A stretch of 62,741 bases of DNA, counting the filler, from Porpidia crustulata (lineage: Eukaryota), in assembly GCA_964255105.1 (NCBI GenBank). It is 4 parts of 4 records of this genome, joined end to end, with 100 filler letters (N's around TTAATTAATTAA, not from the genome) between each part and the next. Parts side by side here need not be neighbours in the genome. Positions count along the whole stretch, not along the records: positions 47,173 to 62,741 come from CAXUWE010000295.1; 3 more parts are not named here. One strand, 5' to 3'. The notes under the pieces are model-generated. The model was not told the DNA's origin. It worked only from the letters and a program-made list of their open reading frames with translations, and ran no database searches. Of this stretch, positions 1-62,741 are shown piece by piece. Positions within the stretch are counted from its first letter, which is position 1, and each line of letters begins with the position of its first letter. The position numbers were made by a program, and so were the translations under genes.

Positions 1-530
1 TTGAAGAATGCCTACGTGCTCCTACGGTTGTACGAAGAACGCAACTTTGTGGAGCAAGGTCGCGGAGTACCCTTCAGTAGACTACCACGCCCTCGCCGCA
101 TCTAACCAGAGTCAGGATTTGATCCAACTTCACCTTTGCGCCTTCTGGAACACGAGCGTGACGATCTAGAACCAAGGGATAGAACAAACTACAACAAGAC
201 AAGAGAATCGATGGGCAGTTTATTTGTGAAGTATGCTCTATAGGCTGGCGACTGGCAATACAATAGTTTGATATTGTGCATTGCAAAATTTCAGGAGAAC
301 AATCGTTGGCTAACGTTGTTGGTGCTCTTTGTGGTTCAACCCCGTTTCCAATGACGGCACCCTCCATCCAATCCGCGTTACTAATTTTGGACCGATTTAG
401 CTTTCCGATACCGTAGAACGACATGGAGATACTGCACAAACATCTAAATGGACTCTAAGAACTCCAAACGCCTAGCCAGTATTCCCCCAACCTTCATTAG
501 GGGTCCACAACGGTAGGAACTTCTCCTTCC

Positions 531-3500
531 TCAAGTCGTCGAGTTTTCCCCTGGAGTCTTCGGGCGCAACACAGTTTCTTGGACTGCTGCTCCAGCAATC
601 GCAGGGTCTTTGGACTTGGTCATGGCGGCAAGCCTCTCATCGATCATCTTAGCAAGATACGTGTCAAGCAAATCACCAGAGACTATATCCTTCGCAACCT
701 GGGTCTTTGACTTTTGATCGCTAATTACACCGATGGTAAGTTTCAACTCTCGCTCTAGCTCTTCTGCACTCTCCTGCTTCAACATCTCGGTCGACGAGGC
801 GATCTTCCTGCGAAATGCTCTCAGAGACTTACAAGTTTGGTCGGCGGCCACGTGTGGATCGTTAGAGTTACTTGTACTCTTTCTGTGGTGCCGTTCGTTT
901 ACTGAAGGGCGTCTGGATCTCATGCTCGTTGTGGCCTTTCTGGGTGGAGGTGTCGAGGAGTGATCCTGTAATATTTTACGACTGATTTCCCCGCCTGCCG
1001 AAGATGATGAGGGAGGACATGGGTTCGCTGGCATGATAGGGATGGCCGCCTTGAGTGTGCTAGCGAATGTATTTCTCGAGCTCTTGTTTCTTGTTAGAGA
1101 TAGAGAGTAACTTCGGGATGGCGTTGGTGCGTCGTCATTACTTTCTAGGGACTTTTGAAAATCTTGTATTTCAGACTTGGAAAGAATCCTTCGTAAAGGG
1201 TGCGACGATGACGGCATATGTGAGCCCAACGGCTCAGCTCCTACAGAATCATCCTCGACTTTCCTTTGGAACCCTATCAAAGCGTGGGGTCGCACAGTTA
1301 GACCCCAAATCATTACCGTGCCATCCAGACCTGTGCTGACCACGGCCCTTTCTGCATCTCCGTGTCTTTTCAGCTGTTGAACGTATGCGAAATCGCTGAT
1401 TACCGTCTGACCGTACTCCTTGACCAGAACGGAACCACTGTCGTAGTCGTACACGCTGATGGATTTGTCTGTTAACGAAACGCCTAAGAGCATTGGTACT
1501 CGACTAGAGTTCTTCTCGATTCTATGCATAGATAACGAGCTGATGACGAGGGAGTCGCTGCCTGTGTGGTCCACTGCTTTGAAGCTTTGTAGAAGCCGTC
1601 CTGTGGAAAGGTCATATTTGTGTATCTGCCTATCAATTGTAGAGACGACGAGTATGGTGGACTCGGGCAGAACGGAGAGGGCCATAGGACTAGCCTTGAG
1701 CGTGATGACACGAATTAGTATGAAGGCGACTTCTTGCGCTTCTCCCATTGCTAATGATCGAACTACAATTGTTCGATCTGAGGATGAGGATAGAAGAGTG
1801 GTTCCTTTGTTCATGAACACAACATTGCATACGCTCGCTGCGTGATCGTTTAGGGTCTGCTGAAGACTCATGATATTACCGGATTTCCTAAAGAGCTGCA
1901 GCGTCCGGTCACGACCGCAACTGGCGACGAGCGTATCCCCGCCATCGCGTCCAGTCATTGCAATATCGAGTATATCGCCGCTATGCGCTCTCTGAAACAT
2001 ATTTTTCTTGCTGGCACAATCTATAACACGCAATACCCCAAACTTATCCCCAGATATAAAAAACTCGTTGGGCTCGTTCGACCTCACCACTTTCAGCTCG
2101 TTTTGGTCACCTTCTTCGGCATTATCTGGTTGGTCAAGTGGGATCGCAAGCTTGCCCTTACAGGTACCATTGAGAAGCCAGAAGATAACAGTCCCTTGGA
2201 CAGACCACGTGAAGAACTCAGCGTCATAATTATTGGGTTGATGTAGAATGCTCACTCCCAGCACAGCGCTGTCGTGAGCTGGAATCTGCCTCTCTGTTCT
2301 CGCAGTACTCTCTATGCTGGTACCAGTAGCGTGTCTAAGCCTAATACCACGATCAGAACCCACAGTGACAATCTGGCTGCGCAGATAACCCATGGCCAGA
2401 GTGTCTACTTTTGGGATAGAGCTTGAGTCAGAGGGAGGCTTAGGATCGGCGAGCGATATGACAGGATCCGAAGCCATCTCACTGTCTATCAAAAGGTCCA
2501 GGGGAATGTTCCAGACCTTCCCCTTTGTACCTCCCATCCAGAGGCAGTTACTTGTGGTGTTCACCGTCAGGCATAGAATACTGGAATCGACCTGTGCGAT
2601 TCGATCTAGCCGTTGACTACGCCCTGCATCGTCAAGTAAGCAGACATCTCCCTTGTCGGTACACAGTATTGCTTTGGAGTCTGATATAGCGAGGACGCAA
2701 GTGAATACCGCATCGATCAAAGATCCAAGTAAGCAGTTTCTTCCAGGCAGCGTTCGTGGTACGGGACTGCTTGGCGTTCTATCGAGACCGTTCTCAACAT
2801 CAAATCGCTTCTTTAAGGGTGAGGAGGACATGGCATGTTCCGGTCTCCAGACCTTAACATGGCGAGTGCCAACTGTGATAACACTACTGCCCATCCAGGC
2901 TATGGTCCGTACAAAAGAGGTAACCTTATTACTGAACTGTAGTCTACACGATCCTGATTTTGGATTGATAGACCATAAATATACAAACCCATCATGCATA
3001 TTGCCGAGTGAGCAAAGCCATCGTGAGTCTGGAGAGAAAGCGCAGGCACGGACACCAAATCTGTGCTCGGAAATAGACGACAGGGGAACATCTGATTGGA
3101 CATTACGGGCTGTCGAAAATATTAGTATTCGTGGGTTGTAACCTATCTGCACACGTCAGTTTGACTTCGATGTGGAGCAGCTTCAGGAAAGAGGGACAAG
3201 TTGTGGTATACATGCAGTGCAGATAGACAAATACCCTAGCGGAACCTTCGGACACATACAGTAGACGACGGAACCATTCTTGGAAACTTTCTCGGACACT
3301 ATTTCGGATACGAGTAGCATGTGGAAATGGCTAGATTCGTAAAGAAAGATTATACGCGGACATTGTAGTGGTGATGAAGTCAGAAATGCCCAGGCTGCTC
3401 ACCTCTCCTACAGCCAGAAATTTCCCTCCCGGACTCAGTGAAACGCAGGATGCATCTCGAGCTAATTTGTTCGCTTTGCTCCGGGAAGAGGGTTCCGAAT

Positions 3501-3921
3501 GAGCAACTCCCATTGGATTACCCCCACCTGCTTGTCTGTATCCACCATCTTTCAGAGATGACTTGGGCCGGCTGTGAGAGTCCGGTGTTCCCTGCGATGT
3601 CAGGGAACTATAAAACGAGGGAGTGATATTGGTGGGCCACGCGTCGGGTCTCGTACGGAAGAAACGTTTCGTGATGTCAAGATTTTCGTCCAGCTGGCTC
3701 AATACCACCGCAGACCCCGCACATACAGCAAAAGAATGCGAATCCTGGTCCACGCTAAACCCGTTCGCCGAAGTGGTGGTGGTGCCGATGATATTTCTGA
3801 GCGATAGATCAAATCCAGTATCTGCTCGAGCAGCTCTACCTGCTGGCTGAGTAGGGGTAAACTTGTTCTTGGGAGTCCGCCTCGGGCTTTCAGTATTACT
3901 GGGATCGTTCATCCTGGACAT
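531..3921 (-). CDS. WD40-repeat protein, MAPKBP1/WDR62-like (2 exons: 3403-3921, 531-3146)
   Basis: ORFs 3331..3921 and 531..3152 join in phase 0 through a GTGAGC...CTGACGTGTGCAG intron (3147-3402), giving FLAVGE|IGYNPRILIF. Multiple WD40 repeats (HRFGVRACAFSPDSRWLCSLG, HSGDILDI, HAASVCNVVF) and a low-complexity C-terminus. Confidence 0.85.
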
Positions 3922-4180
3922 AGTGGATCCCTAGCCAAAGCTGCATCAAGGGTTCTATAAAGTGCCACCGGTTCGAGTGCTCGGGTGTGGTTGAAGATTG
4001 GGTACATTGCGAATCAACTTCATGAAGCCAGAGGATCTTCGCGCGCCTTCAAGTATGTCCTTTCGTTTGGAATACCGAGTCGCTTGTCTAATCATGTTAC
4101 CATAAAATCGGGCACCATTGACGTCCAAAATTTGTAACGCGCTTGTGTTATCGTACGCAAAATGGTACAGCCGATTCATA

Positions 4181-4294
4181 TACTCGTGCACACCTCTAGT
4201 TCGGTCACACCCCTAGCTCGGCCACCATGGTAAGGGTTAGGGTTTTGTGATCAAATTCAAGTGAGCGTGGCCGAACTAGGGGTGTATACGTGTA
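4181..4294. mobile_element. MITE-like element, copy A (TA-flanked, 28-bp imperfect TIRs, internal AGGGTTAGGG)
   Basis: Left end TACTCGTGCACACCTCTAGTTCGGTCAC; reverse complement of right end TACACGTATACACCCCTAGTTCGGCCAC (23/28). An extra tandem subunit ACACCCCTAGCTCGGCCAC follows the left TIR. Confidence 0.75.
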
Positions 4295-4541
4295 TCATAT
4301 ACTATTATGTGCAAAACTGTACGATATCGATTTTCTTTCCTCGTGCGCTCTTCCAAGCGTTACACTTTTTTTTCGAGACTTTAACAACTTAAGTGTTTCT
4401 TCAGATATTTGATTTTATTCTAGATTCCTAAACTTGAATTACGTTTTTGCATACAATGACAGATGCTGCAACCTCGAATTTGCTTTCACCTGAGCATCAC
4501 AATAATACTGATCAGTTAACACATCGCCCAGAAGCTGACAT

Positions 4542-5669
4542 ATGAGCAGTAAGCTTCAACTTAAAACTGATCTGCCCCTAAGGCTACACCGGGCAATGTC
4601 TTGTTCAGCATGTGCCAGCTTCTCCCTACGAGGTTTCATGATGGATTTTGTCAACGTTGAGCTTCGGTTTAATCCATCTATTCGCTTTACGAAGGAATTT
4701 GCAGTACTTAGACGTCCATCGCACAATGCCTCCATCGCGCGTGGGCGCGCATTACCTCAAGATAGCACGGATCAAATCAGCACATACAACACAACTCGGA
4801 CAGGAATAGTTGATACGCCCTTTTCGCCTAGAAAATCTGTACACTCAGCGTGTATAAAGTTGCAAACAGTGGCATGTGGTGGAAATTCATCCGAATCTCG
4901 TAGAGCACCTCTCGCCCTAATAAAGCACCCGTGCGCCGTGCGTAGCCTCTACAGATCGAACTCCAGGATTCGCAGCATAACCACTGCGTCAAGGTCTGCC
5001 TCTGATCTTATACCGAACGACCATCTAGCTGTGCCTGGCGCAAATCAAGTTCCATCAGCAGACTTCATGGAGATTCATGGGAAGCGTGAGGGGAAGCGGG
5101 ATACTACTTCGATTACTGCTACATCCTGGAAGAACGCCGAGTTTCCTGGCAAAGAGCGTTCAAATCTTCCAGTGAATACTAAGCCTTGCGTTACAAAGGA
5201 ATACCGTCAGCGCAAACCTTGGCAGGTTCAGAAAAGTGCGTTGCAGTCGAAATTCGGTCCTACCGGTTGGTCTCCTCGAAAGCGCCTTTCGCCTGACGCT
5301 CTTGAGGGCATTCGCGCCCTCAATGCAAAGTACCCTAAGAAATACACCACGCCAGTGCTGGCGGATCAATTCCAGGTCTCGCCAGAAGCGGTACGAAGGA
5401 TATTGAAAAGCAAGTGGAAAGCCAATGAGGAAGAGGAGCTGGAGCGGCGCCAGCGCTGGGATAAGCGAGGTGCAGCTATATGGAGTAGTATGGTGGAGAT
5501 AGGCATCAAACCCCCTAAAAAGTGGAAGGATATGGGAATTGGTAAGGGTCGGAATCGTCGAGCAGGATGGGCAGGAGAGTTGAGAGCTAGTATGTGGGAC
5601 AGTGGTGATGCGTCGCACGGTGGGCATGAAGCCGGCTCGGGTGCATCGCTGTCAGATAGGATTCTTTAG
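4542..5669 (+). CDS. RRG9: Mitochondrial Neugrin-domain protein (required for respiratory growth 9)
   Basis: Motifs WQVQKSALQSKFG..GWSPRKRLSPDALEGIRAL and TTPVLADQFQVSPEAVRRILKSKW are typical of Rrg9/neugrin. The start may instead be the ATG at 4596. Confidence 0.85.
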   Translation: MSSKLQLKTDLPLRLHRAMSCSACASFSLRGFMMDFVNVELRFNPSIRFTKEFAVLRRPSHNASIARGRALPQDSTDQISTYNTTRTGIVDTPFSPRKSVHSACIKLQTVACGGNSSESRRAPLALIKHPCAVRSLYRSNSRIRSITTASRSASDLIPNDHLAVPGANQVPSADFMEIHGKREGKRDTTSITATSWKNAEFPGKERSNLPVNTKPCVTKEYRQRKPWQVQKSALQSKFGPTGWSPRKRLSPDALEGIRALNAKYPKKYTTPVLADQFQVSPEAVRRILKSKWKANEEEELERRQRWDKRGAAIWSSMVEIGIKPPKKWKDMGIGKGRNRRAGWAGELRASMWDSGDASHGGHEAGSGASLSDRIL

Positions 5670-6629
5670 ACCACTATGCCTACAAATACTGCACATCAGT
5701 CGCGTGGGCGATCGCATACCAGAGGTATAGATAAATTGAATGCATACCTCGACATTGTTGTATTCAATACTCTAATCCCAATTCAGGATTTAGCGAGTCC
5801 GAACGGAGAAAAACCAAATTTGCTAGATAAATTTGGTTTCCGCCGCGTTTCGCAACTGAGATAAGTGTTCTAGTTTGTACGTGGCAGTGGCCTTTAGATT
5901 GTGATGAAGTGATATCCGTAAATTGCCTGAGTAGTGGACAGTGAAATGACTTGAAGGTACAGATTTGTTCAAGGCGACTGTTTAAGGGAGAATCTCGAGC
6001 GACTTGATCTCAGAAAATCCGAGATGGTCGCACCCTAGGTAGGGCAAGGGGCAGTAGACGTGCTGTTTGTACTAGAGCGACAGCTGGACAATATCAACAC
6101 GCCCATGGTAGTCGATGAGTATCTACTATGACAATACAATGAACGTCTTGATTCAAGCAACACACTCCTACGACTTGAATACATCGGTCACCTACATACA
6201 AGCTAGATGTCTAAGCGGAAGCTTGAAACATCCAAGAAGCGGACTCGCTAATGATGCCATGATCTATCCGAATGGATTACAGGGTGAGTTCGAATCAGCA
6301 TGCTTTTTCAATCCCTCTTAAGTTTCGTTTAGAAGATGAGTTTTCCTTTCTTCAAGCCTCGCATTTCCGGTGACTATCCGTGAATCGGCGACAGGAACAT
6401 TCACAAGGAATGACCATGATTCAACAAATCACCTGAGACTCATGTGAAATGCCTTGAAACAGCACGATGCACTGAGAATTACATGCGAAAGTTGAGCAGA
6501 GAAAGTTGAAATAGTACGTGGGGTCCTGGATAGCAAGCGTGTAGCGATCATCCTTATGCAAAAGATACTAGGATCTTCTGTATTCTTGCTAGCCAGTCCC
6601 ACATATAGCAAATGCTTGAATAAACCTTA

Positions 6630-7261
6630 CTAGACCACAGTAGACCTTGACTCTCTCATCTGTAGATATTCTTTTCGATGCATATTGACATCCGCTTCTG
6701 ATCCTCGATTTAACGGAGTCCACTTTGGCTTGTCTTTGAATAGTCGCATGGCTTTGATGTACTAACAAGCTATCAGTGGAAGTTCACCCTACGGAGAATA
6801 TAATATACCCACATTCTTGCTGTCCGTCGTGAAACGATGATAAATTCCCGCAGGGAGAATGATGAGATCGCCTTTAACCATCCTTATTCTGATCCAGTCA
6901 TCGTGCTCATTCCTGACATCAAAGAAACCTTCTCCATCTAGGATATATCGGATTTCTTCGTCTTCATGCAAATGTTCATTGAAGAATATCTTTACCTTCT
7001 CTTCATAGACATCACCCATCGTCGCTGGCGAGACAGTGATCTCATCTGTGTGCGTGTAAGAGCGTTCAAGTTGTAATTTTCTAACAGAAGCTATGTCCGG
7101 GCAGTGATGATAGATAACGCCCAGATCGAAAAGCAAGTCTGTATTGACAGGTCGACCGCAATCATGGTCTTCCCGTTGATCTCCCTGTCACGCGTCAAGA
7201 AAGACTTCGTTATGAGGTGCCAGCAACTCACGTCCAGATTATCGTACCAATATGCCTTCAT
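6630..7261 (-). CDS. ADI1: Acireductone dioxygenase (methionine salvage), 3 exons
   Basis: [18 protein letters not shown]...[25 protein letters not shown]...[35 protein letters not shown]; introns 7185-7231 and ~6762-6812. Confidence 0.95.
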
Positions 7262-7995
7262 CTTCGCGTGTTATTTATTTTGAGTAATGGAGAATTTGTG
7301 GAGCGATAATACCATTTCTAGAGTAAGTGTCTTGAGTGTTTACAGCGGTGATGTTGACGCGTGTAAGCGGCCCGTGCGATTATTTTGGCGAGTACGGCGA
7401 GACGATACTACCCGCCGTGCTACCGAGACCGTAGACGCCTACTTTTTTCCACCTTATTGTCTTTAGTACCTATGATCATCCCCGTACAGTACCCATGCGA
7501 GTGCCCCTGAGATACAGTGGAAGTCGTAGTGCGGGTACGAAGTCACAATGATAGGTTAATCTGTCAATTGGCGCGCCGCGAACATTTTGCCTGTTATATT
7601 ATCTGGGTACGCCCAATATGCCTGACTCAAAACGCACAATATCCACCGATGATCTTATGCATCGATGACTGAGTTGGTTCGCCAGGGTCGGCTGATGAAT
7701 TCGATCAAGGTAATAGTCTAGAACGATGTAAGGAAGCGTGCCCGGGAGTCTTCAAGCATAGCTAGGCACTGCACATCATCGATGCCTCATGTATTGGCAG
7801 ACGCCGCGAACAAAACCTCTGATCGGACTATCAAGGCACATCGAAGATCAGTCCACGGTGGCTCCAACGTGGATGATAGATCTATCCTCGCTCCGATTAT
7901 CGACCTCCTTCCAAAGCAAATTAATGTTCGCTAGCAGTAATTTGGGGAGTCCCAACCCCAGGAAGATCATCGTAGCATTGCCGTCGAATCATGCT

Positions 7996-8735
7996 ATGAA
8001 TGGAAAGGACAAGAAGTTCCGGCTCTTAAGCCTTCCACCAGAGCTCAGAATTGCTATATATCGCCGATTGCTAACCCCCAAATACACCAATTGAACTTCT
8101 AAGAAACACTCGTGATATTACTAGCCGTGCCACTAAGTGGTCGAAACGTATAAGATTCAAGGTCTAAGAAAGTGAAATTTAAGTGCCTATTCCTTGAGAG
8201 TCTGGGGACATGCAAACCAAGTGCATGACGAAGCCAGCAGTAATATTTACGGCTGCGACCTCTTTAAGCTTCGAAGCTACCACAGCGAAAGGCCTTAGGC
8301 TGTAGTGCTGCGAATGAGGCATTTACACCTGCTGAAGGATATCAAGGTTTAGGTGATTCCTCGGGAGCCCTATAACAGGTAAGATGCATGGGTAGCCACC
8401 TTGCTGAGAAAACTTATGATAGACGAAACGCAGCTAGACGCATTTGAAACGTCATGATACGGTTGGAGACGGTTTCACCTTCGGACTGACGGGTTAGTGT
8501 GTCACTCCTTCCAGCTACTACGAGCGAAGAAAATTTCGTCATTAAGGTGGGTAGAGAAGAGACGATGCAAATAGAAATGGCGCAGCAGCTGCAGCAGAAC
8601 ATGCACTCGTGGCGAGCGGAGTTCCATCGGCCTATCAATGTTAAGACTAGCGCTAAACTATGTGGAAACGGCTGGGCTGCGGTTAACAAACGCATGGCAA
8701 ACACCACTGCGTTGTCAGAGGACGGTCTACTTTGA
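7996..8735 (+). pseudogene. Decayed fungal F-box-like ('FLxLPxELRxxIY') gene
   Basis: FRLLSLPPELRIAIYRRLL, then a stop at 8092-8094. Downstream fragments TCK/QVHDEASS/IFYG-like (8200-8255) lie in shifting frames with further stops. Confidence 0.55.
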
Positions 8736-9068
8736 TTGACGGCTTCTTACAATTGTATTTCGATTGTCAATCCCCATCTTTTGGCCATTGCCTCCTATTT
8801 TGTGGAACTTTCTAGGGGTCGAAACAATCTTGTTCTGGACTATAGCTGAGAAGACCTCCTCTGATGGCTAGCGAATCCCGTGATATCCAAAGTGTCATTT
8901 TTCTAGCGAAGGGTGATGTTGTTTACCTTCGATCTAAACCGCAGTCGTACTTAGCCAAAGACATACGGTGGTATCTTGACTCGATTAGGATGGCGTATCG
9001 AATTCTAAATTATTCAGAGCATTGTCACTCACAATCATTCGGCTACGTAATGACTAGTGGCTGAAAAG

Positions 9069-9150
9069 TTCGCCTTTGGACGAAAGATTTGCCTTGGCAA
9101 AAGCAGGGCATGCACATGAGATTTTTGATCCCGCTTGTTACCGATTTACT
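9069..9150 (+). pseudogene. Cytochrome P450 relic (heme-binding motif only)
   Basis: 9069-9101 translates FAFGRKICLGK, an exact FxxGx[RK]xCxG match. There is no surrounding ORF. Confidence 0.4.
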
Positions 9151-10005
9151 GATTCGTCAACATCTCACTCTTCCGGATCAATCTGAACAGACCACAAAGA
9201 AGCCGGTAAGGATTGACTTGTTGAGCCTACGGCAACGCTTGCACGAAGCCGTTTGATCTATCGAACCAAATCGCCAAATACAGTATAGCAGCACGGGATG
9301 CTCGAGGATCGCGTATTAGATTAGCCACACGACCATCCGATAGCGAGAGTAGCTAAGGCATGTAAGCGCCATTTGGAAACCTGAATTAGTATCAGTATGG
9401 TTTGGGCATTTTTGGCTTCGTGGCTAGGCCCTGGAGCACGAATGGTAGAAGAAAGTGGCGATTGGTCATTCAAGGACGTCAATCGCGTGGCAAGGATTCG
9501 TCCGATTTCATGACAAGCAAACTTTTACAACGTAGTCTAACATAAATATTGGGTCACACAATCGAGAGGTACCAGAGTGGCGTCTGAGCTAACATTTTCC
9601 ACGGTAATGTCAATGCTTGGTGCAGTGGACCTCCCCCAAATCATTTATACGTTTGCGATCATGCACACATTATAGCGGTCATCATCTGGTCGTGTCGTGA
9701 AAAACCATGGCCCAGAGGCGGTACACCCACATAAATTGTTGGATTACAACTATGGATACAGGCAATCGATCCAAAATCCTTCGGCTGGTAATTTATATCA
9801 ATTGAAGATATTGTTGCAAGCAATCGTATTTAAATGGTAGGTGCTTTCTGCAGTGCCCGCCCTTCATCTTGCAGTATACATGAGCAATGCAAGCCGGTGT
9901 CCGCGGGACAATAGTAGTGTCCTCTAAAATTTTGAACGCTTTAAATACTTGGTCACTGATCGAGATGACATGCTGAAAGCTACCTTCATTCGTTTGTACA
10001 TCGAT

Positions 10006-10912
10006 TTACAAAGTGTCAGTCAGTAGCTTGTTCATCTTCGCAATTTTGGAGGAGACGCTGAGGTCGATTGTCCGGTCCCCAATCTCAACAACCAAGCCAC
10101 CCATGATATCAGGGTTGACCTAGCCAACATGTAAGTATGAAAAGTTGCATAATTGAGCACAAAGTCTCGAACCTTTTGTACTACCTTCAACTTCTTGCCC
10201 TGGCTGTACTCTGATTTTGTGACCGCGGCCTCTAGTCGTTGTAGCATCTTGGTATCAAGTCTCTAATAGTTGTCTATCAGATGAGCCGCTTGAGGCTGAA
10301 TCAATAGTGGCTTACTTGAGCGCTTGTGACTGTCAAGTCCACTTCCCCCATTGCAGCTCCCATCAGCGTCGCAAACTTCTCACAAACGCCTTGCAATATC
10401 CCGAGTCTGTTATTATCGGCAAGTGTCTTAAGAAAATTCTTGACGGTGTCGCCTTTGTCGACTGTCCCCATGTGCCTCTGTAGCTCCTGAACGATCGAGG
10501 ATTTGTCCCCCGGCGTTAGAGTTGGGGCTGTCAGAATGACGGGAAGCTTTGGGTCCTTGTTGAAAACATCAGAGAGCGCGGCTAATGCTCTTGAAGTGCT
10601 ATCAAGAGCCGAAGTTTTGGCTGCAGCAGTATACTAATTCCCACGACAGAGTAAGCCATCATCGACAAAGCATTCGTAATATAAACCTGGCAGAGTGTAG
10701 GGGCATGGGCCTTAACGTACCAATGCACTCGCATATGTGCCATCGAGCCCATAGACAGCGACTGGAGGCTTTGAATCCTGCCCGAATGATGCCTGGTTTG
10801 GAGCGGCCTGAGCAAAGGTTCTCAACGGCGGAGGTACAATTGTTGTTGAGGTACAGCTGGTGCGAGAAGTAAAAGATCGCGAACCTGCAATCCTGATTTG
10901 TCTTGATAACAT
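10006..10912 (-). CDS. ATP5: Mitochondrial ATP synthase OSCP (delta) subunit, 4 exons
   Basis: Presequence, then KPPVAVYGLDGTYASAL|YTAAAKTSAL...FLKTLADNNRLGILQGVCEKF...VTSAQ|RLD...|VNPDIMGGLVVEIGDRTIDLSVSSKIAKMNKLLTDTL*. Confidence 0.95.
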
Positions 10913-11017
10913 AGTTAGTATGCGGAGGCACAATGCTTCACAAGCTTTCGTCCTAGTTCAATGATAAACGGCTCAGATGGAAATAATGTTTAATATCATC
11001 GCGGCAAGGGTTGCGGC

Positions 11018-11124
11018 TACTCGTCGACACCCCTCAGTCGAACACCGCACCTAGGGTTAGGGCTACAAAGGCTTTGAGACCCTAACCCTAGTTGCGGTGT
11101 TCGACTGAGGGGTGTATCCGAGTA
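11018..11124. mobile_element. MITE-like element, copy B: near-perfect 107-bp palindrome with head-to-head telomeric motifs
   Basis: 53-bp arms with 7 mismatches: TACTCGTCGACACCCCTCAGTCGAACACCGCACCTAGGGTTAGGGCTACAAAG vs reverse complement of right arm TACTCGGATACACCCCTCAGTCGAACACCGCAACTAGGGTTAGGGTCTCAAAG. TA at both ends. Confidence 0.8.
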
Positions 11125-11423
11125 ATCCTGGTCCACCCTAGCGTCTGTTTGCACAAGATAGGGATGTCAATACCGGGATGGAAGAAGTAAGGATACAAGA
11201 TGCAAAATAATTGCAAATATTGTGTCAAACTAGAAGGCTTGCCGCGAACCTAGAATACACGTTACGCCAAATAGACTCGAAAAGGTCCGACTATTCGTCG
11301 CAATCCCGTAGTGAACGCTCCCAACATGCTCCTGCGCAAAACTCTCTGGCTTGATTTCACTTAAGCTTACGCATATCATATCCGTGTTCCTCATGGTCTG
11401 GAGAGACAAACCTTGGGGACCTT

Positions 11424-12399
11424 TTAGTCGCTTCTTAGCATACTATCAACCAAGTCTCCCAAAGGGCCCCAGAAATCTTTACCACTAGCCAAACCATGCT
11501 CGTCGATAAAGAGTACGTAGTGCTTGAATGAGGTATTGAGATGAGGCTCAAGCCCAAGCTGTACGACGACAGGATAGTGGTGACAATAAATGTGAGCGTA
11601 TACTCTGTAAAGGCGCTTGAAGATCTGGCGAATGAGGGCGGGAAATGTCTTCGGAAACGGAACCCCTTGAACTTGGTCAGTTGATTTCTTCCCTAGATCT
11701 TGTGGCAAATCGCACCAAGCCTGCTGGGAAACATAGACTCATTGTCAATGTTACTTTGGACCCAAGCCATAAGGTGCTCAATGTAATCTGGGGCTGGCAT
11801 CTTAGTCGGCCGCTTGAAGCTCTCTGTATCTTGCCATAGATATTCAAACCTAGACAGACATTAGTGACCAGTTCGGAAAATTAGAAAATCGGCTCACTCG
11901 TCTGTGGCTTTCATCTCTGGGCACGATATAGGAGAGCAGAATTCCGTTATCGACCCATATAATAAGTTGATCTGGTTGTAGAAATCCACAACTGTGCGTA
12001 TTCACTTAGATTACCGATTCTTATGGATACAGGTTGAAGCGTTGGCTCAAAAGTAGCCACCTACCATTCACTGCAAGCCATTCGCTCAGGTCCTCTCCAT
12101 CTGGAAGTCGTACAGCTTTTCGGAGACTACCACTCCCTAGAGTCGCCTCTGCAAATTGACGTAGCTGGTAGCTGCTTGTGCCTTTATTCGCACTCCTGGG
12201 TTTGAACTGGCCTCTTGTCCTCGCGTTTCTAGTTGGTTCACATAGTAAGTTCAAGGACGGTGTACGTTATGGCAAAGAAGGATACTGCTCTACCATCATA
12301 GATCTGGGAAAAATCGTATGGCGGTAAAAGATGCAGGGCTCTGTAGATAAATTGGACAGGAGGTAAAAAAACCAACATTGTGGTGATGAATGAAGCCAT
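11424..12399 (-). CDS. MOB1: Mob1 kinase co-activator (MEN/SIN), multi-exon
   Basis: [19 protein letters not shown]...[68 protein letters not shown]...[11 protein letters not shown]. Confidence 0.95.
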
Positions 12400-12867
12400 C
12401 GAAGCGCTGCGACGCTGTCAAATTGAAGGCGCAGTCAACATTCCCTCCGTAATGCACCCGATTAACCGACCGGAACCGTTTTGTATACTTGCGAGAAGGG
12501 CTCCAGAAACAGAGTATTGAACTCGCTAGCTCATCAATATAACAGTAAATTCAGCAGGATGTACAGATCTTGCTATCTATGGTTAGTTGCTTATTGACAA
12601 ATCCGAGAACGCTGTTGACAATAATCAGGGTGGCCAGGCAACGAGTTTAGTTCGCTTAAACCTAGTCGTTTCCAGCTTCCAATCTGTGCTTCGGTATATC
12701 GGGTCTAGCTGAGTACGATTCAAACCGCAATAAGCATCAAATCTTCACATTTAGTATGCTAGATTTCGTGAAGACTCAAATACCAGGATATTAATGTACC
12801 TACAGTGGTTATGTAGAATATATACAAGATCTGTAGAGAATTATAACTAAGGAGGAACCAGACGGAT

Positions 12868-15416
12868 CTATATTGGGAACTCCCCCAGCTCGCTTTTATC
12901 TCCGAACCCTGCCGTTGCTCCATAAACTCGTAAAGGTACAGTGACATCGAAGCTCTCACACGGCAGAACCCGAAGAGCAGCCATGGTGCTGCCCCGATCA
13001 TCCCTCGCCACTTCTTCAAATAATTCATCGAGACCAGGTGGTATCGCTGCATCGTCCCTTGCTGGGCTGGTGACAAAGTCAAATCGTATTTTCCACTCAA
13101 GACTGATCCCTGACGTGATGAAGTCAGGAGTAGCATTGGCGGGGATGATCAGGCTGAATACCGCCCTCGTCGCAAACAACGTTGACTCGGATTGAGAAGC
13201 ATGCGCCCGCCTTGTTGCCCGGTGAGTACTCGCTTCTGAACGAAGCGAGATGGAAGAATCGACCGTCTCGGAAGTCTCTAAAGTGGCAGTCAGCGACAGG
13301 CACAATACATCAGCATTCTTGTAGTCTATAGCTGCAACAACGGCTTCACCGAGTCGATACGCTGGGCGCTCAAGCAAGATCACCGCCACATGTCGGCCGC
13401 TCTTTGTAATCTCAAATCGACTTGGGCTTCGATTTGCAGAAATCACAGAGTTACTTCGAAGTATGGCAAGGTCTATAGCCTCCTTGACGGTCTCGGAGAC
13501 CTCGTCCGTCGCTGTAACCGGGCCATGGCCTGTCTCTGTTGGTGAAAGCAGACCGAGACTTGAGGTTTCTTGCGGCTTCTCTAGAATGCTCTCGACGTAA
13601 GAAAGGAGCCCTTGAATAGAAGGGCCAGATGCGCGATGTGCAGCTATAGCTGTTACCAGACTTTTAGGACCTTGCTGATCTTCGTTCAAGATCGAGATGC
13701 TCGCATTGTTTCGGAGCATGACGTGGGGAGACATCAGATCGTAACACATTACCTCACCGCGACCTTGCATAGGTCAGAATTGTAGATACAGAATCAAGAG
13801 AAACGCTTACCGTTGACGCTGGGCATGACTCTGAATGGAATTTTGGCTTGTCGAAGATGGTGCTGTTGGGTGAATTTGGCAGCTCGTTGCGTGCCGACCA
13901 TAAGACTGTACGAGACCTTTAAAGCTCTGCCTTTGTGGGTCGGCGGTATTCCTTTCGGTAGGGGTTGGCTATACGAGTAGGTCCTACTCTCTCCGGGCCC
14001 TAGCTGCAAGTTGACGAATAGAATGGCTTGAGGGGTTGACAGTATCGGTATGGACTTCAATTTATCGCTGCTCTTCTCCTCTTTAATAGTACTCAACTCA
14101 TTACCTCCAAGAAGGCCTCCCAACGAGTCCCCAATATGACCCAAACCCAAGGCACCAAAGAACCCACTCTCTCTCTTGATTGAATCGCTTCTCACAACGC
14201 CTCCGCCACCCTGACTACCTATGATGCCCTTCCTCTTCACCTCCTCGAAAGGAGCTTGGTCGACCAAAGATCCATCAAGGATATAAGAGCCTGTGATCTG
14301 TCCATAACCCATCATCAAAACCTCAGATGGTTTTTCGCTTCTCAAAGAGGCTGGCCGGGCGAGCCGATCATTTGATGCTCTCCCATGCAGACGAGGAGTA
14401 TCCTGCGTGAAATACTCAGAGGCCATAGTTTCCGTTGAATTGTTGCTCAAGGAATAGTAATCTCCACTACTTCTGGGCGTACCGATCATGCTAGCTGGCG
14501 ATAGTATCCTCGTAACCGGATTCAATGCGTCCTGTGTGATCATTGATCCGTAGGGCTCGGAAGATGGCGACATCATGGCTTCTTCCGCGAAACGATCAGG
14601 ACCTGTTTTCAACCCCTGCGCAGACTTCTCCGCCGAAGCAGGCATTCGCGGAAACCTGAAGTTGGACAAATTTTCAGAAGGTTTCCTGGAGTGCCTGTGC
14701 GCTGCCGATCCCGATACTTGGCTTTGCTGTGACCCGTAATAACCTTCAGTATTAGACCCTGAGCCTTGCTCTGTAGGCAAAGTTGGATACTTGAGAAAAG
14801 GAATCGGCATCGTAGTCGCGCGGTCATGAACAGGTGCTGTGAGGCCATCATTACGAGATCGGAGATACTGGAGTGGCACCCTACCGCACATCTGGCCAGA
14901 CACCATGTTCCCGGTCCTCTTAGACAGTACTTGCAGGCTCGCAGCACGGGTATGGGCTCGCCGAGACCTTCTGGAAGAATCAATTTGCACATTTTGTGCA
15001 TCCCGCCCCTGAGACGCATCTCCATTAAGACAGATGATAGAAACAGACTTTCTGTGCGATTGGCTTGGAGGCCGAGCACCGTTTGTAAACACAGGTCGGT
15101 CAATGAATGAGGTAGGATCTTGACTGAAGGGGTTATTGAGGGAGACGGCGGATCTGTGTGTTCGTTGTTTCGTCCTCGCGATATTCAAGTTCGTTGAAGA
15201 CTTGATATTGCTATCGTGAGAGCTTCGTTGTAATGGAAGGGCCTCCTTCCACCGGTCTCGTGCAGAGGCATGAGCTATCAAGTGAGAGCTGGGTGGCTGC
15301 GATTGGCGTTCCCTAGGGGCCTGAGAGATATTCTTAAAGATTATCTTACACTCTACTCTTTCCCCTGCAAAAATTACGGGGTTCTTCCATTGTACAGAGA
15401 CTCTGATTTCCGACAT
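12868..15416 (-). CDS. RGP1: Rgp1 (Ric1-Rgp1 Rab6/Ypt6 GEF subunit)
   Basis: VIFAGERVECKIIFKN, LMMGYGQITGSY, PILSTPQAILFVNLQLGPGESRTY, GIPPTHKG, FITSGISLEWKIRFDFVT. Intron 13764-13810 and a probable in-frame intron at 14837-14884. Confidence 0.9.
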
Positions 15417-15529
15417 GCTGAATAGAATAAACGCAAAACAGCTCTCCGCCTAAGGGAGCTCATGAGGTCCTCGTGCATCGATGATAATTACCCGTCCGTG
15501 AGCGTTCCAAAATTGCTTTGTGCACGTTC

Positions 15530-15639
15530 TACTCATATTTACCCCCCAAACGGTCGCGCTAGGCCTAAGGGCTAGATATAACGGTTGTTGTTGAAAATAG
15601 AGCATCTAGGTCCTACGACTAGGTGTTCGGGGTGCTTAC
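15530..15639. mobile_element. Probable older MITE copy C, right end cut by the assembly gap
   Basis: TACTCATATTTACCCCCCAAACGGTCGC aligns about 19/28 with the copy-A TIRs and is followed by TAGGCCTAAGGG. The right end GGGGTGCTTAC resembles GGGGTGTATAC. Implied length is ~115 bp. Confidence 0.45.
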
Positions 15640-15739
15640 NNNNNNNNNNNNNNNNNNNNNNNNNNNNNNNNNNNNNNNNNNNNTTAATTAATTAANNNNN
15701 NNNNNNNNNNNNNNNNNNNNNNNNNNNNNNNNNNNNNNN
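15640..15739. other. Artificial contig spacer (N44-TTAATTAATTAA-N44)
   Basis: 100-bp N block with a six-frame stop linker. Confidence 0.98.
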
Positions 15740-15917
15740 GCCGGTATGGTTTTGAAGGTCGGTGTTTCAGGGCACATGGTGTAGAGGGTGTCATAAAGTG
15801 CGTGCGGTAGAGGAGGGCTTCGGCACCTTGGGTTACCAGCAGTGGTGAGGGATGACTTTGGTGGAATGGAGGGGGAAGGGGCGGATGGACAGTGGGAGAG
15901 GACATGGTGGAGTTCAT
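15740..15917 (-). CDS. BUD32: Bud32/TP53RK kinase (KEOPS), 5' part only, truncated by gap
   Basis: LLVTQGAEALLY...ALKHRPSKPYR matches the Bud32 N-terminal QGAEA and KxRxxKxYR motifs. Confidence 0.85.
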
Positions 15918-16891
15918 GGGGGCCGGTAACTGAGCGATTGGTATTGAGGTGGGAGAAAATGGGCTATGAGAGGACTGCCTTCATGTGCATTCGATTTATG
16001 AGGTTTGCAAAGGAAATGTAGATTTCCAGGAGAGAACTGCGTTGGCTTGACATGATATCGACCTTTACAGAATTCTGCCACTGATACACGGCGTTTGGAA
16101 ATCTGCGCCACATGAGGCTAAGGATGCGAGCAGATTTCTCCTATTCCACCTCCTGGTTTGCCTCCTAATAACAATGCCCAATCCATGTCTGATCTTCTAA
16201 CAGCATCTAAAAGAAGCCAGCACATGTAGGTAGTTTGATCCGCTCGCTCTCTTCGACATGTCTAGACCGCATGCATGATCGAAAGATATTCCAGTCATCA
16301 ATCCTGCAGAGATAATGCGCCATACGTCATGCATCTAGGAGCTCTTCTGTAGTATTCCTGTCAGCAAAGATATGTTCGACAATGATTTCCTCCGCATATC
16401 GTACTGCTCATCTCTCCTTTTTGATCAAGCCCCTGCTCTCGCTGCCCTGTATACGCGCACGTCTTTTTCTCGCTCTAGAAAGCGGCCATGCCTGACAACA
16501 GTCTGGATTTCAAATCCATCGGTAATTACAGGTGTCTCAGTTCTTCTTCCATCAAGCACCATTCATGATTATATTTCTTAAAACTGCCTATCATGTATGG
16601 AAGACTTACGAACCCAGACGTACATACGCATAATTACGAGAATAAATATATGCAGTTTGTTTGATGGTCTTGGAGGCGTTAGATCTTGGGGAAGGAAGAG
16701 AGTTTGGGGGGGATGGTAGATTGGCCTGGGCGGACTGACGAACCCGGGGACGGATGAAATGGATTTTTCTATTAGAATCAAAAAGAAAATAGACGCGTCT
16801 CTAAGAGGCGTGAGAAATCTATGAATGAAACCGAGCCTTTCCCGGCGCAGAAAGCAACAAATCCACCTATCTAGGTTCAAAGCGCATCTTG

Positions 16892-18343
16892 CTACACAAT
16901 TTTCTCGAGCTTCAACGAACCGTACGCCTCCCGTCCCGATTCCAACGGTCCCTCGGCCCACTCGACGTCAGTTCCAGCTCCTCCCGACTCCGTGATCCTC
17001 CACTCATCCGACGGTATCGCGCCAGCAAACACTGCCACCAAGACTCCAATCATCCTGGGCCCGAACGAATGTCTCGCGGGGCAGCGAAATTCACCCCCAC
17101 CGAACGGCATGAACGACTTATGGGCCTCGTCGTCCAACTTGTTCCACCTGGAAGGTAGAAAACGCTTACTGTCGGAGCCCCAGACGCTTTCGTCTCGGTG
17201 GCATTTTTCAATGTCCGCTTTGAGGATGATGGATTTTTCGGTCTCTGCGAACTTGAACTCGCGGTGGACACGTCTGGTTGGTGGGTAGAGTCGGAGAGCC
17301 TCCTGAACCATGAATTCCACCGAAACTTGGGTTTCTTTCGGGAGGTCGATGAACTCTTGTTTAGTCGGGTCATTGAGAAAAAGCTGGAGGGTTTCCCGCC
17401 ACTGGAAGGCTAGAGGGGCATCACGGAATGATACTTCGATGAAGGTGTGGAGGACAATGCGCCACATGGTCTCATAGGCCGGGAGGATGTAGTTGAGGGG
17501 AGTCGCTTGCGGTGTGAAATCGAAGTCGGGGGAAAGTTTCCTCAAGGCATCTTCTAGACTAGTTTTCCTCTCTGCGACTGTATCTGCGTCCATCGGATCC
17601 TTTTTGGAAGCGATCCAAAGCTTGTTGATCTCCTCGGTGGCTAGCGATACCAATTCCTCTTCGAGGCCATGTGGATCTAGTCCAAAGAGTACGTGAAGGG
17701 AGATGCTCAAGGTTATGGTCTGCACGAAAGGCACCAAGGACATTCCTTCTCCTTTAAATTGGCTCCGCTCTCCTTCGATTTTTTGGTGAACAAGCTTGCT
17801 CGCTATCTCTGCTATACCTTTCCACCGCGCGTCAACAATTTTACCCAATTTGATCCTAGCGTATTTTCTGAATACTATGCGGTATTCTTCGTTTGACGTG
17901 GTAAAGGCATTATCAACGCCGAAGGCAGTGACAAGTCTTTTATTCGGCTTGCCTCGTGACTCTTCGGGAGTAAGCTCATTCTTAGATCCATTTTCACGGA
18001 TACAAATGCCGTTTAGGATTAGCAGGCAAGTGTTTGTGTAACGGGAGCCCCGTTCTTCGCCTGGCTGTTCTTCGCTTGGCTGTCCTTCGCCTACTCGTTC
18101 TTCGGTGATTTGCTGTCCATCTGTATGCTGTTCGCCAATATGTTCTCCATCGGTTTGTTCTTCACCTGGTCGCTCCTCGCCAAGTCGTTCTTCGCTGGGT
18201 GACTCTTCTATTGTACGTCCTTCATTTGATTGCTGCTGGTTGGATCCGGCTTGTAAAAGGCTTTGCTTTTTGTAAAATCCAAATAAGAATTGCAGTAAGA
18301 ATATGACCCCGAGACCAACCGTAACAGCAGCCACGAAGCCCAT
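16892..18343 (-). CDS. Atypical intronless cytochrome P450 with acidic pentapeptide repeat
   Basis: N-terminal TM helix, ExxR (EALRLYPP), PxRW (FLPSRW) and heme motif FGGGEFRCPA. The I-helix region reads LPAYETMWR. Confidence 0.85.
   Translation of the reverse strand: MGFVAAVTVGLGVIFLLQFLFGFYKKQSLLQAGSNQQQSNEGRTIEESPSEERLGEERPGEEQTDGEHIGEQHTDGQQITEERVGEGQPSEEQPGEERGSRYTNTCLLILNGICIRENGSKNELTPEESRGKPNKRLVTAFGVDNAFTTSNEEYRIVFRKYARIKLGKIVDARWKGIAEIASKLVHQKIEGERSQFKGEGMSLVPFVQTITLSISLHVLFGLDPHGLEEELVSLATEEINKLWIASKKDPMDADTVAERKTSLEDALRKLSPDFDFTPQATPLNYILPAYETMWRIVLHTFIEVSFRDAPLAFQWRETLQLFLNDPTKQEFIDLPKETQVSVEFMVQEALRLYPPTRRVHREFKFAETEKSIILKADIEKCHRDESVWGSDSKRFLPSRWNKLDDEAHKSFMPFGGGEFRCPARHSFGPRMIGVLVAVFAGAIPSDEWRITESGGAGTDVEWAEGPLESGREAYGSLKLEKIV
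18053..18223. repeat. Coding 15-bp tandem repeat (~11 diverged units) within the P450
   Basis: Units TTCTTCGCCTGGCTG / TTCTTCGCTTGGCTG / TCCTTCGCCTACTCG ... encoding EERLG-EERPG-EEQTD-GEHIG-...-EEQPG. Confidence 0.85.
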
Positions 18344-19639
18344 TGTTGATTGGATTATGAGGATCTTGCAAGTGATGCTTCTGTGACGAAAATGGCATCT
18401 GGAGCAACGGAGACTCTTAGATAACTTGGCACAAAGCGATGCAGATAAAGGGTTCGAAAGATTGATGTTTCATATGCCATGTAGAATCATCCATATCATT
18501 CCACCTTCTTTCAGAAATCTCAAAATCCATGGGCAAGGATTCTATCCGTCACTCAACCAAGACACAAGGAGAACCTCATAGTCGTAACCGTTGTAAGACT
18601 CAGAACCGTTACAAAACCTGCAGTTTGAGCTCCTTTGTTACAAACAAAGGCATGCTTATTTCCAGAATTGTAATTGACCAGCATATGCAGGCAGGAAAGA
18701 AGCAGATTCAAACACAATAAAGTTTAGGTGCTTAGTATGCTTGGTTTGGAAATCCGAAGTAAAGCCCATTGTTATCGGCCATCTCCTTAGCTAACCTTAC
18801 CAAACCTCACAGCTTGAACACTCGATACAATGATAGTCCAGCAATGCATCATTCTCATCTCTTCCTCGCACATCGAGCCTAATGCATCGCTGTATGTTCA
18901 ATACTTGAACTCCGTACAGCCCGGCCTGAGACAAATGAGATATGAAGAGTTTTGCCTCTCAAACCCAGGGTCGTCAGGGTTGTCGGATTGTAGCTTCGAA
19001 GCTTCATAAAGCAAAGCAGGATCCCGCTCCCTTGTAGAAAGTACTAGGGATGAAAAGAGACCGGGAAGTAGGTGGAATCCAGGAGTTGTTTGCGTTGATC
19101 TCGCTCGCCACCGAGAACCTACGGAGGCGGCGAATAAAGAGGCCGTTTCCTGTAGCCCATATTATTGTACCATACAGTGTGCTAGGAACAAAGTATATCA
19201 CGCTCGATAATATTTGTTAAGGACCCTTGTCCTGCGTGTATGTTTGACAGTGATGTTCCGCGGAGGTAAAGCGAGATCCCGAGCAATCACAGTCGATACT
19301 CCAAATAAGACAACCACTCAAGATGCTCATAAGAAGTTTGTTGTTTTACCGAGAAGATTAGTATGTTCTACCGGTCATTGTGTTGGCCTAGGGGGCTCGT
19401 CGTCATTGATTGGCACATATTTGCGGCCGCCCCTTTCTTAATGACCTACTCGTCACTATAGCCTTTCATCGAAATCATCGTGACAGCTGATCACATACTT
19501 ACTTACAATCTGAGAGACTGGTCAAGCATAAAATCTTGCAAGGTACGCACTTACCAAGCGAGCCATGTCTTGGGACAACTTGCGTTTGATCAACGGGAAA
19601 TTTCATGTTCAGTCCCAACCATCGCAAAGCGCCATCAAT

Positions 19640-20347
19640 ATGGATCCGGTGCTACCAAATGAGGTTCCGGAATCTATGCAAGTCTCGGAACAGGCACCAG
19701 AGTTTTACTGGACTTCTTATGGGTCGACTCTCACAGACGTGGAAAGTTACAGATACTGGGCCCGCAGCATGAAATTAGATCTCAAAAGGCTCAAGATGGA
19801 TCACTTCATCGATAAAGATTTTGCCCTCTATGGAGACCCGCAGTCCAGGGATTACAGCCCCGAGAAAGAATTCGAAGCGAGAGCAATCCTTACCAGCAGA
19901 TTAGGTGAGCAAGCGTTCGATCATATTTACGGCCTGGAGAACTTACAGACGATATGGACCAAGTTGGAAGAGAAATATCTAGAGATGGGCTGGGTGGCGG
20001 AGTCCCGTCTGATTTCGGACTTGGTGAGCATCAAATACCATGCGTGCAATGATGTAGAGGATTATATTTTCCAGTTTCGGAAAACGCTGCGGAAGCACTA
20101 TCCCATTGATCGGAGGATTCATGAAAATATACTTATTTACCTAGTGCTTGCGGGTTTAGATATGGAAATTGCGGAGGTGATCTGGGCGAATCTAGGGAAT
20201 CGTCAACATGGAAGCGAGCCTCCTCGGTTTGATGCGGTTGTCGAGCGATTACTACATCAAAAGCTAGACGAGGTAGAGGAAAAGGATCTTGATCTATCGA
20301 CTAGGTCGAACAGGAATAGCATTTCTGGTAGACAACAGATTGTATGA
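19640..20347 (+). CDS. Solitary Ty1/copia-type Gag (UBN2-like) ORF
   Basis: ARAILTSRLGEQAFDHIYGLENLQTIWTKLEEKY...LISDLVSIKY...VEDYIFQFR...ILIYLVLAGL matches the copia gag helical pattern. The ORF is open from 19565; the likely start is 19640. Confidence 0.75.
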   Translation: MDPVLPNEVPESMQVSEQAPEFYWTSYGSTLTDVESYRYWARSMKLDLKRLKMDHFIDKDFALYGDPQSRDYSPEKEFEARAILTSRLGEQAFDHIYGLENLQTIWTKLEEKYLEMGWVAESRLISDLVSIKYHACNDVEDYIFQFRKTLRKHYPIDRRIHENILIYLVLAGLDMEIAEVIWANLGNRQHGSEPPRFDAVVERLLHQKLDEVEEKDLDLSTRSNRNSISGRQQIV

Positions 20348-20655
20348 GAAGCTTTCGCCCCCTACCCAGGGCTCGCTATGAAAGAGAAATTGCCGTTCGG
20401 TTGACAAACCTGCTTCATAGATTAGCGGATCAATGTCGCAGAGTCGTTCCAGGCTTCTCGGGTATCGAGCTTTTGTCTGGGTACCGATGATTGGAGGAAA
20501 AGATACGAAATTGAAATATTCGTAGATAAGGCATAGCGGTTAGTGATTAAAACACAATATGTCTCTCTTACCACTTTTTTCTTGCCTTTATACACATCCT
20601 TGGGCTGCCAATGACAAAATCTCCTCCTAGCGAGTGTGCATTTAGCCTTCTGCCG

Positions 20656-21743
20656 CTACTTACACTCCTTCACAACCTTTTCTAAGTCCTCCAAGTAGTT
20701 CGATACCTCCTTAGCCCCTTCGATCGTAAAATCCCTTCTCTTCCCCTCGAGTATCACATATGGTACGCTATCAATACCATTCCCCACTTGTTCTCGGATT
20801 AGCATCTTTGTGTCTTGCAGTCCTTCATACTCGTCTTCGACAAATGCTTTGGCCTCCTTTTCGGGGACACCTGCAGCTAGAGCAGCGTTTAGAAGGGTGG
20901 AGGTCGACGAGGGGTGCGCGCCTTGGGTGAAGTATTGACTGTAAAGGGCTTGCAGGCGAGTAGGCGATTAGCTTAGCTGAACTAATGGCTGATGAAGTGT
21001 ATTGAGGAGAGGCACACATTCCACGATTTTATTGGCGACTTCGGGTCCGAGATTTTCTTGGTAATGCTGAATAAGGCGGTGAGCGTCAAGGGTGTTGGCT
21101 ATGGTGCCGTGAAAGTCGAAGTCTATCCCCGAACCAACACCATAGGCCGTCATGAGGGTAGTATAATTCTGCATTCTCTCCTCTGAGTTGTCGTATTTTT
21201 CTCTCTTGTACCTAGAGTTTGGGGTCAAATGACATGTATGAGGAATCTATTTTGGATATAGAAGATAGGGAATGGACAATTGAAGAAGAGAGTCACTGAT
21301 GAAGATTGACGTGTACCATTCATATTTGTCTTCGCCTTCTTTGCTAGCTTCGGGGTACAGCTGATAAGGGAAATATTTAATTGTGAAGTTCACATCTTTG
21401 GCAGCAGTAGAGGAGCGGAATTGTCGCAGAGCTGTATCATTCATGAGTTAGAGGTTTAGACAAGAGATTTAGATATCAATTACCTTCATCAAGTCTGAGA
21501 TCTCGTGGATTAATATCAGCCTAGCCATTTAGGAGCGAACTTTGCAGACGAGACCTTTTCTTCGCCAAGTACGTCCTAGCATTAGGGTTAGCCACGGCGT
21601 GGTGCTTTCTACCTCGAGAGGTACTACAAAGAGAAAATAGACACTGTTGGCGTGGAGGGGAGACGGAATGAGTAATAGGAGAGACAAACCCACCAGGGGC
21701 ATATGGTATCCAGGGTGAACGAGATTTGAGACTCGTAGACCAT
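20656..21743 (-). CDS. DsbA/FrnE-like thioredoxin-fold protein, multi-exon with micro-exons
   Basis: MVYESQISFTLDTICPW|TYLAKKR|LDEA|LRQF...PYQLYP...ANTLDAHRLI...GNGIDSVPYVILEGKRRDFTIEGAK. Micro-exons 21555-21575 (21 nt) and 21484-21494 (11 nt). Confidence 0.88.
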
Positions 21744-22489
21744 GATTGCTGCCTTTCTATATGTAGAAACCTTGATGCTCAGCTCAAATAGAATTTAGGA
21801 GGTCTGTCCACAGCCGCTCTGACGGAAATTCCGACTTACATGAGACAATGTCAAACGTTCAACCCATAAATATACATTGAGACTCCAAGGACCAAATTCC
21901 CCTTCACCCGAATGATAGGGCTGACGGCAGAAGATGATCACATGATAGATAGCTATGTTCTGAACATCGCAATAATCACCTCAGAGGAAAGTATTTTAGA
22001 TCAAGGCATGCTTCGTTAACAATCAGCAGTGCGCTCTACCAGTATTTCGGCTGATTGATGGATTGAGAGTTGTGGAGAAGTTGGAGACCCCATATCTCGG
22101 AGTTTTCACTTGACGTGATGGCATCTCTGGACACAGGGTAAATCGTCTGAACCGCGATGAGAACATAGAAGTAATATCTTCAAGTTTCAAGTCTACCTCA
22201 CCGAATGAATACAAGCCGTCCAGAAACCTTGACCTGCCCTTAAAAGCCCTAAGATATGCCCCTTATGCGATAACGCCGAAGAAGGAAGTCGTCACTCAGA
22301 ACAACTTCCGTCACAGTTTCATTAAATCTGTTATTATTCTACAACCCCACAGCCTCAAGGTCTCACACTCATTTTCTCCTGAGTTATAACCTAAGCGTTC
22401 CCCTTCACGCACTGCTTTTCAGCATACGTCTGATTTATCGTTATTCCTAGTTCTATCAACTTTATCAACGAAGATACGCATCACTCACA

Positions 22490-23387
22490 ATGCAGCTCCT
22501 TACACTCTTTATCTTTCTTTCAGCAACTGTGGCCTTAGGAGCTGCGCAGCTCGTTTTGTAAGCCCGCCGTACTCCTTATTTGCAAACCTCATCCCCCTTG
22601 AGCATTCGAAGACTGGTAGCTAAAGCATAGCAGCGAAAAGAACGTCTATACTTGCAGAGTCAAGGACGGCGCCTATTGTGCTGGCGCTTCTCTTTCCACT
22701 CCTATCATCATCCGCTGTAACGGTACCGCTGGCCGGCCTGGAAATTGTGATGACAAGTATAACCTTTCCTCCTTAATTTTTTTCCCAAACCGACAGCTTA
22801 TATCAGCTGTAGCCTGGCGGGTATTCCCCCGATGGGAGTGAAGCAGCTCGCCCCATGTAAGACTTTTCCATCACTACGCTCCCTCGCTGGATATATGTCA
22901 CGTACCGGAAGTGAGCTTGCTGACGCAACCTTAAGGTTATGAATCTTCTCCGACCGCTGGAGACGCAGCCTGTTCCTTCGACAGCATCGTCTATCCTGAC
23001 AAAGGCTCTCCGTTTCCACTACCTCGCATGAACGTTTCTAATGCCTCCACGAACGCAACAAACCCCCATTTGAACTCTAGCAGCACCTTGACGACCGCCA
23101 CAACGAACAGCTTCGGCACTGTATACTCTCCTGTCGCCAACTCTACAACTTGGGCCCCAGCGGGGGCGACACCCTCCGCCGTGCCTGGTATCAATCAGCA
23201 ATACGCAGCAGACTCGGGCTTCGGCGTAATTAGTCTACTTGCAACGGCGTCCTCATATGGTGGAGCCCTAGGGACCGGACTAGGAAGTGCGCCGCAGGCG
23301 ACTTTCACAGGTGGGGTGGGGAAATTGAGAGGCGGGTTTTTCTGGGTGGGAGTTAGTGTTATCAGTACTATGGTTTTCTTTGCTTAA
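22490..23387 (+). CDS. Small secreted Cys-rich, Ser/Thr-rich, probably GPI-anchored protein
   Basis: Signal peptide MQLLTLFIFLSATVALG, Cys-rich exon (GAYCAG...IIRCNG...PGNCDD), Thr/Ser-rich region and hydrophobic C-terminus (FTGG...FFWVGVSVISTMVFFA). About 3 introns. Confidence 0.75.
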
Positions 23388-24136
23388 GATACAGTCTTTG
23401 TGTAAGCATAAGACAGTATGCCGCTGTCAAAGCTCAGAATCCGATTGATGAGGAGTAATGTGGAATTTGGTTATTGACGAGAGAAACCCAGTGTTCTGTA
23501 AAGCGATGATAGAGTCTGATCAGCATTTTGAACTCTGCAATCCGGGTTGTCTGGTGATTCGCATTCCTATTCATTCTATGCATCACCTAGTCAGTTGTGA
23601 CGCAGTCTCGAAGCCCGACCTAGAATCTGGAGGTGTCTTTGTTTGTAAGACCTGAGTATCGTCGTGGGCGAGCATGTGAACGGTCGCATCAAATAGACTT
23701 GTCAAGAAGCATGAATGTTGCGATGAGGTTTCATCGGCTCAAACTTTGCAAGGATAACCATCATTGAATATGGAGCAAGTTCTGGGACTCAAAATGTGTA
23801 ATAGACTAACCCACCGAAGTCCAAAACATGAGCTATCAAACGCTTCCTACCGACCCTGACACGAGTAAAACTCATTGTTTCACCCACGTACATGCTGCTA
23901 GGTCCGGGTCTTCATGGGGTATCTGAATTGAAGAAGGATTGCGCCCAAACAATGCACCATAATACCTTAAGAACGAACGTCTACCCCATACCAGGGGGTA
24001 TTCAATACTATATGCCATATAAAATTACTTGCCTTTGTTCAGCCACTTCGACTTTGGGTATCGCTTTTGTCAAAATTCATCGCGATTTTTGCTGTTGCCA
24101 CTTCGTCAGCTTTCATTCACGCTCTATCAGCAGCGA

Positions 24137-27100
24137 TTATGCATTTACCAGAGCTGCAGCCGCCCCAGCAGCCGCTAAGTCAGACTTTCCACTGCCAACC
24201 CTCTGTGCCACTCTCGGTAGAGCAGACCCAGAGACTGCAGCACCATTGGCTGCTCTCTTGGTACCGGCACTGCTCTGCACGCCGTTAATCGTCGAGTGCC
24301 TTTTCGGGGCAGCTATAGTGGGCTTAAGTGGAGAGTTGCCAGGAATATCACGGGTCCGAACAGCAGCACCATTCTTGAAGCTCGTTGCTGGGGGCTCTGG
24401 CAGCGGTCGAATGCCAGCTGGAGTAACCATTGAGTTGTAGCGCTTGACAGGGGAGCTGCTTGTGGTTGCAAGGAGGGGACGCATACTGGTAGACCGAGAC
24501 GCAGCAGGTTTCTTGCCCGAGACAAACTCATGATGAATGGCTTCGTCGGGTTTCAGACGGCGATCAGGATCCCAGCGAAGGCACCGAGAAATGAAGTCAA
24601 GGAAAGCTTCGTCTTCGCACTTGAGGACTTGCTGAAGAGATTTGGAGCTCGGGCGGCGGCGTTTGCCCTTTGACGAGACTGTCAGGCGTGGCTTACCGAG
24701 GGAGTCAAAGAAAAGTTTCTTGCGAGTCGACTGCTCAATGAGATGTTTCTCGGGGGGTCCAAAAACTTCCATTATACAAGCTAATTGTTCCTGCTCGTTT
24801 TCGCCGGGGAAGATAGGATAGCCAGTCAGAAGCTCCGCAAGGATGCAGCCCAAACTCCACATGTCAATGGGCATGCCATAAGTCATTCCAAGGATCACTT
24901 CCGGTGAGCGATAAAAGCGAGATTGGATGTAAGTGTAGACCTTCTCATGGTCAAGACAGCTTGATCCAAAGTCGATGACTTTGATTTCGGAGCGCGCTGG
25001 ATGCGCAAGTAGTATATTTTCGGGTTTCAAGTCGCAATGAATGACCTTATGCGCTTTCAATAGGACAAGACTGCTGAGGAGCTGCTTTGCGAAGCGGCGA
25101 ATCAACTTTACAGAAAACCCCCTAAAGTCGTGACACTTTATGAATTCATAGAGGTTCATGCCCAGAAGTTCAGTAGATATGCATAGATGGCTTCGGAAGT
25201 AGAAGCTCTGCGTAACGCTGACCATGCTATGCTTATTGTGAGGGTCCTAATTGAAAAAATTAATCTCACGTGAGCAAGCGAGGGACTGTGTAGTACTGAC
25301 CCAATCTCTAAGCTTTTGGAGAATTTCGACTTCCACAAGGGCTTGCTGATGAAACCTCTTCTTGTTCCTAATTATCTTGATAGCGACTAAGCCACCAGTC
25401 TTGTGGTCTACGCACCGCGCAACTTGCCCGAAGCTACCCTTGCCTAGAATATCTACAATTTCATAACGATAAGCTAGATGGTCGCCGGGGATAATTGCGT
25501 AGTCTCCACGCTCGTCGTCGTATCCATAATTCATTGCATCTGGAGTCAAATCACAAACATGCTTTTTGGCATTTTGTGTACCACAGAAATATATATCGTC
25601 ATAGTCGACAATTTCTCCTCGCTCAAAAAGATTGAGGTGTGCCATACGTAGTGCTTGCGTGGGTCCGACTCGTTCTTTGGCGGTCGCTCTTCTACGTAGG
25701 GCATCCATCTCCCTCGCAGCAATTTCAGTCTCCTTGCGTTTTGAAGCTAGCCTTTTCATTTCGTCCTCAGCCGAGAGGTCATCCCGATCAAGAGGCATAT
25801 CCATGTTCTTAGCCTCTTGTAAAAAGTCCTTCAAACCCAAGCCATTCGACGTCGAGCCGCCTTCAAGTGCAGACCTAAGTGTTCGTTTAGGTCCTAAGAC
25901 GGCCGAATAGTCTGGAGGCATTGGATTGTTTTTGGGACTGGACTCCACGTTCCAGACACTACTTCGGCTTCTATCATGATGGCTCTTAGTGTTTGACCCG
26001 GATAATTGCCTTCTTGATTGGAGGTGATTGGCATGTTGAGTATGCTGAGTGGGACTAGGGCATGGTAGGAAGGGGCCGCTCCACGTAGCTGACGCAGGTA
26101 GTTTAGGAGGAGGCATGTGATCATGTTTTGGCGGCTTTGGAGGGAGTGCTGTGTCGAATTCACCTGAAGCTTTGGAGTTGCTTCGCTTGCGCGTTAAGCT
26201 CAATTTGCGTCGCAGGTTGTTTCCGAATGACGGCGTCGCAGTGCCAGTGGGACTTGAATGTTCCAAGCTTGAAGCATCGTCCTTGATGGCTTTCGCCAAC
26301 TTCTGAGACCGCGGCCCTGTCAAGCGACTCGATCGAACCTCGGCGCTGCCATCAACACCGTTGATTTCTCCTCCCATTTCTCTGAGGTAACCGAAGTCGC
26401 CACTTGATTTTGGGAGGGACGAGGAAATGAACGGAGAACGAGTGTTACGACTTACGTCGTACGGTTGGGGCTCAACCGGAGTTGAAATACTATTACTTGG
26501 ACTGCCGGGTGCACGATACGAAGACGTTTCTGTTCTAGCGACATGATGCGAGCTGCTGCTTCGCATTTGCGCTTGTACTGGCCCAGCATCCTCATGATGA
26601 TGACTTCTTGAAAAGAAACTTGCTTTTGAGGCAGTCATCGGGGTACTAGGAGTCGCTGCATGGCCAAGTTTTGGAGGAGGTGTGATGGTACCCGAACCTG
26701 TAGCGGCTGGGGGATCATGCAGTGCTTTTATCTTCTCTGTGGTCGGTGTGCTCAAAGGAAGGAGGTTCAGAGGTGGTAGGCGCAAGGGCTGTAAAGTCCT
26801 TCTATTGTTACTCAGCTCGCCGTTAACTTTCTTTTCGGTTCCATAGCCAGCCTCTATAGTAAGGCCTCTTCGCTGCCGCGCTTCAAGGTCTGCTCTCGAA
26901 GACGCATAATTGGGTGCTTGGTAGGACTCGCCATCAGCGGTAGAAGTATTAGAGCTACTAGCATCAAAAGGCAGACTAGACTTACGATAAGCAAAAAAAG
27001 GCGCCTCGAGTTCGGCCTTTGGTGATTCATAAGCTTTAGGTATTGCAGGGACCGGAGGTACCATTTCTTCTCCATTAGCCGCGTCAACCTCACTACGGGC

Positions 27101-28858
27101 TTTTGGGGTTGGTAACCTCGATGTAGAAAAGCTTTGAGATAAGCGTGACGAGCCTACGGAGTTCAAAAAAGAGTTGTAACTCGTACTGGAAGAATTGGAA
27201 ATTCCCGAACTATAAGATTTACGATTGGGATCTGGCGTTGTCCGATTGGAAGACGGTGTCACGCTTTTCCGAGGAATCATAGACGGCGACTGAGCAGCAG
27301 AACGCGTTCCGGCAAACACCTGATCTGGTTGTGGAGTGGGTGGCGTGAATGGCATTGGCGGCGGGTTTGGCACTATTGACAGTCGTTTCATTCTTCGAGC
27401 ATCAGTAGGACTGATTGTGCGGGCGCCAAGACCAGTCGCATGTGAAGTATTCGGTAGCATAGAAAGCCTTTTGTTGGCGGATGATGGGGTGGTCGTCCTT
27501 TGACCGGTCGGCCTTGCTGGCGACCGAGCTGAGTTGAACGTAGAGGTAGCTGAGGGGGCATTTGAGGAAATCGAGAAGTATTCCCGAGTCCATCCCGCCT
27601 TTGGTTGTAGCGACGAGATCCTCGCATCATGGCTTGTTACTGGCGTCCTTAATCCTTCAGCAGTAACCCTGTCTCGAGCTCTAGACAGTCTCCTGCTTCC
27701 GGGCGGCTCGAGGGGATCTACAGAACTGTCGACTGCTATGGGATCCGCGTGCACCATGGTTTGCCTACGTCTTGTGAAGGATTGCCCACCAATGTCAGAG
27801 GGTAGTATACCAGGCCCAACAGACTTGCGTGCTGTTCGAGGTATGGTGGCGCTCGCAGCAGGAGCCGGGAATTGACTTTTACGACGAGACCTTACAGGTA
27901 CCGGAGCTACTGGTGGCCCCATAGCGTTCGATTCCCCTGAAACTTGCCCATTTACTCGAGCGCCACTGTCCTGCCGTCGTACGAAAGAGCCGCTACGGCC
28001 GTTGCGAGACCCTATATCAATCGGCTCGGTGTTCCTTGGGTTCCCACTGGTAGCAGGGCGACGGCCAATTGAATTGCTCCCGTTCGCATTGCCCATCAAG
28101 GAAACTCCACCGCCTCCTGGAGCGGGAAAAGAGTATAATTCGGTATCCTCAGTACCAAGGCTAGTCTGTAGGTCGTCAAAATTCACCGATGGTAGGAAAT
28201 CGAATGAATTAAGTGGCTTTTTTTCGTCCTGTTCGTTTTTCGGAGCATTCGAACTGAAGCTGAACCTGGACGTACTATTGATAGATGGCTGTTTGGCATG
28301 CGGATCATTCCGTGAGCCCAGAGCGTTGAACCGCTGAGAGGGGTTTGGATTAGATATATTATCGTAGGTGAACCTGGATAGATCAGCCAATCTTGAATAG
28401 AAAGTCAATATGTGTGGACAACAGGCAAAGTACGCGTACCTTTTGGATGGAGAGGGTTGAAGGCCGCTCCCAGGTGGAGCCTTCTGGTCCCTGATTGACG
28501 GCCTCCGTCGGTTGATGAGGTTTGACTGAATATCTGTAGTTGGCTTGATCGGATTATTTATCTCCGGTCGTCGCAATGTAAGATTACCATCCGCTGGGTT
28601 TTTCAGAAACCTTTTCGTTGTCCGTTGCTCCGCTGTAGTGCCCGTAAGCAAGTGGTCCTTGCCTTTTGTTCATGCAGGTACCCTTCCGAAGATACTATGC
28701 ATATTGTGGTTGAACGTACCTCCCAAGCCCAAGTCATCAACGCGAAGTAAGCCTGGGGCTCTTGACTGCGAGTGGCCTTCATTTCCACTTGCATTGGAGG
28801 CATACCCGTTTCCTATCTCTTCACTAGAAGTCATCCTTGTCGGCATTGTCATTACCAT
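24137..28858 (-). CDS. pom1: DYRK-family dual-specificity kinase, Pom1-like
   Basis: DH box YGYDDERGDY, LGKGSFGQV, HCDLKPENILL, DFGSSC, YTYIQSRFYRSPEVILG, with a long low-complexity N-terminus. Introns ~28633-28719, ~28393-28439, ~25247-25299. The start codon is approximate. Confidence 0.9.
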
Positions 28859-29524
28859 CAGATGTTCCGAAGTCGAGGATTGTGAGCTCACTGTAGTTAT
28901 AACTACAGCTTGCAAAGGGTTCAGTTGTACGCAAATTAACACGGGGTATTTGCTCGCCCAGAGACTTGCACGTCAACGACGAGGATGTTCCCCCATCTGG
29001 ACTAGCATTTCGACCGAGTCCAGCACATACACCCCGTGCAGTACCTTACCTAGTATCAATCCATGAACAGGCAAAGCCCATTTCTGTACAACACCTTTCT
29101 CCAAGTTTCAGTTCGCCTATGTGTGATTGTGTGAGTGTCTTGGTGTTTAGTTACGAATCTTCGGTTGCCATGAAAGGAGCTGTCGGCCTTTCGCATCCGT
29201 GAATCCCATTGGCGGGAATTCCCGAAGATCATCAGCAGGGGTGAACTGCACCTCAAATGCTCGACATCAAAGCTCCAGTCTTACCGCATATGTACAGTAC
29301 ATCAACCCCTTTCTCGAATTGCAACCCTGTAAACCTAGTTTCAGCTCTTAATAGATTGGGAAAGCTGTCAATTCCAGCTGTTCCGTGATCAATTCGACAT
29401 TAGCTTCTCTAAGTTTAAGTTAGGAGGGCATTAGTTCTAACATTGGGCCACCTTGCTATTCCTCAAACACGGGACGACATCGTGGAGACCAAAGCCCTGA
29501 AGCTTTTGATTCCAGTATTTTGCA

Positions 29525-31361
29525 ATGGCTGACGAGGAGGATAATAGAAAGAAAGTCGCAGCTGGGAGGAAACGCGTATGTGGCTATTCCCTCGTTCACC
29601 CCGCGAGCTCCTTTGGGCTTTTGCAACTATTCACTGCTGCGAAGCTAATCCTGTCACGCTACTTAGTATGAGCAAATGAAAAAGTTAAAAGAGAAGGGCA
29701 AAACCCCTAGCAGCGGACCGAAGAAGGAAGACCCCCAGGAGCCCAAAGAAGAGCCCACTGAGGCTTCGAGATCAGAGAAGAATGATGCTCTTGAGCAAGA
29801 GGCACAGACTGCTATACATCCTGAGGAAAAAGAAGACGTAGCGCCGAAATCACCCTCCGAGACCACTGAAACTCTTGCCCAGCCGGCCCATCATCGCCAG
29901 CCTTCCCTGAGTCTGCAATCAAAGATGCGATCATCTTCCTTCCGTCGTACTTCTATGTCGCAGAACCCTTCGTCTCCCTCAAAAAATGGTGCCAAGTCAC
30001 CAATACTTCCAATGCTTAGTCCAGATGGCGACTCGGTAACCGAAATATACCGCAAGCAAGCTGCTCGCCTGGACGAACTTGAAAGAGAAAACAAACGACT
30101 TGCGAAGGAAGCGCAGGATTCCGAAGGCCGGTGGAGGAAAACGGAAGAAGCTCTGGAAGAGCTACGGGAAGCCAGAGGAGAATTTGCTGAGCTCAAGGCT
30201 CGAGCAGGGAAGGTCGACGCCAAGAACGAAGAAATCGAGAAGCTGGTATGCGAGCCGATTTCTTTCATCCTAGGTAGTCGATCGTATGCTCACGATGGTT
30301 TGGATTTAGAAGACCGAAAAAAGTTCTCTCCAACGCCAGAACTCCCAACTACAATCTCAATCATCGAGGAACCGACATATCTCTTCGCCCAGCCAAGCTA
30401 ACATCTCCGCATCCGACCTTCAAATGCAACTCAATTCCAAGAGTTCAACAATCGAATCAATGGAAATGGAAATATCCAATCTCCGCACACAATTGGACAA
30501 AGATGCCTCGTCGTCCACTTCTCAACAACAGCAAGTCACGGCCTTGGAGGAAAAGCTTGATCGAGCGGAACGCGCAGCTGGTGCCGCCCAGCGAGAACTC
30601 GGCGATGTTAGAAAGAATCTAGATCGAGCGAGTGAAAAGGCGGTAAAAGAAGGGAGCGAACGCACTTCTGCGGAAACGAAGATCAGAAGCTTGGCGCGTG
30701 AAGCGGAGGAATCCAAGAAGAGCGCTGAAGAATCTTCAAAACGAGCCGAAACACTGGAAAGGAAATTAGCGGCTCTCACAACATTGCATAAAGAATCCGA
30801 TGGACGCCGGCAAGCAGGGGAGCGCGAACGAGACCGCTTAGAACGAGATGCCACGGAACTCAAACGGAGATTAGCACACCTCGAGAACGAAAACCTCCGT
30901 CTCAAGGAAGAGAAAGAAAGATCCAGAAAGAAAGACGCCAGCGGCATCGACGACGACGGCGTGAACGAGCTCGAGGAGGAGGAGCGCGCACGTCTCGAAA
31001 CCAAAGTCCGCGGCCTCGAAACCGAAGTTCACGACCTCCGCCGCGGCGTCTGGCGCGACCGCCGCCGCGAACTCGACGCCGACTCCGGCCCCACGTCCCC
31101 CGGCTCCAAATTCGACGACGTCGACCTCTCCGGTGGTCCCACCACCATATTCCGAAAGCAGAGCGTGTCCCGCGCCGGCCAGGGGTTCACGTCGCTGCTG
31201 AACAACGGCTTCAGCGCGTTCACGGGCGGGAACCGGAGGGACAGCTCGGCGTTCCTGGAGGATGACGGGGACGGCGGGTTCGATGAGGATGCGTTTCGGA
31301 AGGCGCAGGAGGAGGAGGCGTTGAGGAGGATTTTGAGGTTTCTAGCGGGCTTTATCGAGAA
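29525..31361 (+). CDS. Long coiled-coil (golgin-like/M-protein-repeat) protein, 3' end truncated by gap
   Basis: MADEEDNRKKVAAGRKR|YEQMKK N-terminal motif and extended heptad coiled coils (ORFs 29676..30401, 30424..31413), with introns near 29576 and 30246. Confidence 0.8.
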
Positions 31362-31461
31362 NNNNNNNNNNNNNNNNNNNNNNNNNNNNNNNNNNNNNNN
31401 NNNNNTTAATTAATTAANNNNNNNNNNNNNNNNNNNNNNNNNNNNNNNNNNNNNNNNNNNN
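31362..31461. other. Artificial contig spacer
   Basis: N44-TTAATTAATTAA-N44. Confidence 0.98.
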
Positions 31462-31811
31462 CCCTCCCTCTCCTCACCCCAATGGCAAATTTGTATGAGT
31501 CGGGTTGGGATCGCAACGATGAATAAATGGGGCTTGGAGATTGGACCACGAGGTTTTCTCAAGAACAGGGATTGCGTTTTTTATGCATCTTTTTTCGAAT
31601 AGATACTTTGCCTCGTCATTATTGTATCCTGAATATTGTGATATATAAAATAGTAACTCTCTCATCCGAAATCCTGAAGGATGTAAGACAACACACGAAT
31701 TCAAATTTCTGTATATTATTAGCTAGAGCGACGTTCTATGTTTTGAAGCTGGTGCTCGATGAGTCCAATCCCCCACATCAACCTTTATCTTCAACCTGAC
31801 GCACAGCTATA

Positions 31812-33288
31812 TTAAACTAAGAACCCATTCGAATGAAACGCGGCATCCCCCATCTTGTCCCGATGGCTGCCAGAAGCTGCCAACCGCTCTGGTTTCTCCG
31901 ATAACTCCGCTAGCTGGATGTCGTCTTCACCGTTTTGACCGGCACTACTCGCTGTCCACAATCGCTCGTCTCCTGTTTGCCCGAGTATTGTTCTACTGGT
32001 GTCGCTAGAATGTAATGACTGATCTGTCATACCACTTGGGTTGCTGGAACGAAGATGTGCAACTCTCTTTGGTGGCAAGATTCGTGGATGAACGGGTCTA
32101 CTTAGCGAAGTCATGGCACCAGACGCATTGGGCTTCAGGGCATGCTTCTCTTGCCATCTTCGAATAATTCTCCCTATAACGGGCCGAAACGCTGGTATTG
32201 AGGCGACAAAGACCCAGAGGTTGAGCTCGATCATTGCCCATAGTGCCGCGTCGGTTTCATTGACTGAATTGAACCAAATTAACACTCAGCAAAGCTTATC
32301 ACAGGATTCAAAACTCACATGTAGGATCGAATGTTGATATCTTCTGAGCTCGAATGAGACGCCAAAGTCGTATTGTTGAGATCACAGTCACACTAGCATG
32401 GAATTAATAGGTCTTCGAGGATGTGTGACGAAGTAATAGTACATACACGCTACCAACGGCAAACGTGCTGTTTATGGACAGTCTCTCTGCACGAGTTCTT
32501 TGAATATTGGAGATGAAGTAGATGGGTATGAAAATGACAATCAGATCCAAGAGAATTGTAAGAGCCTCATTTGTGGTGAAGAAGATATTGTAGTTGATAC
32601 ACTTGCCTCGCACTTTCGGATCCCAGAATCCTGAGACAGGTGCACAGCCGAAGATGCCGACAACTGTCTAGCTGATAGTCAGTAAGCTGCCGAACCAGTC
32701 GCCAGGACGCTGTTCTCACCGCAGTGAAAGCCCAAACAATGTTGAATCCCGCAGCTGCTTGCACCGGACGCTTTCCCTTTGTTCCACGGAATATTCGCCA
32801 ATACAAGGCCAAGAGGGAGAGTTTGCTGAAAGTTAGGGCAATTGGATAGATAATCGATAGGCCATAAAGTCCCTTGTTGAACTCCTCTAAATGATACAAG
32901 TTCGACTTGCTGATGTGCTGGCCAAAATAATTACGCTCCACTTCGGCAATCACCGTAAAAGTGTAGCCCCACGAGAAGACCTGATGATAAAGCTGTAAGA
33001 TACAAATCAAGGTCTTGAGATGCCAGAACGTACTGCAGCGGCCACAATCAGCTTATCGTCTGTACCAATTTTAATCTCGGCGTATTTTCGTGAAATGAAG
33101 CGGAGCACAACGGTCACAGCTGAGAGACATATGAAAGCTATACCAATCCTAGTCATCTGCGGTCCATAGTTGGCGTTGATGTTGAGGCCTGGTACTTGAG
33201 GAGTAGTGAAAGGTAGGTTCACGTCTGTATCAGGAGGATCAACTCCAGACTGTCGCCTGGATAAGGCTCCATATGCAATATCCATCAT
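31812..33288 (-). CDS. PTH11-like integral membrane receptor (fungal rhodopsin domain, no CFEM seen)
   Basis: VVLRFISRK...GTDDKLIVAA, FGQH, FSKLSLLALYWRIF, CAPVSGFWD, ILLDLIVIFIPI, LWAMIELNLWVFVASIPAFRP; about 4 introns. Confidence 0.88.
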
Positions 33289-35264
33289 GGATGAGGATGT
33301 GCAAGGGCTATCGAATATCGCAAGTCGAGAAGGAGAAGCTGGTTTGCAAGTGCGAGTGCTTGTTGATTGAGGCTTGTTTATTGAGGCGTGTTTATTGAGT
33401 ATAGACGATCAACCGATTACGAAGGTCACGGACACATGACGCAACCGAAGGCGTACATGCAGTCCATCCCTCTTTCAGGTATTTGTGTTGAGGAGAATCA
33501 TGGAGCGGCAAATTCCGGAGCGAAATATTGTCATAAATGGCAGATGCTCATTCAGGAAGGACCTTCAACATGCTCACAACGATCGACAGTACAGAGATTT
33601 CGAGCAGTATTCGGAAGACGCATGAGGATGTATCAACAATGGAATATCTCGCGGCATAGGATTGTAGAGGTCTCTGTGGAGGTAGACATTGAAGGGAAGC
33701 ACCTACCTCTTTCTTGAGTTGACTCGCTCAACCGTTGATAGCATCTGGGTGACTTGACTGAGAATTCATGGACAGGATGATACAGGGACGAAAAGGGACG
33801 AAATAGATAGATGGGCTTAATCATAATTACAAAAATCGCCAACCTACTAAAAGTCCTTGGCTAAGAATGGTCCTGATAATCCTATGATGGAAGGGAATAG
33901 ATATCAAGTTAGCACACATCAAGACCAAGACTAGTATACCACAGCCTAGGGCTTATGCATAACGTCGCCATTTCGTCCTCTTAAATCATTCTTGATCCAT
34001 GTGTGTCATCTACTCGATGGTAAACCCCTTGGTCCCGAGACGTGTCTTGTGGGAATTATGATTTTGAAGGCTTGCGCTATGATTCACAACCAGCTTTTCA
34101 GTCGAGAGCTAAGCGTATAGCCTTGATATCCAGAACTCGGGCTCTGTTACCACCAGTTCCTTCCACATGAAACATTAGGATATACACCAACCTTATCTGC
34201 CGTGAACCGGAAATGAAAACCCGCGAGGAGCATGAGCAGATCATCCGTTCAAAATCGATTCAAATTCATGAATTGTATGCGTCTTGAACACAAGAGTTTT
34301 CATTTTTCCATCCTCGTGCATATGATCATCTAAGAATGTTATAATTCTGCCTTCGGAAGCGGAGCCAACGGCGTTTGGCGAGGCGGTAATTCGTCGCGGT
34401 CAATGAGATTGCAAAGTTTAGTAAGGTTCTCAATCGTAGAAGACGACGACGAAGATAACGGAGGAAGGCAATTATGGCTGGCTATTGCTCGGCAATTCCA
34501 TTTAGATTATCCGGCCTCCATGGTGCTGTTTGCTGGAGCGGTGGGAGTTCATGATCCAGTGGTGAATATGGGTACGGTGAGTGCATTGCATTGCAAGATG
34601 ATCGAATCCCGGATTCGAAGACTTCAAGTATATTGAGCCGGCTGAGCTTCGATTTAAGATCGTTGACTCCATCGTTCGAGCTACTGGATATAAATGTGTT
34701 GTACGTTTAATAGTACAAATCGCTGTTTCGCTACTTACATTGACGTTGGCCCCAAAAAAAGACCCAGCGGCTCGAAAGGCAAGCAAGAAGATTCGGGGGA
34801 TATCAGACAAGCTGAGAGAAAGATACAGGGAAAGTTCTTATTCCGAATCGGGTCATCTAGGGGCTATGAACCTCCAACAGCATGAGGTAGGAGCCTGAGT
34901 GTTTATGCTCTGTATTTGGGCGCTGGGGATAGACGCCGATGTAATCCTCGACATACTTAGGCGATGGAGCCTCTCGTAATCTACTTCCTGGCTCTATTGC
35001 TGAGTTGCAAGTATGTGGCAAATCCTGGGCTGAAAAACTGGCGCCCGAAGCGCTCGATCTTAGGTGTCTACCACCCACCCGGTAAGTCTAGGGCTAGGGT
35101 ATCCTCGCAGCTAATTTGGAATGGCGCTAGTACCCCGCAATACGTACGAGAAGTGGAGGGCGCGGGGGTATCTAGCTAGTACCTCACTCCCCATCAATTT
35201 CCCCGTCAGCGCTTTACCATCCCCGTATATCTGACCACCCAAAGCCGCAATGGTATGATCCAGT

Positions 35265-36646
35265 ATGGCTAAACTTTGCGCACTATTCGACTATCTCCCA
35301 AGAACCTCACAATTTCCACTCCTCCGCAGGACCTTTGCCACTTCATCAAGACGGCGAGCAGGCGAGGTCCGCATAGTTGAGGTCGGTCCTCGTGACGGCC
35401 TGCAAAATGAGAAAATATCCATACCGCTCAAGACAAAAATTGAGCTGCTTCAGCGATTAGCGGGGACGGGATTGAGGGATATCGAGGCGGGAAGCTTCGT
35501 GCCGGCAAAATGGGTTCCGCAGGTAGGCCGCAAGTGTTGGGCTCAATTGTTTCGTGAATGAGTGCGATTGAGGTAGAAGTACTTGTCGTGCTTCGAGGAG
35601 ACATTGTGTGGAAGATCTGCTAACAAAGACTGCTATGCAATTAGATGGCCAATTCGGCGGAAGTTCTGAATCATCTTCTTGGACATCGTCCTTCTTCTTC
35701 ACATTCGATAGCATACAACTTTCTCGTCCCCAATCTAAAAGGTCTGCAGAGCTTTCTCCAAACAACAGATAGGATGACACCAGGAATGGGCGATACTGCA
35801 CCCGTCACATCACCACAGGGTCCTAATGCCCCGCCTACGCCACCACCGTCGCCAAAACCGCAATTTACCGAGCCGGCACCCATAACCTCGTCGCAAGATC
35901 CGAACGAGATACCGTCGGACGTATCAGGTCAAAACGATCCGGTAACGCCTGCAAATTCAGCGACCACAAAGGATTCAATGGAGATTTCGCTTTTCGCAGC
36001 GGCGACGGAGGCGTTTTCCAAAGCCAATACCAACTGCAGCATTGCGGAATCGCTTGAGCGGTGCAAACCGATAGTCGCACAGGCAAAATCCAGGAACATT
36101 CGAGTCAGAGGATACGTTTCCGTAGCGCTTGGCTGTCCTTACGAAGGGCCTGATGTCTCGCCGCATAGAGTCGCAGAGATAACAGCTACGTTACTAGAGA
36201 TGGGTGCCGATGAGGTCTCAGTGGCCGACACTACTGGGATGGGCACCGCACCCCGTACCCAGGAGCTCTTGAAAGCTCTATTCACAGCTGGCGTATCACC
36301 GAAAGATCTCGCGCTTCATTTCCACGACACCTATGGCCAGGCTTTAGTGAATGCGGTTATAGGACTTGAGCATGGAATCAGGACGTTTGATAGCAGTGTG
36401 GGCGGGTTAGGCGGATGTCCGTATTCAGTGGGTGCGACGGGAAACGTGGCGACCGAGGACTTGGTGTATTGTTTACATAGTCTTGGGGCGACGACGGGAG
36501 TAGATGTCGAGAAGATGGCGGAGATTGGCGATTGGATCTCTGGGCATTTAGGGAGAGGAAACGAGTCGAGGGCCGGGAAGGCGGTTCTAGCGAGGCGGCG
36601 AGGGCCCATATACGGGCTGGGTAATCGGGGGCACCTACGGTGTTAG
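35265..36646 (+). CDS. HMGCL: Hydroxymethylglutaryl-CoA lyase (mitochondrial), intron 35523-35644
   Basis: VRIVEVGPRDGLQNE, IEAGSFV..KWVPQ|MA, ALHFHDTYGQAL, GLGGCPYSVGATGNVATEDLVY. Confidence 0.95.
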
Positions 36647-36705
36647 GGGCCCACGATTACCCATTGGACGCGGTGGTAGTCGGTTGCGAATCGTCCCGAC
36701 GCTCC

Positions 36706-37338
36706 CTAATCTTTCCCCGTCTCCACAACGATAAATCTTCCCATCTTCCTCCCCGCCTGCTTTACCGGATCCCAGCCCTCCACTGTCCCCTCTTCACCTC
36801 TATAGCCCTTAGACCCATCCAGTCCTCTCCCCTCGTATTTTACTTTTCGTCTGATCCTCCCCCTCTTACCCACAACCTCCTCCTTCTCAAACTCCCCCCT
36901 CAACTCCTCCACGCCAATCTCCATGCCCTTCTCCCCCTCCAACGTCTCATCCCTGATTCCAGTCAACGGCTCTACGCCTTCTGTATCCACCTCTTGGATC
37001 GCCCGGACGAATTGCAGTTGCGACTCGAGATCCGCAATCATTTTTGCCTCCTCGGATTCCGACGACGGGAGTGGAAGTGCTGAAAGGCGGAGGAGGTGGT
37101 GAAGTTGCGGGGGGGTTATCGATTGAGTCGGGTATAAGGTCTGAGAGGGGGCGAAGAGAGTTTTGGTCGACCAGGTGGGAGTGGCAAGGAGGGTTCGGAA
37201 GTCGGAGGAGTCTTCGGGGATTGGGGAAGTGGAAGCGGGGGATGGTGAGTGTTTGGTAGTGTGCGAGGTCTGAATCGGGCGGCGTTGCATTGAGATGAGC
37301 GATTGACGCAAGAGAGCATATCTTCGAAGAAAATGCAT
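36706..37338 (-). CDS. GTF1: Mitochondrial Glu-tRNA(Gln) amidotransferase subunit F/C-like
   Basis: Presequence, LLATPTWS, LHHLLRLSALP, LESQLQFVRAIQEVDTEGVEPL..IRDE, C-terminal GRFIVV. Confidence 0.8.
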   Translation of the reverse strand: MHFLRRYALLRQSLISMQRRPIQTSHTTKHSPSPASTSPIPEDSSDFRTLLATPTWSTKTLFAPSQTLYPTQSITPPQLHHLLRLSALPLPSSESEEAKMIADLESQLQFVRAIQEVDTEGVEPLTGIRDETLEGEKGMEIGVEELRGEFEKEEVVGKRGRIRRKVKYEGRGLDGSKGYRGEEGTVEGWDPVKQAGRKMGRFIVVETGKD

Positions 37339-37509
37339 AGCTTAATTTTGTGCTGCAACTAGACGGTGCGTAGCATTTTCTGTGCAGAGCGTTAGAATTT
37401 AGGACACTGGAGTGGACAGCGCGCTAGTAAAATCTTTACACCGAAGTTACCCGGCTCTCGTCTGCATGAAACTTAGTATGATTTGGAGAATCAGTCTCAA
37501 TCTAGCAAG

Positions 37510-38920
37510 ATGGAGGTCGGTAGAGCCCAGGTCGATACTGGCAAGGGTAAAGATACGGAACTCGCGATTCATACACCTACTCAGACACGGCAGCCTAAGA
37601 AGAGATTCATCGGACGAAGAGCAGCGGTGGAATTAGCTCAAAAAACCGGCGACTCGAATAGGTCAGTTGAGGAGAGCAGCGCGATAAGAGGTAGCTTTGC
37701 TCCATGCCCTTTACATGGTCAAACCCCATATATTGAATTTCTGGTTAGTTTCCCAGCCTAGAAGAACCGCTAGGACACTGAACCAAGTTCCACCTGAAAT
37801 TCTTGAAGACCCCGAGATAAAGGATGCTATTGCCCTGCTTCCCCCCAACTACTCCTTCGAGATACATAAAACCATACACCGTGTACGAAGCTCTAGATCA
37901 AAGAAGATAGCACTCCAATTTCCGGAGGGATTACTCCTTTTTGCTACTACCATTTCCGACATTCTCACTCGTTTTTGCCCCGGCTCGGAGACCCTGATAA
38001 TGGGGGATGTTACATACGGCGCATGTTGTGTAGACGATTATACCGCTCGCGCCCTTGGCTGCGACCTCCTAGTTCACTACGCTCATAGCTGTCTAATCCC
38101 GGTTGACGTCACCAAAATAAAGACATTATACGTCTTCGTTGATATATCCATCGACGTCTCCCACCTCCTCGCCACACTTGAGCGCAATTTCTCCCTTGGA
38201 AAGACCATCGCGATGGTTGGTACCATTCAGTTTAATGCTACTCTGAACAACATCAAAGCCCCCCTTGAACGTGCTGGCCACAAAGTCCTCATCCCCCAAA
38301 TCACTCCCCTAAGTAAAGGAGAAGTCCTCGGCTGCACCTCGCCACGGCTCTCCAATGATACCGCAGACCTCATACTCTACCTTGGTGACGGCCGTTTCCA
38401 CCTTGAATCTGCCATGATACACAACCCAACATTACCAGCCTACCGCTACGACCCTTACAGCCGCAAGCTTACCCGTGAGACTTATGATCACGCTGAAATG
38501 CACGATCTGCGTCGCTCTGCGATCTCTGGTGCTCGCACGGCCAAAAGGTGGGGATTGATCCTCGGCTCTCTTGGCCGCCAGGGGAACCCACACACCATGA
38601 CGCTCATCGAAAATATCCTCAATAAGCAGGGCATACCCTTCATCAACCTGCTGCTGAGCGAGATATTTCCCGGGAAGTTGGCAATGATGAAGGATGTGGA
38701 TTGCTGGGTGCAGATTGCGTGCCCACGCCTAAGTATTGACTGGGGGTATGCATTCCCAAAGCCGTTGTTGACGCCCTACGAGGCACTAGTGGCATTAGGA
38801 GCCGAGGAAGGCTGGGATAGTGGGAATGGAGGGGTGTATCCGATGGATTTCTATGGAACAGATGGATTGGGGAGGACGAGAGAGGCGGAAGCTACTGCAT
38901 TGGCTGCGGCTTCAGGGTGA
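37510..38920 (+). CDS. DPH1: Diphthamide biosynthesis protein 1, intron 37691-37748
   Basis: [76 protein letters not shown]. Confidence 0.96.
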
Positions 38921-39867
38921 ATGCGTTTAGCCCGCTTCAAGATGGATTACGGTGATGCAAAGCGATGACAATGTCTCTTTTTTGCTCGGGATAAGGACTA
39001 TCAATTATGATGGTCCTCATCAATTTCGAAGATGGTTGCGATCCATCTGTTGACAAGAAGTCTCTACCCATAAAAGGGCTCGCCTTGACACATCAATCAC
39101 AGTGACACAGAATGGCGGAGATCTGCCTCTCAAGAGCTATGCCAATTCGACCCAAATCGGCTACGTTATTGCTCCGATCACCTCTCGCCGCTCAGACAAT
39201 CAATTTGAACGTCCAGTCGAATTGCCCCTAAATGAACGTTTACTCGGGCGAAAGTTCTTGCTCGAGCCGAGGGTCTTGCACATCTAAGGAAGCACGACTG
39301 GTGTCACTGCCACATCTGAAGTTGTTCCGCTTCAGCCTCATTGACTCTGTAGGACCCGAGATCTTAGCTAGAAGATTCGAGGGATCAGCTGATCAAGGCG
39401 GTGATTCCAAGGATTCTTGCAATCGTATTGCGGGTATTGAAAGCATTTTAAATTTTCCAGATTCGGCGGGACTTAATTGGGCAGGTTGTGGAGAAGCAAA
39501 CGCTCCACCCTTTCGAGGCTGGGAAGAGACTGTTCTAGTCGTCTTGAAGGACCTTGATGCCGTTTGAACCCTGTTTCGTATTTGTGATCAAAGTACTGTC
39601 AACGAGAAGCGTTCTTCCACGCTGCCGTAAGTAATCTTTCTCCAACACCTCTTAACGTTCCTAAAAACTTTTGCGAGAAAGATCTATCCGCACCGTTTCG
39701 GAAAGCGTTCTACACGGAGTCGGGAAATTTTTGAAAGTGATAAACTTTAGGATGGATATATATCCTACAACACAAGTCAACCCTCGATCAATCATTCCTC
39801 CGTCGTAATCCTCTCAACCTATACATCCACTAAACCCAAACACGAATGCTGACCCAAACTTCATCTG

Positions 39868-39907
39868 TCCCTCTCTCCATCCCTCTCTCCATCCCTCTCT
39901 CCATCCC
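39868..39907. repeat. 12-bp tandem repeat (TCCCTCTCTCCA)x3.3
   Basis: Directly visible perfect units. Confidence 0.9.
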
Positions 39908-40677
39908 CTCGATCGTCAAATAAGACCCTAAAACTTCAACTCAATCATCTAGCTAGATACACACGAGGCATATTCTGCGTACATAAAATTCTCTAAACGA
40001 AATGAAATGCAAAAGAGTAAGGTGGAATAGATATGGTTTATTGTTTGTTATCATCGTATTTGAGATGGATAAATTTTTGCGTATTATTGTAGTGTTCTAA
40101 TGAACATGTAGATTGGTGGATCGACGGGGATGGATAGAGGATGCGATCCTCGTTCTCCTTTTTTCTTTTCTTCGTTTTCTGATTTGCTTCTCCTAACTGC
40201 TCCTTGCCTTGTCTGTCTACCCACACTCTTCCTTGGTCTCTCATCACTTCCCTCAGCTACCTTTTCCCTCAAAAACCACGCCCAAATATCCCCCCTCCCA
40301 ATCAACGCCAACTTCGATCGTATGAATACTAGAAGAGAGAAATAAAAGAAAGAATAAGAGATGTGAGATGTAAGATGTGGGATGAGAGCCGAGACAGCCA
40401 AAATCAGAAGAGTTTTGATAAGCTATTGTTTCCCTAGCTGTCTTGTCAGATCGTCATTTTTCGAATTGAAAAATCCGTCACGACATTTGCATCTTTCAAT
40501 TTTCATCTTGATAAACGATCGTAGGAGTTTTCATCGTCAATCTCGTCATCTCGTCACAATATCCAACCCTTTCAATTAGAGGAAAATCCTTCCGGCAAAG
40601 GAGAAACCCCCGCGATGTCTTTGAAATCCAATCCATCATCCCCACTTCTCACATCTTCCCTTCCCGGTCACATCTCC

Positions 40678-41091
40678 TCACATAAGTCTACAGTCCTTCC
40701 CCGCTCCGCCCAAAGTCTTACGCCCACTATGTCCACCCTTGACGAAAATGTTCTTGAACGAGAAATCAAAGATCTTTGCCTTCTCCGCCTTCTTATCGCC
40801 CTCGCCCATCACAAGCTCATCAAATGTATCGTAAGACGATACCGACGAGGCAGAGGACGGGGTACTTGGCTGGCTGGAGTGGGTGGGGGAGTTCGGATAT
40901 GCGGTCTGGAACGCGGCGCGACGGGCGGAGATATTTCCGTAATAGGCGGTGGTTTCTCCGTGACGGCCAGCGGCAGCGGAGGGATCATTGGTGAGGATGG
41001 ATCCGGCGGCAGTGGAGATGGAATCGATCGAGATGGATAGGGTGATATTGGAATTGGTTGCGGATACGTGGTGGTTCTGGGAAGTCGACAT
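40678..41091 (-). CDS. Hypothetical 137-aa Ser/Thr-rich protein
   Basis: ATG in AAAATGT context; GC-rich ORF within AT-richer flanks. No family recognised. Confidence 0.55.
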   Translation of the reverse strand: MSTSQNHHVSATNSNITLSISIDSISTAAGSILTNDPSAAAGRHGETTAYYGNISARRAAFQTAYPNSPTHSSQPSTPSSASSVSSYDTFDELVMGEGDKKAEKAKIFDFSFKNIFVKGGHSGRKTLGGAGKDCRLM

Positions 41092-41735
41092 TTTGCGAAA
41101 TTTTTAGTTCTGAGATAGATATCTAGAGTAATATGCTGGGGAAATCCATCGGTTAGAAGAGATATTAGTCTACAAGAATCTCACTACTTTTCACAAAAGC
41201 GGTCGAGAAGATACTCGTGGTGGATAAGAAAGGAGGGATACTTACTAGAATATTCAAAAAGCACAGAACTGCAAAGGAAAACCAGTCGATGGCGTGGGTA
41301 GTGACAAAGGAGATATTTCGAATGATTGTAGCTCTGGAATTGGAGCTATGAGAAAGAACTACCGGAGTCCTTTGGAAAAATGAAAGATAACGATGCTATT
41401 GTCATTTGGCCGGGGCGTGTAGAGGCAAAGCCGTGGGTCATAGAAAATATCCAAAAGCAGTTCAGCCGACAACAAGATGGAAAACAGTATCTGAAATCTA
41501 ATTAGAACAACAAATAGGCTCTGATCCTGTATAGGACACCTAATCACCCTTAGTGATGCTCTTTGAGATGGAATAGTATGTCTGAATTATGCGGATAGTG
41601 CGAACAACGCAAAACAACCGATCAATGGCACGGTTCCGGACACGAGGATATTATGTTATAGTCTGTAGTCTTGAATAGGATGATTTAATGTCGTAGATCT
41701 GCCGGAGCTTTGTGATCAATCCAGAACACAAGCTG

Positions 41736-42080
41736 TATGTTGGAAATGTTGCCTATCAGAAAAGTGGTCAAAATTGAACGGAGATAACGTCTGAGCTGGG
41801 CGGAACGACGCTTAGAAAGCCAGCCAGAACTGATCGATTGGCGGAGGCTATTCCATACCACCACGAAAGCAGGAGACATTCTCAAGACTGGGGCCTTACT
41901 TGTGGACCCACTAAAACGTCGGAGGCCTTGGACGGTATATCCAGCGCAGTAAAGCTACCAGAGCTTGAATAAGAGACGTTAAGAAATAGGGTTGAAACTG
42001 TAAGGGACACGCATTAGCAAGACAATGATGTTTGAAGATGTTCGAAGCAGCAATTGGAAGTGAGGTTAGAAGTGTAAAGA
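41736..42080 (+). mobile_element. Highly decayed Tc1/mariner-like transposase fragment
   Basis: VAYQK / (frameshift) KW / RLSWAERRLESQPELIDWRRLF and a later AAIG..RS resemble the 'ACQKxW...RLxWA...PxxxDWxxVxF' and 'WAAIG' segments of fungal Tc1-type transposases. Stops and frameshifts are present. Confidence 0.4.
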
Positions 42081-43168
42081 ACGGATAAGCGTAAAAGGCA
42101 CGGATAATAAAGCGCGGGGTGGCGGATTGCTCTGAGTAACAGTCACCCATCATATTCTCAGCACTACGACAGCGTATAGGTTGCTGCCGACGACGACGAC
42201 GAGTGTCCATAGATCGTAGCTTAAAATGTAGCGTTCAGAGGTCTACATATAAGACGTACCTAGTGCGAGGAAAATGTTGACAGTTGAACAATAAATGTGA
42301 AGAATGAATGTAGGCGTGGAGGGTAAGGAAAACAATAAGGAGTGAGGTTGAATAATGAAGAAGGAAGATAAGATGATATAAGGAAGCCTTTAGAGGTGGG
42401 TAGTGGATTAACGTAAGACCGAAGCTCGGGTCCTTCACCATTCATGGCCAGCTGTAGAGGTACAGGATACTGAGCTCAGAAATCGTCTTTGAAACAATTC
42501 ATAGGTAGTTACAACTTCAAACACAGTAAGTGAAGTGTAGTGTAGAAGAAGAAAGAATGCTCGTTCAGACCCCAAAGCGGGTCTCAATAAGTCGACTTCA
42601 CATTCTCAACCCCGAATAAGAGAATGGAGACGCGCCGGTTTGTGGCGGAACTTGGCTGGCAGTGGTACATCAGAAATCTTCAAGATCTTTGACTGAGCCC
42701 GAGCTTGCAAAGCTCACAGAGATCTTGCAATTCATAGAGCTTAAAAGACTGAGGGCCTCGGGAGCTTGTTCGGTGCACAATCAAAGCCTAACGAAGCAAT
42801 AAATATCTTGACTCGCAGTTACGGAGACCGTTGGGGGAGTATCACAGGAATCCAGTGATCCTCACCACGAATCCGGGTGAACATTTCAAGACCATTCCTC
42901 AAATGCAATTACAGGCGCCAAGTTCCAGGATCCCGGAACAGAAGCAACACGGTGGCTAAGCAACGTAAGAAGACAATATGTGGGCATGGAACTGGAAGTC
43001 CTCTCCCTCGTAATAATACATTTGAGCAGCTTCAAGCATCCTGCAGAACCAACTTTCCAGTCACGGATGGTACTAGTACTCCAAAAGTTGTGAGAGAATG
43101 TGGCGACCCGTTCTTCTAGAGATGTTCAAATCATCATTCGTCTTATCGGCTGGTCTTCGAGTCCCTTC

Positions 43169-43769
43169 CTAGTACTCAACACTTGATGCTACTCCCGGCA
43201 TTTGTGGAAGAGCACCCGGCATTGGCGGTGTTCGGTAAGAGTCCGCTCTGGATACTGGCATTGGGACTTTCCATGATCGAGCAGCTACAGAATCAGAAGC
43301 AATTTTCTGCATCTGGTCGTGTTCTTGGTCGCTGGATGTTTGCCCCAAGGGTTGCCTCCGGTGCGGGCTATCGTTCTTCCCAGGCTTGCTCGCCAAAGAT
43401 AAACTGCTCGGCTGCTTCCGCTTGAGACGCTCCTCGGTTTCTCGCAAGCGTGCTTCAAGAGCTTCGAGCTCCTGTGCTTGTGAATTGACAGCCCGCTTTC
43501 TAGCGCTTGTCAGCAATGGGATTTGATAATTATTGTTCATTACCGCATGGGAGTTATCATAGAACCTACTTCTGCTCGACAGATTGAACAAGATTCTTGA
43601 GGTAGCTATCGGGGCTGCTATCTATGGAGAATGCATCATTGAGGGCAGCGGAGAAATTCTGAGCAATGGTACTAGAGGGATCCCGTGAGCTGAGGTTCCT
43701 TAAATTGACAGCAAAAGCGTACGACTGAGGCCTACCATTAGGCTTCCACGATCCTCCAATGTTAGACAT
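43169..43769 (-). CDS. Small hypothetical coiled-coil protein, spliced
   Basis: ORFs 43566..43769 and 43169..43591 join through a GTAGGT...GCTAG intron: SVEQK|KRAVNSQAQELEALEARLRETEERLK. Confidence 0.75.
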
Positions 43770-44288
43770 GGCGATCTTGAAGACAAAAAGAGCAGAATAA
43801 CAATGGCGAGCTATCCAATTGAAAGCATTTAGGGTGCGAAGACGTTCAAGTTCAACAGTGACGATATTGTGGTTACCAGCACCAATCTAACAATGTTGTA
43901 CACAGGCCCTGACATGGGTTGTCAGGGGCAGTGGCATGAAGTAGGAAAGGAGAAAGTCAAGAATGAGGATCTTAACGTTAGCGGTGACTTTGATATTAGT
44001 GCCTGTTGATTCCGCTTTTTGCTTAGTCATGATAGAAATTCCGAATTGGTGAACCATCGACGTGACGGAAACCCCAGGAGCTTTTGAACAGGCTCAGCTC
44101 GTGTTCGTCGCGATTTAGAGGAGCCCCACCAGCGAAGATTTGACAGTCCTTGTTCTGTACTTACCAGGAGACTTCTAGGTAGTGCCTTTCCAACATCGGC
44201 GAGCTCAGGCCCTAACCTAGGGCATCCTTTACTCTCTTGAACCATAGGGACAAGCTCCCACAGTGACAGACCTTGGCGAATATGTGAT

Positions 44289-47072
44289 ATGGCCTCAATA
44301 TCTGTACACACTCCACTGGAGACACTGCTGTTGCTTCAAGCTTTGCATCCATATTCAGCGAATCCTCCATCTTTCGAAAAGGTCTCAAGCGAGCTCAAGA
44401 GCAATGATATTCTTCGAGATAGCAGCTCCCACGAAAACAGTCGTCTCGATCCACATTCTCTCATAGAGTTATACTTGCGATTATTGAAGGAAGAGGTTAA
44501 GCTAGAGAAGGTAGGCAAGGACAGTGCTGGGCATGATGCTCAGGACCCACACAATCCTCGTAAACGAAAGCCATCGAGTCCGCTCCTGACTGAGAGCAAT
44601 GCACCACAATACAATCACTTGTTACCTCGCATGATAAATCGCTTGTATTCTCGATATCGAGATAACACGATCAAGGCAATTCAGGAGCAAGAGCGAAAGT
44701 ACCGTCTAATCCAAAAGGATATCCAAGAAATAAATCGGGGAGATTGGGATGTGCGGTTACAGCATCAAGAACCCAAAAATAAGCGGGATGCAAGAGGAAC
44801 CTCTTCAATACAAAAGTTGCTCCGTCATGACGATCCTGAGGAAGCGCAGATACGGATTGACGAAAATCGAGGTGCTACGAAAAGCCCGGTGCAGCAACCA
44901 ACATTGACTTCCGCGCAAGAGCCCTCAATAGGTGTACTGTCGGAAGGACTGCTCCAGCGGCCAATACAAGAAGCGCCTTTACAGAAGATTACACGAGGCG
45001 ATCAAGAAGTTGCGCCTACTCTCGATACTCCGCTGAAAGCACAAGTGGTTGGGCCCGCTGATTCTCTCACCACTACACCCCACCATGCACCGTCAGAAAT
45101 AGTGACAGAAGCACAGCGAACTCTCGCTTCCGCTCAGGACTCAAGACCATCCTCACAATCAAATGTTCTAGAGCATGGTATACCCCCTCCGGCGATACCT
45201 CATTATGCGAGCCCCGTGTATCCGTTGGCATCGCCGAAACCGGAATCCCGTAGACTACCGCCTCCTCCGGCCCAGCCAAGGAACAAAATTCCTCCATCTC
45301 CAAGTCCACGACTGACCCATCCTCCAATGATTCCTTCGGATCAATCTGCGTCACCCATCATACTACCGCCTCCACCTGGAATGCTCCGGTCGTCTGGATC
45401 TCCGAATGGACCCCTGGACGCCCTTGCCGATATGGCAGGTCAGCAATACAGAGCAAGCCCAACGCAGCCTTTACCGCGTACAGCTCAACCTCATGGGGCT
45501 CAACAGCATTCAGTACAGCTGCCACAGCCGCGTAGCTATGCACAGCGTGCGTACCCTTACTATGACGGCCAGTCGCCGTATCCAGTACCTTACCATGCCT
45601 ATGGCCAAAGTCCTTTGCCTTCCTATCACAATTCAAATCAAGGAGTCATGCCAGCTTTTCACGGCGGTGTTCCAAGTCCAGGGCAAGGGCCGCATTTTGG
45701 TAACCATCCACAATATCAGTCTCCTCTGCCTTCGTACTATCCTGCATATAACCAAAGCCCTCCATACTATCAACAAACCCCTGTCCAGACTTCGCTGAAC
45801 CAAAACCCGCCTCGTCGATTTTCTGACCTGTCAGCTCCCGTTGTGACCCCTGCTGGAAAACGACGGCCGCCCAGGCCGTCTCCAATCCAGACCTCGGCTT
45901 CCTCTACCAAATGGAAGAATATTGATGCTCCTGGATCTGTGAGATCTATGATATCTCCAACTCGACCTGGTCCGGATGAAATCAGTCCTATCAGTGAGAG
46001 AGCTCCTTCACCCGGTTTAGAAATCTCGAAACCTCCAAGCAAGTCTACCAAGGGCAAGCCGGGCAAGCAAAACGCCAAAAAGAACTTTGCTGGAGAAGGA
46101 AACCCATCCGTAAGATCTCAAATAACAAGAGCAGCTAGAACGACCTCGCCCGTTGTCGCTGGTTCCTTCCCCGCCCGAACAAGATCCCAATCCCTCGCGT
46201 CTCACGCTGATGAAATATCTGGCGACACCGCCGGCCCCTCCCGAACCATTAAGCCCGAACCTCCCGCCACTCCGGCCCGCGATGATGACACTTCCATCAC
46301 CGAGACTACCGCCGACGAGGATCCCGCCGGTGGCTCTCGGAAATCCACACGCCGCCGCCGTGGAACCCTTCGCGGTCTCGAATCTATGACTGAACTCACG
46401 CGCAGCGGCGCAACCGTAAAACATAACAAACGCCCTTCAATGCAGGCTTTTGAAGAACTCTCAAGAGCTCCGTCTACCCTGTCGATGGGTAGACCAAATC
46501 ATGTCCTCGGTTCCCGCAACTTCCCGAGGACATCCGCGCCAATCATCAGTGATATCACTGCCCATAAACGTGCGTCTATGTTTGCGAAGCCACTGACAGA
46601 ACGGGAAGCACCGGGATACAAAGGCATGATCTATCGACCGCAGGACCTTAAGAGTATCAAATCGGCGATTGCGGCAGGCTCAAGAGCTATGGCCAGCGCC
46701 GCCGATAACAACACCGCCGCTGGGACGGGCGACGCTGGCAGTCCTAGCACAGCCGGTCCAGGATCCATTGCCGGCAAAGCGAACTCCTCAACTGTCTGGC
46801 TTCCCGTGCGTGACGACGTACTACCACCANNNNNNNNNNACCAAAAGCCATCGTCAACTCCGCGCAACTGGAAAAAGAACTCATGCGCATGTTCGCCAAC
46901 GCCGTCATGTTCAACCCCGACCCCAAGCGCGGCTTCGGTCCCTCGTTCCGGAGATCCACCTCCCAAACCCGAAATCTCCAGGGAGGTAACCTGGATGCTG
47001 GAGCGGGTGAGGGGGAGAACGAGGAGGAGGGTGGCGTGGTGCATGATACACGGGAGATGTGCAGGGATGTCG
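44289..47072 (+). CDS. Bromodomain protein (BRD8/Bdc1-like chromatin-complex subunit), 3' end truncated
   Basis: N-terminal TPLETLLLLQAL, coiled coil, Pro/Tyr-rich middle and split bromodomain ASMFAKPLTEREAPGYKGMIYRPQDLKSIK...IVNSAQLEKELMRMFANAVMFN. The apparent frameshift coincides with the N run at 46830-46839. Confidence 0.85.
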
Positions 47073-47172
47073 NNNNNNNNNNNNNNNNNNNNNNNNNNNN
47101 NNNNNNNNNNNNNNNNTTAATTAATTAANNNNNNNNNNNNNNNNNNNNNNNNNNNNNNNNNNNNNNNNNNNN
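47073..47172. other. Artificial contig spacer
   Basis: N44-TTAATTAATTAA-N44. Confidence 0.98.
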
Positions 47173-50100
47173 ATGTTGGAGTTCTGGAAGGAGGGGTGGC
47201 TCTTCGAGGGTGGGAACTTGGATGATGGAGTCGGCAGCGTGAAGGGTCTCGTCAATACCTGCTGTCACGGGTGGGTGGACCATTGCGCTAGCGTCTTGAG
47301 AAGGCCGGCGGCGATGCTGGCCAATGTCGCCGAGGGGTGAGAAGTTGGAACGCTTGTTGCTGGATCGCAGCGCCTTGTGGAAAGCGGGATGCATTGGGAG
47401 ATCGCCAGGTAGAGGAGGCTGATCTTGCGTTGGAATAGGGGCGGACATTGAGCGTGGGAGTTCACGTATGGGCTGTCCAGTGTAGTACGTCTCACTCAGG
47501 TTTTGTAGGCTGTCTGGGATTTCCGGTACGGACGGTATTGGATTGACGTCCTTGAAGTCGTACTTGGGATGACGCATTGCTCGCGGTGTTGCTGGAAGTC
47601 CGTAAGGACCCACACTCGCAGCTCGATTCACCATGTCGCCATAATCACTACCGACATTCGCGGTAGGAATACGTTGAGATTGCTGCTGCTGAACGTTACC
47701 CCACGTTGTGGGAAAGTTCCCCAGATCGGTCTGAGAACGCATTACCATTGGAGGTCTCTGATTGGAGATCTCGGTAGGATGAGGAATTTGTGATGCCTCT
47801 GTCCGTTGAGCTAGAGACATCCGACGCGCCTCAAGCTCTGCGGCTGCCAATTCCTTCTTCTGAGCTTTTTCACGATGATCAGCACCCAGGCTGTATATGT
47901 CACCCGAACGAGCGCGTGGTCCAAGCTCGGCCACTGCGAGCTCCTTCTTCTGCGCCTTTTCAAATCTCTCACGATGATCAGCACCAAGAGTGTAAATGTC
48001 ACCCGAACGTGCGCGTGGTTCAATAGCCGATTGCGGTTCTTTCATTACTTCACCGTTGGTACTTCCACGAGCATTGCGACTGTGGTGCGGTCGCCTACGA
48101 TCTGGCGAAGCATCCCTCCGCGAAGAAGCACCACGTTCACGTGGCTTCCGACTCGTGCTTCGTTGCCTAGAACGGAGTCGTTGACGATTCGCATCCACCA
48201 ATCGTAGCCGATCGTCCTCGTCCTCGCTTCTTTGATAGAGCTTGGACTGATCTGACATGGGAAGGGGAGACGATGGAGATCGCATAGACGACCCTCCCCT
48301 ATTCTTGGACTTGCTCCGTCCTCGACCGTTAGGATCCAGCAATCCATTAGGGCTTTGCTGCCGGCTGCTCATCTTACTCCGAGGGTTATAACTTGCTTCG
48401 CTGCCTAATTGGCTATCATAATAGCCTTCTGGGGAGATCCGCCTCACTGTTCGAAAAGAGTTTTCGGATGCCTTCGACCCCGATCGGAGTTTCGAGATTG
48501 ACTTTGGTTGATTGCTGTGCTCGCGGCGATATCTACTGTCTAAATCTAGCGACTGCAAGCCAGCTAGCTGACCGTCTACGTTTTCCATAGTAGCATTCTC
48601 TCTGTACAAGTCAATGTCTTCCGGTGACATAGGGACTGGTGAAGATGGCGATCTTTTTGCAGGTCTGATGTATTTTTGATTCACCCGGCCACGATCCTCG
48701 GACGGTTCTTTGACCCTGTTCTTACTCCGAGACTTGTGTTCTCCAGAAGTAGCAGATCGACCTTCCCGGCTCTTGTGGCGTCGGGAAGAACTCTTGCCCT
48801 TGCGGTGGTGATAGCCAGCCTCATCTAGACTGCTAATGTACTGGTCAATGCTGCGCCCACTTACACTGGGGCTTTTAGTTGCAGACGTCCAGCTCTGGCC
48901 ACTTGGTGGTGGACTCTTAGTTTCACTCCTTGTCTCGTGTCGTGCTGGTAAGCTACCGTTAGAAGCCAAGGTCATGGACGACATGGTATTGGACCGTCGA
49001 TGATCCGAACGGATTGACCCGGTGCCTGCAGAGGAAATGTATGTTGTCTGTATCTGACTTTGCAGAGGCATTTGAATGTGGAGTCCATCAGGCTTCCTAT
49101 CCCGGGATGCATTGCGTGCTCTAGATTTTTCCTTTTCTCTGAATGCAGTGAACGGGTCTTGTGAAGGATTTGGAAGGATCGGCGGTTGGATGGCGGTAGT
49201 GGGAAGCGCTGTCATTGGGCTTTTGCCTGGCACGGCACTACCCGGATCATAACGGGCAGAACTGAGAAGTAATGGCAGCTCTGCAGTGTTATTCTGCGGC
49301 AATTTTTCTTCTACCGCTTGCTTACTTTCTTTCTCCAGATCCGATCCCGAATTGTCAGGCGTAGGAAGAGAGCTCGGTCGAGAAAACATGGGCATGGTCT
49401 CATCAACTGGGGTTTCACCAATTGATGGCAATCTGTTTCTCTGATAGCCCCCAGGGGTCGCTGTCCTGCCAGCCAGATTCGACTTCCCACGAGAGCTTGG
49501 TCGAAGAAAACCGCCAGGAGTTCCTCCGGGCGATATAGCTGACTCCGCGATAGGCGTTACCCCTGGACCGTTGGTTGGGGTGCGATCATCTGATTTTAGA
49601 CCTGGGAATTTGAACTGCGTCTTATCTGGAGCTCCAAAAGAGGTGACAACCTTTAATGATGAATTCTTCGTAGTCATTCGCACAGAGGGTGTTGACTTGA
49701 GCGCGGGTGGAGGCGATATTGGTGAATTCAACATTGAAGTGACGCTTTGCGAGGATTGTGAAGCTGTCCCGCGTGGACTTGACATGGATGGAGATGCCCA
49801 TGGTACTGGTGGCTCCACACCCGTGCATGAGAAGCAACGGATTGCAAGCTGCTGTTGAGAATTCTCCACGACAAACTCACCCCATCGTCTGACTAGATGG
49901 GCTTGTCGTTGCCAGTCCGTTGGGAATACCAGACATGTCAATAGGATTGCTTCCATGTAGAAACTCCGTGAGACGTATACCTCGACCGCATCCTCGCGAT
50001 CACCCATTCCAAGGAGAATTGTAGCCGAGGTGTGGAAATCGCCTTGCTGAAGTAGTCGCTGGACAAAAGCTTGTCCCATCTTCCCCATTGAAGGCTGCGC

Positions 50101-52082
50101 GCCCATCTGGCTCAAAGCTAACAACATCCAGTCCGAGGAATTGATGTTGCCGGAACCGATCGCTGCCGCCATTTGATCTGTATCCACTTCACCCACCCAT
50201 TTTGATAGAAGAACAGCGCTAGTTGAACCAGGTTGGTGGTGAGCCAATTCATCCCTAACCAGGGGCTCAATGTCATTCTCCCATCCAAACACTACTTCCA
50301 ACATTTGTCTTCGAAGGTCATCCGCAGTCGTATTTTCCTGATCAAGGGCTTGGGGTTGTTTGTAGGTCACGTTACTAAGACGTGCGCGAGTCCTCGGAAA
50401 TAGATCAACATAGGAGCCTTCAGGACTCATTACAACTTCCTGGCGAAGCCGAGAACCCTTGGACCGCCGTCCATTTGAAGAGACCATGGATGCAGTTTGA
50501 GGGAATACCGACGAGCCTCCGGAAAAGACGCTCTCGCGGCCAACCATTGATGGAGATATGGTGGAAAAGGTTGTTCCGCTCGCACCCCGTGATGATACTG
50601 ACCGATTGCTCCTCTGGTAGTGGTAAGGATTCGTAGATTGCGAGCTCAATGACTCCGTCCTGCTTCTTGTCGACACTGGGCTCGACATGTCCAAGCGCTG
50701 CTGTCGGGCTAGCTCGATAGCATGCATTTCATTGGTAGTTCTTTGGATGGTTGAAAGACTTACGGGCCCTCCTATCGGTTCTGGAGTGGTCGATACAGGC
50801 ATGGGAGGCGCTGCGCCCGGAATGGCGTGCGCATGCATCTGCTGCCCATTCTTCGATGTCTTCAGCGGCACCGGTGGTGGCAGCATTGGAAGGTACTGAA
50901 CATTCTTGACTCTACTCGGAGGATTCATCTCATACTGCTGGATTGTATGATTCGGCCCAATCGTGAACAGAACTGCCGTTGTGCCATGATTCGCCAAGCC
51001 TCTCACCCCCTCCACCGTAGGTATTGGTTCGCAGGTAATGTGCTTTGTTCGGACATCCCAAGCCCAGCATTCCCTAGAATCCCAGGTTATCGTTAGCTTT
51101 GTAATCTTGCGAGGCCAGCGCGCTGCGGCTACTTACCCGTCGGAATATTGTAATATTCTACCATTCTTTGACCACGCCATCCAATTGAGTCCTGGCCCTA
51201 GATTATCACTTCTCTTTAGGATTCGAATTGTTTTCGGTGCCTCGGCTGTAGGAGGTTTGGAAACACTCCAGACCCGTAAGTCACCATCAGAGGTCTGTGT
51301 CGCCAACATATCCGACTTCTGCTTGGATGACGATGCATGCCATGCTAGGTTGACGATAGGCGAAGGAGCTCGAGAAGTGGTCAAGGTATGCAAGATTGTA
51401 AAAGAAGGCTGCAAAGCCACAACCAGGATTGATCCATTCAGGTACCTAGCCTTGTGTAAGCAGCCTCGCCTGAATTTGAACCTTTTGTACTTACCCGATG
51501 GCATATATCTGACAATCCGAAGCCGGCGCTAGGGCAGTAATAGGGTCGAAGATCGTGCGCGCAGATATATGTTCTGATGTTGACGGCTCAAACAAAATGA
51601 CATTACCTTTCGAATTGCCTGCCGCCAGTCAGCTGCAAATTATTGCCCCTACTAGTATAACTATTACCGAACGCAACATTCCCATTCTTCATCCATGCGG
51701 CCACGTGGATAGGTTCGTACGATGCAAATCGAGCGACCTCGTCACCCGTAAACAGATCCCACACAATCGCTGTTTGCCCCACATCGTAGCTGACAACCAA
51801 TCGTCCAGCTCCTTGTTCGCTGACATTATCGACCGACAAAAACAATATCCTCTTTCTATGACTCTCGAAGCGTCGGTCAATGGCTAGAGTATCGTGATGC
51901 AGGCATACGATTGAGGAGTCTTGCGCGAAGAGGAAATGTGAAGCGGTGGCAGCGCATGGCTCCGAGTCGACATCGGACTCGATGTCTGTATATGGAGGAG
52001 GAGCATCCGGAGTCGCAGACCTCACGATAGGTCTTGTACCGGACGACGACGAGCGGTGCCTTGCCAGCTGTCCCGTGGACAT
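47173..52082 (-). CDS. Large WD40 + helical (Gemin5-TPR-like) + Arg/Ser-rich protein, 3' end truncated
   Basis: Spliced WD40 exons (51603..52082, 51133..51504) and a 1.29-kaa ORF with AFVQRLLQQGDFHTSATILLGMGDREDAVEVYVSRSFYMEAILL. The Gemin5 similarity is tentative. Confidence 0.8.
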
Positions 52083-54533
52083 GGCGAAGGCCTCGCATTC
52101 ACGTCCTAAGATCAGATCAGCTCACAAACGAACAGCAAAAAGCTTGACGCCTGAAACGCTTGATAGCATAGCTTCCAGAAACGCCTGGCGGTATGTTTTC
52201 CGATAGCCGTCAAACATCGTTGAACAATTGAGGGATAAGCGTACCCAGCGGTATTTGTCACAAGGCTTGCGCAATAATAGAAATTTTGGATCCGTAATGC
52301 AGGAGTCGACCCAAACGTCTCGAATTGGAAACCGAAAAACCGGGGTTGAAACGTTCTGCAAGTCAGTTCTTTCGCCTGCGCGGCTAATACTGCTCCCTCA
52401 TGCATGTAACCTGAGATCAAAGGAAAGGGTGCACGGTGAAATGGAGAGTGCCGGGAGACCTGGTAAAAGTAAAAGAAAAGGGACCGGATTTCGCAGCTTT
52501 GAGTAAGTTGTCAAGCACGAATCTCAAAATGTAATTTGGGACTCTGCCCTATCAAAGATGGAGTTGGCAGTGATAGGGTAACCAAAGACGTGATGGCGCT
52601 TGAAGAACGAAATGTGACCGACTTGCTATCCTCTGAGAAGCCCGTTAGGGAGCATGTGACGAGATGATCTGCGCTCTTATAAAAGCTCACGAGTACTCTC
52701 CAAATCTCTACTGGCTTACACGCTGGAGAGTAGGGAGCGGAGAGATATTCCAACAACTGCACGAGAATCCCAATCCCCCAACGCAACGAGTCCCGCACGA
52801 TAGCTCCCTTGCAGTCTTGGGCCCCATCCACTCTATCATATCCCGTCTGACCGTTCGGTCTTAGTTATCGAAGGACATGCCAGGATCAAGGCCCCTAAAG
52901 CACAAAGCCGAAGGTTGAACAAGGTGATTGTTGGCGTGGCTGGGTCCTGATGTGCGCTCGATGCATGGCCGGTAGTGGTTTAATTAGGGAAGTGATTCAG
53001 GAACGAGAAGGCGTACGGCTGCTATCATTGGTTGGAGCCATCTGCAAGCTCCATCACATCTAGACCAATCACCTTCGATATGTCCAAAACTCTCTCTTCC
53101 CTATTCCCAACATTGAGACAATTCAGGCCAAGCGCAGCGCGTACACTCTCCTGGCGTCTGGGATTGAAAGTCAGTGGGAGTGGTGGACAAGCATCTGGCA
53201 TATCTACCCTTACCTCTGCCACGCCTTTTCTCCATTGCTGCTCCCAGTGACTTGGCTGTGGTGAATGCAACGACTGTACGTCACGTTTCGCTGCGTGGTC
53301 ATTGTGTGGAGGCTGTGGAGAGGCACGTAAAACACTTACAGATCTAAGACATTTATCACACGGTCCTCGTTTCTTTACCACGACATTTCAACAAAGGTGC
53401 TGAGGCTTTGCGCAAATGCTGCAGGAACTGTAACGATGATGCAGACTACTCGATGCCATCCGCTGTCTACACTTTTAGGCACTTCGCACACCTACCTATA
53501 AGGGGACTTCAAATCCTCCCGCCGTCCACCCAGTTCTGATCTGGCACTAATCACTGGAGCAATCTTCGACACATAGCCACGATGTCTCGTCCATGTTAAG
53601 TCGACAGGATCATTTTTCTTCGGTAGGAATTATATCATATCATCTGCACGATTTATAAAATTACCACCTCGTGCCATGTTGTATACTGGCACACTGGTAT
53701 TAGACAAGAATACACATTTTGATCTGCTGGGACCGAAGTGTCGGATTCCTAATTTCTGCACTCAATTCGATGGCTGATACCACACAGTACGAGGAGCATC
53801 ATGCTGCATCAGTCCAATTTCTTCTTCATGTCCATATGTAATGCTAAGGTACCAACATATCGTGCATCATGCGGAACCGCCCAAGAACTCGGCTTTCGTT
53901 CCCCGCCTGCTAGACCGCCATCTTCACAGCGCCAAGTCATCTCTGCATCCCACTTGTTCTTAGTAACAACCTCGTTATCTTCATCGCTCAGTTCGAGTTG
54001 ATTTCGTAATGCTGTCAATCAAGCGCATGTTGGTCGCCTCGTTTATCTCCTGAGCAACAACAACATTGTACCGGTTACCCTTCATGACACCTTCCTCAGT
54101 CTGCATGTCCTAAGTAATCCATCCTACGAGTGCCATGTGTAGTTTTCTCATTTGATGGGAGCGTCCCAGTTATATGAGTTGGTTTTGGGCACCGGCTAGA
54201 CGAAAGACCGGATGAGTTTTCTTTGGCCAACGCATATGACCTTGTTGTTGAAAACCGATGTAACAGAATCATTGTTCTCACGTGATGTTTTCTTTAATGC
54301 GCGCTGTGACCCACGAAGAAACCAGCGATCGATGTTCGCACCGCTTGGGAAGATCCAGATCGATTCTGGATGAGGTGCCGCAATGGCCGTAGAACACCGG
54401 ACAAGTGGCTTTCCGCTCTGGTGGAAGTTTGATGAACGTTCTGCAAAATATTAGCATATGGTTACAGGAAATACAGACAGGGTATCTACCAACCTAAATT
54501 ATAATATATGGATCTTTTTCGACCGCGCATCTT

Positions 54534-55061
54534 TCATTCTGGTGACTCCGGAATGGGGCTCATGCCCTTGACCAGCTTCTTTCTTTTCAGCGGAGAGCTC
54601 CTTCTTCTCCGTCGCGTTCCAACCACTTCCTGACGTGGACGAAGCGGTACCGACGAGAGAACTAGTGGTGGTTGCTTCGTCGCTGTCCACGAGATACATG
54701 GGGTTGTCGAAGTTGGTATTTCGACATCGTCGTTCATGTTAAGCTCGGCGAGATCAAGTAGATCCTCGTCAGAGATGCGCGAGCTACCCTGAACAATGCT
54801 ACTCATACACAAGCAAGATTCCAGGGTGAGGAAGTTTCGGTTCGGCCACGACGGATACGCGCAACTTGCCGATGGGTTGGAGAGCAACAGCTGGGACGTT
54901 GTGGGTGGTGACAGCGACGTGCCGGATGATGTCAATGATGGTGGAGAGACCTGTGACTTCAACGGGATGCTAATGGGGTTGGCGAAGGCCGACAGCAAGT
55001 TGAGCGACGAGGTAGATGAGGACGGTGAAAGCGACGCGTTGCTATCGCTGTCGGAAAGCAT
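54534..55061 (-). CDS. Hypothetical Ser-rich 175-aa protein
   Basis: Intact ORF with SCAYPSWP and SSRISDEDLLDL motifs, a basic NLS-like stretch and a C-terminal MSPIPE. Confidence 0.7.
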   Translation of the reverse strand: MLSDSDSNASLSPSSSTSSLNLLSAFANPISIPLKSQVSPPSLTSSGTSLSPPTTSQLLLSNPSASCAYPSWPNRNFLTLESCLCMSSIVQGSSRISDEDLLDLAELNMNDDVEIPTSTTPCISWTATKQPPLVLSSVPLRPRQEVVGTRRRRRSSPLKRKKLVKGMSPIPESPE

Positions 55062-56082
55062 CGCGGTTTGCGTAGCCTGAGCGAGTTTTGGACAAATGAA
55101 GTTATTAGGAATTTGACACAGATATTATCGAAATCAGGAAGTCGTAGAAAAGAGGGAGTCTGATATAGCGTTGGGGCATAAGCTGAAAGCAGTGTAGAAA
55201 CTAGTGAAGAATCCGAGGTTTTGGTTTGTGTGCACCGCCGTACCGCAGTCAGAAAATGTGTCAGGCAGCAAGTCAGGTCATCTAACAACAAAGGATAGCG
55301 CACGCGGGCCTTATAGCAATTATTATACTCCGACTATCGGACAGCAAAGCAGATGTAAAACGGCTTTCCATCTTGGGTAATCAGCCTTCACCGATGGTCA
55401 TTAAACCATGTGCAAACAGTCATGGCAGGCCATGGCTAATCAAGGCCATATAGTCGGTCCTCCATCCTCCGTCGCTATCCTATCATTCCATCGTCGGTGT
55501 GCCTAGTTAAGAAACTTGGGGTCGGTTTTGGCACATGGATTACCGCATGTGCGTAAGTAGGGCCAGAAAATGGATGACACATCGCGAAGGATTGGGTAGG
55601 AGTTGATGCCGAGAACGAACGGGCTGAAGCGGTGAAGCAGCTCTACTAGACCGCCTTGCCTTCCATTTGCTTTACTTTGATTAGCAGACTTGAGTCCTAA
55701 GTGAGCGTTCCCGAGGCGAGATAGGACGCGCGAAGTACCATGTGAGAAACGATCAGCTTCGGCGAGTTCTTAATGATCGTCCCAATGCTAACAATCGGGA
55801 ACGTTGGAGGGTATGTGGGGCATGGGGGGTGTTCGGAGTGTTCCCCGACGGACTGATGGAATAGGTACTTTAAGCCGTCATCAGTGACGGGGCGATCCTC
55901 GGGGTATTGTAATGGACAAGAGAAGTCTCACAGTCTCGCCTTGGATTCCTTAGTACGGTGATTGATCGTCGTTGGCGGAATTAGAATATATTATTATTAT
56001 TATGATTGCCATCTTGGAGCACGCGAGCCATCCACCTGCAAGGATGACGGGAGGGTACGGTCCGATTGGCGTTCTCGATAAG

Positions 56083-56232
56083 GTGTGGTGGTAAGTGTCT
56101 CGTACTTTAAGGTCAGCCCCAGAGTTTGGTGGGCAGGAGGGGGCAAAGCTGGGGTGCTGGGGAAGAAGGAGGCGGCGGTGAGATGGAGTGGTAAGCCTTA
56201 TGTCCTGGATTAGAAATTAATAATGAAGCATT
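56083..56232 (+). repeat. Direct repeat, copy 1 (partner at 58488-58657)
   Basis: Shared blocks TCTCGTACT, CAGCCCCAGAGTTT, GGGGCAAAGCTGGGG, AAGGAGGCGGCGGTGAGA, TAAGCCTTATGTCCT, ATTAGAAATTAA. Confidence 0.9.
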
Positions 56233-56740
56233 GTTAATCATTATAATCGTGATGTATGAGTTGATCCGGAGTCTTCTGCCTCAGTCGGGCCGGCTGTGTG
56301 CTAGATCTACGCTTCAAGTTTTTCTCTGAATATGTCTTTGAAATTGATTGCCGCGATGTCATGAGTAATGTGAGTAACAAGAAAAGCTCACTGACAGATA
56401 GAACGTTGTCTAGAAAAACAGAGCAGAATAGAACTTGAGTGTATAACGGACAGAACAGTAGAAGAAGTGTGCAATTCCGCAACTTGCGCAATCCCGCATC
56501 TATCTGATTTATACTCGTAACTTTACTCAAGGAGACAGAATCTTGGACTTCTAATGCGATTCATCAATTACTTCAAGTGAGTAAAGTATGAACAATTATC
56601 GTCTCAACACAACACTTAAAATCATACTTCATTCGAGATTTCATTGAACATCTCAACTCATTGTTAATATCTCTTCAGTCTTCGTCAAAGCTTCACTTTA
56701 TCGTTACGCGTCTTATATATCTGATACACTCTGAACATTC

Positions 56741-58520
56741 ATGTCTTCTAAACTCTTCTACTGTTTGTAAATGTTAGATGTCTATCTAAGTTTATTCTTT
56801 TCAAGTTGTTGATCACACAACGTCTGTTAGGATTAAACATCACCCGATATATCTGAGATAGTAGCACATGGGCTAGATCTGACGACTTAGTATTTCGTCT
56901 TTTGATGATGCAACTCAGAGGAACGTGATCTCTGAGCGCATCTCAACTTTCTAATTCGGATACACATGTGCCTGCGGGACCGGTCGTAGCAACATCGAAG
57001 TCAAGATAACAAGATCGAGTGAGTTGAGTCTGTCATTGTGTTATCTAAACCCGACTAATTTCTTCAAAGAGAATCTCAACAAGTACGCCTATCGCAATGT
57101 CAATCGACTGCGCATCTATCTAGATCTACAAAGTGTTGAAGACTTAAGAGACTGAATGAAAAGCAATCTTTGGACTCCGCACTTCAACGAACTTTACGTC
57201 GATGTAATCCAATCAGCTTAGACGCAAGCAGATGCTAGCGATGAGATCAGAGCACGTGGATCAGATAGAACGCTCGTTGAAACACAGCTTTACAGTGAAG
57301 AGAAAGCAGGCAAGAGGAAGTACTCTCGATCAAAGCCTGATAAAAGAGGATGGTCCAGTCTGGATCACTATGCTCGGTTCATGTGGGCTGTAAAAGATGA
57401 AAATGTGAACGATAAAGATGGTATCTTTTTTGAGCGACGTCTGGAAGAGGCCGCAATCCATGAGCGCATTTGGATGGTCTACCAACGAAGTTCCCATCTC
57501 CAAATCCAAATCTAAAGCACCAGGCGAGCGGCAATCTCAACGTCTCAAGGAGAAGGGAAAGCAGGGCCAACCGGCTCAGGGAACACCCTTGCAGCAGCAA
57601 GAAAGCAACCAATCGTCATCGACATCTTTCCAGTCGCTTCAAGAGATGAGAATTATCTCAACACAGACTCTGACGACAGTCTTCTGATCCGAATGTCATA
57701 TCGAAAGCCAAACTTTTCGTATTCATTAACGACGACATTGACAACGACAATGCAAATGACAACAATACAGAAATTTGCGATGACAGTAATGAGATTGACC
57801 TTACTACGTTGAATTCGGAAACACGCATGTTCAAGGAGCGGATCTCTCGATCGTTTGATCTCAAGAATAGATGATGGGTTTGGACCAGAGTATCATCAAG
57901 TAACTCCGCAAAGATGCCGATGATCAGAGTCACATTGCAGAGATTTGTCGATGTCATCTACGACACTCACGACATCATGACTGTCAGGTCTTTAGCCTGA
58001 ATGACTGAAATCAATGCTGTAATGAATGAGTCACAAATATTCCTGATCACTCCGTTCAAAGCAACCACAGAACGTTTTGAACGTATTCAAGCTTTACTTG
58101 ATAATCAGTCCTTTCAGCGAGATGGATCATTTGGGAGCTTGTCAACGATTGAACATCATGACTGTCGACCCTTCAGCCTGGATAACCCAACTCAATACCG
58201 TAACGAATGAACCACAAAAATACCCCCGACCACTCCATCCAAAGTAACCACAGAACGGTTCGAACGTATTCAAGCTTTACTTGGCAATCAGCCCTTTCGA
58301 CGAGAGGAATCATTTGGGAGCTTGTTAATCGCGATTGAATATCATTAATCCTCACAAGCCTCATCTTCAAACAATGCCACGCTCACGACGTGGCAGTCAG
58401 TCGCTATCGATGCCCATTCAGCAGTTCCAGGCTGATGGGTGGCCGCGTGGGTGCGTGCTTGCTGATGCTATGGGACTAGGTAGGACTGTGGTGGTGGTAG
58501 GTATCTATCTCGTACTCGAT
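56741..58520 (+). pseudogene. Hypermutated SNF2-family ATPase pseudogene (long N-terminus to motif I)
   Basis: Protein-like frame across an intron (57019-57069) with in-frame stops (TGA 57153, TAG 57219). Q-motif-like WQSVAIDA (~58391) and Walker-A GCVLADAMGLGRT (58449-58487). Confidence 0.7.
57972..58345 (+). repeat. Diverged ~181-bp tandem duplication within the pseudogene
   Basis: Units start ACATCATGACTGTC at 57972 and 58153; both contain GAACGTATTCAAGCTTTACTTG and ATCATTTGGGAGCTTGT. Confidence 0.9.
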
Positions 58521-58657
58521 GGAGTCAGCAGGGGGCTGTGGAGGGGTCGACAGCCCCAGAGTTTCGTGGCAGAGGAGGGGCAAAGCTGGGGAAGGAGGCG
58601 GCGGTGAGACAGAGTGATAAGCCTTATGTCCTACATTAGAAATTAAAGAAAGCACTT
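58488..58657 (+). repeat. Direct repeat, copy 2 (partner at 56083-56232)
   Basis: Same blocks as copy 1, about 2.43 kb downstream. Confidence 0.9.
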
Positions 58658-59352
58658 TCACTAATTACTGATGAATAAACATCATAATAATTATTGGAGC
58701 GTTTAATGAGTGTTGTGTCTGACAGTACATATATCAGGCCACTGTTGCGATGCTATGTTTCTCCAACTTTCTTGGCGTCTTTGTTGCGCATTACATACTA
58801 CACACCGCTGATCGCTGTGAGAATCAGAATGATATGCGATCCGAATTCGCACATGCCAAAATTCTGGCCTCACATCTCAAGTAGATATGTCTCACAGGCT
58901 CCGGGCCGAATCTGGGAGTCGTACATATCTACCTACCTAGATATGATTCTCGGCTCCAAGCGCTCCAGAAGCTTCCATTACTGTGACACCCAACGTGCCG
59001 CCATCCGCATGCGTTCGAGGAGGATCAAGTGTGCCGTCAGCAATAAAATCCTCCTTGAAACACGGAGATTACTTTGGAGTCAGTAGCGTGTGAGCTCATC
59101 GTGTCGGTTTGCTGAATTCGAAGAGTATTTGATCCTGATGCAAGCCGAGACATCCGTATTAGTTATGTTCGGAATAGTCACATTTGCGTCATCACTCCGT
59201 CCATGAGAAGTGGTGCATAATCTAAATCTCTAACTGTTTCGCTCAGCGAATCCTCCGCCACCTTCCGGCCTCCGGGGGGGTCCGCTGAGCTCCGGATCGT
59301 GATCGTCTCTTTTGTGTCATAATAGCGTATCGCGAAGTTTGTACGGAGGATA

Positions 59353-61319
59353 CTACATCCCTTGAGACTCCAAAGGAGTGGCCGATACTGCTGATGCTAT
59401 GGTAGGCGGTATTGCAGCCGCCGTGGTAGCAGACTCACCAGCAGAGCTAGCATCGGCTGACTTCTCTGGAATGGGGTCTACAGCAGGACTAGCCACAGCA
59501 GCTCCCAGATCAGAAGAATTCGCTGTTGTTGCCAACGGCTTGGGTGCGGATGGGGTTGGGAAAGGGGCCGCTCCTCGAGCCAGCCCGCCTCCTCTCCTCA
59601 TGGATCCTCCTCTCCCGCCCCTGGCAACCATTGGTGCCCCACCGCCACGATTCATAGGCGGTCCGCCTCCACGAGTGTTCATCATGGGACTTCCTCCCCT
59701 CATATTCCTTGTTTGAAGCGTAGTCCCCGTCTTACGCTCCAAGACCACCACTTGTCCTTGAGCGACTTTGACTGGGCTTGCCTTGATAGCATTCTGGAGA
59801 CCTTGCGGTTCCATAAACTCAACATATGCGAAGCCTTTCTTTTTATCAATCTCAACCTTCTTGACCATACCAAAGCTGGCAAAGGCTTCTTCTAGCAAAG
59901 GTTCAGTAATCCCTTGAGAAGGGTTGGCGTGTTTCAGGAAAGCTTGCGTCGCAGTCGGTGTCGCTAGTATGGCTTTGCTGGGAGGCGAGCCAAGATTCGA
60001 GGCAGTACTGTCAATAGCAGAAGCTGGCAAAGCCTTCGAAGCGGCTCGTACCGCGGACAGTGCCGTCAGGGCTCTGGCATGTGGTCTGTTTTGGCTGGAC
60101 GTAGTAGTAATGGATGGTGCAGGAGATTTGTCACTCGAGGTAGCTACGATCCCGGCTGCAGGCTCATTTGAAGTCTGGGGGGGGTCTTGCTTGACTGTTG
60201 CTGGCACATTATTTACTGGCGAACGTCCAGAGGTCCCAGGTAATCCGCGTCTCCCTCCTCTTCCCCCGGGGTTGATCCCAATCCCCAGATCTCGTTGCAG
60301 AATCCTAGCAGCTGCACTGGCACTCCCCCTCTCTCGTCTCTTTTCGGCTAGGGGTGAAGGACTGGCGTTTGATTGTGGTGTAATTTCTGGTGGAGTTGCA
60401 GATGATGTTGCTGCCACTGCCTTCTTGCTACTGCTGACCGCCTGTTTATTCAATACGCGGACCGCATCTCGAGCAGCCTTTTCGACTTTGATAGCTTGGG
60501 GGCTCCGGTTATCTGGAGGTGGGGCACCAGCATTGATAACCTTTGTAGAAGACTTCTTCTCTGCAACAGGGCCTTGCTTGCCATCCTTAGGGTCTTGCCG
60601 ATTTTGCTTTGCACCTTTCGCAGGACTTGTGGTCTCTTTACTTTTGTTCGCTTTCTTGTCCCGTAAGAACTGGATTAGAGGTGTGACAGTGATTTTCTCT
60701 TTCGCTTTGTTGCTGCCATCGTTCTCCTGATCGACCGTCACAGGCTTCGAGATAGGGTTGGTAAGACTCTCTAGAAAATCGATGAACTCTGGATCTTGAT
60801 CGATTGTACCTTGACGAAGATCTTTGCGTATCCTGCTATGTGGAATCCGTCCGTAAGGTGCAAATTCCACCGAAGCCGGACCTAATAATGCTGGGTCTTT
60901 CGTAGAGCTCTTGGCATCAGTGAATGTGGTGCTGTTGACTTTCTCAGAGAGTTGTCCTAGAAATTCTTGCTTTGTGAGGTGAAGGTACGCGCGACTGGGT
61001 CTCGATGGCTTTGCAGGACTATTTCAGTATAGTGAGAAATGGGGTTTGAAGCACAAAGCTCAAGAGGCACCTACTCTTTGGACACCTTACCGGGCTTGTA
61101 GATGGCCCAGTCAACCCTACCACCGTGAACCTTCCATTCGTCACCTAACGCTATATCTAACTCTGCTTGAGTGAGACCGGGTGGCAGTCTTCTGACAATG
61201 ACCTTGAGTCTCGGTGTAGCAGCTCGTGAAGACATGTTTACAGGTCCTCCTGCTCGTTTTTGTGTGGCGGAGATTGGAATAGACAAGACTCCGTTTGAAC
61301 GAGAAGTTGAAGCCATCAT
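59353..61319 (-). CDS. UPF3: Nonsense-mediated decay factor Upf3 with additional C-terminal RRM-like domain
   Basis: RLKVIVRRLPPGLT, KPGKVSK|..KPSRPSRAYL, VEFAPY, GTIDQDPEFIDFLESL. Second RRM: FGMVKKVEIDKKKGFAYVEF. Intron near 61021-61075. Confidence 0.92.
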
Positions 61320-61625
61320 GTGTTTCGCTAAATTCAATACCTGTGAATCAATTGTGCTCTGTGAAGTGGAAGTTGCAGCCCATCGACCTTAATTCCCCCA
61401 CCCCCTCAAAGCAATGCTTGCTATGGCGGCGGAAGCGGGTAGCGGCGGGGGCCGGAGCCAATTGGCCCGTGAGGACGGCGAATTCAACAACCAGCGCCAT
61501 AGTCAGCAGCAGCACAATTAGCTGAAGACACACTGCCGATCAACGGCTTGCCCAGAGACCCGACTCTCATTGAAGCATCATCAGCTCCAGTAGAAGTGCA
61601 GCCGTTATTCAACGGCTTGAATTAG

Positions 61626-62741
61626 ATGGCTCCTGGAAAGGTCCCCCAGCCTGGGCCTGCAAAGCTCACCAAGAATTCCGGCCCAGACGAATGGCTAAAA
61701 TGCGCTCTAAACAATCAATACTTGCCAGAAGAAATAATCAAGAAGCTATGTGAGATGTGCAAGGAGCTTCTGATGGAAGGTGAGCGCAAATTGCTGGCAC
61801 ATCTCATCAATCTCGAGCTCATTTCAATCTGTCAGAATCCAACATCCAACCCGTATCAACCCCCGTCACAGTCTGTGGTGACCTCCACGGGCAATTCTAT
61901 GATGTCCTCGAACTCTTCCGTGTTGCCGGCGGCATTCCCTCTGACGAGAAAACCGAACCTTCTCCAGCGCCAACCAACATCATAACCTCCGCCGACATTG
62001 AACCTCCATCTGAGATCACAGACCCTAAGCTCAAAAAGAGGCTGAAAAAGCGGTCTTCACAGGACAGAAGCGACAGCACAGCCAGTAACATTATGAGCGA
62101 CGAAGACATTGACGAGGAGGAAGAGCAACGAGGCCGTAAGATGAACAGTGGGAACGGAGCCAGTCTCGGCGTAGACAAGGAAGGCAACACCGGCATCCCT
62201 GGCAATCAAAACTACATCTTCCTCGGTGACTTTGTCGACCGCGGCTACTTCAGTCTCGAAACCCTCACCCTTTTACTTTGTCTGAAAGTTCGCTACGCCG
62301 ACCGCATCACCCTCGTCCGCGGCAACCACGAGTCCCGCCAAATCACCCAAGTCTACGGCTTCTATGAAGAATGCCAGCAGAAATACGGCAACGCTTCCGT
62401 CTGGAAATGCTGCTGCCAGGTCTTCGACTTCCTCGTCCTCGGCGCCGTGATCGACGGCAAAGTTCTATGTGTCCACGGTGGCTTGAGCCCCGAGATACGG
62501 ACGCTCGATCAGATCCGCGTAATTGCTCGCGCCCAAGAAATCCCGCACGAAGGCGCGTTCTGCGATCTCGTATGGAGCGATCCCGAAGATGTCGGGACAT
62601 GGGCCATCTCGCCCCGCGGTGCAGGATGGCTCTTCGGTAACAAAGTCGCGTCGGAATTCAACCACGTCAACGGCTTCCAGCTCATCGCCCGTGCCCATCA
62701 GCTCGTCAACGAAGGCTACAAGGTTCGGTTCCCCCCTACCC
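61626..62741 (+). CDS. SIT4: PP2A-like (PP6) Ser/Thr phosphatase catalytic subunit, runs off window end
   Basis: [78 protein letters not shown]. Confidence 0.92.

Follow-up and report, generated by a model that had tools for sequence, protein, structure and literature searches.

How can a stretch of fungal DNA be emptied of CC and GG dinucleotides while CA, TG, and CG persist? The question arises at a block on contig C295 of Porpidia crustulata, one of four unrelated contigs (C292 to C295) placed end to end in the 62,741-nucleotide stretch analyzed here (the window), with N spacers at positions 15640 to 15739, 31362 to 31461, and 47073 to 47172; as the contigs are unrelated, gene order across the spacers is without meaning. 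The assembly comprises 22.9 Mb in 2,447 contigs. Since its nearest named homologs are those of Lecanoromycetes (DPH1 at 83 to 85%; DIM-2 domain at 59 to 64%, with environmental proteins closer at 74 to 80%), the host is probably a lichen-type ascomycete. The features of the locus are collected in Table 1.

Table 1. Features of the CC/GG-poor locus on contig C295, in window coordinates
Feature	Position	Strand	Remarks
Left GC-rich direct repeat	56085..56290 (core 56114-56220)	+	CC/GG intact, 34 vs 30 expected; left block border
Whole CC/GG-poor block	56291..58150	.	ca. 1.9 kb; undepleted gap at 57301-57600
Patch core	56547..56829	.	283 nt without CC/GG; covers the dead gene's presumed 5' end and sequence upstream of it
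Degenerate, truncated SNF2-helicase-family gene	56741..58490	+	stops and frameshifts; start at 56741 tentative
Solo LTR, old family	56825..56991	+	TG...CA, 167 nt; at least 17 other copies; CC->TC and GG->GA changes absent from most sisters
Internal tandem duplication	57972..58345 (57972-58159 / 58153-58345)	+	80% identical; loss of first C of CC pairs in left copy
Right GC-rich direct repeat	58491..58700 (core 58551-58646)	+	81% identical to left repeat; CC/GG intact, 30 vs 26 expected

The first-pass annotation had reported, from inspection, that CC and GG are missing from the core while CA/TG and CG remain, and both counts and shuffles agree. The core (A83 C59 G32 T109; 32% GC) contains neither CC nor GG, with 24 CA, 15 TG, 8 CG, and 36 TC still present, while base shuffles gave a mean expectation of 15.6 CC plus GG and reached zero in 0 of 200,000 cases. 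The runners-up among CC/GG-free gaps across the window measure 114, 113, and 110 nt, and every one of them spans N runs. When a 734-kb genome sample was shuffled in 300-nt blocks, the longest CC/GG-free run was 100 to 215 nt in all 20 replicates, and the median CC plus GG count in AT-matched 283-nt windows (n = 37; 29 to 35% GC) was 10. Among mutation models simulated on 283-mers, the CpC model alone produced zero CC/GG (27 of 150 runs, against 0 of 150 for the four others), and it was also the only one to yield the TC gain and TA deficit of the core. A public-run contig showed zero letter differences from positions 56082 to 59500, which excludes an assembler error and nothing further, since that run may derive from the source sample itself.

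The flanks at about 56300 to 57250, likewise described as CC/GG-poor, proved to be so, with 27 CC plus GG observed against 78 expected at 56291 to 57300, and the depletion reaches further: it is absent from 57301 to 57600 (37 against 36) and returns at 57601 to 58150 (23 against 47). Relative to the direct repeats, the linker holds 128 CC/GG against 201 expected, the left flank 70 against 68, and the right flank 40 against 55, values that describe this block alone. The standard RIP indices are blind to the pattern, as had been anticipated, and are negative at the locus (TpA/ApT, 0.82; [CpA + TpG]/[ApC + GpT], 1.00; composite, -0.18).

The direction and context of the changes can be read from the solo LTR, which is bounded by a 5-bp target-site duplication (56820 to 56824 and 56992 to 56996, with one mismatch). 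Pairwise comparison was made among the 14 of 18 copies in which both ends were present; the other four, lacking a detectable end, were dropped. The window copy reads T where 13 sisters read C at 155 of 322 CpC positions (0.48), against 31/207 for CpA, 13/164 for CpG, and 28/167 for CpT, the non-CpC contexts thus having changed at 8 to 17%; the same tally, performed with each sister taken in turn, gave CpC values of 0.03 to 0.24. Considered pair by pair, with a near-identical sister dropped, the CpC bias of the window copy reached a Fisher P value of <0.05 in 11 of 12 comparisons, which share that copy and are not independent of one another. Two-C runs had become TC in 49 cases, CT in 9, and TT in 4, with 22 CC unchanged, which identifies the first C of the pair as the target, and the strands were affected about equally (78/153 and 61/150). 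UV and APOBEC3G patterns affect the opposite C of the pair, and a pattern of either type was rejected on these same counts.

The tandem duplication agrees independently with the LTR, with changes at 10 of 21 CpC positions and at 8 of 59 positions in other contexts (P = 0.004); its copies were mutated unequally. Sparing of CCG was considered in view of the patch counts (CCG 48 against CCH 105; P = 0.003) and of surviving proline codons, yet 18 of 45 CCG positions in the LTR had changed, and the effect is at most weak. The suggestion that patches flank every LTR was also rejected, the mean observed/expected ratio of the flanks being 0.96 to 1.05 across 17 sister LTRs, without depletion.

A further reporter is provided by a broken MFS transporter gene on contig C801, which was compared with a 42%-identical paralog and displays Gly-to-Asp/Glu and Trp-to-TGA replacements. 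At 21 positions facing a glycine of the paralog, nine codons are GAN, none is AGN, and nine still encode glycine, seven of the latter lying 3' of the patch; at seven positions facing tryptophan, two are TGA and none is TAG, the codon which CpA RIP would give. Together, the LTR, the tandem duplication, and the MFS gene support the earlier attribution of the pattern to CpC-directed C-to-T change rather than to CpA RIP: alignment establishes that CpC became TpC at the first C, on both strands, at this locus and one other.

The degenerate gene covering much of the block ends just past a motif-I-like stretch near 58446 to 58490. Two paralogs, L077 and L078, both with stops, match it at 28 to 29% identity, and one of the two continues into SNF2 (PF00176) and Helicase_C (PF00271) domains, which are carried by the paralog of L139 (contig C121). 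The degenerate reading frame had no relatives among the longer proteins of the protein collection and no convincing match in Pfam; no metagenome locus was found for the middle part of the SNF2 paralog, and an atlas search returned only unnamed and SNF2-fragment clusters, with a low recognition value. Two codon-level claims of the first-pass annotation stand in part. The TGA at 57153 is present and fits a CpC change, but the aligned residue of the paralog is phenylalanine, which leaves an origin from TGG unproven; similarly, the ATG at 56741 shares its frame with the degenerate reading frame that follows once the LTR is discounted, but no paralog aligns there to support the derivation of ATG TCT TCT AAA from ATG CCT CCT AAA.

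In all three SNF2 paralogs, a stop occupies one and the same position of the alignment (57219 to 57221 in the window, ca. 1672 in L077, and ca. 1760 on the minus strand of L078) in spite of just 28 to 29% identity to the window copy, which may reflect shared descent, readthrough, or chance. The near-complete paralog on L139 has its coding region flanked on either side by CC-poor sequence (1 to 1200 and 4501 to 4800), an arrangement suggestive of a mobile unit whose ends have been mutated. Adjoining the third SNF2 paralog is a degenerate, CpG-poor short-unit array with long imperfect inverted and direct repeats (L088, 7950 to 9200; L078, 2230 to 3400).

The wider occurrence of the signature was assessed in the 734-kb sample, which represents ca. 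3% of the assembly and is non-random. Among its 7,137 windows, significant deficits (P < 0.001) were found for CC/GG in 25, CA/TG in 1, CG in 4, and CT/AG in 2, and no classical RIP was observed in these windows. A genome-wide system, or a genome-wide reach of the CpC process, is not shown by this sample. Sixteen segments had a CC/GG observed/expected ratio of <0.5, of which seven were discounted because they lay for the most part in open frames or were of low complexity; the nine retained comprise two that are this block, three on contigs picked via earlier matches, and four that were unselected. CTN ratios in the patches range from 0.81 to 1.03. CpC-scarred patches of dead DNA occur in at least three places of the genome, and at two of these loci they are established by alignment. 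A low-complexity pyrimidine-then-purine tract near a contig end (L136, 8380 to 8900), with a 291-nt CC/GG-free run, was excluded from the counts.

The proposition that close relatives have the same patches was not borne out. Of 20 metagenome DIM-2 loci, three weak matches were left out, and the only CC-poor sequence among the 17 used consisted of one normal coding exon, from a close relative, and one borderline window (L145). A more distant fungus, whose DIM-2 is 62% identical, exhibits textbook CpA RIP (L159, 1 to 4900), with CA observed/expected ratios of 0.0 to 0.4 and CC mostly above 1; this profile, being the opposite of that of the block, serves as a positive control for CpA RIP.

The first-pass annotation had further proposed that the system is repeat targeted. 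While the preference for CpC holds, targeting to repeats is not shown: no second copy of the mutated body was detected in the same genome for any of the three patches tested, although the assembly is fragmented and partners may be lost or unassembled. No duplicate of the patch body was present at 80% likeness in the contigs of one public run, and next to none of its sequence words occurred in two other public runs; no RNA run was listed as a match. Repeat-family alignments were free of a CpC excess, the pooled CpC value of 140 such alignments being 0.25, against 0.20 to 0.27 in other contexts. In a 1.4-kb, 93%-identical pair of DDE_1 (Tc1/pogo-type) transposons (L056, 631 to 2046; L060, 1 to 1418), CpG was the most changed context (28/155) and CpC the least (11/164), and, on the pooled alignments together with this pair, a genome-wide CpC bias in repeats was rejected. 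The two-fold excess of CpG transitions in the pair (P = 0.0008) may point to a distinct process of CpG methylation.

The relative age of the mutagenesis is evident from a young LTR, with 23 other matches of which the near-full-length ones are 90 to 99% identical, that was cleanly inserted in a CC-poor patch. This copy holds 25 CC/GG against 21 expected and its flanks 3 against 22 and 5 against 13; the process is thus older than the young LTR family and patchy, and, taken together, it looks both old and patchy. A very young, GG/CC-rich end of a high-copy element (96 to 100% identical) was observed at L058, 1 to 55, and in ca. 35 other places, mostly contig ends, where the assembly breaks time and again; a Copia-type gag fragment (PF14223) at 19532 to 20347 of the window is of normal CC/GG content. 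In Cladonia rangiformis, short or recent DNA transposons are described as commonly escaping RIP (PMC12542154).

Inspection of the methyltransferase complement, which the first-pass annotation had recommended, identified three PF00145 loci in the genome. DIM-2 (BAH plus PF00145) has an open frame with catalytic motifs, and RID (L013) has an open frame of 679 amino acids in which FCGAGG, PPCQ, EQT, QRRSR, and GNAV are present. The third, a RID-like gene (L014, 550 to 2100, contig C851), carries in-frame stops, retains the catalytic PPCQ, and is not itself CC depleted. In a tree of 17 rows, motif-less rows having been left out, it falls with P0303 and P0304, both from environmental sources, in a separate clade on a long branch (support, 100/99); P0305 and P0309 likewise match it with a better score than they match the intact RID.

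In the light of these data, the block is probably the scar of a past RIP-type, methyltransferase-driven mutagenesis which targeted CpC in place of CpA. Stretches would have been marked by repeats, whether direct repeats nearby, transposons, or duplicate partners that have meanwhile disappeared or escaped assembly. Methylation of CpC by an enzyme of RID or DIM-2 type would have followed, with conversion of the methylated bases to T in a single round or several; since the latest bursts of transposons, the process has presumably been feeble or inactive. Counting against this reading are the single-copy bodies of all three patches, the unbiased repeats, the undepleted flanks of sister LTRs, the untouched left flank of the block, and the unequal tandem copies. 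As regards the enzyme, a RID-type protein, either the intact RID or the now-broken second one, appears a reasonable choice, and DIM-2 is a credible, if more tentative, candidate; the block, being single copy and situated between repeats, is best accounted for by the DIM-2-type branch, through which repeat-adjacent DNA is mutated. That the second RID-family clade (L014, P0303, and P0304) turned the target of RIP from CpA into CpC in a lineage of lichen-type fungi is distinctly unlikely. Were it so, the present broken state of L014 would account for the CpC scars of old dead DNA and for the unmutated state of recent transposons, and the case would represent a natural specificity switch with a built-in loss-of-function control.

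Ordinary causes, i.e., CpA RIP, context-free decay, AT richness, low complexity, or assembly error, might be suspected given the core GC content of just 32%, the setting aside of 7 of the 16 flagged segments, and the fact that the one patch of a close relative is a normal coding exon. For this locus they are refuted and hardly merit credence: AT content as sole cause falls short by shuffles, AT-matched windows, and simulations alike, none of which reached zero under such causes; the alignments supply both direction and context; true CpA RIP, as in L159, has the opposite profile; and the public-run contig is identical to the assembly. A cytidine deaminase, or unrepaired alkylation damage in silent chromatin, favoring C before C would dispense with a methyltransferase. 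Alkylation signatures prefer a C followed by a pyrimidine; even so, this explanation is improbable, as CpT is spared (28/167 in the LTR and the CTN ratios of the patches), a CpC-plus-CpT model failed in all 150 simulations, and the changes are restricted to patches.

The main rival is a vegetative DIM-2 mutator without homology sensing, in which methylation of heterochromatic dead DNA in mitotically growing cells would fall chiefly on CpC, the bases then decaying to T. The patches are single copy, graded, and affected on both strands, and the DIM-2 frame is open, in keeping with such a process; moreover, Dim2 of Zymoseptoria tritici is reported to raise C-to-T change at CA in mitosis and to methylate CC at 3 to 8% in transposable elements (PMC8016269). 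We nevertheless regard this as rather unlikely, since a continuous process should touch the young and middle-aged transposons, which are expected to be heterochromatic and are without CpC loss, and since the left edge of the block is a direct repeat. The ongoing C-to-T change in transposable elements that marks a mitotic mutator was, by the indirect evidence of the young LTR and the 93%-identical pair, not found.

The preferred reading, past CpC-directed mutagenesis of RIP type, can be set against the systems already described. With RID-dependent RIP (Neurospora crassa, Leptosphaeria maculans, Trichoderma reesei, and the lichen Endocarpon pusillum) it shares dense C:G-to-T:A change that favors a certain dinucleotide and affects both strands, the residence of the changes in dead or mobile DNA, and a RID gene. 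The affected copy displays a directional C:G-to-T:A excess, and the RID homolog has intact catalytic motifs. It differs in its CpC target, the lack of TpA gain, the negative indices, and the lack of a detectable duplicate of the mutated bodies: a CpA target with TpA gain was not found (CpA 31/207 against CpC 155/322; TpA/ApT, 0.82), nor was confinement to duplicated sequence of several hundred base pairs (no duplicate for three of three bodies in this fragmented assembly). With RIP-like action but neither of these two properties, the process is best described as a variant of RIP rather than a member. The order of contexts reported for N. crassa is CpA > CpT > CpG > CpC, with CpC least preferred in T. 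reesei also (PMC5496416).

DIM-2/DIM-5/HP1-dependent RIP of N. crassa is reported to mutate nonrepetitive DNA between or beside close GC-rich direct repeats while the repeats are spared, the flanks being affected as the linker is (bioRxiv 10.1101/2021.04.05.438447). The block resembles it in that its single-copy linker is mutated while the GC-rich direct repeats on either side are intact; unlike in that system, the left flank is untouched, and the repeats here are short (ca. 110 to 200 bp) and share just 81% identity. A CpT preference has, in addition, been described for DIM-2 of Neurospora (PMC13297926). The mitotic Dim2 mutator of Z. tritici is alike in linking C-to-T change in silent DNA to a methyltransferase and in that the mutated dinucleotide differs from the main methylated context, but it targets CpA and acts on transposable elements (PMC8016269), whereas here CpC is targeted and recent elements are spared.

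Fungi are known to differ in the dinucleotide that is targeted, as documented in a ten-genome survey of CpA, CpT (Botrytis, Sclerotinia, and Magnaporthe), and CpG (Tuber, Microbotryum, and rusts) signatures, tied to the DNA methyltransferase complement, whose main text contains no CpC term (PMC4352252). The lichen papers employ CpA indices, or GC content and RIP-affected regions, again without a CpC term in their main texts (PMC3897900, PMC12542154, and PMC13486527); in Monilinia, CpC-to-TpT change is mentioned, in the text available, solely as double mutations alongside CpA RIP (PMC8959702), and the available portions of PMC2621366, PMC5555474, PMC7862722, PMC13297926, PMC10246852, and PMC5602860 contain no CpC case. 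The literature searched yielded no CpC-dominant signature, although one might be contained in supplementary tables of k-mer or RIPCAL results. A CpC-directed version would contradict the generalization, drawn from a 2025 k-mer screen of 1,239 fungal genomes, that RIP-like defenses have a CpA preference in common (PMC12543289), and it would add to the earlier list of CpA, CpT, and CpG (PMC4352252). As such a version is invisible to TpA/ApT-based tools, genomes scored as RIP free may be misread, and the present locus offers a natural comparison for the question of whether RID or DIM-2 determines the context that is mutated, and via which residues.
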